Shown here: positions 1-64,000 of the stretch, one piece after another | Layout: each line of letters begins with the position of its first letter | Numbering within the stretch: the first letter of the stretch is position 1 | IMG/VR virus record: IMGVR_UViG_3300023179_004149 | Coordinates: 1 to 64,000 of that record | DNA length: 64,000 bases | Reading direction: 5' to 3' (one strand) | The notes under the pieces: model-generated | What the model was told of the DNA's origin: nothing | Database searches by the model: none | Seen by the model: the letters and a program-made list of their open reading frames with translations, nothing else | Translations under genes and position numbers: made by a program

Positions 1-308
1 CCGATCAGTTTGCACTGAATCTTGATTTTGGCATAATTTGGTAGATCAACCATACGATAGTGCGTCATCCAGGGAAACATATCACTGGACATACGGTAAA
101 CCATAATACCATTATATAGGTTATACTTCAAAATACGCAAACAATCCGTGAGATTTTGTTGTATCAGTTCAGATACATAAGGTAACCCCTTACTTTCAAA
201 GGTTTTTTTAACCATACCACGATTAACGGTAACGTGATTTTGTTTGGTAACACCCTCGTTTATACCCATTGATATACAGCAATACCCAATATTCTGACTC
301 ATTTGCAT
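1..308 (-). CDS. uvsE: UV damage repair endonuclease (UvsE/UvdE family), 5' part only; runs off the window start
   Basis: Manual translation gives MQMSQNIGYCCISMG...NRGMVKKTFESKGLPYVSELIQQNLTDCLRILKYN...YRMSSDMFPW, matching the UvdE N-terminal motifs. Not in the ORF track. Confidence 0.85.
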   Translation of the reverse strand, partial: MQMSQNIGYCCISMGINEGVTKQNHVTVNRGMVKKTFESKGLPYVSELIQQNLTDCLRILKYNLYNGIMVYRMSSDMFPWMTHYRMVDLPNYAKIKIQCKLI

Positions 309-385
309 TTTTTGACAAAAGTAGATAAAATAACGACACCAACAAAATTTTTTTCGGGTTTTGACTATTTATAATAAAAAAGACT

Positions 386-856
386 ATGGAAAACATTAAA
401 TTCTCACAAGGGGCTGTTGATTTAATAGCGAAATTTGAAGGTTTTAGGTCAAAACCTTATCTTGACTCGGTAAATATCCCAACTATTGGGTACGGTACAA
501 CGTTTTATGAAAACGGTAAAAAAGTAACAATGAACGATGCTCCGATCACAGAACCAAGAGCTAAAGAAATCTTGTTAAATTATTTAAATAATCATATGTT
601 ACCTGAATTTAAAAAAAGTATTAAGGTTCAACTTGAACAACATCAGATTGATGCTCTCGCTTGTTTGGTTTATAATATAGGTAACGGCGCTTTCAAAAAT
701 TCAAGCGTGTTAAAAAACATAAATGAAAACATTAAATCGGGTGAGATGTTCGAGAAAAACTGGAAAGCCTGGAATAAAGGGGGTGGTAAAGTTCTTCAAG
801 GTTTAGTGAACCGTAGAGAAGGCGAGTATAAGTATTTTACAAAAGGTGTTTTATAA
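386..856 (+). CDS. Phage lysozyme/endolysin (GH24)
   Basis: FEG-x8-D-x5-TIGYG catalytic motif, YNIG, and C-terminal GLVNRREGE. Confidence 0.92.
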   Translation: MENIKFSQGAVDLIAKFEGFRSKPYLDSVNIPTIGYGTTFYENGKKVTMNDAPITEPRAKEILLNYLNNHMLPEFKKSIKVQLEQHQIDALACLVYNIGNGAFKNSSVLKNINENIKSGEMFEKNWKAWNKGGGKVLQGLVNRREGEYKYFTKGVL

Positions 857-858
857 TG

Positions 859-886
859 AATAAGCCAGGTTTAAACCTGGCTTATT
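859..886. terminator. Bidirectional intrinsic terminator between convergent genes
   Basis: Inverted repeat AATAAGCCAGGTTT/AAACCTGGCTTATT with A/T-rich flanks. Confidence 0.75.
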
Positions 887-1410
887 TTATTTTGTATCTT
901 ACCTTGATACACATGATATAACGTAAACTTATATTCGGGTTCGTCTTCGAAAATTTGTTTTGCGTTGTACAGGTGTTTCAGATCATCATCATAAAATTCA
1001 AAAATCTTATAATCGGGAAACTGGTTGTGTAAAATATCCCAAATTCTTTCACCCTTTTCCTTATGGTCTTTCTTATAAGAATAGGCATCAAATGTGATAT
1101 TGTGCTTAACCAGCACGTTTTTAATTGCCTCTGAGTTCTGAGGTATTCGGTTTGTCAGGAGAACAACCTTTGTATCGGGATCAGCGGCACACTTTTGGTA
1201 TTCGGCATAAATTTCCTGGTTTGGGTGAATATCGAACACATTCAAATCCAAACTCTCATTCCTACCCCACCAACCTTTATGTGGATATGGTTTACCCATT
1301 TTTTCGGTCCAAATTTGCTTTCCTGGGTCTGGATGAGGCGAATCCATTAAACAGCCATCAAAATCAAAAAAGATAATTTTTTTGGCACCTTTCTGTGTAT
1401 TTTCTGTCAT
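871..1410 (-). CDS. HAD-superfamily phosphatase, Swiss Army Knife RNA-repair-like type
   Basis: FFDFDGCL motif I, GWW..NESL, LLTNR motif II, FYDDD motif IV. Confidence 0.75.
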   Translation of the reverse strand: MTENTQKGAKKIIFFDFDGCLMDSPHPDPGKQIWTEKMGKPYPHKGWWGRNESLDLNVFDIHPNQEIYAEYQKCAADPDTKVVLLTNRIPQNSEAIKNVLVKHNITFDAYSYKKDHKEKGERIWDILHNQFPDYKIFEFYDDDLKHLYNAKQIFEDEPEYKFTLYHVYQGKIQNKISQV

Positions 1411-2579
1411 TGTGTTTCCCCTTTTAAATATTTAATAATCTCAGCCTTATTGTTGCTGATTTCGTCACTATAGATGGCGCCGATGATACTCATCAAGGCT
1501 TTACCCACTTCCTGACCCTTATAACCCATTTCCATCAAATCGTTACCGTTAACAGTAAGTTTAGAGATTGATGCTGGATATTTGTTGGTCATGAAGTCAT
1601 CCATAACATCATTTAGGTGACTTTGCACAAACTTACTAAAAAATATTGAGGGGGCCAACTTATTTAGTTGAAAATATATCCATCTTTGTTTTATTACATC
1701 ATCGCCTGGTAAATTAGCGTACAAATAAGACAAAGCCCCTATTTCTTTCGTAACCTTATCTTCGCCCTTCATTATATTCTTAAAGTACTGGTCTGGTTGG
1801 TCAACGATACCTTTAATCAGCCAGAATATAAATTCACTCATCCTGGTAACGTAATCAAAGGGCTCAAAATCACCCACAAACCCAGTACCAAAAATACCTC
1901 TGAATAAACCACTCTTATCCAACAAAACAGCACCAACATGTGGGTTACCTTTGTTTACTATCTTATCAAATTCGATCAAAATCCTTTCTTTTGATATTTC
2001 AGATATTTTATCTGCGTTTCTTTCGATCAATTCAAACGTTCTTGGTTCAATTGTAAAATCGAACCTTGAAGCTTGCGCCACACATCTTAACATTCGTAAT
2101 GGATCATCGATGAATGATCGAGTTGATGTTGCCGATATAATTTTATTTTTGATATCAGCTAATCCATTGAACGGGTCAATTAATTTATTATTAATCATAT
2201 CATAAGCCATTGAGTTTAATTTTGTATCACGCCGCTCCAGATCCCTTTCAATAGGTAGTGTGTGGTCAACATTAATATCAAACCCTTTATAACCACCAAG
2301 ACCATTAACGCTTTCTTTTCTTGGTAAGGCAATATCAATTTCTTCACTATTAACACTATCGGTAAATTTTATAATACCAAAAGATTCACCAACAACATCC
2401 ACCTTTCCGTATTTAGATAATATATTTTTTAATTCATTTACCTCAATGCCTGATATAACAATATCTAAATCTTTAGACGGTTTATTCAGATAAAAATCTC
2501 TAACCGCACCCCCAACGATATATATTTTACCTCCCCTATTTTGTATAGCATCGGTAAAAGGTAATTTAATGTTCACCAT
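1407..2579 (-). CDS. cca: tRNA nucleotidyltransferase (CCA-adding enzyme, class II)
   Basis: VGGAVRD, DLD, RRD..NSMAY, DPFNG..D, DDPLRMLR, ERI..EFDK. Confidence 0.9.
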   Translation of the reverse strand: MVNIKLPFTDAIQNRGGKIYIVGGAVRDFYLNKPSKDLDIVISGIEVNELKNILSKYGKVDVVGESFGIIKFTDSVNSEEIDIALPRKESVNGLGGYKGFDINVDHTLPIERDLERRDTKLNSMAYDMINNKLIDPFNGLADIKNKIISATSTRSFIDDPLRMLRCVAQASRFDFTIEPRTFELIERNADKISEISKERILIEFDKIVNKGNPHVGAVLLDKSGLFRGIFGTGFVGDFEPFDYVTRMSEFIFWLIKGIVDQPDQYFKNIMKGEDKVTKEIGALSYLYANLPGDDVIKQRWIYFQLNKLAPSIFFSKFVQSHLNDVMDDFMTNKYPASISKLTVNGNDLMEMGYKGQEVGKALMSIIGAIYSDEISNNKAEIIKYLKGETQ

Positions 2580-2648
2580 AAAATATATTATTTATTACGT
2601 TTAAAACTATTTCCCTATTTTTTAATAACACGAAAAATACGCAAAGGA

Positions 2649-3077
2649 TCATTTTTTTTGGTCTATCTGTTTTACTTCGGTTATAACCCCAGTCAAAACA
2701 AAATCGGTTTCATATGGTTTCCAATCAGTTATCAGGTTTGACATCTGTGGTTTACCACCCTCGGCCTTGTTTACGGCCAGGGTAATGTGTGGTTTACGCT
2801 TTTCAGAATAAGTACCCTTAACCCCAACAGCCAGAGCCATATTGCTCATCCCCAAATCAGTAATAACCAAACGAGCCGTTTTACCCACCAATTCAGAACG
2901 CATTGGTTCAGCCAACGCACCCATCTTTATGGTCATACGATGGGCGATCCATTCCCAACCCTCTGGTATCTCTCCACTCCAACTATAAAATTCTTGTCTT
3001 AGCTTTTCCCTTGATATTGAATCAAGTACAACCGCTGTGTATGAAACTTTCTGCATATTAAAATAAATATTTCTCAA
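2649..3077 (-). CDS. 2H phosphoesterase-like protein (tRNA-ligase CPDase-like)
   Basis: SYTAVVL, AHRMTI and PHITLAV; the second HxT motif is intact, the first reads R-M-T. Confidence 0.7.
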   Translation of the reverse strand: MRNIYFNMQKVSYTAVVLDSISREKLRQEFYSWSGEIPEGWEWIAHRMTIKMGALAEPMRSELVGKTARLVITDLGMSNMALAVGVKGTYSEKRKPHITLAVNKAEGGKPQMSNLITDWKPYETDFVLTGVITEVKQIDQKK

Positions 3078-3125
3078 AGGTATGGAATTTTTTCGAGAAA
3101 ATATTTATTTTTGTAAAAAAAACTT

Positions 3126-3425
3126 ATGGAAGCAGAAATAACAAACTTAATGGAGTGGTGTAAATACCAAAATTTAAGGATAAAACAGAATGATGAGGTT
3201 TTTTTCATCAACGAAAGAGTTTTGGTTAAACCTGGTTTTATAATCAATAACAAAATCTTTGTTGATATACCAGATGAGTTTGAAATGACCGAGAAATACC
3301 TTCAAATTCGTAAAGATTTCTCAAAATCATACGGAACCCTGATTATTCTACCAAAATCCGTATTGGCTAACATAATGGATATCTCAAAAATTGATATCCA
3401 AACTAAGTTTAACATTAGGTTTTAA
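3126..3425 (+). CDS. Hypothetical protein
   Basis: ORF in a tightly packed four-gene plus-strand run. Confidence 0.6.
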   Translation: MEAEITNLMEWCKYQNLRIKQNDEVFFINERVLVKPGFIINNKIFVDIPDEFEMTEKYLQIRKDFSKSYGTLIILPKSVLANIMDISKIDIQTKFNIRF

Positions 3426-3844
3426 TGGAAATATTATATTGCAATTATATTACATTAACCCCAAATTTAAGGAAATTGCTTTATTTTTCGGAAATAACCG
3501 ATTTTCCGACAGATTTTCGTTACTGTATGAATTACTATGAGTTTCATTACTTGGTTCATTTTACTAGAGATCAGAATCACTTATTTAGTAATTTGAATGA
3601 TGCTTTTTTCAATAAACTATCAACACATAAAGATAAACTATCCCTATGTGGGTTAATAAATGTGAACACAAACACATTTATCCCGACGGAACTAATATAC
3701 CAACTTGATAACGGTGAATTAGGGTTATATATTAGGAAGAGTATTCTATCCACATTCAACGACCATGGTGTTGAGTTAAGTTTGAACTACAAAGGTATTG
3801 AAAAGAAAGTAACCCCAAAGAAAGCCGTATTCAAAATCGGGTAA
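3425..3844 (+). CDS. Hypothetical protein
   Basis: Start overlaps the previous stop codon. Confidence 0.6.
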   Translation: MEILYCNYITLTPNLRKLLYFSEITDFPTDFRYCMNYYEFHYLVHFTRDQNHLFSNLNDAFFNKLSTHKDKLSLCGLINVNTNTFIPTELIYQLDNGELGLYIRKSILSTFNDHGVELSLNYKGIEKKVTPKKAVFKIG

Positions 3845-4091
3845 CTTGACTTTATTGGTTATTTTTCTTATAATTGTACCTTATGGAAAATTTAACTAAA
3901 CTATCGAAAATAAGTGATAACATTGACCGATTGCGTCAATACAACATAAGCCCAGATTTAATTGGGGAATATGAAAAGTTTTTACTGAATGCTAATCTCA
4001 CAGATAATGAGATTGGTGGACTTAATAAAATAATCGAACGTATGATATCACAACACTACGTTAACAAACTATTAATGCAAACATTATAGAT

Positions 4092-4481
4092 ATGACGCTA
4101 AAAGATGTAACCTTAATAACCGCAAACAATAATCACTATCTTACGGTAGACGAGATAACCGAACGTTGTTTGTATTGCGTTAACGGTGAACAATATGAAG
4201 ATTTGTATTCGAATACACTCGATCAAAAGGTTGATTGGGTTAAAGGCATTATAGCTGGTCCAAATCAAATTGGTTTGGTGTTTGAACGAGAATTATCTGG
4301 TGGTCTGTGTTTGCTCTCACCATTTAATGGCTATTATTTGGCTGAGATAGAAAAAAATAACGGTTCCTGTAAAATTGAACTACAGGAACCGTCACATCAC
4401 AATAAAAATGATATCCACCCCAAAGATATCAAAATTGAACCAGTATTGGTTGATAATAAAGTAGTCATTCACCTCGCTTAG
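4092..4481 (+). CDS. Hypothetical protein
   Basis: 129 aa ORF with AT-rich codon usage. Confidence 0.55.
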   Translation: MTLKDVTLITANNNHYLTVDEITERCLYCVNGEQYEDLYSNTLDQKVDWVKGIIAGPNQIGLVFERELSGGLCLLSPFNGYYLAEIEKNNGSCKIELQEPSHHNKNDIHPKDIKIEPVLVDNKVVIHLA

Positions 4482-4626
4482 AGAATTTGCGTAAGAAGTA
4501 ATAGCACAAAAAGAACGTGGCCGATATAAGATAAAATATAATGTCGGTTATCCAGTACGATCCTCTCCACTTCATGATTCGGGCAAACAATCCATCGTAA
4601 CCAAAAAGTAGAAATCTCGAGTAAAA
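4465..4626 (-). pseudogene. Start-less diverged copy of the 3' two-thirds of the 5575-5790 membrane gene
   Basis: Translates FGYDGLFARIMKWRGSYWITDIIFYLISATFFLCYYFLRK, versus FGYDGLFALIMQSTGSYWITDLIFYLISVLFFTLHYFLRK in the intact gene. Confidence 0.85.
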
Positions 4627-4628
4627 TT

Positions 4629-5525
4629 TTAAATACCATCTTCAATTATTTTTTCAATATTTTCATAATCAATATATGAAATACGTATTAATTTAGGTGA
4701 GCCAGGTTGTGAACAAAACTCATTTTTTATTTTATCCTTCAACATCATTTCTTCATAATTTTTACTATATATTGTGTTCGGTATAAAATGTTGTTTACCA
4801 TCATATTCTATGCAAATATTCTGTTCAATTAAGAAGAAATCAAATGGTAATGGTTTTTTATATCTACATTCGAGGAATCTTTTTTGTTGAGTGTAGATTA
4901 TTGAATTATTATCAAGAAATTTTTTGATTTTTTCTTCCCCTTTAGATAATTTACAATTAGGGCATCCGATACCTTTAACATGATCATTGGGCCGCTGTTC
5001 AAACGGGCCATGATCTTTACATATAATTTTTATTTTAGTCTTAGTGTTTATATAAACAACATCAGAATAATCATATTTACTACCATGTTTCAATACGGCT
5101 TTATTAATAAATGATTCGTTATTATCTAATTTGGATTTTTTAATGGTTAATAACCCACAATCGGGGCAACCACAACCATTTATATGAACGGCTGGCTTTT
5201 GAATGAAAATGCCATGAATAGGGCACTTTATAATAACGGGTGTTCTATTATTAACATAATTACAGTCGGTATAAGTATATTTATTCTGGTGTATGATGTT
5301 AGCCTTATCAATGAATGATTGTGTTGTTAATTTGACACCACCCTTACATGTCGGACAACCAGTTTTTAATCTAATGTGATTATCTGGGGTTACAAAAAAT
5401 GAACCATGTTCTGAGCACACCAACTCAACCTTAGTTCTTGCATTTTTGTAATCAATTTGCGAATAATTGTATTTATTACCATGTACATTATTTGCTTGAT
5501 GAATGAATTTTTCGGATTTGTTCAT
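4629..5525 (-). mobile_element. Free-standing homing-endonuclease-like gene (three Zn-ribbon repeats plus PD-(D/E)XK/Vsr-like nuclease domain)
   Basis: Repeated C..HG.F...P..H..G.GCP.C; C-terminal PFDFFL...ICIEYDGKQH; likely start MNKSEKF after a TATTTATA motif. Confidence 0.8.
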
Positions 5526-5574
5526 AAAACCATTTACTATAAATAGTATGGGAAATCGTAAAATCAGCACTTGG

Positions 5575-5790
5575 TTACGATTTTCGTAAGAAATAATGTA
5601 ATGTAAAGAAAAGTACCGAAATAAGGTAAAAAATTAAATCCGTAATCCAATAAGAACCTGTCGATTGCATTATTAGAGCGAATAGTCCGTCGTAACCAAA
5701 AGGTAAGAAAAAACTCCCGAAAAATAAAGATATTGTGGCTAACCGCTCCCTCGAACGAAGGATTGTTTTTATTCTGTTTATTAGGGTCAC
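5575..5790 (-). CDS. Small membrane protein
   Basis: Two hydrophobic segments; coding status supported by the diverged duplicate at 4465-4626. Confidence 0.75.
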   Translation of the reverse strand: MTLINRIKTILRSRERLATISLFFGSFFLPFGYDGLFALIMQSTGSYWITDLIFYLISVLFFTLHYFLRKS

Positions 5791-5912
5791 CGTCCATATT
5801 TTAAGTTTAAATAATTATGCTTCATAACCTGGGTTTAGGTTATTGCGTTCTATATAAATATCTTGCGGATAATCAAAATTATAAAAGGTCAGAAAATTCT
5901 GACCTTTCTTTT

Positions 5913-6530
5913 TTACTCTGTAAATAGCTTGCTGTTGAGATTATGAATCTTCTTAAAGAAACGATGTAATCTTTCAATCTCGGCTACATTAACTTCACCA
6001 TCGTTTTCGATAACAACATCACAATACATCATCTTCTCATCTTGCGGCATCTGGTTCTTTATCTTTGCCATGATTTGCGTTTCATCGTGGCCCAAGTCCC
6101 TGGCTCTGATCCTGGCCATTCTAACCTCAGAACCAGCATTAACACCAATCATGAAATCAACCAGGTCATCCATATTATATTCAAAGAATATGGCTGATTC
6201 AACAAGGACATATGATTTGTACCAGTACTTATCGTAAAAAGCAAGAATGTCATTCTTTAGATAAGGATCAAAGATTAAAGCGAGATCAACTTTTTTCACC
6301 TTATCATTGAATATAACATCAGCAACATATTTGCGATTGTATTCATTGTTTTCATCAAACACATTCGGCCCCAGAAACTCAATAAGTTTTACCCTCAGCT
6401 CTTTGTTTTCTTTGATGAGAGTTTTTAACCTATCATCCATGACATATGTCGGAACATCCAGTTTTTCAAACTCTTTCAATATGGTTGTTTTACCAACCCC
6501 CATGTTTCCCGTAACGCCAATCTTAATCAT
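5913..6530 (-). CDS. coaE: Dephospho-CoA kinase
   Basis: IGVTGNMGVGKTT P-loop, ESAIFFE, R...RD, Q......K..CD.VIENDG. Confidence 0.9.
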   Translation of the reverse strand: MIKIGVTGNMGVGKTTILKEFEKLDVPTYVMDDRLKTLIKENKELRVKLIEFLGPNVFDENNEYNRKYVADVIFNDKVKKVDLALIFDPYLKNDILAFYDKYWYKSYVLVESAIFFEYNMDDLVDFMIGVNAGSEVRMARIRARDLGHDETQIMAKIKNQMPQDEKMMYCDVVIENDGEVNVAEIERLHRFFKKIHNLNSKLFTE

Positions 6531-6553
6531 ATGTTAATTTTTATAAAAAAAAT

Positions 6554-6845
6554 TTAATCCAAATATTTAACAAAATCGGCATTCTCAAATCTTTCAACGC
6601 CACTGGCATCAAGAGCTTCAATATAAACCATAGGTGATGTACCCATTTCGAGCATACAGATGTTCTTATAACCATTTTCTTTGGTTATTTCGGTGTTTGA
6701 TTCATTGATTACTTCACTCATCTTGGAAGTCACCTTTTCGATCTTATTTTGGCCAGGGATTACATTACCCCATTGGACATGCGGATCACCAAATTCCTCA
6801 ACGCAGAACTTGCGCCCACTCTTCATGTAAACAAAATACCGTCTG
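6554..6845 (-). CDS. Hypothetical protein
   Basis: ORF from MSNRRYFV. Confidence 0.6.
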
Positions 6846-7339
6846 TTACTCATAACGTTTCTTTTTTTTCTTCTCCAGGCGATTATCAAAATCTTTTAAA
6901 AACGACTCTGGAATTATTATATTTCTATTCTTAAACTCATCAAGGATTTCTTCACGTGTGAAGCACCAATCAGCGATACCATCTGTCCACTGATCAAGCC
7001 ATAATCCCCAACTTTTTTTACCTATTATTACAGATCTTAAGATGTTCGGATGTCGTGATGTTATTACTTTACCACCTTTGAAGTGGCCATCATCATACAA
7101 CCTGAAACCCTCTTTACAATCAACGCCATTGGGGTCATATTTTACTTGTACGTCCTCACCACAAAATGTGAGTATCCCCGATCTGTTACTTCTTAAGAAG
7201 AAGCTGAATTTTTCATTGAAACCCTCAGAGAATTTTCTGAGTTTGCGCTGATGTCTTGTTCCTATACGACCAGATATTTCTTTTAATACCTGGTCTTTTG
7301 TGCGACCAGCGTGGTTTCTCCCTTACATGTGTTTTCCAT
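6846..7339 (-). pseudogene. Hypothetical gene with an apparent frameshift near its 5' end
   Basis: The frame of the 6846-7100 ORF stays open to about 7320, but the nearest ATG (7339, MENTCK) is in another frame. Confidence 0.45.
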
Positions 7340-7368
7340 CTTTTTGTTTTTTACTGGTTAAATAATAA

Positions 7369-7560
7369 AATTAACACCCGTAGCCTCGATTCTGTTCTAT
7401 CCTACCATCTATCTTTGCCTTAACCCATCCTCATAGGGAAACCGACACCCTCGGATTGTTTAAGTTGCAGCTTCTTTGGTATAACGATTGTTTAGATCTC
7501 CCAAATTAGGTTTTGCTGTCGAGAACTTCCTCTGTTTCCAGCGGTAGGTCGATGTTAATT
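7369..7560 (-). ncRNA. rnpB: Miniature RNase P RNA (about 192 nt)
   Basis: P1 AAUUAACAUC/GGUGUUAAUU; P2 CCUACC/GGUAGG; P3 CUG-GAAA-CAG; P4 GAGGAAGUUCUCGA with ACAGAAUCGAGGCUA; P5 CAGC/GCUG followed by CAA; P15 CUUAA/UUAAG with GGU; AGAUAGAUG before the P2 3' strand. Confidence 0.85.
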
Positions 7561-7649
7561 TTAGTAAAATCCAAATGATTGGTAAGTATTGGCGGAGCCC
7601 GTTGTATTACAAGTCGCTATTCTATTACCTTTCAAAATTAAATTAAGTG

Positions 7650-7669
7650 TGGAGCGTGTGGGTAACGAA
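7650..7669 (-). pseudogene. 3' remnant of a tRNA, probably tRNA-Ala
   Basis: TTCGTTA-CCCAC-ACGCTCC-A reads as T loop, T-stem 3' strand and acceptor 3' strand with U70 and A73; the rest is missing next to an endonuclease gene. Confidence 0.5.
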
Positions 7670-7707
7670 AAGTGAATTTTTAGTGAAAACCATACTATTT
7701 ATTAAAT

Positions 7708-8382
7708 ATGACACCACTTTATACACAAATTGAGTTTGATTCAGCCAAATCGCAGACCAAGTTACCTTGTAAATGCGAATATTGTACCAATACGTTCCAT
7801 AAACCAAAAAAAGAAATAGTCTACGAATTAAAAAATAATCGTGGTGCTATTCGTTTTTGTTCAATACGATGTTGTAATCATAATAGCAAGGGAATTAAAC
7901 AATTAGTATTATGTGATCAATGCAATACGCAATTTGAAAAACACACTTCTCAAATTAAAAAATCTAAGAACAATTTTTGTTCGAGATCATGTTCTGTTAC
8001 ATACAATAATAAACATAAAACCACTGGTAATAGGCGTTCTAAGCTCGAAATTTGGCTCGAAGAGCAACTAACAACACTTTATCCTAATCTTATTATAGAT
8101 TATAATAAAAAGGATGCCATTGGCTCTGAACTTGATATTTATATCCCATCACTTAACCTGGCTTTTGAATTGAATGGGATTTTTCATTATGAACCCATAT
8201 ACGGTTTAGATAAACTAAACCAAATTCAAAACAATGATAATAATAAATTCCAATACTGTTTAAAATATGGAATATCTTTATGCATTATTGATACATCAGA
8301 TCAAAAATATTTTAAAAAGATAACATCTAAAAAATATTTAGATATTATTATTGATATTATAAATCAAAGAACTTCTTATTAA
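7708..8382 (+). mobile_element. Free-standing endonuclease gene (Zn-finger repeats plus PD-(D/E)XK-like domain)
   Basis: CEYC/FCS.RC, CDQC/FCSRSC; ELDIYIPSLNLAFELNGIFHY; antisense to the tRNA cluster. Confidence 0.75.
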
Positions 8383-8444
8383 CCTCTTATCCAGTATTAC
8401 CTGTTTCCAATAACAACCAAGTGGGGTGGGTTAACTTTATTATC

Positions 8445-8516
8445 TATTGATGAAGGGAATCGAACCCTCGTTTTCAGATCGAAAATCTGACGTGCTAACC
8501 GTTGCACCACACCGAC
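8445..8516 (-). tRNA. tRNA-Glu(TTC), imperfect acceptor stem
   Basis: TCAGA-TTTTCGA-TCTGA anticodon arm; GAGGG-TTCGATT-CCCTT T arm. Confidence 0.8.
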
Positions 8517-8580
8517 ATTTGCTGTCTTTTCCAGCCGTCACTAACGTTCTTATTTCCTTCGTTGGGCGTTATCACCAACC

Positions 8581-8671
8581 TGGCGGAGAGTTACGGGATC
8601 GAACCGTATCCAGTTTTCACCGAATGTCATACTTAGCAGGTAGACCCCATCACCGTTTGGGTAAACTCTCC
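8581..8671 (-). tRNA. tRNA-Ser(GCT)
   Basis: GGAGAGT acceptor, CTGCTAA loop, long variable arm, encoded CCA. Confidence 0.88.
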
Positions 8672-8677
8672 ATTTTT

Positions 8678-8893
8678 TTACATGATCCAACGTTGCATGA
8701 GCTTCGCTTCCATCTGTATTCCGAAATCAGCATCACCCATGTCTTCAACTGGTATCTCAAATTGTACAAACACCGAACCTAATTCAGCATCTTCAATTGT
8801 AGTGGAGTAATACGCCTTACCTTTTCTGATATACTGAAAATCAGCTGTTGGTTTTTGCTTATACAAAGCTTTCTTAATGTCGTTCTTTTCCAT
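8678..8893 (-). CDS. Small hypothetical protein inside the tRNA cluster
   Basis: MEKNDIKKALYKQKP...; fills the gap between two tRNA genes. Confidence 0.6.
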   Translation of the reverse strand: MEKNDIKKALYKQKPTADFQYIRKGKAYYSTTIEDAELGSVFVQFEIPVEDMGDADFGIQMEAKLMQRWIM

Positions 8894-8907
8894 GTTCACT
8901 TTTAGTT

Positions 8908-8982
8908 TGGCACGGGTAGAGGATCTCGAAACCCCATCTGCGGTTTTGGAGACCGCCATTCTTGCCTTTGAACTATACCCGT
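8908..8982 (-). tRNA. tRNA-Trp(CCA)
   Basis: GCGGT-CTCCAAA-ACCGC anticodon arm; encoded CCA. Confidence 0.9.
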
Positions 8983-8993
8983 ATGTTTTACTT

Positions 8994-9085
8994 TGGCGGA
9001 GAAGGGGGGACTCGAACCCACAAGCCGTCTTTCGACGACACGGCTGTTTTCAAGACAGCTGCATTACCAATTATGCTACCTCTCC
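8994..9085 (-). tRNA. tRNA-Ser(TGA)
   Basis: GCTGT-CTTGAAA-ACAGC; long variable arm; encoded CCA. Confidence 0.92.
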
Positions 9086-9162
9086 ATTGTTCGTTAATCA
9101 TTTAGCCAATGTCTCCATTGTTACCAGTCATCACTACGTGGAAGTAGATTAACATGATGACC

Positions 9163-9237
9163 TCGAGTGGACAGGATTCGAACCTGCAACCTCACCGCTC
9201 CAGACGGCGTATTCTGCTCTTATTGAAATACCACTCG
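9163..9237 (-). tRNA. tRNA-Pro(TGG) with atypical C33
   Basis: CGAGTGG/CCACTCG acceptor; CGCCG-TCTGGAG-CGGTG. Confidence 0.8.
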
Positions 9238-9350
9238 TTTTAAGTATCTCTGGTATTTAACGTTTTATAATTGAAACGTTCAAAATGAACCATAAGCTAT
9301 GGTAGCTTGATAGCGGTATCCAGAATAACCGTCAATTTTTTGATACTTTG

Positions 9351-9423
9351 TCGAAAATGTGCGATTCGAACGCCCCTACAGACTCCCAAAGTCCGTGTGC
9401 AACCTGGCTACACTTCATTCTCG
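9351..9423 (-). tRNA. tRNA-Pro(TGG), second copy
   Basis: CGGAC-TTTGGGA-GTCTG; TTCGAAT T loop. Confidence 0.82.
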
Positions 9424-9515
9424 TATTTTCTTATTGTGTTATCACTAACACCTGAATTTCTACGCTTCGCTGGTTATACACCGCTTCTATGAAATTCTAA
9501 CAATCTGTCGCTGCG

Positions 9516-9597
9516 TGGGCGCAAGAGGACTCGAACCTCTGAACTCAAAAGAGGGGTGGGTTACAGCCACCTGCAATTGCCGCTATGCGATACACCC
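9516..9597 (-). tRNA. tRNA-Tyr(GTA)
   Basis: GGTGG-CTGTAAC-CCACC; long variable arm. Confidence 0.92.
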
Positions 9598-9602
9598 AAA
9601 TT

Positions 9603-9640
9603 AAAAAACCCCAGATACTTTCGTAACCTGGGGTTTCTAT
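9603..9640 (-). terminator. Attenuator terminator 1
   Basis: AAACCCCAG...CTGGGGTTTTTT directly before the first tRNA of cluster 1. Confidence 0.85.
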
Positions 9641-9653
9641 CTTTTTTACTCTT

Positions 9654-9773
9654 TTATGCTCCTGTATCTGATACATTAACATTTCGAGTATAGAAACCCC
9701 TTCCGTGTTCATACGCTGGGTATGACGGTTCATAACTTGATGCTGACCAGGATGTTAATACTGAGTTTCTCAT
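9654..9773 (-). CDS. Leader peptide 1 (39 aa, MRNSVLTSWSASSYEPSYPAYEHGRGFYTRNVNVSDTGA)
   Basis: Manual translation; S/W/Y/E/P-rich core; contains an 11-nt perfect complement of the terminator left arm. Confidence 0.8.
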   Translation of the reverse strand: MRNSVLTSWSASSYEPSYPAYEHGRGFYTRNVNVSDTGA

Positions 9774-9806
9774 TTTATTTTCTTTTTATTTTTTTTTATA
9801 AAAATC

Positions 9807-9855
9807 AGGATGTTTTTGTATTTCGTACCAGAAATTAAATTGCTGAACACATCCT
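9807..9855 (-). ncRNA. CAGCAA-box RNA, short form
   Basis: AGGATGT-GTTCAGCAA...ACATCCT terminal stem. Confidence 0.5.
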
Positions 9856-9873
9856 CTGTTTATATAATTATTG

Positions 9874-9905
9874 CAAAAGTAAGCAAAGTTCTCGAAACTA
9901 CCAAA
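9874..9905 (-). promoter_or_regulatory. Bacteroidota-type primary-sigma promoter (representative of at least 14 copies)
   Basis: TTTG (-33), 20 nt spacer, TACTTTTG (-7, consensus TAnnTTTG). Confidence 0.8.
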
Positions 9906-10059
9906 TTTTTTTGAACTTTTTTTATTTGGGTTATTTTGTTTCGTTTTCCTCTCAATTACAGTACAAAAGTAAGAAAGGTTTCTAAATAAAACAAGCGCTT
10001 TTTGAAATATTTTTTATTTTTATTCGTTTTCGACAATATTTATCAATAAATACATTACT

Positions 10060-10305
10060 ATGAAAAAGTTTTTTATGGATCTTATATCAGGTTCAAGTGA
10101 AACATCAAGCAAAAGGTTTGCTTCTTTATTTACTTTATTTAACATTATAGTTCTGGCTTATCTTGCTGCTTGGAAAAATAACTGGGTTACACCTGAACAT
10201 ATGTTTGATGGTCTTTGTCTTATCACTGGTGGTGGTTTAGGACTTACAGTTATCGAAAAAGTATTTTCTAAAAAGAATAAAGAAGAGGGAACGTCAGAAC
10301 AGTAA
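10060..10305 (+). CDS. Small two-TM membrane protein (possible holin)
   Basis: Two hydrophobic helices and a charged C-terminus. Confidence 0.5.
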   Translation: MKKFFMDLISGSSETSSKRFASLFTLFNIIVLAYLAAWKNNWVTPEHMFDGLCLITGGGLGLTVIEKVFSKKNKEEGTSEQ

Positions 10306-10976
10306 TGAAAGTTTTTAATTCCATACTAACAATAGCATTAAACGAAGGATTAATTCGCACAGAAGAAATTAATAATACCATTAAGATATTACGTAATTCT
10401 TATCCAGACGCTCAAATAACGAGGTATATGGAGAGCATTGAAATTAGTCTTTTAACTGATAATTTAGATCGTTCAAAAATTGAATCATTTTTGAAGTTGA
10501 TAAACAATTTGGGTTGGTATCCGTCAGGTTATTACGCTAAGTCAGAATGGCAAAAGTTCACAAGAGATGGTTTTATTCGAGACATACAAAATTTTAGAAG
10601 GGTAGATCTGATAATTGAAAAGAAATATGACCGAGAATTCAAGAAACAAGATATATTTTACCATGCCACTAAATTGAAGTACGCTCATAAAATAGAAAAG
10701 ATAGGATTAACACCAAGAGCAAAATCCAAAAAAGGCTATCATCCTGAAAGAATTTACCTCGCTATATCATACGATGCGGCATACGATATTCTTGGTTTGT
10801 TATACGATCATGATGAATATTCGGACCCGAATTGGGTTATTTATGAGATTGATGTAAGTAATATACCTAACTTTAAAACAATGGTCGACCCCAACTTTGA
10901 TGGGGGTGTTTATACAACACAAAACATACCACCATCAGCGATAAAACGATTTAAAATTTTAGATCTTTCAAAATAA
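10305..10976 (+). CDS. ADP-ribosyltransferase-fold protein (Tpt1/KptA-like C-terminal domain)
   Basis: FYHAT...IEKIGLTPR, RIYLA, IYEID, YTTQNIPP. Confidence 0.55.
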   Translation: MKVFNSILTIALNEGLIRTEEINNTIKILRNSYPDAQITRYMESIEISLLTDNLDRSKIESFLKLINNLGWYPSGYYAKSEWQKFTRDGFIRDIQNFRRVDLIIEKKYDREFKKQDIFYHATKLKYAHKIEKIGLTPRAKSKKGYHPERIYLAISYDAAYDILGLLYDHDEYSDPNWVIYEIDVSNIPNFKTMVDPNFDGGVYTTQNIPPSAIKRFKILDLSK

Positions 10977-11311
10977 TTAATCGAATATATCAAGTTTTTG
11001 ACCCTCGTAAGTGGTTATGCTGGATCCATCAACAAAGTATATCTTGGTTTCACTCCGATCCCTGGTAGCTGGCCACAAAATCTATTCGGTGCTGGTATTG
11101 ATTCGAGGTAAATATTTCTGTTCAGTGGAAATCTCATGTACAGTTTTTTTTATTAGGTTTTTAATTTTTGGTCTAGTTCTCAAATCATCATAATAATCCT
11201 GATAAGTCTTAGCTTCCGTGGATTTACCTTCATCTTTACAGTTTTTTATTAACTGTATAAGCCGATCTAAGTTAGACATAATATTGTATTCGTGTATGTT
11301 GTGTTCACAAC

Positions 11312-11593
11312 TCATTTCCAACTTATTTTATATTCCAGTGTGCTAAACTCAGCATCTGGTCTACATGGTTTGTGTTCAACCTTAAACCCATCTTCTATAA
11401 GAATACTCTTAACCTGATCGTTGACGGATGAGGTTGCTACCATTATGTAGAAGTGACCATCGTTTGCGGCTTGTTCTATTTTCTTATAAACCTTATTGGC
11501 GTGTGATTTCAACACTGTCTCGGCTATGTGTTTAGCTTCTTCTGCGTTCATATTATAAATATTAGTATTTTGAAAATTTGATAGTATCACCAA
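11312..11593 (-). CDS. Hypothetical protein
   Basis: ORF in a packed minus-strand run. Confidence 0.55.
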   Translation of the reverse strand: MVILSNFQNTNIYNMNAEEAKHIAETVLKSHANKVYKKIEQAANDGHFYIMVATSSVNDQVKSILIEDGFKVEHKPCRPDAEFSTLEYKISWK

Positions 11594-11834
11594 TTTCTTT
11601 GTTTTTGGTTGGTGATGTAATAGTTACATCACAATCCGTGTGGAAATGATATAACGGGTACGGTTCAGAAACCGAAGTTTGAGGTACTAACCATACACTA
11701 TCCACCACGCACCTAAAATAAGGTGCTTTTGTGTCATTGCATGATGTAAAAGAGAGCATCACCCACAGAGCAGCGGCCAGTACGAATAAACCGAATAAAT
11801 ACGGCCATAATCTTAAAATGGTTTTTAGTTTCAC
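11562..11834 (-). CDS. Hypothetical membrane/lipoprotein
   Basis: N-terminal hydrophobic stretch followed by FTSC. Confidence 0.55.
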   Translation of the reverse strand: MKLKTILRLWPYLFGLFVLAAALWVMLSFTSCNDTKAPYFRCVVDSVWLVPQTSVSEPYPLYHFHTDCDVTITSPTKNKEIGDTIKFSKY

Positions 11835-11838
11835 GGTC

Positions 11839-12315
11839 TTAGTTCATTATTTCGTTACGTACCAACATAAGGGCCGAACCAAGAAGATTGGTTCCTCTCC
11901 ATGCTGATGGGTCTAAACTGAGGGGATCATTCTCACCCCTTTCAATACCCCAGATAAAGTCAACTGGTGATGCTTCCACCAGTGTTCTGGTACCTGTGTT
12001 AATCAGCTGTTGTCCCAGGTCTTTATTCTGCGTGAATTTGGCGTAGTTACCCTTATAAACGATGGCAAGGCAATGACGCTTCCATATGGCATCATCATAA
12101 CCCTTAACCCTTCTTCCGAGAGCTTTATGATCAGCTGGGTTGGTGACCAACATAACCTCAGCGGCTATTTCTTTATCGCCGAATAACAATGCTTTCTGAT
12201 GCATCATATATTGTTCAGCCGACGAATAAGTTACACCATCAATTATAAAAACGGATGGTTCCCACTGACTAAAAACACCATCCCAAAATAGCACATATTT
12301 GTCTGTAATTTTCAT
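11839..12315 (-). CDS. NADAR (YbiA-like) family hydrolase
   Basis: FSQW, SAEQYMM.QKA.LFGD, KALGR.V, KFTQN, LVEASP.D.IWGI, G.NLLG.ALM.VR. Confidence 0.92.
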   Translation of the reverse strand: MKITDKYVLFWDGVFSQWEPSVFIIDGVTYSSAEQYMMHQKALLFGDKEIAAEVMLVTNPADHKALGRRVKGYDDAIWKRHCLAIVYKGNYAKFTQNKDLGQQLINTGTRTLVEASPVDFIWGIERGENDPLSLDPSAWRGTNLLGSALMLVRNEIMN

Positions 12316-12318
12316 ATC

Positions 12319-12720
12319 TTAGTTATTTTCTGATTTAATGTCTGCGATAATCATATCGATGAATAGCGGTGTGTTCCCAGCCAGGATGAAATTATTTAGT
12401 TTATCGAATGAAACCCAGAAATATTCTGAGTGTTCACGTTCTGATAAAATAACTGGCGGGATCGAATCTATTGTTGTGTAGTAACAACTAACCATAAATT
12501 CACCACTACCAGATAGACACTCGCCCACATATATTAGATCAGATACTTTTATTCCAGTTTCTTCAAACGTTTCTCTGATGGCACCTTCGAGTGTAGTTTC
12601 ATCTAGTTCGACTTTACCACCTGGTATACACCATCCGTTTGATTTACCCACTCGGTATTGTCTTTTCAGTAATAAGATCCTATCACCGACAACGATACCG
12701 CAAACAGCTGATTTTTTCAT
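12319..12720 (-). CDS. NUDIX hydrolase
   Basis: Nudix box PGGKVELDETTLEGAIRETFEETG; likely start MKKSAVCG just after a promoter. Confidence 0.88.
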   Translation of the reverse strand: MKKSAVCGIVVGDRILLLKRQYRVGKSNGWCIPGGKVELDETTLEGAIRETFEETGIKVSDLIYVGECLSGSGEFMVSCYYTTIDSIPPVILSEREHSEYFWVSFDKLNNFILAGNTPLFIDMIIADIKSENN

Positions 12721-12803
12721 TTCTTTTTGTTTAGGATACAAAAGTAAGAATTTTTTTTGACATAACCAAATAAAAATGGGATAACTTTCGTTATCCCATT
12801 GCG

Positions 12804-12877
12804 TTGTCCTGGTGAGAGTTGAACTCACTACCTTCACCTTATCAGGGTGACAATCTAAACCGTTGATATACAGGACA
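12804..12877 (-). tRNA. tRNA-Ile(GAT)
   Basis: TCACC-CTGATAA-GGTGA. Confidence 0.9.
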
Positions 12878-13000
12878 AAATAAGGTCATTGTTACAACAT
12901 CTCTCACCCACTTTCTTGGCAGGGTATCCATCATGCGTTCCGTTAACCGATGTATAATTTTATAGCCCTTGACGGAACAAGCTGGGCAACCAATTTTTTG

Positions 13001-13072
13001 GGGTCAAGCACGGTATCGATCCGAGTTCTCCTGATTCACAGTCAGGCACATCACCTTAATGCTTCAAGACCC
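13001..13072 (-). tRNA. tRNA-His(GTG)
   Basis: CCTGA-CTGTGAA-TCAGG; G-1:C73 possible; A54-type T loop. Confidence 0.85.
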
Positions 13073-13080
13073 ATGTGTTG

Positions 13081-13153
13081 TAGCCTTATGGTGAATCGAA
13101 CACCAGTTGTCGTCTTGTAAGGACGATGCACTAAACCACTGTGCTATAAGGCT
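13081..13153 (-). tRNA. tRNA-Val(TAC)
   Basis: TCGTC-CTTACAA-GACGA. Confidence 0.9.
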
Positions 13154-13160
13154 ATTAATG

Positions 13161-13232
13161 TTGTGAGTACGAGGTTCGAACTCGTATGACGAATGTATAA
13201 GATTCGCAGCCTAACCATTAGCTGAACTCACA
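13161..13232 (-). tRNA. tRNA-Ile(TAT)
   Basis: CGAAT-CTTATAC-ATTCG; TGTGAGT/ACTCACA acceptor. Confidence 0.82.
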
Positions 13233-13315
13233 ATAATTCTGTCTTTCCAGATGTCAAATATACTATTGACTTGTCAATACTTTAATATTGACGCTTACCG
13301 CATATTAGGGTTAGG

Positions 13316-13387
13316 TGCGCCTTGCTGGTATCGATCCAGCCCCCGCAGCTTAAAAGGCTGCTGCCTACACCTGTTTGCCAAAAGCGC
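13316..13387 (-). tRNA. tRNA-Lys(TTT)
   Basis: GCAGC-CTTTTAA-GCTGC. Confidence 0.88.
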
Positions 13388-13390
13388 ATT

Positions 13391-13840
13391 TTATTGTTCC
13401 AACCATTTATACCAACCTTGTTGTTTAGCTGTTCGCCTATGGTGACAGTTAGCACATCTGGTTTCGCATTTTTTTAATTCTTTCTCTATGGTACCCCAAA
13501 CAGTGGAATATACCATATTTGAAATCACACCCTTTTTATCAACACCATCCATATGATCCGACTGGAGAACTATGGGGTCAGTTTCACCACAAACAACACA
13601 AGGATGATCTAAATAATGCTGATACAATTTTCTCCTATTCTCTTCAATTTCAGCTTTCCTTCGTTTTCTAATCACCGCTTTATGGTGGTTGGTATTTTCT
13701 GAATAATATTGTTTTGATCGTTCATTACTACATTTTCTACAAATATTATTATATCCGTCTTTTTTACCCTTATTTTTATTAAATTCGGATATTTTTTTCT
13801 CGTCTTTGCACTTAGTGCATATTTTCTTATTTTCTTCCAT
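13391..13840 (-). mobile_element. HNH endonuclease gene inserted in the tRNA cluster
   Basis: CTKC...CRKC Zn motif; CVVCGE...LQSDH...CANCHHRRT HNH core. Confidence 0.85.
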
Positions 13841-13881
13841 AATAATAAATATAAGGAAAAAACTTTTAAAATAAACACTGG

Positions 13882-13919
13882 TTAAAAGTGTGGTGCTCTA
13901 CCGATTAAGCTACGAGACC
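13882..13919 (-). pseudogene. 5' half of a tRNA-Lys(TTT), cut just after the anticodon loop
   Basis: GGTCTCG-TA-GCTTAATCGGTAGAGC-A-CCACA-CTTTTAA, then unrelated sequence leading into the HNH gene. Confidence 0.8.
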
Positions 13920-13926
13920 ATTAAAG

Positions 13927-13999
13927 TAGCTCCGAAGGGACTTGAACCCCCAACCCGCTGAGTAAGAATCAGCTGCTCTGCCAATTAAGCTACGAAGCT
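13927..13999 (-). tRNA. tRNA-Lys(CTT)
   Basis: GCTGA-TTCTTAC-TCAGC. Confidence 0.88.
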
Positions 14000-14003
14000 A
14001 TGT

Positions 14004-14041
14004 AAAACTAAAAATGCTCCAGGGTTCACCTGGAGCATTTG
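14004..14041 (-). terminator. Attenuator terminator 2
   Basis: AAATGCTCCAGG/CCTGGAGCATTT 12-bp stem plus T-tract directly before tRNA-Lys(CTT). Confidence 0.85.
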
Positions 14042-14064
14042 CTAAATTTTATTCTTAAACCCTG

Positions 14065-14145
14065 TTAAGAATTAGACAAATAGTCACCAGGCATAGTTTT
14101 AGCTATGACGTGTTTAATATGCTTTATAATGACTAACTGTTTCAT
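14065..14145 (-). CDS. Leader peptide 2 (26 aa, MKQLVIIKHIKHVIAKTMPGDYLSNS)
   Basis: Manual translation; V/I/K/H core; 3' part complementary to the terminator left arm. Confidence 0.8.
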   Translation of the reverse strand: MKQLVIIKHIKHVIAKTMPGDYLSNS

Positions 14146-14247
14146 CTTATTGATTGTTTATGTTGTTTTAAAATTGTTCTCTTTAATAATTATTACAAAA
14201 GTACGAAAAGTTCTTGATTTTGCAAAGTTTTTTTCAAATATTTTTTT

Positions 14248-14907
14248 TTAATATCCGTAATATATCATTACGTTCTTTTTCCAGTTAAATGTCTTATAAA
14301 TGTTTATAAGCCCAAATATACCGTACTCATACTTCCAACTGGTTGTAATGGTATCACCATGTTCTAAACTAAACGGTGGTAATCCACACCACTCCATATT
14401 CATTGACTTAACATGATTTATCATTTCAATAATAGCTGTCTGTTCTTCGCCAGTTAATTTGGTTCCATCAAAAGTATATTTTGTAAACGGCTCCGAACTC
14501 CAATGGTATTCACTCTCAATTGACTTAAGAAATTCAGACGATCTTTCTTTTTCTCGAGAAAACGGTGCCACCATCACTTGATAGTACTTCTTTATTCTTT
14601 CCTGATAGGTCGAAATCACATAAGCCAGAAACTCTTTAGTCACAATATAAAAATCATATTCATCGTAACGAGCCATTAACTCCTTATTCTTAAAAAATCT
14701 TTTTAATGATTTTTTTGGTGGTTCAAACCCATCGTATTTACCAAATTCATACAACTCAGTACCATACTCATATACGCCTTTATACCAATCATCGTCAGAA
14801 ACATGTTCCTTATTAGGATAATGGTCTTTAAGTTGTTCAAAAGACATTGACTTGATTTTATTGTACTCTCGTTTAGGCATCGAGCCTATGTATGTTCTAT
14901 AACCCAT
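14248..14907 (-). CDS. Hypothetical protein
   Basis: 219 aa ORF. Confidence 0.7.
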   Translation of the reverse strand: MGYRTYIGSMPKREYNKIKSMSFEQLKDHYPNKEHVSDDDWYKGVYEYGTELYEFGKYDGFEPPKKSLKRFFKNKELMARYDEYDFYIVTKEFLAYVISTYQERIKKYYQVMVAPFSREKERSSEFLKSIESEYHWSSEPFTKYTFDGTKLTGEEQTAIIEMINHVKSMNMEWCGLPPFSLEHGDTITTSWKYEYGIFGLINIYKTFNWKKNVMIYYGY

Positions 14908-14954
14908 TAAATATTACAGCTTTAAACCGACTCACTTTTTTTGTAAAAATATTT

Positions 14955-15539
14955 TTAGTAAGCTAATAGCTCATCAGCGGAGAGTATTTCAGCGTAAAAA
15001 TCTATAGCTACGGTACCCTTACTATGGGGTTCTATTTCAGAACCTCTGTATTTAACACCAGTAAAAAATACCTCACCCCTTATTTCTTTTGTGATAAACT
15101 CAAAATCGTTGATGTTGAACTTATCATTTTCGTCAACATCCAGTTCGACATTGATAAAGTTACCCTTTTCTTCTTGGAAGCAAACCAAATAATCACCAGG
15201 TTCTATTTTACTCTCATCAACAACAACCGTCTCTGATTTTCTTAGTTCGCTGAGTGAGTAATCTTTGGTTTTGTATGTGTGTTCTTCATCACCGAACTTT
15301 ATTACGACTTCAATATTGTAATAAGCACCGTATGTATGATCAATATTATCATTTTCATACCATGGGCCAATGAATTGGTCATCGGTTAATTCTTGGTTAT
15401 CGTCATAGAATCCAACATGATCTATTAACTCAGCGTCGTATTTTTGTTTCCAAAAAGTCGCTTGTTCATTAGTTAGTTTACCTATGGTGTGTTCACGACC
15501 GTAACCATCAATAATAACTGATACCTTTTTCGTAGCCAT
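14955..15539 (-). CDS. Hypothetical acidic protein
   Basis: 194 aa ORF. Confidence 0.7.
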   Translation of the reverse strand: MATKKVSVIIDGYGREHTIGKLTNEQATFWKQKYDAELIDHVGFYDDNQELTDDQFIGPWYENDNIDHTYGAYYNIEVVIKFGDEEHTYKTKDYSLSELRKSETVVVDESKIEPGDYLVCFQEEKGNFINVELDVDENDKFNINDFEFITKEIRGEVFFTGVKYRGSEIEPHSKGTVAIDFYAEILSADELLAY

Positions 15540-15871
15540 TACATTAAGGTTGAGCCAGATAAACCATCTAATTCGATCTTATCGCCCCTCATTGGTGGCA
15601 TAATCATTGCTGATGATTCAACACCCATGATCCTAACGGGTTCCAGGTTGGTTATGAATGGTAATGTAATAAACATTAAATCATTCACATTTTCTAGTCT
15701 GTTGCCGATATTTGTCATAACGGTTCTTTCGTCACCCTCGCTGAAGAATACGGTAAGTTTAAGCATCTTATCGCTATTTGGCATCCTTTCAACTGATTGG
15801 ATTGTACCCAACTTTATCTCTAGTTGTTTTTCTAATTGGAGATACGTCTCTATATTAATTTTCTTTTTCAT
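15539..15871 (-). CDS. Stand-alone tRNA-binding OB-fold protein (Trbp111/CsaA/MetRS C-terminal-like)
   Basis: LEIKLGTIQSVERMPNSDKMLKLTV...ERTVMTNI...ITNLEP..IMGVESSAMI. Confidence 0.85.
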   Translation of the reverse strand: MKKKINIETYLQLEKQLEIKLGTIQSVERMPNSDKMLKLTVFFSEGDERTVMTNIGNRLENVNDLMFITLPFITNLEPVRIMGVESSAMIMPPMRGDKIELDGLSGSTLM

Positions 15872-16062
15872 CTTTCTCGTTAAAATACTGTTTTAATTCG
15901 TCAATGGTACAGTCCAATCGATATGATATCATATCTTTGGACATGGATAAAAGATAATTTTTAACATCTGTTAAAAAAGATATCATCTCTTCTTTCCACT
16001 CTTCAGTACCGACAATATGTTTTGTCTTCATCTTTATAGTTTTATATCTATAAATATCAGAG

Positions 16063-16135
16063 TGATTCCAGTGGGGATCGAACCCACACCTAATTGATTT
16101 AGAGTCAACTATACTGCCGATTATACTATGGAACC
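16063..16135 (-). tRNA. Amber suppressor tRNA (CTA)
   Basis: GTTGA-CTCTAAA-TCAAT anticodon arm; complete cloverleaf, short variable loop, A73. Confidence 0.85.
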
Positions 16136-16260
16136 GTTAAAACGCGCACTATGGGTTAAATGCGCACTCACCCAAAAATGATATATAGTTCACGGACATA
16201 ATTCCGCTGGGTTTTCACCGTTAGAACTGGATATCAACCATTCTTATTGTGACGTTTTAG

Positions 16261-16334
16261 AGGACAAGGATAGGATCGAACTACCGTTTGAGACTTTGCA
16301 GGTCCCCGCCTAATAACCACTCGGCCACTTGTCC
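16261..16334 (-). tRNA. tRNA-Cys(GCA)
   Basis: GGGAC-CTGCAAA-GTCTC; U73. Confidence 0.88.
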
Positions 16335-16705
16335 AGTTATTGGTACCAACTTACGGGTCGGCAACCAATGTCTTTACTTTGTTTTATTCCAATTTTTCCA
16401 GTGGGTTGGCGGCTCCCATAATTCCTCTGGTTTATAATTGTAAGGTGTCACCGATGGGTTCAAAAAACGATCTACTTTTTTACTATTAATAAGTAAGTAA
16501 AAACCCTCAAAAAAGTAACGTACCATAAACATTCTACAACCCATTAGTACCGCTAAACCGATAATTTTTAATAGTATCATTTTCTCTGTTTTTAAATTAG
16601 AATACAAAAGTAAGAAAGGTTTTTGAATTAAACAAGTTTTAATGATCCATCTGGAAACCGTCTTTGGTTCATATGGTTCAAACATTTTTTTATCCATAGG
16701 TATTT

Positions 16706-17149
16706 TTACCTATAAATAGCGATGGAATTAGAAATTAAACCATAACATTGACTAAAATCAAAATCTGAATGCAATTCGGGATTAATATAAACACAACCTT
16801 TAATAGGTTTTTGTCCCCAAATGACATTATACCATTTGCTTGTCCTGGCTATCGGATCTTTGTCGATAAAGAAATAATTCAATTTAGTACCCATAGGATC
16901 CAAATCGTAAAACCTGTCAATGATTGTTAGATCATGACATTGCAACCATAACTTATGGTGGTGTTTCTCTAACCAATCGATATCCAACTTGTATTCAGGT
17001 TTGTAGGTACCCAAATAGAGTTGATTGTCCTGGAGCCAAAGGTCGACTTTAACATCAAACCCTTGGTTGATTGCTTGTTCAATATGTTCTGGTTTATTGT
17101 CATTATCGGTTAATCCAAAAAGATTACCAGCGTTTGATATTAGTTTCAT
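16706..17149 (-). CDS. Glycerophosphodiester phosphodiesterase-like protein, catalytic motifs degenerate
   Basis: ISNAGN, GFDVKVDLW and LYLGTY align to the usual IAHRGN, GYDVEIDV and LYLGHD. Confidence 0.55.
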   Translation of the reverse strand: MKLISNAGNLFGLTDNDNKPEHIEQAINQGFDVKVDLWLQDNQLYLGTYKPEYKLDIDWLEKHHHKLWLQCHDLTIIDRFYDLDPMGTKLNYFFIDKDPIARTSKWYNVIWGQKPIKGCVYINPELHSDFDFSQCYGLISNSIAIYR

Positions 17150-17601
17150 TATTTATTTCTTTTTTCGTTTTCAGTTTCGTCTGGTGTTAATAACCCACGA
17201 CCATATTTTTCAATCCTATCTTTATACCTGTTTTTCACACGTTCACCGATAGGTACTGGGTTACCTTCTTCATCGATACGCACAAACTTAATATTTGTCT
17301 GAGTTACGACTTCCTGAATACCAGTATATACGTTATGTTTACGTACCTCAATATAAAGTGTTAGTGATGTGGTACCAAACTCTTTAACCTCACCATAAAC
17401 TTTGATCAGGTTACCGACTTTTACTGGTTTTTTAAACAAGAGTTCATCAATTTTTAATGTTACAACTCTTGGATTGTCACATATTTGCATGGCGTATGCC
17501 GCTGATGCGTCGTCAATGAGGGACATAATATCACCACCGAACATGTTGTCGTGTATGCCGATATTTTTTCCTTTGCTGATATAGGTAGTTATGAGTTCCA
17601 T
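17149..17601 (-). CDS. Acyl-CoA thioesterase (hotdog fold, YciA-like)
   Basis: NMFGGDIMSLIDDAS, VVTLKID.L.FKKPVKVG, G.TS, FVRIDEEGNPVP. Confidence 0.88.
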   Translation of the reverse strand: MELITTYISKGKNIGIHDNMFGGDIMSLIDDASAAYAMQICDNPRVVTLKIDELLFKKPVKVGNLIKVYGEVKEFGTTSLTLYIEVRKHNVYTGIQEVVTQTNIKFVRIDEEGNPVPIGERVKNRYKDRIEKYGRGLLTPDETENEKRNK

Positions 17602-17971
17602 GTTAACTATGTTGTTTTACAAAACGATCAGCCATTTCATATGTAAGATCACCATATAATCCAGCTATGTGAAGTGGATTTGTATTCGCTTCCCTATTAC
17701 TATTTACGTGATTGATAACGGGTTCGGGTAGTTTAGCTAACACCCTTTCAGCCACAACCAACTCACCGTTCTTTACTTTGATGATTTTTTTCAGTCCTTT
17801 ATACGTAGATACTAATTCTACGTCAGTGAACTTTTTAAAATTGATTCTCCTTTTCATACCGCAAAAGTAAGAAAAGTTTTTGATCACACCAAATAAAAAA
17901 TGGGATTCTTTTGGAATCCCATTCTGGTCAAACGCTTTTCAGCGTCGATCTCAAGATACTATCTTGAGAGA

Positions 17972-18385
17972 TGGTGGAGGTAGGGGCATCGAAGCCCCGT
18001 GTCAAGTAATAGCAAATTAACTTTCATTCACATGTTTATCAACTTTTTCTAAAGGTGAAAAATAAATGGAACTCTATTTGTCGGGGTAACATACCGTGGT
18101 ATGTTGCGCTGTCGTCAATACCGAATCCATTGTCCTGGGTATTGCAACATTTAAACCCCCTCACGCTTTGCAGATTTTAGCGACTGTTGTCGATAACCCC
18201 GAAGGATTAAGCGAATGCAGGTTCTGCAACCTCAACAGGCTGACCGTTGAGAACGATGTCTCCGTCAGCGGTAATATAGCTTGCGCCATTTAACTGTTCA
18301 CATAGGTTATTTAAGTGTTTCCAATGCTAACACTACATGCATCAAATTAAAGAACTAATTTACCGATCAAAACCTGGTTACCCCC
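17972..18385 (-). ncRNA. ssrA: tmRNA with a 26-aa tag (GASYITADGDIVLNGQPVEVAEPAFA*, 18287-18207)
   Basis: 5' GGGGGTAACCAGGTTTTGAT; 3' GACACGGGGCTTCGATGCCCCTACCTCCACCA with G3:U70; UUAAAU just before the GGC resume codon. Confidence 0.9.
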
Positions 18386-18469
18386 AAATTAAAATTATTT
18401 GTTAATTTCTTAGTCACCATCACTGGTGTGCAGTAGCCACTACGTGCAAGTGAATTAACTTCGGCTACT

Positions 18470-18554
18470 TACCTCAGATGGGAGTCGAACCCACACGACC
18501 CTTACGGGTCACAGGTTTTTAAGACCTGCATGTCTACCATTCCATCACCGAGGC
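18470..18554 (-). tRNA. tRNA-Leu(TAA)
   Basis: CAGGT-CTTAAAA-ACCTG; long variable arm. Confidence 0.9.
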
Positions 18555-18614
18555 AGGTGTTTTATAAATAGAGTACAAAAGTAGTAAAACTTTTTGAATC
18601 CTCCAAATGTTTTT

Positions 18615-19202
18615 TTAAGAAAACTTCAAACTTTCTTTTAGGTGGTTTGCAAACTCTCTATTATACAAAGGCGCATTTTCTTTTTTAACATAGTATGTTT
18701 TAAAGTTAACCACACCCTCAGCACATTCTTCACCAGGGATACACAATTGATATTTTATAGCATACAATATCGGTTCGTGTGTATCATATTCCATAACCCT
18801 ATAATTAAGGTTATTTGACTTTATGAGATCATCAACGATTTCTCGTGTTGCCAAAAAATAATAATCCGAATATATTTTATTGTCAACGAACTCAACGCCT
18901 TTTAAAATAATGTCGCCATTATTTGCGATGTGTTCTGTATGATCCATAAAGATCTTTACAGCTCGTATCTTACCGTTAGCGTCACGTTTAACAGAATACT
19001 GCTTATAAGGCTCAATATCGACGTTAAAACCTGGATTGATCTCTTTTACAGCTGACTTAATTTCATCCAAATTTTGGGCTATTATGTACTCGCTATTAAG
19101 TTTATCGGTCTCGGTTATAAAATTCGCCGTTTTGTCCGTAACGCTGGCTTTTATATCACCATCAAGGTCAATATAAAAATCGTTTAACTCATTAATTTCC
19201 AT
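18615..19202 (-). CDS. Hypothetical protein
   Basis: 195 aa ORF. Confidence 0.65.
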   Translation of the reverse strand: MEINELNDFYIDLDGDIKASVTDKTANFITETDKLNSEYIIAQNLDEIKSAVKEINPGFNVDIEPYKQYSVKRDANGKIRAVKIFMDHTEHIANNGDIILKGVEFVDNKIYSDYYFLATREIVDDLIKSNNLNYRVMEYDTHEPILYAIKYQLCIPGEECAEGVVNFKTYYVKKENAPLYNREFANHLKESLKFS

Positions 19203-19413
19203 TATTCAAATCTTTAAATGAGGCCCAGGTTATCCACCCTGTACCGTTACCAAAGTTATGTGTTCTGTTATTATAGAACAGAACTTTACACATTTCGGTC
19301 TTTTCATCAACCTCAAGCACTTTACAACTTGTATTCAATTTTGATGAATTATATTCTTTAGGTGTTTCTGGTTTCATTTTACAAAAATAATAAAAGAACT
19401 TCAAAAAAACAAG

Positions 19414-19484
19414 TACTCCTATTCCGTAACGATCAGAATTCTCATGAGTCAAAGTCATGCGCATCACCTTAATGCTTTAGGAGT
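19414..19484 (-). tRNA. tRNA-Gln(TTG)
   Basis: ACTCCTA/TAGGAGT acceptor; CATGA-CTTTGAC-TCATG; A54-type T loop. Confidence 0.85.
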
Positions 19485-19490
19485 ATATAG

Positions 19491-19561
19491 TAGTGCCTAA
19501 TGGATTCGAACCATTGATACAACTTTCAGAGAGTTGAGTGTTACCGCTACACTAAAGCACT
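19491..19561 (-). tRNA. tRNA-Gln(CTG)
   Basis: CAACT-CTCTGAA-AGTTG. Confidence 0.88.
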
Positions 19562-19567
19562 ATTTTG

Positions 19568-19624
19568 TAGTCCCCGAAGGATTCGAACCCTCACCAAGTA
19601 TGCTTACCGTTACACCAGAGAACC
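19568..19624 (-). ncRNA. Anticodon-armless tRNA-like RNA (57 nt)
   Basis: Acceptor, D arm and T arm intact; D and T arms joined by only ACTTGGT. Confidence 0.65.
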
Positions 19625-19724
19625 ATAGCCACGTAAATCGGATTCCATACCGATATCTTATACCCTCCGTAGGTAGTGTGCAATTTACTCACGTCTGAGT
19701 ATGGATCTTACACTTTTACGCTTG

Positions 19725-19798
19725 TACCCCTAACGGGATTCGAACCCGTAAACTTCTGGGTCTAAACCAGACGACTTTCCCATTTTGCCCACAGGGGT
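19725..19798 (-). tRNA. tRNA with TAG anticodon (Leu) and short variable loop
   Basis: TCTGG-TTTAGAC-CCAGA; 5-nt variable region. Confidence 0.78.
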
Positions 19799-19805
19799 GT
19801 GTTTG

Positions 19806-19887
19806 TGATCGAAGAGAGACTCGAACTCTCAAACCCGAAGGTATGGGTTTCTTAGACCCACGTGTATACCAATTCCACCATTCGACC
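19806..19887 (-). tRNA. tRNA-Leu(AAG)
   Basis: TGGGT-CTAAGAA-ACCCA; long variable arm. Confidence 0.85.
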
Positions 19888-19893
19888 TTATTG

Positions 19894-19967
19894 TGACTTC
19901 TTTTGGATTCGAACCAAAAATCTGAACTTTCGTAGAGTCCTATGCTTATCCGTTGCACCAAGAAGCC
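19894..19967 (-). tRNA. tRNA-Arg(ACG)
   Basis: GGACT-CTACGAA-AGTTC. Confidence 0.88.
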
Positions 19968-20009
19968 AAAAAAAGAAAAAACCCCCAGTCGCTTTGCGTC
20001 CAGGGGCTA
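19968..20009 (-). terminator. Attenuator terminator 3
   Basis: GCCCCTGG...CTGGGGGT plus a long T-tract abutting tRNA-Arg. Confidence 0.85.
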
Positions 20010-20036
20010 AATATTTTTGCTTATCTCTTTTAATTG

Positions 20037-20138
20037 TTAATAACAATCATCATCTTCATAACAAGCAATACTCGCCCCTTCTCTTAGTTGTAAGAGTTGT
20101 AACTGGCGTTGACGTAATATGTTAGTTATGTTTTTCAT
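20037..20138 (-). CDS. Leader peptide 3 (33 aa, MKNITNILRQRQLQLLQLREGASIACYEDDDCY)
   Basis: Manual translation; 12 consecutive L/R/Q codons; AGGGGCGAGTATT pairs with the terminator left arm. Confidence 0.82.
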   Translation of the reverse strand: MKNITNILRQRQLQLLQLREGASIACYEDDDCY

Positions 20139-20172
20139 TTTATATAAATAGTTTAGTTTTTTACAAAAGTTA

Positions 20173-20273
20173 CAATTCATCGGATTATTTTAGAAAATCC
20201 CCGTGGGGACTTTTGGAGTTGAACCAAATTTACAAATTTAACCAAAGTAGTTGCTGGAAATAATCCCGAATTG
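20173..20273 (-). ncRNA. CAGCAA-box RNA with an internal T-loop-like hairpin
   Basis: CAATTCGGGATTATT-TCCAGCAA...TTGG-TTCAACT-CCAA...AATAATCCGATGAATTG. Confidence 0.6.
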
Positions 20274-20340
20274 TTTTACAAAAGTAAGAAGAGTTTTTGA
20301 ATTAAACAAGTCTTTTTAAAAGTTTTTTCAGATATTTTTT

Positions 20341-20961
20341 TTACCACATGCGATTTCTCATTGCGGCCCTATCTTGTATATCAAATAAAGTAAGGTTCCC
20401 ACTTTTATCGTAGCCCAGGTTTCCGTAATTAACATCTGGTGTTCTTATACCCAATTGGGTACATGATCTATAAATTGTTGCGAGATCATCCATGAATTTT
20501 ATTGTTTCTGGTGTCAAAGGCCCTTCTGAACCATCATATTCGTCCTCATCAAATGAGCCCGTTTGTGATATATCGAGTCCTTGGGTTGTTAATATCATCT
20601 CAACGGTTTGAAAAATATCTTCTATCGATGAATCGGTATCGAGTTCTTCCATCACAATATAATAAAGTTTAGGTTTTTCATCACGATACCAACCTCGTGT
20701 ATATATTTTTACTAAACCAGGTAATTGGTGATTTTTAACTTGACTGGCGAGATAGAATTCATTTTCGGAATTTGTAATCTTAAGGACCGTGCCATTGCCG
20801 AGTGAATAAGCATTACCGTATTCACCTTGACCAATCCAATCAACCGAATTGAATTCTATACCTTCATCTCTTAAAAACGTTATTAAATCGTCTTGATCAA
20901 CACTTTCGATCAAAGCAATCATGGTTTTTATTTTTTTGAGTGCCTCGTTTAACTTATTCAT
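20341..20961 (-). CDS. Protein-kinase-like (PKL fold) protein
   Basis: IGQGEYG Gly loop, VLK, YYIVMEEL, D..YGN, LFD. Confidence 0.7.
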   Translation of the reverse strand: MNKLNEALKKIKTMIALIESVDQDDLITFLRDEGIEFNSVDWIGQGEYGNAYSLGNGTVLKITNSENEFYLASQVKNHQLPGLVKIYTRGWYRDEKPKLYYIVMEELDTDSSIEDIFQTVEMILTTQGLDISQTGSFDEDEYDGSEGPLTPETIKFMDDLATIYRSCTQLGIRTPDVNYGNLGYDKSGNLTLFDIQDRAAMRNRMW

Positions 20962-20981
20962 ACTAATAAATATTTATAGTT

Positions 20982-21410
20982 ATGCAAGAATTACTTAACG
21001 AAATAAATAATATTAAAAAATGGATGGTTATATTAGGTGAAAATCTAATAACGGAAGACACTATTATTTTGATGCACAATACCGATAAGTCACCTTATTT
21101 CGGATCAAGATTTGGACAAGATGTTGAACCCGCAGGTTATTACGCCACAAAATATGAGGGGTTTTTAAATGATGGTTGGGAAATTGTTGAGTTGACTTAC
21201 AATAATCCATTAATTGTACCCGTCACGGATGATACGTTGGTTTCATGGAAATATGATTTATCGAATAAATATAAAGCCAAAAAACAAAACCTAAGTAAAA
21301 AATTACTTAGGTTAGGTTATGACGTTATTATAACTCGTTACCCCAATAACGAGACGGGAGAAATTATCGTTTTGGACACAAGTAAACTTAAAAAATTAAA
21401 AACCAGGTAA
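20982..21410 (+). CDS. Hypothetical protein (possible ART-like fold)
   Basis: LMHNT, GYYAT, NPLI and GYD.II motifs; weak. Confidence 0.5.
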   Translation: MQELLNEINNIKKWMVILGENLITEDTIILMHNTDKSPYFGSRFGQDVEPAGYYATKYEGFLNDGWEIVELTYNNPLIVPVTDDTLVSWKYDLSNKYKAKKQNLSKKLLRLGYDVIITRYPNNETGEIIVLDTSKLKKLKTR

Positions 21411-21420
21411 ATTACCTGGT

Positions 21421-21903
21421 TTATTTGTTTTTGTTGTTTATAAACTGTAGAATATCTTTTTTGGTTATTGTTGTTGCCTCTTTAGGGGTTTCTTTTTTAA
21501 CCGCCTCTTTCACTGGTTCCTTTTTTTCAGGTACTTTAGTTGCCTCGGTTAACGTAATTGTATTCATACTTATCGTTGGCTTTTTAAATTCCTGTTCCTG
21601 GATGGTTGCCACAACCTTTTTATCGGCACCAACCACAAAATCAGATGTCCATGGTTCAAAATGCATGTCATCGGCAATAACTTCAAGTCTTAACATTCCG
21701 ATGGAACCCTCATTCAAAACACCTTTTAATTTCGGTAATTCAAATTCGCATAATCCATCCTCATATATTTTCCCTTTGAACAAATAATTCATTTCATTTG
21801 TTTCAAGGATCACACGAGCTTGTGATTTAAGCAATGATGTACCTTCAACCTGGAGATTGCACTGAAATTTGTTGATTTTATCGGTGAATAATTTATAACT
21901 CAT
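21421..21903 (-). CDS. Hypothetical protein
   Basis: 160 aa ORF. Confidence 0.65.
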   Translation of the reverse strand: MSYKLFTDKINKFQCNLQVEGTSLLKSQARVILETNEMNYLFKGKIYEDGLCEFELPKLKGVLNEGSIGMLRLEVIADDMHFEPWTSDFVVGADKKVVATIQEQEFKKPTISMNTITLTEATKVPEKKEPVKEAVKKETPKEATTITKKDILQFINNKNK

Positions 21904-22220
21904 ATTTTAGCAATTACTTTTATTTGTCTTAATTCTTTAATAAATAGTTTAATGTCACGCATTGTTACATCTATTTCCTCTTTTTTTACTTTTTTTTCGT
22001 CTGTTGTATATAAATATCCGTTTTCTTTAATTCTTACCATTAATTTTATTACGGTTTCCTTTTCGTCTTTATTTAAGACCTCCCAAACGTTTCTTCTTAG
22101 TTTACCTCGACCACGGGTTTTGAGAATTTTGGCAATGACACACCCTTCCTTCCATGTTATTTCTAACTCGCTCCATTTATAATTTCCCCCGCTCCAGGAG
22201 ATGCATTCATATTGTGCCAT
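21900..22220 (-). CDS. Hypothetical protein
   Basis: 106 aa ORF, 4-bp overlap with the next gene. Confidence 0.6.
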   Translation of the reverse strand: MAQYECISWSGGNYKWSELEITWKEGCVIAKILKTRGRGKLRRNVWEVLNKDEKETVIKLMVRIKENGYLYTTDEKKVKKEEIDVTMRDIKLFIKELRQIKVIAKI

Positions 22221-22275
22221 ATTTATAATAAATATTCCTTTATTTTAGAAAGGAAATACTTAAATTTTATACGCA

Positions 22276-23871
22276 ATGAATATTTCAGATTTTCTAATAA
22301 AAGACTCATATGATTATGTCTTACAATCGGATTTAACCACGGGTGTTGTTTACCGAATTGGTGGTGATGTTCCAGTAAACCCAACATTTGCGTCTGGTTT
22401 AACGGTTAATGAAAATTTTACATATAAAGATGGTTCGGAACAAAATGGTTATGTATTAACTTCTGACGCTGACGGTAAAGCTTCCTGGAAATCAGTTAGT
22501 GGTGCGGTTAGTGGTAGTAACGGTACATCTGGTAGCTCTGGTGAAAGTGGTTCATCTGGTAGCTCAGGATCTTCTGGTAGTAATGGTGAAAGTGGTTCAT
22601 CTGGTTCATCGGGGTCATCAGGGTCATCAGGTACTTCAGGAACAAGTGGTATAAATGGTATTTCGGGTGGGGCGATTTATTACTTCAATCAATCCGTAAC
22701 CCAAACCCCATATAATGAATTTTCAACATTATCAACCACCGCATCTCAACAAACATCTACAGTCACTATTGCAAAGGGTGCAACATCAACAATTAATTCA
22801 TATTTAACCCCATCAAATATACCAAACGTATCGGTTATTCCGCCAGGTATTTGGTCATTTTATCTGCACACATATAAAGAAGACAGTAACTCATCATTTG
22901 AAATTTTTTGTCGGGTTTATTCAAAAGCTATAGATGGAACTGAAACTTTATTATTTGAAACAGATCCCGCACCAGTAACGAGTATTTCACCAAATCCATC
23001 AATGGTATTAACCGATGTGTATCAGCCAGGGTATTCTATCAATACAACTGATAGAATCATAGTTAAAGTAAGTGCAACCAATACATCTAATCAATCACAC
23101 TCAATTACATTTGTAACAGAAGGTACTGTTCATTATTCTTATGGACAAACAACATTAGGTATTTTTGGTAACTCTGGTTCATCTGGTTCATCTGGTTCAT
23201 CGGGATCATCTGGTTCATCTGGTTCATCGGGATTATCGGGATCATCTGGTTCATCTGGTTCATCGGGATTATCGGGTTCATCTGGTTCATCGGGATTATC
23301 GGGTTCATCTGGTTCATCGGGATTATCGGGATCATCTGGTTCATCTGGTTCATCGGGATTATCGGGATTATCGGGATCATCTGGTTCATCGGGATTATCG
23401 GGATCATCTGGTTCATCGGGATTATCGGGATCATCTGGTTCATCGGGATTATCGGGATCATCTGGCTTAAGTGGTACATCTGGTAGCTCAGGCACATCAC
23501 CAGATATAACGAACGCTAAAATAGGTACTATAACATTTATAGCTGATGGAAGTGGTGGTGTTATTACCACTGGTAGTAAAGGGTATATAACAATACCATA
23601 TAATGGAACACTTTTATCTTGGTATTTATTTGCTGACCAGTCTGGTTCTATATCAATAGATATTAAAAAATGCAATTATAGTACGTTTCCAACCACTACA
23701 AGTATTGTAGCTGGAAATTATCCAAATTTAACGAATCAACAAAAAAACACGGATTCAACATTAACTGGATGGGATACATCATTAAACAGTGGGGATATTC
23801 TTGAATTTGTTATAAATTCAACAATTAGTGTTAGCCACACAACATTACAATTAACAATACAAAAAGCATAA
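22276..23871 (+). CDS. Ser/Gly-repeat virion fibre-like protein
   Basis: Two (SGS/SGL)n tracts separating beta-rich domains. Confidence 0.7.
   Translation: MNISDFLIKDSYDYVLQSDLTTGVVYRIGGDVPVNPTFASGLTVNENFTYKDGSEQNGYVLTSDADGKASWKSVSGAVSGSNGTSGSSGESGSSGSSGSSGSNGESGSSGSSGSSGSSGTSGTSGINGISGGAIYYFNQSVTQTPYNEFSTLSTTASQQTSTVTIAKGATSTINSYLTPSNIPNVSVIPPGIWSFYLHTYKEDSNSSFEIFCRVYSKAIDGTETLLFETDPAPVTSISPNPSMVLTDVYQPGYSINTTDRIIVKVSATNTSNQSHSITFVTEGTVHYSYGQTTLGIFGNSGSSGSSGSSGSSGSSGSSGLSGSSGSSGSSGLSGSSGSSGLSGSSGSSGLSGSSGSSGSSGLSGLSGSSGSSGLSGSSGSSGLSGSSGSSGLSGSSGLSGTSGSSGTSPDITNAKIGTITFIADGSGGVITTGSKGYITIPYNGTLLSWYLFADQSGSISIDIKKCNYSTFPTTTSIVAGNYPNLTNQQKNTDSTLTGWDTSLNSGDILEFVINSTISVSHTTLQLTIQKA
23173..23490 (+). 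repeat. Tandem 9-nt coding repeat (TCTGGTTCA / TCGGGATTA / TCGGGATCA)
   Basis: Directly visible; encodes SGS/SGL units. Confidence 0.9.
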
Positions 23872-23875
23872 AATT

Positions 23876-24115
23876 ATGACTTACAAAATTATTAACGCAA
23901 CACAATATGGTGATTCAATTAATACAGTCGTTGAATTAACAATTGATAATCAGACATCTCAAGTTACGATTGCGCATTTTCGACCAAACTCAGTAACTGA
24001 AATTTATCAAAATATTGAAAACAGAATGATGAGTGAACAGGCCGCATTACTAGCAACGGCAACATGTGGTAACATAATAAATAATATAAAAATTGGTGAA
24101 ATCGTAACAGTATAA
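23876..24115 (+). CDS. Small protein, possible fibre assembly chaperone
   Basis: Sits between two structural genes. Confidence 0.5.
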   Translation: MTYKIINATQYGDSINTVVELTIDNQTSQVTIAHFRPNSVTEIYQNIENRMMSEQAALLATATCGNIINNIKIGEIVTV

Positions 24116-25698
24116 TGGCCACAAAGTACTTTGTAAATGGTGGCGGTGGAGCGTGGAATAACACGTTATCTTGGTCATTAAGTAGTGGTGGTGGTGGTGG
24201 TGCTGGCGTACCAACAGCATCGGATGATGTGATTTTAAATGCGAATAGCCCCGCTTGTACTGTATCAACAACGGCGGGTGTTTGTTTATCGTTTACCGCA
24301 ACCAATTACACATCATTATTAACCGCCAATGTTAACATTACGGTTTCGGGAAATTTAACATTTGGATCGGCAATGACGTTCGCTGGTACTGGTACTATAA
24401 TTGTTAATGCAACAGCTACGTTAACAAGTAACGGTGTTACTGTGGGGTTACCATTAACATTAATTTCGGGTGTATCTACGACCTGGACTTTGGGTGATAA
24501 TTTTACAATGAATAAATTATTCCAGACACAAGGTTCAACAGGTGGTTTAACATACACTATTAACGGTAACATATTAACCTTATTAGCTGGCGCTTCATTT
24601 AATGGTGGTAGCGGATCATCCGCCACCATCACAAATGGTACAACAAATATTGTTATTGCGGGTACTGGTACGTATACTATTGGTAATGGCTCATTGCGAA
24701 ATAATGTAACTATCAACGCCCCAGGACAGATTTTAACCTTTCCAACATGGGTATATAATACAGGAACGCTAACATATACGGCTGGTACTATTAACGGCAC
24801 ACCGACTTGGACTTTTAATGGTTCAGTAACATTAGATACGAGTTCAACGACTATATATGATATGCCTGTTTTAGTTAATATTAGTGCGGCAACGGTCGTT
24901 CTTACGTTACTTAGTGATTTTCGCACATCACGTGGCCTTACATTAGCGGCTGGTGGTAACCTTACAATTAATAATTTTTCTTTTTATATTAGTGGTGGTG
25001 TATTTACACCAAACTCATCAGTATCTGGTACGGCAACAATTATTTTAGGTGGTGTCAATGGTGCCAGCACCGTAACTTGGTCTGGTTCGTCAAGCGTTAG
25101 AACAAATATTACAATTAATACACCTGGTACGGTTACGATATCGGGCACTATTTTATATAGTACGGGTACCTTTACTTATACAGCTGGGGTAGTCAATACG
25201 GTTGGTTCAACAATTAATATTGGTGCAGCAACAACATTTAATACGGTGGGTATGTCGTTTAATAATATTACATTAACTGCGGCCATTACATTAACACTTA
25301 ATTCAACCTTATCAGTAAGCGGCACATTAACTTGGGGTGCTTTATCACAAACATTTACAGGAACAGCGGGATTTAATGTTGGGTCGTTAGTCGTATCAGC
25401 CGTTAACGGTAATTCAGTAACACTTTTAAGTGGTGTTGAATACATCGTTAATAATAATTTTTCAATAGCGTCCACATCAACAAATAGATGGACATTAAAA
25501 TCAAGTAACTCTGGTGTACAAACTATATTTACATTAAAACCTGCGGCATCACAATTAAGTTCATTTGTTACCACCACTGATATTAACAGTAGTAACGGAC
25601 AAACAATTTGGTGCTGGAATATATCGCAAACTAACACAACTAATTGGTATAGTTTGGTACCATCCGCAATGCAAAATTCAGCGATTTATATAACTTAA
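24115..25698 (+). CDS. Thr/Gly-rich beta-solenoid virion or adhesin-like protein
   Basis: GGGAWNN..SWS..SGG..GA.VPT..DDV start and recurring TLTYTAG/GTFTYTAG units. Confidence 0.65.
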   Translation: MATKYFVNGGGGAWNNTLSWSLSSGGGGGAGVPTASDDVILNANSPACTVSTTAGVCLSFTATNYTSLLTANVNITVSGNLTFGSAMTFAGTGTIIVNATATLTSNGVTVGLPLTLISGVSTTWTLGDNFTMNKLFQTQGSTGGLTYTINGNILTLLAGASFNGGSGSSATITNGTTNIVIAGTGTYTIGNGSLRNNVTINAPGQILTFPTWVYNTGTLTYTAGTINGTPTWTFNGSVTLDTSSTTIYDMPVLVNISAATVVLTLLSDFRTSRGLTLAAGGNLTINNFSFYISGGVFTPNSSVSGTATIILGGVNGASTVTWSGSSSVRTNITINTPGTVTISGTILYSTGTFTYTAGVVNTVGSTINIGAATTFNTVGMSFNNITLTAAITLTLNSTLSVSGTLTWGALSQTFTGTAGFNVGSLVVSAVNGNSVTLLSGVEYIVNNNFSIASTSTNRWTLKSSNSGVQTIFTLKPAASQLSSFVTTTDINSSNGQTIWCWNISQTNTTNWYSLVPSAMQNSAIYIT

Positions 25699-25725
25699 AA
25701 AGACCCCAATTTTGGGGTCTTTATT

Positions 25726-26763
25726 TTATTTATTAAATCTATTTAAGGCGTTTGTGCTAATTTGTATTGTTTTTACACACCCAATAAAATCACAAAGTGT
25801 TTTAGAATTTGTATAACTCATAGCAGAACAAAGATAATGTTGAAAATTCTCACACCAGCCTGGTATAGTGTATTCAACTTTTTGATATTTTACAATACCT
25901 TCCGAAGTTTTTATTTTTTTATTTCCCCAGAATTTTTGTACCTCCTTGGTACTCATACCACGATACTTTTTATAAAGAACACCTTGATTCATAAGGTGTA
26001 TCATCGATTCGGTATTATATTCACTTACTGGTAAATAATTATTATTATCTAATACATAATTTTCACCAGCGCTTTCTAATGCTTTATTAAAAATAGAACC
26101 AAGCATAACATAATCAGCACCCAGTGCCAGAGCCTTAATTATGTCAGAATATTTTTTCATACCACCATCAGCAACAATCTTAGCTGGGTTCGTCAAGTTT
26201 AATGATTTGTCATAACATTCTTTGATCAATGAAGCCATCGGATAACCAACACCTGTTTGTTGTGTTGTTAAACAACAACCACCATTACCAATACCCACGC
26301 GAATATAATCAGCACCAGCTTGTGATAAAATGGTATATGTGTCTGGGTTAGCAATATTACCGACCATTAATTGTAGTCTTTCCCCATATATTTTTTTGGA
26401 TTCCAATACCGCATCACGTACAGCTGGCATATGGCCATTTGCAACGTCAATTAAGGCGTAAAACTTTTCACCCTTAATATGATCTTCACCCAGGAATATA
26501 GACCGAAAATCGGTCAGAGAATAGGAGTAAAAGATATCCTCATTCAAAGAGTAATGATGCGGCGTGATAGTACTTTCTCTCGGTAGACAAGCCTTTACAC
26601 CAGCATCAACAAATGATTGGATATTACTCCTGTTAACAACGGTATCCATTGGTGCGGCAAATAATGGTAATTTACTACCATAGTATGGATTTACCTCAGA
26701 ACGAGAATTAATATTGGTTATATCAGCTGGTACTATTAAAATATCATCAAAATCGTATGTCAT
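25726..26763 (-). CDS. IMP dehydrogenase / GMP reductase family enzyme
   Basis: APMDTV, IDVANGH, MVGNIA, RVGIGNGGCCLT, IVADGG, KALALGADYVMLG, YRGMST, SEG; no CBS domains. Confidence 0.88.
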   Translation of the reverse strand: MTYDFDDILIVPADITNINSRSEVNPYYGSKLPLFAAPMDTVVNRSNIQSFVDAGVKACLPRESTITPHHYSLNEDIFYSYSLTDFRSIFLGEDHIKGEKFYALIDVANGHMPAVRDAVLESKKIYGERLQLMVGNIANPDTYTILSQAGADYIRVGIGNGGCCLTTQQTGVGYPMASLIKECYDKSLNLTNPAKIVADGGMKKYSDIIKALALGADYVMLGSIFNKALESAGENYVLDNNNYLPVSEYNTESMIHLMNQGVLYKKYRGMSTKEVQKFWGNKKIKTSEGIVKYQKVEYTIPGWCENFQHYLCSAMSYTNSKTLCDFIGCVKTIQISTNALNRFNK

Positions 26764-27329
26764 TCGTATTTAATATTTAAAAAATCAAAAGTTTTTTTGT
26801 TAAATTCTCCAAATGTTCCTTCGGTAAGTGTTTTAGGTGTTACCCATTTAACAACATGTGGTTCGTCATAATTGATCTCACCGTCAACAAATGCCGTATA
26901 TACGGCACAGGGTTTCATACCACTCTTATCAATACAATCGTGTATCATTTGGAATTTAAGATTAACCAAATCGAGTCCTGTTTCTTCCTTTACTTCGCGC
27001 ACAATAGCCTCAACCGTTGTTTCACCTGGTTCTATTTTACCACCAGGTAGACCGAAGTCTTCATGGTTATGCTTTCGAGATACACCAAGTAATGTACCAT
27101 CATCACCTGGTATTATTGCACATACTGAAAAAGGTATATCCGTATAACCTGGTAAGTCAATAAACCTCTCGAAGTTTTCAGAAAAATCATTTTTTTCCCT
27201 AACCCATATTCTGCCGTCGATAACAGATTCGTACACGACACAATCGATCCAGATTTGACCGATCTTCATTTTGGATTCGTGTAATACTTTGTATTCACCT
27301 TTTGTCTTTAGGTGTCTATATCTTTCCAT
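26760..27329 (-). CDS. DUF1653-like N-terminal domain fused to a NUDIX hydrolase
   Basis: YRHLK...Y.V...VVYES...IWVR; GLPGGKIEPGETTVEAIVREVKEETG. Confidence 0.8.
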   Translation of the reverse strand: MERYRHLKTKGEYKVLHESKMKIGQIWIDCVVYESVIDGRIWVREKNDFSENFERFIDLPGYTDIPFSVCAIIPGDDGTLLGVSRKHNHEDFGLPGGKIEPGETTVEAIVREVKEETGLDLVNLKFQMIHDCIDKSGMKPCAVYTAFVDGEINYDEPHVVKWVTPKTLTEGTFGEFNKKTFDFLNIKYE

Positions 27330-27698
27330 AAGAATACAAAACTAATAAATTGTTTTGGTATAAACAAATATTGGTGAATAAATATGTTTGTGTCCAGCCA
27401 CATCTGAATAGCCGCACTTTCAGCGTAGTTTAATGGATCCAGTAACAGCCTTAACCCACTGGTTTCACAAACAAATAGAGTACCAACAGAGGGTTCCAAG
27501 ATCTTAACCCCAAAGTTATGTTGGTATTTCAACGGTTAATTACTCCGCTTACTTTAAGAGTTCGTGATTAGCTCACGCATTAAATTAAAAGGAATAGAGG
27601 CTGTTTGGTGCGCATTAGTGGTGTCTCTTCAAACTGTATAAGTCTGTCAACCAAACCTTAGACATTTCACCTATCTATCGCTTTTACGCATATTCCTA

Positions 27699-27773
27699 TG
27701 GAGCGGTGGGGAGAAATTGAATCTCCGTCCTTGCGTTGGAAGCGCAATATAATAGCCACTATACGACCACCGC
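27699..27773 (-). tRNA. tRNA-Gly(TCC)
   Basis: TTGCG-CTTCCAA-CGCAA; U73; encoded CCA. Confidence 0.88.
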
Positions 27774-28213
27774 ATTAAGTTCCTGGGCAACCATATGATA
27801 CAAGCGCTTGTACTGATTGGGAACGCCGTTACGTTATAACATCCTAAGATTTATAAGAGGCTTGACGGCCCACCTTATTTTTAATCCCCACGAACATACA
27901 TCCATTCACATAGATGACCCAGGATTTGAACCTGCAAAGTCCGTTTATGTATTCCTACCACACCTTCCGCTGGGACAGGGATAATTTTAAAAGTAAAGAA
28001 CTTTACCCATTCTTCATGAGCGGTTTGGCATAACCGCAGGGGAATCCTTAAACCATCCATTCATTTTTTAAAAGGGAATGGAACCTTTCAGGGTAACCCC
28101 TATCCTCACTACCATCCATTTTTAGGAAAATGGAAAACCAATATTCAACTCGATTGCGATAATACCAGGAATTGCCTCCATTATCAATATTAACCAATTC
28201 GAGTTTTTTATCT

Positions 28214-28564
28214 TTAACCCACAGAAATTTGTAAACGATAAAGCTGTGACTCATTTCTATCATTAAGAACACGTAATCTTACTACGAGTTCTTCAAGAAG
28301 ATTAATATAACTTATCATCTCCTTATTGTTATTATCAGCGTTATCTGGACGACTTTTATCAAGCAAATCAGGTTCATAACCAATTATACGATTAAGCTGA
28401 TTTTTAACAGAATAATGTAAATCATACCCGCGTTCTACTTCTTCCTGAAGTCTAGCAAGTAACCCATAAAGTGTTGGCATTTCATCTACCGCGTTTACCT
28501 TGTTACAAGGTAAGTGTGGTTCGTTCTTAGCGAATCCAGAATTTGTATGTGTTTTTGTATTCAT
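28214..28564 (-). CDS. Hypothetical protein
   Basis: 116 aa ORF. Confidence 0.55.
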   Translation of the reverse strand: MNTKTHTNSGFAKNEPHLPCNKVNAVDEMPTLYGLLARLQEEVERGYDLHYSVKNQLNRIIGYEPDLLDKSRPDNADNNNKEMISYINLLEELVVRLRVLNDRNESQLYRLQISVG

Positions 28565-28580
28565 ATTAATAAATTAATTG

Positions 28581-28651
28581 AGTAGATAATGAGAATCGAA
28601 CTCACCTCTCCGCCATGGCAAGGCGGTATAATACCGATATACTATATCTAC
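28581..28651 (-). tRNA. tRNA-Gly(GCC)
   Basis: CCGCC-TTGCCAT-GGCGG; U73. Confidence 0.85.
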
Positions 28652-28889
28652 AAATGAGGCGATTATTCGGTACGCCTCGATTCCCTATCCACCCATTTGC
28701 GGTGGCTCCAGCGGCATCTGTTTTTTTTAAACCTTTCTACTAATCGTTTGTCTATACGACCAGGTTCATTCAGACACGGTAGTGTCAACTCTGACGAGAA
28801 CGCCATGTGCAGCGTTAATAATTGATTGATTTTTCATTTTGCTCAACCAAGAAAACACGGTGACTTTTAGTGAGTTTCCCCTCTCATTG

Positions 28890-29010
28890 TTGGGCACGAG
28901 GGAATTGAACCCCCACCTCTCGCTTATGATGCAAATTGTCGTTAAATGTGCTGAATTAAATCCCTACGGATTGTCCGATGTTTAACGTGCTACCATTACA
29001 CTAATGCCCA
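28890..29010 (-). ncRNA. tRNA-like RNA with a large insertion carrying a CAGCA box
   Basis: TGGGCAT/GTGCCCA acceptor, D arm and T arm intact; insertion with AATCC-GTAG-GGATT hairpin then TTCAGCA; residual CAT loop. Confidence 0.7.
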
Positions 29011-29021
29011 ATATTTTTTCG

Positions 29022-29093
29022 AGGACACACTCAGAACCGACCTGAGAACTCATGCTTACAAGGCAAGTATTTTTCCAGCTAAACTATGCGTCC
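29022..29093 (-). tRNA. tRNA-Thr(TGT), atypical T loop
   Basis: CTTGC-CTTGTAA-GCATG; CTCAG-GTCGGTT-CTGAG. Confidence 0.7.
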
Positions 29094-29235
29094 AATTCAA
29101 CTTTTAAATTATCCCCAGAGTTGCAACTGTGCTGGAATACGATCCAGAGGTTTAGTGGCTGGTAACGTAATATACCTTAACCAGACTTTCCTATCTTCGA
29201 TCCATGATGGTCGACCATCAGAGGGCTTTTGTTAG

Positions 29236-29309
29236 TTGCGAAAGGAGGATTCGAACCTCCGACCTCACAGGTTATGAGCCTGGCGAGCTGGCCTCTGCTC
29301 TATTTCGCA
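29236..29309 (-). tRNA. tRNA-Met(CAT), initiator-like
   Basis: CCAGG-CTCATAA-CCTG; fMet-like D arm. Confidence 0.85.
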
Positions 29310-29338
29310 ATGTTTACCTTTAGGAACAAAAAGTTCCA

Positions 29339-29414
29339 TGGTTGCGGGTAATGGATTCGAACCATTGATCTCCTGGTTATGAGCCAGACGGGATGACCAC
29401 TTCCCTAACCCGCA
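29339..29414 (-). tRNA. tRNA-Met(CAT), initiator-like, second copy
   Basis: TCTGG-CTCATAA-CCAGG; encoded CCA. Confidence 0.87.
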
Positions 29415-29514
29415 ATGTATATCTTTTAACAAAAACTTTTTTGTATCAGTAAAGCTCATCGCTTTAATGTTAAAAATTAAGTTTACTGTTTGCATATATA
29501 ATATGCATCCGCTT

Positions 29515-29599
29515 TGGCGGTCTCGATGGGATTCGAACCCATGATCTTCGCCGTGACGCGTTACAGGGCGACAGGGACGACCAACTCCCCTACAAGACC
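29515..29599 (-). tRNA. tRNA-Asp-like gene with a 7-nt insertion in the anticodon loop
   Basis: TCGCC-CTGTAACGCGTCAC-GGCGA; G73; encoded CCA. Confidence 0.75.
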
Positions 29600-29737
29600 A
29601 TTTTAGTTAATACATAGAACTCTTGTTGGTATTTCTGTTATTTAACCAACTTACCCCAAGCTAACAGTTGCTATTGAGTTCCGCCAGAGGCTACGGCATA
29701 TGTATTAACCGTGAGTAGGGTACCAAGTTACTCACTT

Positions 29738-29813
29738 TGGTAGCGCTGGATGGATTCAAACCATCGGCCTTCCCTTTAGAAGAGGGACGCTCTTTTCACT
29801 GAGCTACAGCGCC
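29738..29813 (-). tRNA. tRNA-Arg(TCT)
   Basis: TCCCT-CTTCTAA-AGGGA; encoded CCA. Confidence 0.9.
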
Positions 29814-30045
29814 ATATGGTTATTTAATTCTAACCCTTTCAACCGATTCAATCTCAGCATCTCCTTTAATGAGTGCTTCGAGTGTACCTTTTCTGTAGGA
29901 TAAAGAATTGTTATTCATTATCTGGTAAGAATCGCAGATGATTGTATCTCCGTTCATCAATGTGATTTTGTATTTCATATCGTTTTTGTTTTTTACAAAG
30001 ATAAATCAAGTTTTTGAAACCACCAAATTTTTGTTTAAAAGTTTC

Positions 30046-30151
30046 AGGATGTTTTTTGTTTTTTGTTTTTATTTCAGACGGGGCTCGAACCCGTGACCCA
30101 AGGCTCTAACCAACTGAGCTACCAAAATGGATTAATTGCGGAACACATCCT
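30046..30151 (-). ncRNA. CAGCAA-box RNA variant (CCGCAA) enclosing tRNA D and T arms with no anticodon arm
   Basis: AGGATGT-GTTCCGCAA...GCTCAGTTGGTTAGAGC-CTTGGGTC-ACGGG-TTCGAGC-CCCGT...ACATCCT. Confidence 0.7.
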
Positions 30152-30167
30152 CCAAACTTTTAAATTG

Positions 30168-30238
30168 CGGTCTATCTCGGTTACGATCCGAGCACTTCTG
30201 TTAGACAGACAGATATGATACCAATTCACCAATAGACC
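30168..30238 (-). tRNA. tRNA-Asp(GTC)
   Basis: TCTGT-CTGTCTA-ACAGA; G73. Confidence 0.85.
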
Positions 30239-30253
30239 AAATACTTTAATAAG

Positions 30254-30378
30254 TCCCGACAAGAGGACTCGAACCTCTACCTTTTTCGTTTAAAGAAATT
30301 GTTTTTAGATAATGACTTGCTGTAACCATCCACTCTGGATGACTCTGTTTTTTAATGCTACCATTACACCATGTCGGA
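30254..30378 (-). ncRNA. tRNA-like RNA with a large insertion carrying a CAGCAA box
   Basis: TCCGACA/TGTCGGG acceptor, D arm and T arm intact; insertion CATCCA-GAG-TGGATG-GTTACAGCAA. Confidence 0.72.
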
Positions 30379-30479
30379 ATTTTTAAAATGAAAAACGAGT
30401 AATTGACTCTATGCCTCAAACGTCAATGTTCCGACCATTGTACCGTGTTCACCCATGAGTGGGTCGTTTTTCAAATTAG

Positions 30480-30550
30480 CGGGGCTGCCTGGGAACGATC
30501 CAAGTTCTGCAAGTTAACAGCTTGCTGCATCACCTTAATGCTTCAGCCCC
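30480..30550 (-). tRNA. tRNA-Asn(GTT)
   Basis: GCAAG-CTGTTAA-CTTGC; G73. Confidence 0.87.
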
Positions 30551-30581
30551 GTATTCACCAATATGTCAAAGATCACTTAAG

Positions 30582-30654
30582 TGGTGCCCCTCGGTTTCGA
30601 TCCGACCCCCCAAGATTTTCAGTCTTGTGCTTCCACCAGGTTAGCTTGGGCACC
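30582..30654 (-). tRNA. tRNA-Phe(GAA), divergent copy
   Basis: CAAGA-CTGAAAA-TCTTG. Confidence 0.82.
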
Positions 30655-30758
30655 ATAAAACCACTCTATTTGTACTGTTATACCATCATCTAAGCCAACC
30701 TCAGTGTGGATTTCATACATAACCTCTGTTCAGTGATTCATTTCTGAATTAGAGTGGT

Positions 30759-30834
30759 TGGTGGCACGGCCACGAGTTGAACGTGGGACACCCAGATTTT
30801 CAGTCTGGTGCTCTACCAACTGAGCTACCGCGCC
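30759..30834 (-). tRNA. tRNA-Phe(GAA)
   Basis: CCAGA-CTGAAAA-TCTGG; encoded CCA. Confidence 0.92.
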
Positions 30835-30849
30835 ATTTTATTTGTATTA

Positions 30850-30930
30850 CAATTCATCGGAATGGGTCTTTTAGCTTGAATCATTAAGAGTGAATTGCTT
30901 GTAGAGTTTGCTGTAATCATTCCCGAATTG
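30850..30930 (-). ncRNA. CAGCAA-box RNA
   Basis: CAATTCGGGAATG-ATTACAGCAA...CATTCCGATGAATTG; same terminal stem as 20173-20273. Confidence 0.6.
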
Positions 30931-31237
30931 TTTTACAAAAGTAAGAAGAGTTTTTCAATTTTCCAAATCTTTTTTGAGATTTTTTTATTTGTAAACTACT
31001 CCGTTTTTTTCTTCTTGTTTAAGAGCTTCAATCTCAGATACCAGGTAATTGAATTCTGTCTCTGACATTTGTTTTTTTTCTTTGGTTGATAAGCGACTGT
31101 ATTTATACTCAATCCCTTTCCAGTTTTCTTCAAGCATCTTTAGCAAAGCTAACCAGACATGCCAATTTAGTTTTTTCATTTGTTTCAGTGTTGTGTTTGC
31201 AAAAGTAAGAATTATTTTTGAAACCACCAAATTTATT

Positions 31238-32245
31238 TTAAATGAAACCAATTTCCTCAATATCTTTAGTCAATTGCAGAACTTTAGCTTTTTGTCCGTT
31301 TCTGTATTTATTCCATGCGGTCATTACCAGTAACACAATTTCTTTTTGAGAAAGGATATTACCCTTTTTCATATCTTTGTTATGTTTATTTAACGCCAAT
31401 CTTCTTCTAAGAGCGTATATTGGTGAGTCATCTTCTAAGTTAGAACCGCACGCTAACTTATTCATGAAGTAAACAGCATCCTCAGACGATATTTCGGCCA
31501 TTACATAATGTAATGCACTAAATAAAGCTGGCGGCATAAATTTACAAATTTTATAGTTACGAACACCATAAGTAGCCGCCTCTTGAAGTTTTTCGATGTC
31601 GTTAGAAACTTGCTCAGTTCCTTCTGTATTGGTCATTACTCGTTTTGATGATCCGATGTCCGAATACCTACCCTTTTTAAAACAATTCAAAAGTTTGGTC
31701 ATACCAATTACTGCGGTATGGTTTTTAAGACCTCTTAAAGATTCGTTAGTGTTACTTGCGATAATAATCGCATCACTTAACGTTCTCGTTTTACCCTGAT
31801 CCATTTTTGTGAAATCTTTATCTTCCACACCTTGAACAATCACAGTATCAAAATATTCAGCACCGCTTTGCAAAAAAGCATAAATTCTATTACGACCATC
31901 AACAAGTTTATAATCGAGACTGAATTTAAGGGCTTCACCAGTTAAACCCCAATCACCATTATTAAATGATGTAACATAGTTTTTTATCGATGTTTCGTAT
32001 AATCTCCTATTAACAAAACCAGTTCGTAACATTAGTTTAGCCATACTACGATCAACCCTTAAAACCCCAGTACGCAATTTTTGATCGACACCAGTGGTTG
32101 GTAATCCAGATATAAAACTAACTAAAGTTAGTTTTTCATCTGGGAGTAATTCCTCGTATATTTCTTCACCGAGTTTAGGTTTTTTTGCTTTCTTGTTTTT
32201 TGCTTCGACTTCCTGAATTGTTGCTTCTGTAAAATTACTTACCAT
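31238..32245 (-). CDS. ParB/Srx-like N-terminal domain protein
   Basis: NRRL......Y......G.W...GE...F.....LVDGRNRI.A. Confidence 0.6.
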   Translation of the reverse strand: MVSNFTEATIQEVEAKNKKAKKPKLGEEIYEELLPDEKLTLVSFISGLPTTGVDQKLRTGVLRVDRSMAKLMLRTGFVNRRLYETSIKNYVTSFNNGDWGLTGEALKFSLDYKLVDGRNRIYAFLQSGAEYFDTVIVQGVEDKDFTKMDQGKTRTLSDAIIIASNTNESLRGLKNHTAVIGMTKLLNCFKKGRYSDIGSSKRVMTNTEGTEQVSNDIEKLQEAATYGVRNYKICKFMPPALFSALHYVMAEISSEDAVYFMNKLACGSNLEDDSPIYALRRRLALNKHNKDMKKGNILSQKEIVLLVMTAWNKYRNGQKAKVLQLTKDIEEIGFI

Positions 32246-32303
32246 GGGATTATTTATTTTTTAACAAAAGTAAGAATTATTTTCGAAACCACCAAATATT
32301 TTA

Positions 32304-32335
32304 ATAAAAAAACCTGAACTTTTTGGGTTCAGGCT
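32304..32335 (-). terminator. Attenuator terminator 4
   Basis: GCCTGAAC/GTTCAGGT stem plus T7. Confidence 0.8.
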
Positions 32336-32366
32336 CTTTTTGATATTGTTATTTGGTATTGACAAC

Positions 32367-32441
32367 TTAACAAAGAAAGCCCTGGCCGAAATCTCTATTT
32401 CTGCCGAAGAATCTGTCCATCGTATTTATTATCTGTTTCAT
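32367..32441 (-). CDS. Leader peptide 4 (24 aa, MKQIINTMDRFFGRNRDFGQGFLC)
   Basis: Manual translation; N/T/M/D/R/F/G core; CAGGGCTTTCTTTG pairs with the terminator left arm. Confidence 0.75.
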   Translation of the reverse strand: MKQIINTMDRFFGRNRDFGQGFLC

Positions 32442-32558
32442 TGAATTTGTGTGATTTTATATAAATATACGCAATTTTTGAAAAAACCAAGTCTTTCTAA
32501 AAAATTTTTTATTTTGTACTGTTGAAAGATAGTATGTGGATAATCGTAAACAATAATC

Positions 32559-33041
32559 TTAACGAGCTTCACGGTCAGCCGCATACGTGCTGGCCCATGC
32601 GAATGGTTTACCAACCGCAGCGTAGCCTTTACTCATCGCATAACCAATACTAGAATCGTATAATTGGTTTGATACTTCTTCTGGTTTTGAGTTATAGTCG
32701 ACATGAATTGAGATGTTAATACCTAGATCTTTCAATTCATCAGCTACTTCAACTGAGTATTCAATTTCTTCCCACAATCTACGGCTGTTTGACCCATCTT
32801 GTAAAGCTCTTTTACCTTTAGATGTGGCTTTGTTGTCAATATTAATCTTTTTCGATATAACATGAGCTCCTTTACCTTGTTCATACAAACAAACGGTAAC
32901 AGCATATACTATGACAGCACCATGTACCTGAGAATCACAACCGATCCATATTTGGGTTTCAGACTTATCTACAAGCCATTTTTCCACATAATCCTTTAAG
33001 TCGTCAATTATTACACCTTGATGGGTTTTGAACTTTGCCAT
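32559..33041 (-). CDS. RNase H-like YkuK/DUF458 family protein
   Basis: IWIGCDSQ, G.GAH, RL.EE...S, IHVDYN, KP.AWAST.AAD. Confidence 0.8.
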   Translation of the reverse strand: MAKFKTHQGVIIDDLKDYVEKWLVDKSETQIWIGCDSQVHGAVIVYAVTVCLYEQGKGAHVISKKINIDNKATSKGKRALQDGSNSRRLWEEIEYSVEVADELKDLGINISIHVDYNSKPEEVSNQLYDSSIGYAMSKGYAAVGKPFAWASTYAADREAR

Positions 33042-33240
33042 ACAATTTTTTTGCAAAAGTAATTAATTAATGCGAGAAAACCAAATGTTTTTAATAATTT
33101 ATCTCCACATATTATTTTTATTTTTTATAAGATATTCACCATTAACAATTAATTCGGTTTTTTTATTTTGATATTTAAAACGTTCGATGGTTTCTAACGC
33201 TTTTAAATACTGCTTATTAGTTATTATTTTTGACATATAT

Positions 33241-34839
33241 TTACTCTATTTTAAATGTAGTAAAACCTATATTATTATTTACATCCCTGACGAAAGTAAT
33301 ATGTTGGGCGCGTCCATCATTATGAATGATAACGTGTGATTGTAACCAGGAGCTTGCACCTTTGTTATAACCCATTCTCAATTTTGTTGATGTTCCAACA
33401 GCTAAAGCACCATCTTTTCTACCTGGTGTGTGATAGTGACCGACAATAATCTTTGTATTCAATGTTCTAAACTGTTGTAATGAACCTTTTGAACCGTTAG
33501 TTCCCATATCGCCGTGCTGACCGAGTTCCCAGTTTTTAACCCTATACGATTCATCACGACCTAATGTTTTATATGCTGGATATTTTTGATTAATGATTTC
33601 AGGTATTACACCTTTAATATTTTCTGGGTCTTTCTCGTATTGTTCGAGTAACATGGCACTATAATTCATATATAGTTTTGAATTCTTACTAGTGGGTTGT
33701 TTTTTCCAGTCTTCATTTTTTAACCACCTATCTAGGAAATCATCGTGATTACTTCTAACAATCACAACGTTTTTAAATTTACTAAAAACAGCTAAACCAG
33801 CAATCATCGTATCTATTTCACGTTGAAGTGAATTCTGGTTGTGTACTTCTTTTGAATATTGTACAAACGGATCTTTCATCTCATGATGGTTGATTGAAAA
33901 CCCATCAAAGACATCATGTAATACGACGTGTTCTGGTTCTATCTTATCCAACAAATTAAGTGTTGTGTCGATCACATCCTGGTCGTGATTACCATAGTGT
34001 AAATCACCTAGCACAATAGCAGCAACAGAATCAATTTTTTTAACCACACCATCTTGAACGTTATAACAAAGATCCGTAAAAGAACCGTGTTTATCATCAG
34101 CCGTCACCTGGCGAACATAGAACGTTTCTTTATCTTTAATTTCAACGATGACGAAACCATATGTGTGATGGAATTCACCTTTTTTACCCGATTTCGAATC
34201 GGTATAATTCATTTTAGTTACCGCACCAGTGGTCAACATCATCTTTGGTTTATTACCTTTAAGTACGGGTATCATTTCCATTTGAACTTTCGGTGATCCA
34301 AATATTGATGAATTAATACCGCTCATACCTTGTAAACCAGACATTGGGTTTGTTGCTGTTGGTTGTATCTTAACGTCAGACATTATAGACAAATATTTGT
34401 GAATATTATGTCTTCCAGCATCCATATATTTTTCAACCTCTTCCACCCAATAATCCTGATCAGAATCTTCAAATACCGAGGTCGGATTTTTATATCTACC
34501 AAGCATTATATGAATATCAGCATCGATATGTTTAGCATAAGCTTCAATATTTTTATAAAATCCTGAGTGTACGGGTGTTGCGTTTTGGGCCCATGTGACA
34601 ATAAAACGAGATTTTGTTTTATCGTGTTCCCTTAATTTAGCCGCTTCATATTGTTCTGAAATGACTTCCATTTTTTCTTTAAAACCGAGTTTTTCGGAAC
34701 ACCATTTCCTTACTGTTCTTTCCGAACGACCAAAGAACGTCATCAGAGTTTTCATTCTCTCATCCCATGATAAATCTTTATTCCAATAGATCTCTTTGGC
34801 TTTGACTATTTGATCTTGTGTTAGCTCATTAAACTTCAT
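33241..34839 (-). CDS. Calcineurin-like metallophosphoesterase with an N-terminal HTH-like region
   Basis: LGDLHYG, LHDVFDG, SNHDD, QHGD, GHYHTP. Confidence 0.7.
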   Translation of the reverse strand: MKFNELTQDQIVKAKEIYWNKDLSWDERMKTLMTFFGRSERTVRKWCSEKLGFKEKMEVISEQYEAAKLREHDKTKSRFIVTWAQNATPVHSGFYKNIEAYAKHIDADIHIMLGRYKNPTSVFEDSDQDYWVEEVEKYMDAGRHNIHKYLSIMSDVKIQPTATNPMSGLQGMSGINSSIFGSPKVQMEMIPVLKGNKPKMMLTTGAVTKMNYTDSKSGKKGEFHHTYGFVIVEIKDKETFYVRQVTADDKHGSFTDLCYNVQDGVVKKIDSVAAIVLGDLHYGNHDQDVIDTTLNLLDKIEPEHVVLHDVFDGFSINHHEMKDPFVQYSKEVHNQNSLQREIDTMIAGLAVFSKFKNVVIVRSNHDDFLDRWLKNEDWKKQPTSKNSKLYMNYSAMLLEQYEKDPENIKGVIPEIINQKYPAYKTLGRDESYRVKNWELGQHGDMGTNGSKGSLQQFRTLNTKIIVGHYHTPGRKDGALAVGTSTKLRMGYNKGASSWLQSHVIIHNDGRAQHITFVRDVNNNIGFTTFKIE

Positions 34840-35228
34840 ATCAATTTGTTTGTTTTTTTAAATTCGTTTAGCGTTTCGATTGATTGGTCGAATGCATCAA
34901 TGGCCAATTGATGATCATCAATTTTCCCGTTTATGATAGCCAATTGTTCTTCAAAATCACGTATCATTAGATTACGATCTTCGATATTAGTCATGGTTTT
35001 TAAATGTTCTATAATAGGCTCTTTTGTCGATTTAATAAAATCGTTCTGCATACGCATTATATCCGCGCGGATCATCGACATAGTTGTGTGATTTACGTAT
35101 ACTTTTTGTTCCAAAAAACGTCTTTTTCTATCCAAATCTGTTTCTGGAACCAACTTAGAAACATCAACCATTCTTTTTTTTAATATCTCTAATAAGTATC
35201 TGGTGATTTCGTATAGTATCTTATTCAT
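34836..35228 (-). CDS. Hypothetical coiled-coil protein
   Basis: ORF overlapping the next start. Confidence 0.55.
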   Translation of the reverse strand: MNKILYEITRYLLEILKKRMVDVSKLVPETDLDRKRRFLEQKVYVNHTTMSMIRADIMRMQNDFIKSTKEPIIEHLKTMTNIEDRNLMIRDFEEQLAIINGKIDDHQLAIDAFDQSIETLNEFKKTNKLI

Positions 35229-35708
35229 ATACCACAATAGTAGTCAAATAATTTCATAGTGTCAAGATATGAAAAAACCCCAGGACAACCTGGGGTTTTA
35301 CTTTCAAATTTTCTTAACTTCATAGACCGATCCGTGAGTTGAATTCTTCTCAAAGATTAATCTCATTCTGTTAGCCTCATCCTCAGATGAGAACTCCATA
35401 ATTTCTGAGTGGTTATCTACTAAGATAACTGGGCGGATAATATCAACACCCTGGGCATCTTCGCCCATTTTGATTTGTTTTACGATAACGTACATATATT
35501 CTAATTTTTAAATTTTCTTAATACAACTGATATAACTTCAGATTCTTCTAATGAAAATACACCTTTTGCTTGAGCATACCTTAATGCCGAATGAATGGTC
35601 AATAACATGTCTTGTGATGATTTTTCATTCAACCTATTAATGTAGGTTTCATATTCATCAATATCATTATAAGCCAATATACCGAATAATACACCCAATG
35701 GTTGATTA

Positions 35709-36428
35709 TTAGTCTCCGATTTGTTCTGCTCCATATTCATAATATTGATTTATTGATAACAAGTTAAATTGCGTGATATCATGTACCATATGTTTTTCAG
35801 CATGGAAATGACCGTAAAACCAATTCTGAATGTAATTACCGTTCTTTATGAGTATATCGTACATCCTGGCAATGGATTCACGTTCATGCCTTAGCTCATC
35901 AAGTAATGTTGGGTCGTTAGCCGCGAATGAATAAACCAATTTGTTGAATTCTGTTGGGTAACAGAATATTGGCGAACTATGCGTTGCCACAACATCAATA
36001 CCATACATAGTCATCAACTTTTTTTCATCCAGAACAAAAATTTCGTCGGGCCACCAGCTTTTACCTTCAGGTCTATGCAATCTATCAATAGATACGGCAC
36101 CACCCACAAGTAAGACTCGTTTACCTTCAATCTCAATAACACTATAGTCTGGCATCAACTTGATGTTGCTCCAGTAATTCTCATATGTGCCAGTGAAATA
36201 CTGAGGGTCATCGTGATTACCGCGTAACACATACAACGTAATGTTGGATTCGGCCAGAATTGTATTAAGATAATCCATGTTTTGGATGAATTGCCCTGGT
36301 ATACCGAAGTCAAATCCCGCACCGAAATCACCTATCTGTATGAGATTAATTTTCTTTTTTCCCTCATTTTTGCGGCAAAACTTCTCGACACTATAAAAAT
36401 CTCCGTGAATATCCCCTAAGAAATGCAT
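35709..36428 (-). CDS. Calcineurin-like metallophosphoesterase
   Basis: GDIHG, GDFG, RGNHD, THSSP, GHFH. Confidence 0.9.
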   Translation of the reverse strand: MHFLGDIHGDFYSVEKFCRKNEGKKKINLIQIGDFGAGFDFGIPGQFIQNMDYLNTILAESNITLYVLRGNHDDPQYFTGTYENYWSNIKLMPDYSVIEIEGKRVLLVGGAVSIDRLHRPEGKSWWPDEIFVLDEKKLMTMYGIDVVATHSSPIFCYPTEFNKLVYSFAANDPTLLDELRHERESIARMYDILIKNGNYIQNWFYGHFHAEKHMVHDITQFNLLSINQYYEYGAEQIGD

Positions 36429-36482
36429 AGTTATTTATTTTGTACAAAAGTACGAAACTTTTCCGAATAAACAAATATTTTT

Positions 36483-37667
36483 TTACCAAACAACCCTACG
36501 AACTCTACCATCCAAAAAAGCTTTATAGTTAGGGCCTCTTAATATTAAGATTTCATTACCTTCTCTCTTAAATTTAAAGATACCAGCCGCCTCCGCAGAG
36601 TCCAATAACGTCTGTAAATATCCTTGTTTGTGCTTAAGATTGTTCTGTTCAAAGAAGTCATCCAAAATAGGTTTTTTTGCTGTAGAAATAAAGCTAATAA
36701 GGTCAAGAATGATTTTGTTTTTGTTTGGTGTGCTGAATGAATACGAAAATGATGGGTTATCTGTTTTCCAGAACACAAAGCGCTCTCTGAATGGGTCTAA
36801 CTGAATTACGTTTGTATCCACATATTTCTTCAATAATGAGAACATTGTCTTCCTAAAGAACTTTTCAGCGGAGTGATAGTCCGTTGGGATTCTATAAATT
36901 TCAAAGAACGTTTCAAGAAACTTTTTACCACCCCTGTCTTTAACTTCAACAATAATTTTATTGGTATCTTTTGGAAAGATAATTGTTTCAATTAGTATTC
37001 TTTCTTCTTCTATACTTTCCCAAATTATTGACAACTTATCATCTTTCTTGAGTGTTTTTACAGCTTTCCATTTACCAATATCAGTGGTTAATTTATAACC
37101 GTTAAATTTACTTTCAAATATGGATTTTAGAACCATATCAACCTTTCTTGGGTTTTGTGTTTTTTCTTTTTTTGCAACAGTGGGTAAGTGTGGGGTCTTA
37201 TGTCGCCCTGGTTCTTGGTTGATTGGTGTTTGTGATGCTACGTTGTTTAGTGATGGGGTAACTGATGATTGTGCTGGTACTGATGGTTTAGGTTGTCGAC
37301 CTATTTCCTGGTCGATTTCATTGAATAATTCTTCCAATGAAACATAAGGTTTTCTTTTAAGCGGGACATTCACTTCATAACCGTCATACACATCTGTGGA
37401 GGTTATATCAGTATTCTCATTGACGGTATAACCGAAATCGTTCACAATTTCGTCAATTCGTTCAAAAACGAATTCATTTAAGTATTCGTTTATTGTTGGA
37501 TATGTTGTGAATTCATCAGTCACATCAACTATTTCATCTAACGTTAATATTTCCGTATACATACCAGTATCACCGTCTAATTTTAGATTTAGACGGTTAT
37601 TAACCCGAACACCTTCTGAGATAATGTTACTTATTAGTTTTTTTCTATATAAATCCGCTTTAGTCAT
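36483..37667 (-). CDS. Hypothetical protein
   Basis: 394 aa ORF after a TATTTATA motif. Confidence 0.7.
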   Translation of the reverse strand: MTKADLYRKKLISNIISEGVRVNNRLNLKLDGDTGMYTEILTLDEIVDVTDEFTTYPTINEYLNEFVFERIDEIVNDFGYTVNENTDITSTDVYDGYEVNVPLKRKPYVSLEELFNEIDQEIGRQPKPSVPAQSSVTPSLNNVASQTPINQEPGRHKTPHLPTVAKKEKTQNPRKVDMVLKSIFESKFNGYKLTTDIGKWKAVKTLKKDDKLSIIWESIEEERILIETIIFPKDTNKIIVEVKDRGGKKFLETFFEIYRIPTDYHSAEKFFRKTMFSLLKKYVDTNVIQLDPFRERFVFWKTDNPSFSYSFSTPNKNKIILDLISFISTAKKPILDDFFEQNNLKHKQGYLQTLLDSAEAAGIFKFKREGNEILILRGPNYKAFLDGRVRRVVW

Positions 37668-37925
37668 GAAAAAACTTTATTATAAATAGTTACAAAATCA
37701 GCTTTATACTATCGTTTTAAACTTTTAATATTGTATTATGAAAATAGTAATTAAAGAAAGAAAACAAGCCAACCTCATCTACTTGATGGATGAGGTTGGT
37801 TTATCACCTTTATCGGCTAATATCGTATCTAAGGAAGAGACAAAAGTATTTGTTACCAAGCTCCTTAATTCCAACACAAAGATTAACAAAGTTGAGACTA
37901 TGAAAATGACAGATTTAGATCTGTT

Positions 37926-39605
37926 TTAACCATATTTAATTATACACACATGGCCGTTACTATTCTGGTTCATCTCATTTATCAACGACGCAGGTATTGA
38001 TGTGTCATCAATACAAATCGCCTCAATTGTTGGAATCTTACTCAGTTTAGCTGGTATAGATATGAGATTTTTATTTGAATGTATATCAAATAAAAATAAC
38101 GGACAATCAGCAATATCATCTGCAACAGATCGAATATCACATGACGATGCTGTCAATCTGTCTAATTTTTTCAGTTTACCCAGGTTTTTCGGTAATACTT
38201 TAAGGTTTTTGTTAAAATCAATCACCAATTCTTGCAAGTTTTCGTTACCCGATAAATCACCAATTTGAGTTATATCACAACCAGCACAATCAAGGCTTAG
38301 TAGATTTTTAAGTTCGGAAATCCAAGATGGTATTTCTTTTATTTCTGGGTTATTTCTAAACTTGAGGTATTTTAGGTTTGTAAGGTTCTTAATTGACTCA
38401 GGTAGATAGGTCAATTTACATTCGGTTAGATCCAATTTTTCCAATGAAGTTATTTGACCAATATCTTTGAGATATTCCGTCTCAACGATATGACCGCTGA
38501 AATCCATTGAAGTGGGTTTAGATTCTTTAAAAATTTTGATAATTTCATCACCGAAACCGAGCACCAAAAGATACTTAATTTCATCTATTTGACGTAACGA
38601 CTTTTGTCTTCTTTTTGGTAATGCGGTCTTAACAAGATATGACTTAAAGAAACTCTTAACATCAATATTATCATGTAAAAACTTATTAATGTTAATTCTT
38701 TTATCGTTAGCATCCATAAACTGATCATCCTCAAAATGGAACTGTAGTCTGTATTCTGGATGTGTCTTAATTGATTTCTTTGAACCATACCCTTTACGTA
38801 TCAGTACGAACAACTCGCCACGGCCATGATAACTGTCAAACATATTACCCCAACGAGTACCCGACGTACACCAGGTGGTGTATTTACCAAACTCAACGTT
38901 TGCTTCCTTGTTATGAGTTATTACTATAACCCACTTATCATTTTCATAAACGAGTTCAGCTGAACCCTCATCGTTCGGCGGGTTTTTACCGTATTCAACA
39001 AAGTTATGAACACACTTCAATTCCTTATGATCAAGAGTATGTACCGAATCATCACCCACATCATTAATCATATATGGTTTAACCATATCAAGGAATTTTG
39101 TTAGGGTTTTGTATTGGTTAATGTCACGTCTATCAACGTGAAGTACGTTTGTTTTCTTAAGAAATGAGAATACCTCGAGCGCTTCTTTACCTTTAGTAAT
39201 AAGGTCTTCATAGAAGTTGTTTATTTCAGATGAACTAAACACGTTATCACTATAACCATCACGAATTGAAACCCTATCTTTTAAATGTTGGCTGAACATA
39301 TTCAATAACCAACTAACATATTCTTTGTTATCGGTTGGGTCACAATCAACCAAGAAATAAAATAATTTTTCATATTGTTTTTTGTATTTAAGTGAGTCTG
39401 GTTGAAACGAAAGAGTAAAACCCATGAAGTTATTATCATAGAACATATCCAACATATCAGGTTCTCCCGTTTCTCGGTTATCTGATTTTATCGGAGATTT
39501 CTGTGGTAACGGTAGTAATATTCGTTTTTCAATACCTTTTTGATAATCAAGTTTAAATTTATCAAAAAGAAACTCAAGCCTGGTCTTTTTGGTTGAAGTA
39601 TTCAT
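37926..39605 (-). CDS. Protein with a central T-W-C-T domain and C-terminal leucine-rich repeats
   Basis: LxxLxLxxNxLxxLP repeats (LEKLDLTECKLTYLPESIKNLTNLKYL and following). Confidence 0.8.
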   Translation of the reverse strand: MNTSTKKTRLEFLFDKFKLDYQKGIEKRILLPLPQKSPIKSDNRETGEPDMLDMFYDNNFMGFTLSFQPDSLKYKKQYEKLFYFLVDCDPTDNKEYVSWLLNMFSQHLKDRVSIRDGYSDNVFSSSEINNFYEDLITKGKEALEVFSFLKKTNVLHVDRRDINQYKTLTKFLDMVKPYMINDVGDDSVHTLDHKELKCVHNFVEYGKNPPNDEGSAELVYENDKWVIVITHNKEANVEFGKYTTWCTSGTRWGNMFDSYHGRGELFVLIRKGYGSKKSIKTHPEYRLQFHFEDDQFMDANDKRININKFLHDNIDVKSFFKSYLVKTALPKRRQKSLRQIDEIKYLLVLGFGDEIIKIFKESKPTSMDFSGHIVETEYLKDIGQITSLEKLDLTECKLTYLPESIKNLTNLKYLKFRNNPEIKEIPSWISELKNLLSLDCAGCDITQIGDLSGNENLQELVIDFNKNLKVLPKNLGKLKKLDRLTASSCDIRSVADDIADCPLFLFDIHSNKNLISIPAKLSKIPTIEAICIDDTSIPASLINEMNQNSNGHVCIIKYG

Positions 39606-39647
39606 ATAATTTACCTTTTATAGCAAAAGTAAGAAATAAAAACGAAA

Positions 39648-40091
39648 TTACAAAATAGATGACTCAAATAAATTTTTTCCAGCTGGTTGTGTCTTAATAA
39701 ACTTTTTTACTATAGCGCCCGCCTTAGCGTTTGCCTCATCCTCAATTTCGCCACCAACATCTTGAACGGGGTATTCAATTCTATCTTCCTCATGTTGTAA
39801 CTGGTGCACTAATTCATGAGCCACACTTCTTAATATATCACCAAGCATCCGACCTTTACCGTAAACCATAACCACCTTACCATCATCCAAGTAATAAGCT
39901 GTCGTTTTTATACCATTCTTTTCTCTGTCTGATACTATGTGACAATGAAATTTTTCATGCAAACCCAATTCGTCAATACAAAAGTTTAAAAATTGTTTTG
40001 TGGTTGCTATTTTATTGTTATCAAAATTTAAATCATCACCGTCGATAGTGAGATCAAATTTAGACTTGGTTAATACTTCAAATAATTTCAT
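39648..40091 (-). CDS. Putative zincin metallopeptidase
   Basis: AHELVH (HExxH) and downstream EDEANA. Confidence 0.65.
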   Translation of the reverse strand: MKLFEVLTKSKFDLTIDGDDLNFDNNKIATTKQFLNFCIDELGLHEKFHCHIVSDREKNGIKTTAYYLDDGKVVMVYGKGRMLGDILRSVAHELVHQLQHEEDRIEYPVQDVGGEIEDEANAKAGAIVKKFIKTQPAGKNLFESSIL

Positions 40092-40337
40092 ATTTTTTTC
40101 AAGTTTTTTAAACCTAATATATAATCAATAATGATATCATTATCTGTGTTTAAATTATCTAATATGTCATTATCAACGTTTATATATTCATCTAATATAT
40201 GTTTATCGTCTTTTGTAAGCAACGATAGCTCAAATGCCGCTGATTTGGTGTCTAAACCATAAGCTATTAATTTAAGCTCAGCTTTAGTTACATCATAACC
40301 ATTAATATTAACCGTAATTATATCTACAACCATCTTA

Positions 40338-41921
40338 TTAAGTTTTATTTATTATTATATAGTTTACCAAACTAGTTTCACCCGTGTCTTGTGATAATAT
40401 ATTAAATGATGTATTACCAACTGAAATCTTATATGTTAAATCAGATATGGTTGGTAACGGAGTTGTTGTGCTATAATTAACTCTAGTTAAAAACACCAAA
40501 TTACCACTTATCATAGTCTTAGTAACCGTTGCCGTACCACCACTTAAATATATTTGCCCCTGATTAGCTGGTGATATTGTTGTACCAGTGTTAATTACCG
40601 TGTTTGATTTTATTTTAATTGTGTTACCGTTAGATGTTAGTTCCAAATTACCAGTTATTTGTACCTTTGAACCGCTACCAGTGTCACCACTAGAGCCAAC
40701 TAATACCACGCCATTAAAATAATTCTTTGTTAGTGAACCTGTTTGGTAATAACTATAAGCATTTATATTATTTGTTTGATCTTCAATAGATCGATAACTA
40801 CTTAATAAACTAGTTAATGTTGGTTCAATTAATATTGAACGTTTTGAACCAGTTGGCGAACCAGATTCATCTATAATTATATTTAATTTAGTTAATGTCC
40901 AATCAGCTGTTCCTCCAGATGGATTAATTGGTGTCTCATTAAACGTTGAAAATTTAGCAAGAACATATCTTGTTGTTGCCGTTGTTGTTACTGAAGAGCC
41001 GTTTTGTATTAATATTCTTAATGACCCATTTGACGATGATGTTGTTCTAATATACCTTAAATTATCAAAACCATATATATAATTAAAATTAATAAAATTG
41101 ACATGGTTTTGATTATTTCTAATACTTATATAGTTTAGTGTTGACCTAATACCAAATGAAATATTATCATACGCACCAGGTGCGGTACCATCATATGAAT
41201 CAACAATAAACCCTCTAGTACTACCGCCAATATAAGTATTTAAAAATGCTATGGCTGGACTAGTAATGCCAGATGTCACACCTGTTAAACCATAACCATT
41301 CATTCTGGTCGTTCCTCTGTAATTATCCGTTAAATCAAACGAAATCTTTTTGTTAGGGTTGTTACTATCATATGCCACCAATTTAACATCATAATTATCC
41401 AAAGTACCTCCTGTCATAGTATATCCGAAAGTATTACCAGACGATAACCACAATGTGTTTGGTGTAAAACCATTTGAACCGTAAATACCCGTTAAACCCA
41501 CCGACCCAGAACGTCCTGAGGTCCCTGATGTCCCTGACGTTCCTGATGTTGACGACCAACCCGAAGATCCATTAACACCATAAAAACCCGATGACCCAGA
41601 TGTTCCAGCTAAACCAGCACTACCAGCTGTACCGCTCGAACTAAACCCATAAAAATTCTCGGTTGAACTAACCGTTTCCCATAAGACAATATTACCATTA
41701 GTTCGGGTAAATTCGTTATTATTTAAAGCGTATGCTAATTTATCGTGTGTTGTAACACATCTATATAATTCAAACTCACCCCCAGATTCTTTATATATAA
41801 CAAATTGACCCGCCACATAATCACCGAGAGCCCACTTGTTCTTGGTTAAATAACGAAAATTACCATCCAAATCCTCAAACGATAATGGTTTTGATGTGTC
41901 TGACCTTAATATTATACTCAT
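40338..41921 (-). CDS. Tail-fibre-like virion protein with SGTSG linker (paralogue A)
   Basis: N-terminal LRSDTSKPLSFEDLDGNF, SGT repeats, beta-rich body. Confidence 0.7.
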   Translation of the reverse strand: MSIILRSDTSKPLSFEDLDGNFRYLTKNKWALGDYVAGQFVIYKESGGEFELYRCVTTHDKLAYALNNNEFTRTNGNIVLWETVSSTENFYGFSSSGTAGSAGLAGTSGSSGFYGVNGSSGWSSTSGTSGTSGTSGRSGSVGLTGIYGSNGFTPNTLWLSSGNTFGYTMTGGTLDNYDVKLVAYDSNNPNKKISFDLTDNYRGTTRMNGYGLTGVTSGITSPAIAFLNTYIGGSTRGFIVDSYDGTAPGAYDNISFGIRSTLNYISIRNNQNHVNFINFNYIYGFDNLRYIRTTSSSNGSLRILIQNGSSVTTTATTRYVLAKFSTFNETPINPSGGTADWTLTKLNIIIDESGSPTGSKRSILIEPTLTSLLSSYRSIEDQTNNINAYSYYQTGSLTKNYFNGVVLVGSSGDTGSGSKVQITGNLELTSNGNTIKIKSNTVINTGTTISPANQGQIYLSGGTATVTKTMISGNLVFLTRVNYSTTTPLPTISDLTYKISVGNTSFNILSQDTGETSLVNYIIINKT

Positions 41922-41923
41922 TT

Positions 41924-43450
41924 TTATATCTTATCTATTATTAAGTAATTAACATTATTATTATCAGAAGGATCTGTTGAGTTAATAGTAATACTCACAC
42001 CAGGTACATATGTATATGTTAAAATACCCATCGGTGGTATAGCATCATTATATGTTAAATATATTAATGGATTAGTTAAATTTGGGTTATTAAAAGTAAT
42101 AGTGGCTGTACCTGATGTTAATATTACCGTACCAATAGTTGATAACGTGGGGTCACTCCCCTTTATTTTAATTGTGTTACCGTTAGATGTTAGTTCCAAA
42201 TTACCAGTTATTTGTACCTTTGAACCGCTACCAGTGTCACCACTAGAGCCAATTAACACTGTACCATTAAAATAATTCTTTGTTAATGAACCTGTTTGAT
42301 AATAACTATAAGCATTTATATTATTTGTTCGATCTTCAATTGATCGATAACTACTTAATAAACTGGTTAATGTTGGTTCGATTAATATTGAACGTTTTGT
42401 TCCTGTTGGTGGATTACCAAAAACATCATTACTTTCATTTATGGGTAATGCAAACCTTAATAAGGACCAATTGGCAGTTCCACCTGTGGGTGAAATAGTA
42501 CTAATAGAACCAAATTCAGTCAATACTGCTTGCATTGACGTACTATTATAGGAAGTACCTGATGCGAAGGATATTGTTAACCCCGTGTTAACAGTACCAT
42601 TAATTAAGTATTGTAAATTATCGAAACCAAATATAGCGCCCGATCCAGTTAGTGAACCGCTTGGGTTATACTCAAGATTTAAATTACCATTTTCTCTAAA
42701 TCTTAAATACCTACTAGTGCCTGTTAATATACCGATACAAAAAGAATCACTTGACCCAGGTAATGAAGTTTGATAATTATCTAGTAAAAAACCTCGCGGT
42801 TCATCGTTCTCAGTTCTTGCAAAAACAACACCAGGGCTCGTATAGCCCGAACCACTACTATTACCATATAATGTAACTGTACCTTTATTAAGATCACTAA
42901 GTAACAACCTTGGTAAACCATTACGTACTAATAAGACATCTCTATTATCCAAAGTACCACCTGTCATTATCGTACCGTAAGTATTACCACTCGATTCCCA
43001 CGGTCTTAGTGGTGTTGAACCTGATGTACCTGAGCTACCCGAGGATCCAGAAGATCCCGATGAACCCGATGTACCCGATGTACCATTACCACCCGATGAA
43101 CCCGATGTACCCGATGTACCAGATGAACCAGATGTCCCAGAAGATCCAGAAAGACCAGAAGATCCGTCTATACCAGAAGACCCCGAAGTTCCCGAATTTG
43201 GGTTAGCACCTATTTTTAACCACAAAACAGTATTGTTATATGTTGTAGCAAACACACCATAAGGGTATACTTCTCGTTCATGTGTTGTCTCACAACGATA
43301 TAAAAATATACCATTATTTTCATTATTAATGATATATTGACCCCTTTCATAGGAACCTAATGACCAATATTTAATATCTAAATAAGTAAAATTGTTATCT
43401 AATTCTTTATGTGTTAAAGGTCTATCAATATCACTTCTTAATGTTATAGA
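41924..43450 (-). CDS. Tail-fibre-like virion protein with SGSSG linker (paralogue B)
   Basis: N-terminal LRSDIDRPLTHKELDNNF; shares a near-identical block with paralogue A. Confidence 0.7.
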   Translation of the reverse strand, partial: SITLRSDIDRPLTHKELDNNFTYLDIKYWSLGSYERGQYIINNENNGIFLYRCETTHEREVYPYGVFATTYNNTVLWLKIGANPNSGTSGSSGIDGSSGLSGSSGTSGSSGTSGTSGSSGGNGTSGTSGSSGSSGSSGSSGTSGSTPLRPWESSGNTYGTIMTGGTLDNRDVLLVRNGLPRLLLSDLNKGTVTLYGNSSGSGYTSPGVVFARTENDEPRGFLLDNYQTSLPGSSDSFCIGILTGTSRYLRFRENGNLNLEYNPSGSLTGSGAIFGFDNLQYLINGTVNTGLTISFASGTSYNSTSMQAVLTEFGSISTISPTGGTANWSLLRFALPINESNDVFGNPPTGTKRSILIEPTLTSLLSSYRSIEDRTNNINAYSYYQTGSLTKNYFNGTVLIGSSGDTGSGSKVQITGNLELTSNGNTIKIKGSDPTLSTIGTVILTSGTATITFNNPNLTNPLIYLTYNDAIPPMGILTYTYVPGVSITINSTDPSDNNNVNYLIIDKI

Positions 43451-43539
43451 CATAATTTCTTTTAGTATAAATATCACCCATAAAAAATAAAAACCACTAT
43501 ATAGTGGTTTTTATTTTTAAAAAGAAATAGCATAAATAA

Positions 43540-44205
43540 CTACCTTTTCTTTCTTTCAAGAACGGCATCAATCATTCCGTAATCTTTTGCTTCTGCCGCA
43601 ACCATCCAGTAATCTCTTTCTGAATCTTTGTATACTTTGTCGTATTCTTGACCAGAATGTTTTGAAATAATCTGATAAAGTTCGGTTTTCAATTTACCAA
43701 TTTCTCTCGCTGTAATTTCAATATCTGTCGCTTGACCCTCAGCACCCCCTAATGGTTGGTGAATCATAACTCTTGAGTGCGGTAAAGCGTATCTTTTGTT
43801 TTTTGCACCAGCGCAAAGTAATACCGCAGCCATTGAAGCGGCTAAACCTGTGCACAGTGTTGATACTTCTGGTTTAATGTACTGCATGGTATCATAAATA
43901 CCCAAACCAGCGTAAACGCTACCACCTGGTGAGTTAACATAGATTTGAATACCTTTGTCAGCTTCAACCGATTCCAAATACAACAATTGCGCCTCAATTA
44001 TGTTTGAAACACGATCATCTATTTGGGTTCCGAGGAAGATAATCCTTTCCATCATTAAACGCGAAAATACGTCCATTGAGGCCACATTCAATTCACGTTC
44101 TTCAATAATGTAAGGTGTTAATGAGCTCGTGTAGTTATGTAGGGTCATGCTATTAATGCCCATGTGTTTCGTTGCGTAGTTCTTAAAATCTTTTCCGATA
44201 TTCAT
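43540..44205 (-). CDS. clpP: ATP-dependent Clp protease proteolytic subunit
   Basis: DVFSRL..ERIIFLG, YVNSPGG, GLAASMAA (Ser), RVMIHQP (His), RDYWM (Asp). Confidence 0.96.
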   Translation of the reverse strand: MNIGKDFKNYATKHMGINSMTLHNYTSSLTPYIIEERELNVASMDVFSRLMMERIIFLGTQIDDRVSNIIEAQLLYLESVEADKGIQIYVNSPGGSVYAGLGIYDTMQYIKPEVSTLCTGLAASMAAVLLCAGAKNKRYALPHSRVMIHQPLGGAEGQATDIEITAREIGKLKTELYQIISKHSGQEYDKVYKDSERDYWMVAAEAKDYGMIDAVLERKKR

Positions 44206-44236
44206 TAGTGATTAATTTTGTACAAAAATAATCATT

Positions 44237-45937
44237 TTAATTGGTATAAACAAGAAAATCCTCAGCTTTTAATTTAAAATTATCGAATAAATACTTTTCA
44301 AAGTACGCCTTAGAATAGATCTGTTCCAGAAAAATCCGATTATTGTCTATTTCATTTGTCATAAACGCCTTAATATTTTTTATTATATGTGAGTTGTCAA
44401 TCCGCCCAGGTTCAGAATGTTCATAGGGGTTTCTAACACCCCATTCAATTCCAGATGTCCAGAATTTAAATATAATCTGATTTTGATTATCTCTTATAGC
44501 AAATAAAGCTGATGGACTATTTAAAGCGTATGCTTTTTCGTAGGTTTGTACTTCATAAGATGAAGTACAAACTATGTTAGTTGATTTTTTAGGTTGACTA
44601 TTTTGCAAAATTAGTAAATTATACCCTTCTGGTAATATTTTTCTTAATCTGACAACAAATAAATTATTAAGTTTAAATGTACCAGTTTCACTCCTGGCGA
44701 CACATAAAGCGTCATAAATTCGTTGATAATCATAGAGATTATCCCAATATTCAGCTGGATGTGTTATTTTGAGTTTTATACTAAACATCTCAAAATACGA
44801 CAAGGCTTTAAAAACCCTAAAACATTTGTTCAGATTTGTTATGTGATTATAATATGCTAAAACCTCACTTATGTTAAAACCATAATAATCAATCATCCGA
44901 TGAACAAACATAGGTACTTTACCATTACCAAATTCACGTTTAAAATCATGGTAATGGTTCGGTGTTATTAACTCGAGCTCTTTATATTTTGATGCTGGTA
45001 TGTTGTATCGTTTTATGAAATCCAATAAACCGACGCGGATACCTGGTAAATTAAAACAATATGAAAGCCCCCTTCCCGTTTTCACGTATTCAGCATGGTG
45101 ATTATTAAATGCTTTAATGGTGTGTAATGTCAGTTCATCTTTAATAATCATTAAAAGATCATTATCCTTAATATCGTAATGATGTTTTATGTAATCATAT
45201 ACTGATCGATTATAGAAACATTTCTTATTACATTTGTAAATAAACTCAAATATTGGTAAGTTTTCGTAATTTAAATCCTTGATACCAGATTTGAAAAGGT
45301 AATTCAAGAACGGAAATGATGGTAAGGAATGCACTAATTTTGGGTCGTAAAAAGACTGAGAAAGAGGTGGTAAATATTCATTGAAAAAATCTTTATACCC
45401 CATCAGCGGTTTATAACCAAGTAACTCATATAGTTTTTCAACAGCTTTAACTGAGTTATTATTAACAATGAAATACTTAGTAATTAACCCTTTTAAGTCT
45501 TCGGTTATTATGTTTTTTCTAATCGTATAATAGTACTTGCGCTTTTTATATATTTTTCTGTAAATTGAAAATTCGCCTGTGGTTTTATTAATTGTTAGGG
45601 AAAAATGTTCGTGCTGTGTAATCTTGAATTTAAGACGTACAAGGTTTTTAACTGGTACCGTTCGTTTAGCCATAATAAAGGCTTTGAGTGATACTGTATT
45701 TTTGGTTATGTTTTCTGATACCACATAAGTAGAACGATAAAAGGAAGCGGGATTGTTTTCACTCATCGCTTTCTTAAATTCGATTTCATCAGTCGGTAAC
45801 CAATACATTTGATCTGTCGCCGATTTAACCTCAAAACCATCAAAAGGTGATAAATCACTTTTAGATTCTTTCGGCTTAATAAGTTTGTAGTTATAATATT
45901 CTTCATCCACATGTATGTAATGTACGATATGCTCCAT
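44237..45937 (-). CDS. Hypothetical protein
   Basis: Large ORF with no recognised motif. Confidence 0.7.
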   Translation of the reverse strand: MEHIVHYIHVDEEYYNYKLIKPKESKSDLSPFDGFEVKSATDQMYWLPTDEIEFKKAMSENNPASFYRSTYVVSENITKNTVSLKAFIMAKRTVPVKNLVRLKFKITQHEHFSLTINKTTGEFSIYRKIYKKRKYYYTIRKNIITEDLKGLITKYFIVNNNSVKAVEKLYELLGYKPLMGYKDFFNEYLPPLSQSFYDPKLVHSLPSFPFLNYLFKSGIKDLNYENLPIFEFIYKCNKKCFYNRSVYDYIKHHYDIKDNDLLMIIKDELTLHTIKAFNNHHAEYVKTGRGLSYCFNLPGIRVGLLDFIKRYNIPASKYKELELITPNHYHDFKREFGNGKVPMFVHRMIDYYGFNISEVLAYYNHITNLNKCFRVFKALSYFEMFSIKLKITHPAEYWDNLYDYQRIYDALCVARSETGTFKLNNLFVVRLRKILPEGYNLLILQNSQPKKSTNIVCTSSYEVQTYEKAYALNSPSALFAIRDNQNQIIFKFWTSGIEWGVRNPYEHSEPGRIDNSHIIKNIKAFMTNEIDNNRIFLEQIYSKAYFEKYLFDNFKLKAEDFLVYTN

Positions 45938-46012
45938 AATCAGAAAAATTGATTCGCACAAAACTATGAAATAAAAACCATAAAAACAAAAATCGGGAGA
46001 ATATTCTCCCGA

Positions 46013-46384
46013 TTATTTTACATCAATTTTTAAGCTTTCCGTTTTCTGTTCCTTTAGGGGTACTTTTATTCTTAATAAACCATTTGTCATCGCCGCTTCA
46101 ACCTTACCCAGATCATATTTGTCTGTTAATTGGTATGAGTAGCGATAATCCTGGTATCGTTTAAGATACCCATCTGGCTTATTTAATTTGGTTTTGATGG
46201 TAAGTGTTTTACCCATAACTTCCAATTCGATTTCGTTTTTACTTAATCCAGGTAAAGGGATCTCCACAGAAAAGTCTTGATCTTTAGTAGTGTATGATTC
46301 CATATCATACGAATTCAGTAATTCATCAACCATCTTGATGAAGTCCATTGTGTTTGTTCTGAATGGTGTTCTAATCATGTTCAT
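46013..46384 (-). CDS. Small heat-shock protein (Hsp20)
   Basis: VEIPLPGLSKNEIELEV, A.MTNGLLRIKVP, C-terminal I-x-V. Confidence 0.88.
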   Translation of the reverse strand: MNMIRTPFRTNTMDFIKMVDELLNSYDMESYTTKDQDFSVEIPLPGLSKNEIELEVMGKTLTIKTKLNKPDGYLKRYQDYRYSYQLTDKYDLGKVEAAMTNGLLRIKVPLKEQKTESLKIDVK

Positions 46385-46495
46385 AATATTTAGTTTTATT
46401 CTGAATAAAGCACATTATGTGCCAAACGATATTTATGTTATTATGACATGACATAAATAAAAAAGGCTGACATCATGTCAGCCTTAAATGTTAAC

Positions 46496-46554
46496 TGAGT
46501 GGCTTTTTTATTTTAAATCAATTTAAATAAGTAGAAGATTGCTGTAACCACTCA
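46496..46554 (-). ncRNA. CAGCAA-box RNA, short form
   Basis: TGAGTGGTT-ACAGCAA...AGCCACTCA. Confidence 0.55.
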
Positions 46555-46580
46555 CATTATTTTGTAAAATAAGAAAAGAA

Positions 46581-46781
46581 ACCAGGTATCATCGGAATCG
46601 TATGTCTTTTGGTTACCCAGGCGACAAACCCTGACGATTTTCTTAGAAACCCACGTCACCGAGAATCAGCGCCTACCCAGACGGAGCATAACGCATAACA
46701 GTTTATTGGGGTCGATGGCTTTCCTGTTGCATAATTGAATTTTTAAGTTTCAGTTTGCTGCAAGTATTCCCGATACCTGGT
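46581..46781 (-). ncRNA. CAGCAA-box RNA, long form, 15 nt downstream of the Ro60-like gene
   Basis: ACCAGGTATCGGGAAT-ACTTGCAGCAA...ATTCCGATGATACCTGGT terminal stem. Confidence 0.65.
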
Positions 46782-46795
46782 ATCTTACTTCTATT

Positions 46796-47839
46796 TTAGA
46801 TAGTAACAGCTTCGTAACGAGCGCTATGTACTGTTTTGTTCATGATAGTCACGGGTGACATGTCTTCGCCTGTCAAAAGCGACTTTAAAATTGTCACACT
46901 AAATCCACTGATTAACGCCGTACCATTATCAGTTACTTGAACTGGGTAGTTACCCACATTACGGCTCTGGATGTTCCAGAACACAATTTTTGGTATTGCG
47001 TAACCAGCGTTTTCATACTCTTTCTTAATCATCTCAAGAGCTGTGCCATTACCACTGCGACAAGCCTTGTTGAACTCCATATCCGACATGATAAGGATTG
47101 TGGTTGGCATTTCTGATTCTGGCAAGTTATTAGACTTAGCTTTGTTCAGAACCACACTGAATACCGACTCTAGGTTTGTTGACATACCCCATTCGGCACT
47201 AGAGAGTTGGTTGTATCTGTCAGATAAGTTACCGTTAAGGTACTGTAACTGCGGTCTTTCAGAGAAGGTGATAAACGCGTTCTTGAACGGGCCTTCGTTC
47301 TTTTCAGAGATGTAAAGACCAAGCGAGATACATACATCCATACATGTAACGTTCGCATTTTTACCAGCTGGTGAACTCATTGAGCCCGATACGTCACATA
47401 CTGGAAGTAAACGCTCATTACTATTTTCCATATAGTTTGGAATGGCAGACCATTGCTTGTTAGCCATGGCCTGATCACCAAATCTCAATGTCTTTATTAC
47501 ATCGTATGGGTACACAGCACTCACGTTCACCTTAGTGTCACCAGTCTTGTACTTTGTGAAACGGTCAGAATCATGCTTACCGAAAGCTTTTGTGTAACGT
47601 GACATCGCTACCGATGGTACGTGTTCATAGGTGATTGAACCCCACTCGTTCTGACACATAGCGGTTTCAACAACCTTTGTGTTTTCCACAAGCATCTTAC
47701 GATACTGTTTTGGTGTCAACTTCATAAAGCGTTCTAGGGCAATAGCTTCCTTACCCTTACGTGGCATCCACTTAGAACACGTCTGTGATTTGAATTTAAT
47801 ACCCTCAAGTAATACTTTTAATGTGTTTTTTGCTGTCAT
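46796..47839 (-). CDS. DUF2828/TROVE-like vWA protein, C-terminal part of a split gene
   Basis: KWMPR, YRK, VET.MC...W, VPS.AM..Y..AF..HD, MIDAS DVSGSM, LILSDMEF-like IMSDMEF, IVFWN. Confidence 0.82.
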   Translation of the reverse strand: MTAKNTLKVLLEGIKFKSQTCSKWMPRKGKEAIALERFMKLTPKQYRKMLVENTKVVETAMCQNEWGSITYEHVPSVAMSRYTKAFGKHDSDRFTKYKTGDTKVNVSAVYPYDVIKTLRFGDQAMANKQWSAIPNYMENSNERLLPVCDVSGSMSSPAGKNANVTCMDVCISLGLYISEKNEGPFKNAFITFSERPQLQYLNGNLSDRYNQLSSAEWGMSTNLESVFSVVLNKAKSNNLPESEMPTTILIMSDMEFNKACRSGNGTALEMIKKEYENAGYAIPKIVFWNIQSRNVGNYPVQVTDNGTALISGFSVTILKSLLTGEDMSPVTIMNKTVHSARYEAVTI

Positions 47840-47954
47840 AACTCTTATTTTTTTACAGAATTACTAATATTTTTTCAATTTTCCAGGACTTTTAAGAAAA
47901 GTCTTACTATTTATTATTGCAAGGCATCCACTTAATGTGGATTATTTTTTTTTT

Positions 47955-48782
47955 ATGGAAACCATACCCTTTACTTACAAACTTATTTTTAAACCAACTG
48001 GTCAATATTATTACGGTGTTAGATTCGCCAAAGGTTGTCAACCATCTGATTTATGGAATAAATATTTTTCATCATCAAAACACATCCATAAACTAATCAA
48101 AGAATATGGTTTAACCGCTTTTGATTATAAAATAATGAAAACATTTACTAATAAACAAGACGCTATTAATCACGAACATAATGTTTTAGTTAGGGTTAAA
48201 GCCGATAAAAACGGTAAATTCATTAATAAATCGATATTAAAATGTTCATTTTCAAATGAAGGTTTAATTGCTATTCATCATAATGAATTAGATTTTGAGT
48301 GTTTTCATTCGCCAATGTTACCTATACCGATTGGTTGGTCAGCTGGTATATCCTCCAAACACAAAAGAACACAATCAATTATCCGTAAGGGTAAACCCGC
48401 ACATAACAAAGGTAAAAAATGTAAACCAACTGGTACATGTTCAACTCAACGTAAACAAAACATTTCAAAATCCAGATTAGAAACACCTAAAATTATTTGT
48501 GAACATTGTGGTAAAACCACTGACCCAGGTAATTTCAAACGTTTTCATGGTGAGAATTGCAAATTAAATCCAAATGTTGACCAAAATAAAATAAAAGAAC
48601 TATCAATTAAAAATAAATTATCTTACGAAAAACAAATTAAAAATGGTACTTTTAATAAACCAAAACCAAAAACAGGTTTATTTATTTGCCCATATTGTGA
48701 AAAATCTGGTACTAACTATGGTGCTATGCAACGACATCACTTTTATAAGTGTCCAAAATTTTTTGACAATCTTCCTCACTAA
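47955..48782 (+). mobile_element. GIY-YIG-like homing endonuclease with NUMOD3-like and Zn-ribbon tail
   Basis: FTYKL...YYYGVR...YFSSS; KGKPAHNKGK; CEHCGK...KRFHGENC; CPYC. Confidence 0.8.
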
Positions 48783-49227
48783 GAGTGTCTAAACTATCAA
48801 GAATAATTCTGGCTTTCTCACCAGCCCTTAAGGCATCAGCAATAAGCTGCTTAGCTTCGGTATCGAAACGAGTACCGAAAAGTACCAAAAGGTCATCCCA
48901 ACGACCATATTCTGGAATAAGGGAAAGGTTCTTACCAAGAGCATCTGCGTGGTTGTCCACCAAATACCGCATGATATCACGGAAGATCTGGCGTTCACCA
49001 GCACCACCACGAACGTCACGAACCCAGAATAAGGTTCTCATGGCCGTAAGCGCATCCTCATTAAAGGCTTTTGAGAAGCTGCTTATCAACCTCTGCTTAT
49101 CCAAACCCCTCATAGCGCCGATTGTGAAGAATAAATCGACACATGCTTTTAATGTTGACGAATTTGTCATCATACCATTTTCGGTACGGTTGTCCTTTGT
49201 GCGCAACGCATTTACAAGTGTGTTCAT
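48724..49227 (-). CDS. DUF2828/TROVE-like protein, N-terminal part of a split gene
   Basis: TENG, CVDLFF, RDVRGGAGER, IPEYGRWDDL. Confidence 0.82.
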   Translation of the reverse strand: MNTLVNALRTKDNRTENGMMTNSSTLKACVDLFFTIGAMRGLDKQRLISSFSKAFNEDALTAMRTLFWVRDVRGGAGERQIFRDIMRYLVDNHADALGKNLSLIPEYGRWDDLLVLFGTRFDTEAKQLIADALRAGEKARIILDSLDTLSEEDCQKILDTYKSDVVA

Positions 49228-50173
49228 AAAAAATGTTATTTTACCGTTTTTTAAATTTCGATTACAAAAGTAAAAAGAAGTTCTCAAACCACCAAATTTT
49301 TTTTTGGTTTTATCGTTTTACTGATTCATTTTGCTAAAAGTCGTACAAAAGTACGCACAAACTTTGGTTTTGTCAAGCCCCAGGATTACTTTTTTTCATA
49401 TTTTTTATATTATCGTGTAATCCTAGTAGAATATCATCATGTTCGTTCATCGCTGTTGGCACCACAATTCCTTTTTGAATAAGGGAATCCAACGCTTCTT
49501 CTTTTGATTTGCGTCTAGATTCGGTAATTGCGTCTTCAAACTCCTCGTCTGTCAACATAAACTCACCGTATGTATTTAAATTATTTTCAATTTTAGGTAA
49601 TAATTCCTCATAAAGGAATTCTTTCTCAAGAAAAGGATCCCCTTGAGAGAAAAGACCATCATTTTCTAATTCAGTTATTAATTCGTTTGTTAGTGCAATT
49701 GCTTCATTTCTCATAAAACAATAGTAAACAAAAAGAATCAATTAACCAAATCTAATTTGTCTGTAATCTTCATAATATCCCTGATCAGGTGGTTAGTCCA
49801 TGTTGGGGTTTTATCATAAAACTTTTTTATAATACCGTATTGTATTTTATTAAAGTAAGCTATTTCATTTGGTGTATCTTCGAATATTTTGTTGTTGGCA
49901 TAGTCGAAGAATAACTCACCTATTTCACAATGGAATAGCCCCTCTTTGTTGGGTACACTGTCGATGCTTAAATATAGGTGTCTATTATCTGGTGATATAA
50001 AGTAGATTTTAAGTTTTATTGTTTCATAATCATACTGTTTAAACCTGTACATGTGCAGGTCAAAAAGGTATTTTACCCTTTTATCAAAATTTTGCATCTT
50101 TTTACCATTTAGAAACTATTTATATTAGACTTATATAACAATAAAAGGTAACAATTATAAATATAGAGCAACT

Positions 50174-50605
50174 ATGGAAAGGAAAAAAATAATACTAACA
50201 CAAAGACAGATTGAACTCCTTGCTGAGAACGAGTTAGAACGTATGAAAGATGGTGACGATAGTGGAGATAGGATAACACCACATATCGAAAAAATGATTG
50301 GTGATGACCCTTCTGATAGAGAAATAGAATACCCCTCGGCTGGCGACATTGAAGCAATAAAAACTGGCCAAAACACCGACGATGATGAAGATAGTGAAGA
50401 GAATAAAATCGATCCTGTTGATATGGTGTCGCCACCACAAGAATTGTTAGAATATTTAGATAAGATTGACGAAGCTAAGTCAATTTTGAGTAAAGTGGCA
50501 GCTAAAGAAGAAAACGAAAACATTAAAAATAGAATTTATGCCCACTATGAGAAAGCCCAGAAACTAGCGTTCGAGTTGATAAAAGAATTTGGTATTGTTC
50601 ATTAA
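50174..50605 (+). CDS. Hypothetical acidic protein
   Basis: ORF after a TATTTATA motif. Confidence 0.65.
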   Translation: MERKKIILTQRQIELLAENELERMKDGDDSGDRITPHIEKMIGDDPSDREIEYPSAGDIEAIKTGQNTDDDEDSEENKIDPVDMVSPPQELLEYLDKIDEAKSILSKVAAKEENENIKNRIYAHYEKAQKLAFELIKEFGIVH

Positions 50606-50685
50606 AGTTATATTATTGTTATTTTTATTCATTTAAGGGGCGGTAAAAACCGCCCTTTATTTATTTCAGGTATTTACTAAACTTA

Positions 50686-51321
50686 ATGAATATGTACGAG
50701 ATTATTTTATACAACAATGGTAAACGTGTTCGTAAAATCAACAGTTATGTAAAATACAGTAACGCTATCAAAAAATACGATTTTTTGCTTAAATCTAACA
50801 ACGTATTCTTCCCCAAAGAAAAATTATGGGACGGTAGCAAAACTGATTATGAATTGGTTTTAACCGCCCCAGCAAAAAATCGTGGGAAAGAATATATAAG
50901 GAATGAATTCGGTGCAATGGTAAAAATTAAAACCAAAGGTGATTTTGTTATCAAAAAAATAAATAAGTATGCTATTGAGGACGCTTTCAAAGATCGAATT
51001 TCGGGTAAAAAATACACCTTTAAAACACTTATAAAGGAGCTTCTCAAGAATCAAAGTTTAACCTATGTTATATTAGTAATTAGTAATAAAGTCGTGATTG
51101 AAAGGTTTGAAAATGACGATGTAAATGTATTAATCCTAAAAAACCAGGAAGCCTCATATCTTTTATCTGAAACCATTAAATCGTTTAATCTCACTAACGG
51201 GGTAATTAATTTTATCTATTTCCAGGATCCCTCTCTAGATACTAAACTAAGAATTTATGATAGATTAGAAGAAGAATTCAAAATCAGCAGAGATTACATG
51301 CAGAAAGTTAGTACGCATTAA
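50686..51321 (+). CDS. Hypothetical protein
   Basis: 211 aa ORF. Confidence 0.65.
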   Translation: MNMYEIILYNNGKRVRKINSYVKYSNAIKKYDFLLKSNNVFFPKEKLWDGSKTDYELVLTAPAKNRGKEYIRNEFGAMVKIKTKGDFVIKKINKYAIEDAFKDRISGKKYTFKTLIKELLKNQSLTYVILVISNKVVIERFENDDVNVLILKNQEASYLLSETIKSFNLTNGVINFIYFQDPSLDTKLRIYDRLEEEFKISRDYMQKVSTH

Positions 51322-51744
51322 ACTGAGCGCAAAATGAATAAAACCTTATCGAGCTCCACTTGAAACACAGGTTGTGGTTTATACGATGATAATGTCGGGT
51401 CTTTCATTTTGTAAACCTCTTCTTGTAATTTATTATGGTCTGGTTTAGTGAGATATAAAATTATTTCGGCTTTCGGTACACCCCTATCGATTCCTTTAGT
51501 AATTTTAAATAACTTCTCTACTGTCATAGCGCACCTAATATTTTTCTTATTTTGGTTGTTAATTTGACGAAAAAAGACGGTTCTGGTTTTTTATAACTTT
51601 CAATGTTATTGACCATTTCACCCAACCCTGATTTCATTTCCTTAATAAACTTTTCTTTATGTGTTTTAATTTCAATCATATCTCTACTGATCTCACGATC
51701 ATACAATGATTTGACCTTTAAATAATTTCTCTCTTTATTATCCA

Positions 51745-52350
51745 TTACTTATAAATATAAATTGTGAAATCCTGATTACCGTAGTAATCAGTTATTAATT
51801 TTGTCTTTGTGTATATTGAAGATATTTCAGAATAAAATTCATCGGGATTAAAACTACTCACCCAAATTAGATCCAGAAATTCTTTTGTTAAGAAATTAAT
51901 AGCAACACCTTTATTGCATAACTCATACGCCTTAGCAATAGCCTCTAAAATCTCGTTTTTAGGCATCATAACAGTAAATACGCCAGAACCTAAGACATAG
52001 TCAAAAGACTCGCTTAAATCGAATATTTCACCACATATAAAGCGTAAACTTCTCCTAATTTGGTTGCAACTATCAACGTATCGTTCATTTATATCTAACC
52101 CAGTGTAGTTCCTAAGATTATAATCAGGAATCTCAGTAAATAAATAATCGGTTAGGTGACCCAACCCACACCCGAAGTCAAGAATGGTACTGTCTTTATC
52201 AACACCAATATCACATAATACTTTGAACCTGGTGTATTGCGCTTCTTTCGTTGACCAAGCCACGTTTTGTGACTCAAAAAAATTATTCTGATGTAGTTGA
52301 TAATGTTCAGTATAAAAGTTATTAATGTAAGTTTTAAAGCTCGTCTTTGA
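51745..52350 (-). CDS. Class I SAM-dependent methyltransferase
   Basis: ILDFGCGLG, YTGLDI, FDYVLGSGVF. Confidence 0.85.
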   Translation of the reverse strand, partial: SKTSFKTYINNFYTEHYQLHQNNFFESQNVAWSTKEAQYTRFKVLCDIGVDKDSTILDFGCGLGHLTDYLFTEIPDYNLRNYTGLDINERYVDSCNQIRRSLRFICGEIFDLSESFDYVLGSGVFTVMMPKNEILEAIAKAYELCNKGVAINFLTKEFLDLIWVSSFNPDEFYSEISSIYTKTKLITDYYGNQDFTIYIYK

Positions 52351-52660
52351 CATTTTTCTCAAGATTTAACTGTACAAGATAAAGTAACCATATAACACCT
52401 GAAATTAAAGAGGCGTCAAATAAACGAAACCATATTAAATTGGTATTACCACCTATTATATCATAGGTAATTGAGTAATCAAAAAAGATGCTGGATAATA
52501 AACCAACCCAAAAACCAGAACACATCATACAATGTATGAGATTATATACGAACTCAACTCGACCTTTAAAAAATTCCCTAACGGGTTTCATTATTTTGCT
52601 TTGAACTATAAGCATAGTTACCCCGTAACAAGCAAAAATATACAATACAACGTTACTCAT
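52334..52660 (-). CDS. DUF1360-like membrane protein
   Basis: P.R......LI.CMMC.GFWV and hydrophobic helices. Confidence 0.6.
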   Translation of the reverse strand: MSNVVLYIFACYGVTMLIVQSKIMKPVREFFKGRVEFVYNLIHCMMCSGFWVGLLSSIFFDYSITYDIIGGNTNLIWFRLFDASLISGVIWLLYLVQLNLEKNVKDEL

Positions 52661-53311
52661 CTTCTACCTCTTGTTGTTCTTGTGGTTTTGTTAATGACAG
52701 TGGTGTTTCAAACCCAATTTCTTTTAATTGATCATACGACATGGTTACGAACATTCTCTTCAAATCATTTACTTTCTGGTTGAATAACTTTTGCTTCTTT
52801 TCGATTTCTAGATTGTATTCAATTATCCTAACCAACGCCTGGTATAGTTCCTCAAACGACATAGTATCGCTAAAGATGATATAATAACTCGGACCATTAC
52901 CAGGGTCTTCTTTTTGTTTCTTTAATTTATATTGTGTGATCTCGGTTTCACCGAGATCAGGGAAAACCCAATCTTTATTAAACCAAAAGTCTATTATTTT
53001 GGTTTCCTTACTTACACGTAAACCAAATACATTTTCTGGGTATTTTTCAAATGCGTCGTTTATATTCATATATTAATACCTTTAAATATTGTCATTAATA
53101 AAAATGAAAGAGCTAAACCAAGATAGATTAGCTCTTTCCTAGTTATGGTGTATTTTTCCACTTCTGGTTTATTTAGATGTCTGCTAAATAAAAACATATG
53201 TCTACCCGTTATAAAGAGAGACATAAAAAATAGAATGAACATCGATTTATCGATGATTGATGTAATTATATTCATAACTTTTATACAAAAGTAAAAAAAA
53301 AACTAACAATA

Positions 53312-53785
53312 TCAAGAACCTTTCATGAAATATTTGTTCATTATCTTGTATATCTCAACAAAAAGATCATATTCTGATTTGGTTTTATTTTTCACCAGCG
53401 AAAAAGTATTATACCAAAATTCAAATATTTTGTCAGGTAATAACTTACTTTTATCACCATTCCTATAGAATATATCATTAAAGTAATTTAAATAATAGTA
53501 ATAGTGTTCACCAGTACTCGCTATTAATATATTTTCTTTTTTAAAATTCTCTATGTTTTTATTCCAACACCAATTAAAATGTGCTTTTTGGTCATCACAT
53601 GTTATGATAACATCATCTCCAAGGTAGGTATCGTGAACCAAATACGATAATGAAATTATAAAATCACAATACAATTCGGCTCTTTCGGGCATCACTTTAT
53701 TAATGTTATTCAAATATATTATTTGTTCATTATTCATCGGTTTTGAAAAATACTCCACAAATCGCCCTATTGGTTCTCTTGCCAT
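53312..53785 (-). CDS. Hypothetical protein
   Basis: 157 aa ORF. Confidence 0.6.
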   Translation of the reverse strand: MAREPIGRFVEYFSKPMNNEQIIYLNNINKVMPERAELYCDFIISLSYLVHDTYLGDDVIITCDDQKAHFNWCWNKNIENFKKENILIASTGEHYYYYLNYFNDIFYRNGDKSKLLPDKIFEFWYNTFSLVKNKTKSEYDLFVEIYKIMNKYFMKGS

Positions 53786-53860
53786 ATCGTAAATTCATTT
53801 ATAATAAATAAGGGGCTCCTAGATAAGAGCCCCCAGTATATTATACCTAAATAAAAGAAA

Positions 53861-55345
53861 TTAAATAAATTTTTTCTTACTTATACTTTGATAAAGTATA
53901 TTATCTTCACTCAAAGTTGTTTTCTTATTTTCGTTTAATTGTATATCTTCATACACAAACATTTTTTTCATTCTTTCAATCTCTTTGTCAACATTTTCAT
54001 TGGTTAAATCACCGCCACCGCTTATTTTCTTTCCATCTTTTGGTTTACCTGAAATACTTGTTTGCTCATACGGTGTTTTAGTAACTCTAATTGGGTTTGC
54101 TTTGTAGAAGTCATCCCTTTCACCCTGGTTAGCCTGTGATGCGTTCCAAATAGCTTCACCAACACGCTTAGTTGATTCATGATCAACATTTGCCTCTTTA
54201 CCAAATTTTGCCTCATCACGCTTTCTTGAATGACCAGTTTTAACTTCCATCTCAACCCTATCTTTGTATGATTGTGGTACTTCGTTTTGGAAATCGAGAT
54301 TTAGACTATTAAACGCACCAAGACGCTTTTCTTCAACACCCTTTTGGAAATCGCTTTCCATATCTGGTGAGAATTTCACGTTTATCTTTTCTTCTGTTTT
54401 CTCTTCCTTGGTTTTCTGTGAATTCTTGGCATTTTTAACTTCGGTATTACCGTTCTTATTTGCGTTGTTCTTGTTGTCGATATCTATATTTTTACCTTTT
54501 ACTGGCTTGAATGTAGGTAACATATCTTCATTTATAGATTCGTCTTCGTCCGCACCTGGTTCCATACTATTATCGTCTTGAATTTCACCAGATAAGAAAT
54601 CAAATACCTGATCGATACTTTCTTTAGCTGTTGATATATGATCTTGTGCCCAATCATGACCCGCGTCCAATACTTGTTCAATTTCGTTATGATCCATTGA
54701 TAGTAATTGTTCACATTGAGCTTTGATTTGTTCTAAATCAGCAAAGAACATATAACGCCCGTTATGATCATCCTCATTACCCATAGTATCACCTTCGTCA
54801 TCTGTTTCTTCCATTTTTTCAAATGTTTCTGGGTCTCTACCTTGCTTATTAGCTGTGGCGTAATAGACATTAGTACCTCTTTTTTTTCCATACTGATCTT
54901 TCATCTTACCCATTACTTCTTTGTCGTACTCATCCATTTCAGATTTATGAGAACCTCTCAATATTTCAAAATCCTGAGCGTCAATAACACCATTATGGTT
55001 TCTATCGAGTTTCTTTTGACCACCATATAACTTTTCGTTAAGCCATTCTTGCATTGTGATACCGCATTCGCTCGTATTACCCGCACATGACTTATACATC
55101 TCTGATAGAACTTCGTCATCTTCCATCATCATTTCACACATTGATGAGTGGTCTTCACCCTCACTTAATTCGTTAGGTAAAAAACCCTCCAGTGCTAATA
55201 CTTCATAAAGACAAGATGACATATTGTCATCATGCATCATTTCGGTCATATAATTTCTCATTTCCGAAATATCGATGTTTTTTAATTCCCTCATTTCTGA
55301 TATATTTTGTTTGTTTATTAATTCGATTGATTCGTCTAGTTTCAT
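53861..55345 (-). CDS. Acidic Met/Glu-rich hypothetical protein with one EF-hand-like loop
   Basis: DRNHNGVIDAQD. Confidence 0.65.
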   Translation of the reverse strand: MKLDESIELINKQNISEMRELKNIDISEMRNYMTEMMHDDNMSSCLYEVLALEGFLPNELSEGEDHSSMCEMMMEDDEVLSEMYKSCAGNTSECGITMQEWLNEKLYGGQKKLDRNHNGVIDAQDFEILRGSHKSEMDEYDKEVMGKMKDQYGKKRGTNVYYATANKQGRDPETFEKMEETDDEGDTMGNEDDHNGRYMFFADLEQIKAQCEQLLSMDHNEIEQVLDAGHDWAQDHISTAKESIDQVFDFLSGEIQDDNSMEPGADEDESINEDMLPTFKPVKGKNIDIDNKNNANKNGNTEVKNAKNSQKTKEEKTEEKINVKFSPDMESDFQKGVEEKRLGAFNSLNLDFQNEVPQSYKDRVEMEVKTGHSRKRDEAKFGKEANVDHESTKRVGEAIWNASQANQGERDDFYKANPIRVTKTPYEQTSISGKPKDGKKISGGGDLTNENVDKEIERMKKMFVYEDIQLNENKKTTLSEDNILYQSISKKKFI

Positions 55346-55830
55346 TGGTATAAAAATTTTTCTCTTATTAATTTAGCGATATATTCAGGGTTTTTACCAG
55401 TTTCTTTTGCAACCTCTGAAACATATTGATAACAATGCTCACACATATGTTCTTTAGTCTCACCAATTAATTTAACTGGTTTATCAACTGAACCCTGAGA
55501 ACAATATGGGAACGCCAGGCACTTTGGTTCTATCTTAACCAATCTACCACCATTCCAAGATGGTTTTTTACTCATATCGTTACCAAACCACTCTTGTAGA
55601 TTTTGTTCGGTAACAGGTGAACCATCAATTGAATACAAATATTCGTTAGATTCACTTAAGGGCGTTTTAACAACTTTATAGCTTGGTGATACTCTACTAT
55701 AGAACTTTCTTTTTGACACCATACCTAAAGGCCCAACATAACCACCAGCGCTGCCAATAGTTGTTACTTCGTCAACGTTAGCTAATTTAAGTTTCTCAAT
55801 AACCTTATCTACCATGTGTTTATTATCCAT
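55342..55830 (-). CDS. Hypothetical protein
   Basis: 162 aa ORF. Confidence 0.6.
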   Translation of the reverse strand: MDNKHMVDKVIEKLKLANVDEVTTIGSAGGYVGPLGMVSKRKFYSRVSPSYKVVKTPLSESNEYLYSIDGSPVTEQNLQEWFGNDMSKKPSWNGGRLVKIEPKCLAFPYCSQGSVDKPVKLIGETKEHMCEHCYQYVSEVAKETGKNPEYIAKLIREKFLYQ

Positions 55831-56195
55831 TAGTTCGGGGAGTTTTTTAAATCACTTGACCAAAAATTTCTTCTCGTCCATAAGTTTTTATATAATTGAA
55901 TGAGTACATTCTTAGTTAAATCAACCAGGTACTTCTCATTCTCTTTATCATTTTTTAATTTTTTTCTAATGATATCAGAAACCTTAGTTTCAAATTCAGG
56001 AGAACGATTATTCTCCAAAAAGTCTTTAATTTCTTTCTTAACCATAGATTTAATGTCACTCCTATCAGTCGGCGTTAACGATTCGTTTATAAGACCAGCA
56101 TCCATTTCGGTAATAACCTCACCAAAATAACCCTTTAATTGCGACTCTGTAACCTTTACTTTCATAATGTTATTCCTCTATATAAATATTATATT

Positions 56196-57002
56196 TTATC
56201 TCAGTGTTATATAATAACCAAAACTAATATTTGGTGTAACTATTATTTTTCCGTTATTTATTCCAACACCGACAGGATTTAAATTAAGACTCCAACCAGT
56301 TTTAAATTTGCTTTTTTTAACAAAAGGTTCTGGGTCTTTATTAGGTGTAAATGGCTTATCCAATATCTCAGCGTTTCTAAAATTTATTTTTAATAAAGAT
56401 TCTGGTATTGGGTCACCCAATGACCCATCACTTTTGACATAGAAAGGAACAATTTTAGTTCTTGTATATTTTGTTACCTGGTCTTCATATTGCGATATTA
56501 CCATGCTAAAATTAAGTTTAAAATCCTTTATATCTGTGTTTTCGGGTATAACCATAATTCGATTATTGGTTGTATCAAATTTAAACCAAGAAACGCCGTT
56601 AATAGTTCTAACTGGGTCTTCGCTGGTGAATTGTAACCCGTAAGATTGTCTTGGTGTATCAATCAATAGGTTATTTGGAACTACAACGTCTTTTCCCACA
56701 TATACTGGTCTGGTAACCGTGATCATTTTAGATTTAATATTGTTTAAAGAATCAATTTTTACCAGGGCTTGATGCATATGACTATCTACGTTAGCCAATT
56801 GTTCCTTGGTAACTCTTAATTGAATCGCGCTATCAGACATTGCCGCCATATTTTGTTCGGCGATATGTTGAGTTGTCGCAAGTTGATCTTTAATGTTTCT
56901 TGTTACCGAACACTGCTGTAACCACATACATAGAAATAATATCATTAAGGCTCCGCTTATGAATTGTATGTTTTTCTTAATTGTTTGAAATATTGCTAAC
57001 AT
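56196..57002 (-). CDS. Membrane-anchored coiled-coil protein
   Basis: N-terminal TM, coiled coil, beta-rich C-terminus. Confidence 0.6.
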   Translation of the reverse strand: MLAIFQTIKKNIQFISGALMILFLCMWLQQCSVTRNIKDQLATTQHIAEQNMAAMSDSAIQLRVTKEQLANVDSHMHQALVKIDSLNNIKSKMITVTRPVYVGKDVVVPNNLLIDTPRQSYGLQFTSEDPVRTINGVSWFKFDTTNNRIMVIPENTDIKDFKLNFSMVISQYEDQVTKYTRTKIVPFYVKSDGSLGDPIPESLLKINFRNAEILDKPFTPNKDPEPFVKKSKFKTGWSLNLNPVGVGINNGKIIVTPNISFGYYITLR

Positions 57003-57505
57003 ATTATATATTTCCTTGTGTTGATGTAATTAATGCTGTTTTCCCGACCTGTGGATCGTTAAATGTGCGTGATATTGTTTGAATTAAATTAGAGAAATCA
57101 GGTGTGATATCTAATCTACCCGCCACCATTTCAAAATATGGGCTCTCTTCATCCGTGTCAAAAGTAATTGATTTTATAGCATTCATAGCTGGGTTTTTCA
57201 AAGTATCACTCGTGATGTTAATCTTTTCATCTTCAATGGTTATATTAACAGTATCCATCAACAACCCAGTTGATTTGATAAAAACACCAACAGCCGCTTT
57301 TACATTATTTTTAATTTCATCACGAACATTTCCATTTATAAAACCAACAGTTGTTATGTCATCAAATTGTATTTTTTCACCTGATGGTGTTTGGCGAGTT
57401 TGTTGCTGATTTGGTTGTTCCATTGACATAGATTGCTGATATCTCGTCGTATCTTCCTTGATGGTTCTTATCTTTCCGAGCATGTTCCTTATTTGATCAT
57501 ACTCA

Positions 57506-58114
57506 TTAATTAATTTTTTCATTTTCTTTGTTTAATACTTTTGTTAATCTTTCAAAATCAAAAGCGGGTGTTAGATCGAAGTGTAGTTTACTAAAGTTAC
57601 TTCGGTTTATTATACCTTTATAATTCTTAATTGCACTTATAACATTATTTCCAATGAATTTTTTATTAATAGAGTGCTCTTTACATAAATAGTCTATTAA
57701 TTCAATTAAAGACAAAAATTGTTTATCTGAATACTCAGCCCAGAACCTTTTACCGCGCCAGGGCATTTCCATAACCGAATCATCATACCTAACACCCCTC
57801 CAATCTTTAAAAAACTTATCAAAATCAACCCACCCCACATTCTCTAACGAAATAACAATAGCCTGGCGATCTAAACTATCGTTATCCAATATTTTTGATG
57901 TGTATCTCGAATCAAAATGTTGATACATCAACCCCGACCTATTTATTGTAAAAGCTGGCACTTTGTCGTATTTGCCACCATACCTTAATTTTAATTTATT
58001 AAAATGATCTTCTGCTGGTAATGACGTATTAATTAGTACGATTTTTTCTTTAACGGTATCATATAATCTAATATTATCGTTCTCAATAATATAATCATTA
58101 TTTAACCTCACCAT
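57506..58114 (-). CDS. N-acetylmuramoyl-L-alanine amidase (Amidase_2)-like protein lacking the Zn-binding His residues
   Basis: KIVLINT, FTINRSG..YQ.FD, AIVISLEN, IINRSN...DLTP. Confidence 0.55.
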   Translation of the reverse strand: MVRLNNDYIIENDNIRLYDTVKEKIVLINTSLPAEDHFNKLKLRYGGKYDKVPAFTINRSGLMYQHFDSRYTSKILDNDSLDRQAIVISLENVGWVDFDKFFKDWRGVRYDDSVMEMPWRGKRFWAEYSDKQFLSLIELIDYLCKEHSINKKFIGNNVISAIKNYKGIINRSNFSKLHFDLTPAFDFERLTKVLNKENEKIN

Positions 58115-58826
58115 TTACAAAAACCTTTATGTTGTCGAGGATCTTCATTTTTGGATCGTCCTCTTTATTTTTTTCAACAATTTGCTCTTGTTCTTTATCA
58201 TCAACCATATCTAGATGTTTTACGGTATTCGGATAGGCTAACGCTGTTGGCCCATCCTCATCTTGCTCCGCTTTAATAATTTCATCGTGATTCTGTTTGG
58301 TTTCTTTAAGTTCAATGATGTCAACCACTTCTTCCTTAGTTTTATTTACCTGGGTGATTTCGGTGGGTGTTGCGGTTATTGAGACCACTTCCTCTGGTTT
58401 AATATAATCAACCAGGGATTTAATAAAACCAAGTGCCACAAGTGGTAATATAGCACCAGAAACAAGCGATAAAATACGTTTTTGTTCAATCACATCACTA
58501 TCAACCAAACCAAATAATTCAATCCAACTCTGATAGTTGATCAAGTGAGTATACGCATAATATGTGTTACCCATAGCTTGCATAAGTGTTAAAATAAAGA
58601 ATAAACCCCATACAATACCCTTATTCATCTTCTTAAGGGCTATGATAGAAGCTAACGATGCGGCGGCGCCAACTTCAAAAGCTATCGCCAGGGTTGTGGC
58701 CAACCAATCTGGATTAGATAGTTTAAAGAAATCAATTACGTGTATCGTGGATATTAATGAAACTAAAATATATAATGTAACAAACGTACCAATTATAAAA
58801 TTCTTAGTTATGTTCTCTTTATTCAT
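58098..58826 (-). CDS. Multi-pass membrane protein
   Basis: Four hydrophobic helices and an acidic tail. Confidence 0.65.
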   Translation of the reverse strand: MNKENITKNFIIGTFVTLYILVSLISTIHVIDFFKLSNPDWLATTLAIAFEVGAAASLASIIALKKMNKGIVWGLFFILTLMQAMGNTYYAYTHLINYQSWIELFGLVDSDVIEQKRILSLVSGAILPLVALGFIKSLVDYIKPEEVVSITATPTEITQVNKTKEEVVDIIELKETKQNHDEIIKAEQDEDGPTALAYPNTVKHLDMVDDKEQEQIVEKNKEDDPKMKILDNIKVFVNGEVK

Positions 58827-59166
58827 AAATTAATTAATGTAACAATTCAACTCATAACGACCATTACCCATACCGTAGATTTGGATATGTAACATTTTAC
58901 GTTGTTCAATGTTGTTTTTATATAATGTGATATCAAATTTATTTGTTTTACCCTCATCAGGTTTACTTGGCCCCAAACCAATTTTACTACCAACTTCTTC
59001 TTCATTTGTTTCATAACCTCTTTTGAGTGCATAGGTTAGTGCTGTATTTACGGCGGAAGTGTAACTACCATGGTACACTTCGTAATCAGTTTTCAAATTA
59101 GCCATTTCATTCATTTCAGTACCAGCGGATAAATTTTTAATACGCTCATCTGCTTGTGCAATGAGA

Positions 59167-60693
59167 TTATTTAGTTTTTGTAAATGTTCCATTATATGTT
59201 GTTTTGAAGTCCACAATTATGTTTTTAATAGAGGTAAGTGATTCACTTAATTCATCTGGGGTTTTTGTCACATCGGGCGCATATTTTTCAATTTGCCTAA
59301 TAATGAACATGGATACATCCCTAATGATATTTTGATATTTCTTTAATTTTTCTTTGTTTTGTTTCCAGAGTGCCAGATAATTAATGGAGTGTTGTATCGG
59401 GAAATCATATGTTTTCAATACCGTATACGCTACCGATTCAGCGTGTAATTCTCTTTCGTCACTACTGTTTTGCCTACCAACATATAACTTACCATCAGCT
59501 ACACGTTTATTTTTTTCATGGTGCATTAATTCGTGAGCCATTTCATGAATAAATGTTGCTAATAAAGAAACACCCGCCGAATTTGTTAGTAACTGAATAT
59601 GCCCACCTTTACTTACACCCCTCGCACCCCCAAGATCATCTGTTTGTGAAATAGTTATATTATTATCTTCAGCAAATCGTTTTAATGCTTCGATCATAAT
59701 TGATGACTTTTCATCCTCAGTATCGTCAGTGCTAAACCATTGTGGTGGCTCTGGTGCGTTTATTTGTTCCATTCCAGGTATCGGCTCAACATTCGTATTG
59801 TCGTATATTGGAACCTCATTAAATACCTTTGTTACCTGATATTCGACATATCCTTTGCTATTGGCCCAGTTCCAGAAAGCATTATATTTTTGAGGTGGTA
59901 TTGGGTTTTTCATGTCTTGAATAACAAAACCAACTTCTTTTGCAAATTCTTTTGGTGAATTAGGGTGTGATGTTATGATTTTTTTAACATTAGCCGCTAA
60001 TGAACCCGTGTTACCTGGTTTCAAAATGAATATTTTTCTCGCATTTTCTTTTGGTTTGTAACCCCTACCATACCAATAAGGCTGGGATCCAAATTCATTA
60101 GCCCCCTTTATCAATCGACTTTGTAACCATATTAAGAATACATTACCGAAACTATAAGGATATTTACCCGTTTCGAGTATATATGCCTTAGCCGCCCTAT
60201 TAAATGATGCAATATCTTCTAATAACTTATCATTATCTAAACTATCACCAAGTTGATCGAGATAATCGTCAACAATATCTTTTGTTATTTTACCAGAACG
60301 ATTCTTGATAAACTCATAAGCACCTTTTACATCTTCAAGATATTCTTTGATCTTTTCATATAGTTCAATATCGCCAAATGATTTAATCTCTGGGGTTTCG
60401 GAGTCTCGTTCAAAACCGAGATGTTTATTTGCAGCGGCAACCGCATCAGTAGCTAATTTGAATATCTGGTCTTCGGTCTTAAATCGATCATTCCAGTACC
60501 AATACCCGTTAGCACTATCCCATATACCACCATGTTGCTTTAGTATAGCCTTAGTATGATAAGTTTCATCGGAAGCTTTTTTAGGATCGGGATTAGTAGA
60601 TACAACAATTATTCTCTTTTGCCCATATTGGTCTTTGTCTACTCTCCTAAGATCCAAATCCTCATTGGTTGGTAAATTTTTAACTTCAAGCAT
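59167..60693 (-). CDS. ArdC-like ssDNA-binding domain plus zincin metallopeptidase domain
   Basis: YSFGN..LI..Q...W...G; HEMAHELMH; ELHAESVAY; YL..W. Confidence 0.72.
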   Translation of the reverse strand: MLEVKNLPTNEDLDLRRVDKDQYGQKRIIVVSTNPDPKKASDETYHTKAILKQHGGIWDSANGYWYWNDRFKTEDQIFKLATDAVAAANKHLGFERDSETPEIKSFGDIELYEKIKEYLEDVKGAYEFIKNRSGKITKDIVDDYLDQLGDSLDNDKLLEDIASFNRAAKAYILETGKYPYSFGNVFLIWLQSRLIKGANEFGSQPYWYGRGYKPKENARKIFILKPGNTGSLAANVKKIITSHPNSPKEFAKEVGFVIQDMKNPIPPQKYNAFWNWANSKGYVEYQVTKVFNEVPIYDNTNVEPIPGMEQINAPEPPQWFSTDDTEDEKSSIMIEALKRFAEDNNITISQTDDLGGARGVSKGGHIQLLTNSAGVSLLATFIHEMAHELMHHEKNKRVADGKLYVGRQNSSDERELHAESVAYTVLKTYDFPIQHSINYLALWKQNKEKLKKYQNIIRDVSMFIIRQIEKYAPDVTKTPDELSESLTSIKNIIVDFKTTYNGTFTKTK

Positions 60694-61022
60694 GTTATTT
60701 GGTATTTTGGATACTCTTTATTTCAGCCTCGATCTGGTTTTGTCTTTGTACATCGAGAATTTTTCTATCTGTGGCCTGGATCATCCTAAGCTCAGATCTT
60801 AAACCTTCTATCTTGATCTCGTTCTTTAATTGTGTGGACATACTATCATTAGCCCGTCTAACACTAATGATTTCTTTCTTAATTGATTTCATGTTACTGC
60901 TCTGGTTACAATTCTGCACGGTCAGTAAAAACATGAAAGCGACCACCAAAAGGTAGCCACTTTCATTAAAAAAAATTTTTATTTTTTTCATAGGTTTTCT
61001 TTAACAATAAATATAGCTGAAA

Positions 61023-61814
61023 TTACAATAATTCGAATAACCCAGCGCAATTATACCTTAGCTTTTTGATAGCTTTTTCTTTGATTTGTCTAACCCTTTC
61101 TTTGGTTAACTCTAAATCATCTGAGATATCTTGAAGCGTTAGCGGTTCACCGTCTAAACCAAAATACTTGATAATAACATATTTTTCAGACTCATTTAAC
61201 TTGTTTAACAAAGCTTTTAATTTCAATATGAGCTTTGTTCTGTCGTCTGGGAACAATAAGTCAACCCTCTCACAACTTTCATCTTGGATGATGTCATAGA
61301 ATGAGCTACCCTCATCATCAATTGGTTGGTCAAGTTGGCCAACAGTTGGCAACATAAGTGCCGCATGTGGGTCTATATCGGTAGTTTCTGGTTGCATGGC
61401 TTTCTTGAACTCGTTTAATTCGTTAATTTTATTAACTGGTAAACGAATAGCTCTTGAATTTTCATGTAACGACTGGAGGATGCTCTGTCTTACCCACCAT
61501 ACAGCGTATGATAGGAACCTAACATCTGTTTGGTTATAATCGTACCTTTCTGCGGCTTTTATAAGGCCATAATTACCCTCGGAGATAAGGTCAGTTAAAT
61601 CTAAACCCTGGCCAATGTATTGTTTTGCCATGGTTATTACAAATCTAAGATTAGAATAAATCAGTCTATCTTTTGACTTCTGACAACCTGATTTGATCAG
61701 CTGAATCAAATTAAACTCCTCTTCTCTGGTTAATGTTGAGTACTTCCTAACATCTTGTAAGTATGTAATAATTTCTCTCTGGTCAATCCAGTGCGCTGTG
61801 TTTTGTTTAGTCAT
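61023..61814 (-). CDS. RNA polymerase sigma-70 family factor (RpoD/RpoS-like)
   Basis: LI.SNLRFVI..AKQY, DLISEGN.GLIKAAERYD, FLSYAVWW.RQSI, TKERVRQIKEKAIKKLR. Confidence 0.93.
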   Translation of the reverse strand: MTKQNTAHWIDQREIITYLQDVRKYSTLTREEEFNLIQLIKSGCQKSKDRLIYSNLRFVITMAKQYIGQGLDLTDLISEGNYGLIKAAERYDYNQTDVRFLSYAVWWVRQSILQSLHENSRAIRLPVNKINELNEFKKAMQPETTDIDPHAALMLPTVGQLDQPIDDEGSSFYDIIQDESCERVDLLFPDDRTKLILKLKALLNKLNESEKYVIIKYFGLDGEPLTLQDISDDLELTKERVRQIKEKAIKKLRYNCAGLFELL

Positions 61815-62436
61815 TTTTTGCGTATTTTTTTAGTATCTGTTTTTCCCTATCTGTAAGACTTTCCATACCATGGTCTTTAATTTTATCCAGTATCGGATTG
61901 ATATCATCCATGCTTATTTTATATTCTTCGTCTTGGTGAGTTGGGTTATTATCTAATAGTCCTTTCTCTTCCTGAATTAAAGCCATCTGTTGGTTTACAA
62001 ACTCTAACATCTCAGACCTCATCTGGTTCACAGATATGATAAAGTTTTGTACTTTCTCCAGTACTTCATTGGTTGTAAACTTAAAATAGTTTAAATCATA
62101 CAGGTGATTATAATGAGTACTTGATAATCCCTTAGCGAAATTATTGTCATTCACGTCGAATAACATGTAGCTATCAACATAGCCAACATACACACGGTTA
62201 AATATGTCTCTGATTTCTTTGATCTTTTTTGTGCTGGTAAAGCGTACTATTATTACAGACTGACCCATGCTAAATCTAACAAGGGAATCGGAATTAATAA
62301 CAGCGGATATACCGTGCCTAAAATTCTCTGGGTATCTACCCAAAAAGAATAACATATACTCTCGCTTACGGGACTTAGTAAGTTTCATCATATTTTCCCA
62401 AATATGATACTTTAATTTAAAAAGTAGAAAATCCAT
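61807..62436 (-). CDS. Hypothetical protein with a DUF6576-like C-terminus
   Basis: INPILDKI...GMESLTDREKQIL. Confidence 0.6.
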   Translation of the reverse strand: MDFLLFKLKYHIWENMMKLTKSRKREYMLFFLGRYPENFRHGISAVINSDSLVRFSMGQSVIIVRFTSTKKIKEIRDIFNRVYVGYVDSYMLFDVNDNNFAKGLSSTHYNHLYDLNYFKFTTNEVLEKVQNFIISVNQMRSEMLEFVNQQMALIQEEKGLLDNNPTHQDEEYKISMDDINPILDKIKDHGMESLTDREKQILKKYAKND

Positions 62437-64000
62437 TATATCGTGTCTATTAATGTTGAGATGTTATTTTCCTTTTTAACAAGAATTCTGTGGTCGGCCC
62501 AATCTTGAATCAATGGATTATGACTGATAATCCAAATGTGTTCAAAGAACTGTTTGAGTTTTTCAAAAAACAGACCGACTTTTTCAAGGTTCTGGTTGGA
62601 TACTTTTCCAGTAACTTCATCAAACACTATGATATTAGGTTTTGGTAATGAACATACTTTACTCAACACACATCTTAGTGCTAGAGAACTTACAGTTTTT
62701 TCATACCCCGATCCCGCATTAATTGGTTTTTCAACACCTGTTTCGCTATCTACCATCCAGAACTCAACCTCACCCTTTTCATTCATGCGCATCTCAAGAA
62801 CAAACTCACAACTATCAGCAAGAAGTATTTTAAGATGGCTATTAATGAGTGGTATCATAGTACTTAACACCATTTTAGAAATACCATTCTTACCGTAAAT
62901 ATCCAAGTAAACCTTAAAAATGTGGTCTATCATTTCTTCGTTCTTCAACTCTTTGAGTAGTGCGTTATAACCCTCTATTTTACCATTAGCGGTCAGAATA
63001 TCTCTATCTGTTCCGTTTATTTGTAAAGATACGGTTTCTTTTTCTTCGTTCAAAGAATTCAAAGAGAATTTTATTTTTTGAATATCAGTATCTATTAACT
63101 GGTTCTTCTCAACCCTACTCTTTATATCTCTATAGTTCTTTAACTTCTCATTACCACGGATTAAGCTATCCTGATACGCTTTCAACTCTAAACGGCTTTT
63201 CTCAATTAATAAATTGTTCCTGTTATATAAATCCCAGGCTACTTTTGCTTTATCAAGACCCTCTATCTTAGTATTGGCTATTTTTATAATCTCTTGTGTT
63301 GTTTCAAGAGATTCGTTTTTCTCTTTGAGTGACGTTTCGTTTTTCTCGATTTCATCACTATGATCAACGTTGTCCAGTGCCCTTTTACAAGTCTGGCAAA
63401 TCTCACTATTCTTCAACATATCGATAGTGGCTTCAATCGTATGTATTTCCAGTTTGGTTTTTATCTCTCGTTCTGTATAATCTCGAAGCTCTCCTTTGAG
63501 AGTACCGTATAAATCAATATCATACTCAATTTTAGGTTCTGGCATAGCGTCGATAAGGTTTCTGATACTCTCTTCCTTATCTTTGATAAGAGATTCGAGT
63601 TTCTGTATACCAGTGATGATGTTTTCTTCGCTCGATTTGTATAATTCGGTATCGATATCGTTATATCGAGTTTTATATAATTTTTCTGATTCATCTGTCA
63701 ATTCGGTTATTTTGGTTTTTAGTTCGTTAAGTTTTGAGTTTAAACCAACTAACATACCTTGGTATTGTTTAATATGATCTTCTTCAAGCGTAATTTTAGC
63801 CATAATTTCTTGGCTATTGTTATAGTAAAGCTTTGATTTCTCTTTCCATTCTGTATATTTTTTCTTGGCTATCTTTTCTTTCTCACGGAAAAATTCAAGA
63901 CCTATAAACCTGGTTAATATCCTACCGCGCTCAGTTGGTTTGGTTTTAATTAAATCATCCAGATTATCACCCGTTGTTAAGATCGTAATCAAGAAATCAT
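62436..64000 (-). CDS. SbcC/Rad50-like recombination ATPase (gp46-like), 3' part; starts outside the window
   Basis: Zn hook CQTC, signature GSGYEK, Walker B IVFDE, H-loop ISH. Confidence 0.9.
   Translation of the reverse strand, partial: DFLITILTTGDNLDDLIKTKPTERGRILTRFIGLEFFREKEKIAKKKYTEWKEKSKLYYNNSQEIMAKITLEEDHIKQYQGMLVGLNSKLNELKTKITELTDESEKLYKTRYNDIDTELYKSSEENIITGIQKLESLIKDKEESIRNLIDAMPEPKIEYDIDLYGTLKGELRDYTEREIKTKLEIHTIEATIDMLKNSEICQTCKRALDNVDHSDEIEKNETSLKEKNESLETTQEIIKIANTKIEGLDKAKVAWDLYNRNNLLIEKSRLELKAYQDSLIRGNEKLKNYRDIKSRVEKNQLIDTDIQKIKFSLNSLNEEKETVSLQINGTDRDILTANGKIEGYNALLKELKNEEMIDHIFKVYLDIYGKNGISKMVLSTMIPLINSHLKILLADSCEFVLEMRMNEKGEVEFWMVDSETGVEKPINAGSGYEKTVSSLALRCVLSKVCSLPKPNIIVFDEVTGKVSNQNLEKVGLFFEKLKQFFEHIWIISHNPLIQDWADHRILVKKENNISTLIDTI

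Follow-up and report, generated by a model that had tools for sequence, protein, structure and literature searches.

A candidate codon-matched leader attenuator preceding a tRNA gene cluster in a giant freshwater phage

Ribosome-mediated transcription attenuation is best known from amino-acid operons, where a short leader ORF with a dense run of regulatory codons precedes an intrinsic terminator and a mutually exclusive antiterminator, the 5' strand of which is masked by a ribosome that reaches the end of the ORF. In E. coli and Salmonella, trpL and hisL are the classical single-amino-acid cases, while thrL (Thr and Ile codons) and ilvL (Ile, Leu and Val codons) sense several amino acids through one leader. 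The pheST operon of E. coli extends this principle to the translation machinery, as its pheM leader controls phenylalanyl-tRNA synthetase, although it senses a single amino acid and controls a synthetase in a cellular genome. T-box riboswitches also adjust the expression of translation-related genes to tRNA status through a terminator/antiterminator choice, but they bind uncharged tRNA directly and have no ORF. Large phages such as T4, T5 and other jumbo phages carry many tRNA genes in clusters, presumably to keep translation going when host tRNAs are unsuitable or depleted. How phages control these genes is essentially unknown, and current debate concerns why they carry them, whether for codon usage, host shut-off or escape from tRNA-cleaving defences. 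We found no published precedent in full-text searches for leader-peptide attenuation of tRNA genes.

Here, a candidate locus of this kind was examined in a 64,000-nucleotide stretch (hereafter the window; positions 1 to 64,000 of IMG/VR record IMGVR_UViG_3300023179_004149) of a 320,934-bp phage genome from a lake metagenome. Compared with the multivalent amino-acid leaders, the genes presumably regulated are tRNA genes rather than biosynthetic genes, the candidate sensed set comprises seven amino acids and is defined at the level of synonymous codons by the tRNA genes downstream, and the antiterminator 5' strand (region 2) lies inside the last codons of the ORF. The Rfam Thr_leader model (RF00506) scores only 30.4 bits against a gathering score of 55 (E=0.043), covering only 32303-32369, and no T-box match was found in 8000-33500 at E<=1. 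The features of the locus, all on the minus strand, are as follows.

32462..32491 (-), promoter-like element of the leader, with CTTG at -33 and TATATTTA at -7, a variant of the Bacteroidota TTTG / TAnnTTTG consensus
32367..32441 (-), leader ORF of 24 codons plus TAA, from ATG 32441 to TAA 32369-32367, encoding MKQIINTMDRFFGRNRDFGQGFLC
32385..32426 (-), sensor run, codons 6-19, all 14 of which are read by cluster-4 tRNAs
32384..32405 (-), small predicted hairpin inside the sensor run (GGC.GAAAU....AUUUC.GCC), a possible RNA polymerase pause hairpin, the pause role being inferred
32371..32384 (-), antiterminator 5' strand (region 2), covering the last five codons of the leader
32330..32342 (-), antiterminator 3' strand (region 3), overlapping the 5' arm of the terminator
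32306..32338 (-), intrinsic terminator with a 12-bp stem, a 7-nt loop and a T7 tract
32265..32296 (-), consensus Bacteroidota-type promoter directly after the terminator
31238..32245 (-), 335-aa ORF, weakly ParB/DndB-like, a lineage-specific insertion that replaces an ~82-nt stem element (Z) found in relatives
31200..31231 (-), consensus promoter in front of the small ORF
30985..31179 (-), conserved 64-aa ORF of unknown function
30936..30967 (-), consensus promoter in front of element X and tRNA-Phe
30836..30934 (-), element X, an ~95-nt RNA with a long closing stem and a CAGCAA motif
27699..30834 (-), tRNA cluster 4: Phe, Phe, Asn, an interrupted tRNA, Asp, a mini-tRNA, Arg(TCT), Asp with a 7-nt loop insertion, Met, Met, Thr, Gly(GCC) and Gly(TCC), with small ORFs and further promoters interspersed

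The codon content of the leader, as noted in a preliminary description of the locus, was confirmed. Residues 6-22 are N T M D R F F G R N R D F G Q G F, and 16 of the 17 codons (all but Gln-CAG), or 14/15 by a structure-based definition, are read by tRNAs of the cluster at 30834-27699. The Arg codons are AGA x3, matching tRNA-Arg(TCT), and the Gly codons are GGC x3, matching tRNA-Gly(GCC). Codons of this type make up 36% of codons in long ORFs, which gives P(>=16/17)=9e-7, and the run is the top-scoring segment for the cluster-4 codon set in all six frames of the whole genome, with a score of 14 against 11 for the next. Furthermore, three more leader and terminator units in the window precede the other tRNA clusters, and each of the four leaders matches its own cluster (4x4 table, chi-square 104.9, p=1.6e-18). 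For instance, leader 4 uses AGA where Arg(TCT) is downstream, while leader 1 uses CGT/CGC where Arg(ACG) is downstream, and the His codons in leader 2 are explained by a tRNA-His(GTG) at 13001-13071 that ARAGORN missed at default settings. A higher-scoring run for cluster 1 at genome position 73325-73281 is an off-frame reading of a Thr/Ala-repeat coding region and not a leader.

The terminator core CCTGAAC (32333-32327) pairs with GTTCAGG (32319-32313) and is followed by seven T (32312-32306), and the stem extends to 12-14 pairs by A/U and G/U pairing. The antiterminator proposed in the preliminary description is exact in its coordinates, as CAGGGCTTTCTTTG (32384-32371) pairs with CAAAAAGAGCCTG (32342-32330) at -11.5 kcal/mol and takes 4 of the 7 core bases of the terminator's 5' arm. 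The three promoters that it placed at 32265, 31200 and 30936 are exact TTTG-N20-TAnnTTTG matches, and the window has 16 such sites against 2.4 +/- 1.6 expected, all on the minus strand. The leader's own promoter-like element departs from consensus in both boxes and is nearly identical in six relatives. The same layout of leader, terminator and antiterminator holds for leaders 1-3, where the imperfect stems of leaders 1 and 3 were missed by a strict terminator search and were read directly from the sequence.

Two points of the preliminary description need correction. The two tRNA-Asp genes that it listed are one canonical tRNA-Asp (30167-30238) and an Asp(GTC) ortholog with a 7-nt insertion in its anticodon loop (29515-29599), and the cluster also holds an interrupted tRNA (30253-30378) and a mini-tRNA (30070-30128). 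Moreover, the ParB-like label rests only on weak evidence, namely 25-27% tblastn matches to actinophage proteins, some annotated as ParB-like nuclease domain, and protein-atlas neighbours that include ParB_N, DGQHR and DUF6551 clusters. A DGRNR motif is visible in the sequence and the protein matches phrog_5931, of unknown function, at E=1e-40, but there is no Pfam, NCBIfam or PDB sequence hit.

Eleven orthologous loci from metagenomic relatives keep the ORF, the terminator and an antiterminator upstream of a Phe/Asn/Asp/Arg/Met/Thr-type tRNA cluster, and the ATG and reading frame are conserved in all relatives. Sensor residues are conserved or swapped within the set, while the C-terminal tail varies freely at the amino-acid level and keeps RNA pairing. 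Amino-acid changes among close relatives stay inside the tRNA set (R/G, D/N, G/D, a T/M swap, and R/E where tRNA-Glu is in the cluster), and more distant orthologs have quite different peptides that again match their own clusters. Cognate leader-cluster matches sum to 85, whereas the mean over all 5040 re-pairings is 77 and only 0.4% of re-pairings reach 85 (exact permutation p=0.004). Relatives are denoted here by locus number (L002 to L043). A Glu codon occurs with tRNA-Glu in L018, and His, Ile(ATA), Val and Lys codons occur with those tRNAs in L022 and L034. Similarly, Ile codons occur with tRNA-Ile in the leader-1 homolog of a further relative (G001), and Ala codons with tRNA-Ala in the leader-3 homolog.

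Four of 12 consensus pairs of the terminator show compensatory changes across 10 orthologs, and the small hairpin inside the sensor run is predicted in every ortholog at the same place although the sequence differs, for example GUGA/UCAC in L033 and L034. An antiterminator is possible in all 11 orthologs, with equivalent duplexes in 10 orthologs ranging from -8.8 to -29.5 kcal/mol. Five orthologs have at most 6 of 1000 shuffles as stable and five lie at 0.012-0.059, while L002 is weakest at 0.114; in the window itself the pairing is only moderate, with 5.9% of shuffles as good. Folding with a ribosome footprint gives an antiterminator when the A site is in codons about 3-15, and in L018, L019 and L022 it gives none from codon about 17 to the stop. 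However, L016 and L021 keep a few arm pairs there, and the window and L002 do not switch off in this model. As the window's terminator arm also finds other upstream partners in this equilibrium model when the ribosome sits late in the ORF, the on/off contrast is less clean here than in L018, L019 and L022.

The preliminary description inferred that later insertions between the terminator and the first tRNA may have partly uncoupled this cluster, or that it is under dual control, and the synteny of the relatives supports this inference. The leader belongs with the tRNAs and not with the ParB-like gene, which is absent from all relatives; one metagenome contig joins 31239 to 32260 with 82 other letters in place of the gene. 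In the three deeper relatives L022, L033 and L034 the terminator ends 20-26 nt before the first tRNA. The conserved 64-aa ORF module is confined to the six-member clade that holds the window, and an HNH endonuclease is unique to L016. Nevertheless, a consensus promoter directly after the terminator also occurs in the outgroups L036 and L042/L043, and the variant TATATTTA of the leader's promoter-like element also occurs in L042. An attenuated promoter followed by an unattenuated one therefore recurs, so dual control may be a design rather than decay, although without transcript data partial uncoupling and dual control cannot be told apart in this genome.

With fair confidence, and in the absence of transcript, ribosome-profiling or reporter evidence, the locus is best read as a ribosome-mediated transcription attenuator whose sensor codons are those decoded by the phage tRNAs encoded downstream. 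In the proposed mechanism, transcription starts at the promoter-like element near 32490-32462 and the leader is translated. When the tRNAs for N/T/M/D/R(AGA)/F/G(GGC) are plentiful, the ribosome would run to the stop codon and cover region 2, so that the terminator hairpin forms and the transcript ends at 32306. When any of these tRNAs is scarce, because of a poor match to the host pool, host shut-off or tRNA-cleaving defences, the ribosome would stall within codons 6 to about 15, leaving region 2 free to pair with region 3, and RNA polymerase would read on towards the tRNA cluster. The product would relieve the stall, making the circuit a negative-feedback regulator of tRNA supply. This unit, one of four in the genome, descends from an ancestor in which the terminator directly abutted the first tRNA. 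A promoter-bearing 64-aa ORF module then entered in the clade's ancestor and a ParB-like gene in this genome only, and as a result, on this reading, the cluster now receives transcription from at least three unattenuated promoters as well as the attenuated one.

The strongest alternative, though an unlikely one, is that the unit is a relic or insulator that now mainly ends transcription from upstream (the RNase H-like operon and its own weak promoter), while the tRNAs are made from the internal promoters and the codon match is history rather than present function. Three consensus promoters and 1.47 kb lie between terminator and tRNAs, so the attenuator may contribute little to tRNA output in this genome. 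In addition, the leader's promoter deviates from consensus whereas relatives whose terminator abuts the tRNA have a consensus promoter, and mobile genes have landed at this junction here and in L016. However, across the six relatives that share the small-ORF module the start codon, frame, sensor codons, terminator and antiterminator potential are all kept, and amino-acid changes stay inside the tRNA set, a pattern that indicates continuing selection on the sensor. When the HNH gene split the terminator in L016, a new 3' arm restored a full terminator, and in the window no terminator blocks read-through into the tRNAs.

It is also doubtful that the same switch reports amino-acid starvation rather than shortage of the tRNA molecules themselves. 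Ribosome stalling cannot by itself tell lack of a tRNA from lack of its charging, as in the trp and his attenuators, and stalling here would respond to starvation as well. Yet making more tRNA does not relieve amino-acid starvation, so the feedback would be pointless, and the sensor set is defined by which tRNA genes lie downstream, down to the synonymous codon (AGA versus CGY, and ATA with tRNA-Ile(UAU)), and follows their gains and losses. Less likely still, the regulated target in this clade could be the protein-coding cargo behind the switch, with the tRNAs at most co-regulated. The 64-aa ORF is the first conserved gene after the terminator in all six clade members and is conserved at protein level, but it has its own consensus promoter in every relative, leader content tracks tRNA content and not any protein, and deeper relatives and the three other units have no protein gene between terminator and tRNA. 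Chance resemblance or an ordinary small peptide gene followed by the terminator of the upstream operon is very improbable, for although the N-terminal two thirds of the peptide are well conserved among close relatives, the codon statistics, the four matched units, the divergent but cluster-matched peptides of distant orthologs and the freely varying tail speak against it.

A scan of IMG/VR with an element X pattern gave 13 loci, of which 12 were chance matches inside coding sequence with no tRNAs and only L002 was a true relative. A DNA search of GenBank phages with the whole region hit only tRNA genes of unrelated phages, and locus searches with the ParB-like protein and with the 206-aa and 219-aa neighbours, together with a JGI metagenome scan, returned nothing useful or only the window's own contig; a scan of genome contigs found nothing. 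Homologs of the 219-aa protein (14248-14907) are widespread in other jumbo phage contigs, but those loci show no comparable tRNA/leader synteny, and there is no match in GenBank phages. Two megaphage records with 36-38% RNase H-like homologs showed no leader units in the 40 kb examined. Searches for the function of the 64-aa ORF gave no family hit, and the genome has no bS21 gene, which sets it apart from the published bS21-encoding freshwater phages.

More broadly, it is somewhat more likely than not that a clade of giant freshwater phages of Bacteroidota runs a modular tRNA-supply regulator, in which every major tRNA gene cluster is headed by a leader ORF that is a codon barcode of the tRNAs behind it, re-written as tRNA genes move between clusters, are gained or are lost. 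This would be the first case of leader-peptide attenuation controlling tRNA genes and a regulator that directly senses its own RNA products through translation. It would show that the phage measures decoding capacity in real time and makes tRNAs on demand, extend a textbook mechanism to a new class of targets, and give a sequence signature (short ORF, terminator and tRNAs with matching codon sets) that can be searched for in any phage or bacterial genome. The relatives of unit 4 would then form a natural series from tight attenuation to dual control, running from a terminator abutting the tRNA, through an added promoter and an added ORF, to an added mobile gene. The leaders also provide an independent read-out of which tRNAs a cluster is meant to contain, as the Ala codons in leader 3 point to a lost tRNA-Ala. 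Finally, element X has a paralog at 20276-20166, upstream of leader 1, and its stem arms covary between the two copies.

The contig is 320,934 bp long (34.5% G+C), was assembled from a lake-water metagenome and is held by IMG/VR as a complete virus record, of which the window is the first 64 kb. All of its tRNA genes lie in the window on the minus strand, in five groups, and a CCA-adding enzyme / poly(A) polymerase family gene (PF01743, PF12627; 1407-2579, minus strand) fits this large tRNA set. The dense TTTG-N19-21-TAnnTTTG sites, 16 found against 2.4 +/- 1.6 expected and all on the coding strand, point to a Bacteroidota host, an assignment inferred from the known Bacteroidota promoter consensus.

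The features of the fourth unit are as follows.
32441 (ATG) to 32369-32367 (TAA), minus strand: leader ORF encoding MKQIINTMDRFFGRNRDFGQGFLC.
32384-32371, minus strand: antiterminator 5' strand, which pairs with 32342-32330.
32338-32306, minus strand: terminator, CCTGAAC/GTTCAGG with a 7-nt loop and T7, extended by A-U and G-U pairs to 12-14 bp.
32265, 31200 and 30936, minus strand: three promoters, all perfect consensus sites.
30834-27699, minus strand: tRNA group with Phe x2, Asn, Asp, Arg(TCT), Met x2, Thr, Gly(GCC) and Gly(TCC).

The preliminary description of this locus was confirmed, and the coordinates it gave for the antiterminator are exact. Of the codons for residues 6-22 of the leader, 16/17 are read by tRNAs of the downstream group, and the match holds at the level of synonymous codons, as Arg is AGA three times and Gly is GGC three times. 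Such codons are 36% of codons in long ORFs, so that P(>=16/17)=9e-7, and a local-score scan of all six frames of the whole genome puts this run first for that codon set, 14 against 11. However, two details needed correction. The second of the two tRNA-Asp genes in the preliminary description is an Asp(GTC) ortholog with a 7-nt insertion in its anticodon loop (29515-29599, minus strand), and the designation of the intervening gene as ParB-like is only weakly supported. Other aberrant tRNA-like genes on the minus strand include one with a ~45-75-nt insert in the anticodon region (30253-30378) and two mini-tRNAs that appear to lack the anticodon arm (30070-30128 and 19568-19624). In addition, a wcaG RNA-like match (28046-28142, minus strand; 39 bits against a gathering score of 42) lies inside tRNA cluster 4, between the two Gly tRNAs.

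The unit is one of four, as the other three tRNA groups have the same layout directly upstream, each leader being enriched for the codons of its own cluster.
20138-19975, minus strand: leader 1 (ATG 20138), run LRQRQLQLLQL, then a terminator, then Arg(ACG), Leu, Leu, Gln, Gln, Leu.
14145-14010, minus strand: leader 2 (14145), run VIIKHIKHVIAK, then Lys, Lys, Ile, Val, His, Ile.
9773-9605, minus strand: leader 3 (9773), run SWSASSYEPSYPAYE, then Tyr, Pro, Pro, Ser, Trp, Ser, Glu.
13001-13071, minus strand: tRNA-His(GTG), which explains the His codons of leader 2; it was missed by default ARAGORN but is found by Rfam and by a relaxed ARAGORN run.

When each sensor run was defined by structure, from codon 5 up to the start of the antiterminator strand, own-cluster matches were 11/15, 11/14, 13/20 and 14/15, and the 4x4 leader-by-cluster table gave chi-square 104.9, p=1.6e-18. 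A better cluster-1 run elsewhere in the genome is an off-frame artefact of a repeat-coding gene. At the end of tRNA cluster 1 there is a tmRNA-like match (17972-18385, minus strand; 41.6 bits against a gathering score of 47, E=1.3e-13), followed by a terminator at 17925-17897. A tRNA with anticodon CTA (16062-16135, minus strand; amber suppressor type) lies next to tRNA-Cys, and this pair, which is conserved in a relative (locus L053 in relative G001), has no leader unit in front of it.

The full leader RNA of the fourth unit folds with the terminator plus an upstream imperfect hairpin that pairs the sensor region with the last codons (-33.6 kcal/mol, z=-3.8). Without the 3' arm of the terminator, the last five codons (region 2) pair with the 5' flank and arm of the terminator (region 3). 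Each ortholog was then folded with a 30-nt ribosome footprint placed at every codon, on transcripts ending just before the 3' arm. With the A site at codons about 3-15 the 5' arm is held in an antiterminator, and from about codon 17 to the stop codon the antiterminator is absent in L018, L019 and L022, three of the orthologous loci described below. L016 and L021 keep a few arm pairs at some late codons, and in the window and L002 the contrast is blurred; in the window the 5' arm stays paired upstream at late codons, with the two UUCGGC repeats in the leader as candidate partners.

Region 2:3 duplex energies in the eleven orthologs are -11.5 (window), -14.1, -8.8, -14.2, -12.0, -20.0, -16.7, -13.5, -19.8, -29.5 and -14.9 kcal/mol. 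Against 1000 shuffles of region 2, five orthologs have at most 0.6% of shuffles as stable and five lie between 1.2% and 5.9%, while L002 is at 11%. The partner sequences differ (GGGCUUUCUUUG/CAAAAAGAGCCY, GGGGCUC/GAGCCC, GGUUCCCUAUG/CAUAGGGAACC, GGGGUUUCU/AGAAACCCC), and the pairing is therefore kept by covariation, not by sequence conservation. Similarly, the terminator itself shows compensatory changes in 4 of 12 consensus pairs. A small hairpin inside the sensor run recurs in every ortholog with different sequence, although a pause function for it is only an inference by analogy with trpL. Leaders 1-3 have the same design, with 9-20-bp antiterminators that start just after the sensor run.

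To examine synteny, the RNase H-like gene just upstream (32559-33056; PF04308) was used as the anchor and graded relatives were recovered. All of them except L023/L024 have a leader ORF plus terminator at the same place, followed by a tRNA cluster.

Table. Arrangement between terminator and tRNAs in the loci recovered with the RNase H-like gene (locus; RNase H identity; arrangement).
L016; 87%; leader MRQTINTMDRFFGGNRDFGQGFLC. An HNH endonuclease gene is inserted in the loop of the old terminator, a new 3' arm restores a perfect terminator, and the old 3' arm is left behind downstream.
L002; 82%; no ParB-like gene. Promoter, an ~82-nt stem element (Z), promoter, 64-aa ORF, promoter, element X (a stem element), then tRNAs.
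L018; 69%; as L002, but Z is absent and element X is shortened.
L019; 59%; as L002.
L021; 52%; as L002.
L022; 57%; terminator ends 20-26 nt before tRNA-His, with nothing between.
L033; 59%; as L022.
L034; 54%; as L022.
L035-L040; 48%; one or two consensus promoters, and in L036 an X-like stem, but no ORF.
L041-L044; 43-44%; as L035-L040.

In L016 the HNH gene, of the homing-endonuclease type, occupies 10660-11175, and it is the insert that supplies the new 3' arm. Furthermore, a freshwater metagenome contig joins 31239 to 32260 with 82 other letters between them, which matches the Z element found in the relatives. An RNase H-like tree places L036, L042/L043 and L023 outside, with L022, L034 and L033 forming a grade, and the six small-ORF genomes form a clade with support 91/92, the inner four of which have 99/98. 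As the tree rests on a 150-180-aa protein and is midpoint-rooted, the order of events is likely but not proven. In the resulting history, direct abutment of terminator and tRNA is the state in the nearest outgroup grade, the small-ORF module arose in the ancestor of the clade, the HNH gene is specific to L016, and the ParB-like gene is specific to this genome and replaces Z. The preliminary description had named, as the alternative that would count against it, a leader always linked to the ParB-like gene and never to these tRNAs; the data show the opposite.

The ParB-like gene sits exactly where a member of a family of 65-130-nt elements, placed right after promoters, sits in relatives. Each element has a long closing stem, whose arms covary between copies, and a (U/A)YCAGCAA-like motif just 3' of the 5' arm (CCGCAA in the 30160-30030 copy, CAGCA in L036), and one copy encloses a mini-tRNA. 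They could be processing stems or cassette borders.
30934-30836, 20276-20166, 9860-9795 and 30160-30030, minus strand: copies in the window.
L016 11221-11305, L002 3070-3155 and L036 ~7745-7815: copies in relatives.

Leader content follows tRNA content. L018 has Glu at leader position 16 and a tRNA-Glu in its cluster, whereas the window has Arg(AGA) there and keeps tRNA-Glu in another cluster. L022 and L034 have His, Ile(ATA), Val and Lys codons, and their clusters start with tRNA-His and also contain Ile(TAT) in L022, and Val(TAC) and Lys(TTT) in L034; in the window those tRNAs sit in cluster 2, whose own leader carries V, I, K and H. For seven loci with at least 10 visible tRNAs, cognate leader-cluster matches total 85, against a mean of 77.0 and a maximum of 86 over all 5040 re-pairings, and only 0.38% of re-pairings reach 85. 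Clusters cut by contig ends make this conservative, but relatedness of the loci makes it less than a clean probability. Among the six close relatives, the variable sensor positions change within the set (R/G, D/N, G/D, a T/M swap, and R/E), while the tail after region 2 varies freely (QGFLC, KGTLLL, WGSLLL, TGKLYS, PGSLCI).

Whole-record tRNA maps of three relatives and the corresponding regions show homologs of the other leaders as well, which are present in the relatives G001 and G002. One, MKNVNNIIRLQQLQLLILRDGAS..., is followed by Arg, Leu, Leu, Gln, Ile(GAT), Leu, such that Ile codons and tRNA-Ile appear together. Another, MRNSRLTVVAASWAPSYEPSSAYES..., is followed by Tyr, Pro, Ser, Trp, Glu, Glu, Ala(TGC), which explains the otherwise unmatched Ala codons of leader 3 in the window; leaders 2 and 3 both contain Ala codons, although no tRNA-Ala was detected in the window genome. 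A third, MKKIVIVKHSKHVKHF..., is followed by Lys, Lys, Arg, Val, His, His.

Every sequence-level component of the switch was demonstrated, together with its conservation and covariation, and the interpretation is supported by synteny, phylogeny and covariation. The best-supported reading is classical ribosome-mediated attenuation with an unusual target, the tRNA genes themselves, although translation of the ORF, kinetic coupling and the nature of the signal are inferred. On this reading, scarcity of any tRNA in the set stalls the ribosome in the sensor run, the antiterminator forms and the cluster is transcribed, whereas abundance lets the ribosome reach the stop codon and mask region 2, so transcription ends. 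As such, the element appears to work like the multivalent thr and ilv attenuators and, in its purpose, like the pheST attenuator. It is not a member of any curated RNA family, as no T-box match was found and the match to the threonine operon leader of Rfam (Thr_leader; 32303-32369, minus strand), which covers the terminator part of the unit, scores only 30.4 bits (E=0.043) against a threshold of 55. Full-text literature searches, which did not extend to most subscription journals and so cannot exclude prior description, found no account of leader-peptide attenuation of tRNA genes in phages or bacteria, and a paper on similar-sized freshwater Bacteroidota phages mentions tRNA counts only (PMC9723584).

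For the fourth unit in this genome the output may be diluted by three unattenuated consensus promoters, with no intervening terminator. Relatives with a consensus TTTG/TAnnTTTG leader promoter (L022, L033, L034), whose terminator abuts the first tRNA, have no internal promoter, whereas relatives with the TATATTTA-type leader promoter (the window's clade, with the window's own element at 32462-32491, and L042) do have one. This may mark two promoter classes, the second with a CTTG or TTGA / TATATTTA variant. The correlation fits a division of labour between basal and on-demand transcription, but it could equally mark weakening of the attenuated route. Nevertheless, the continued conservation of the whole switch in all six small-ORF genomes argues against a dead relic.
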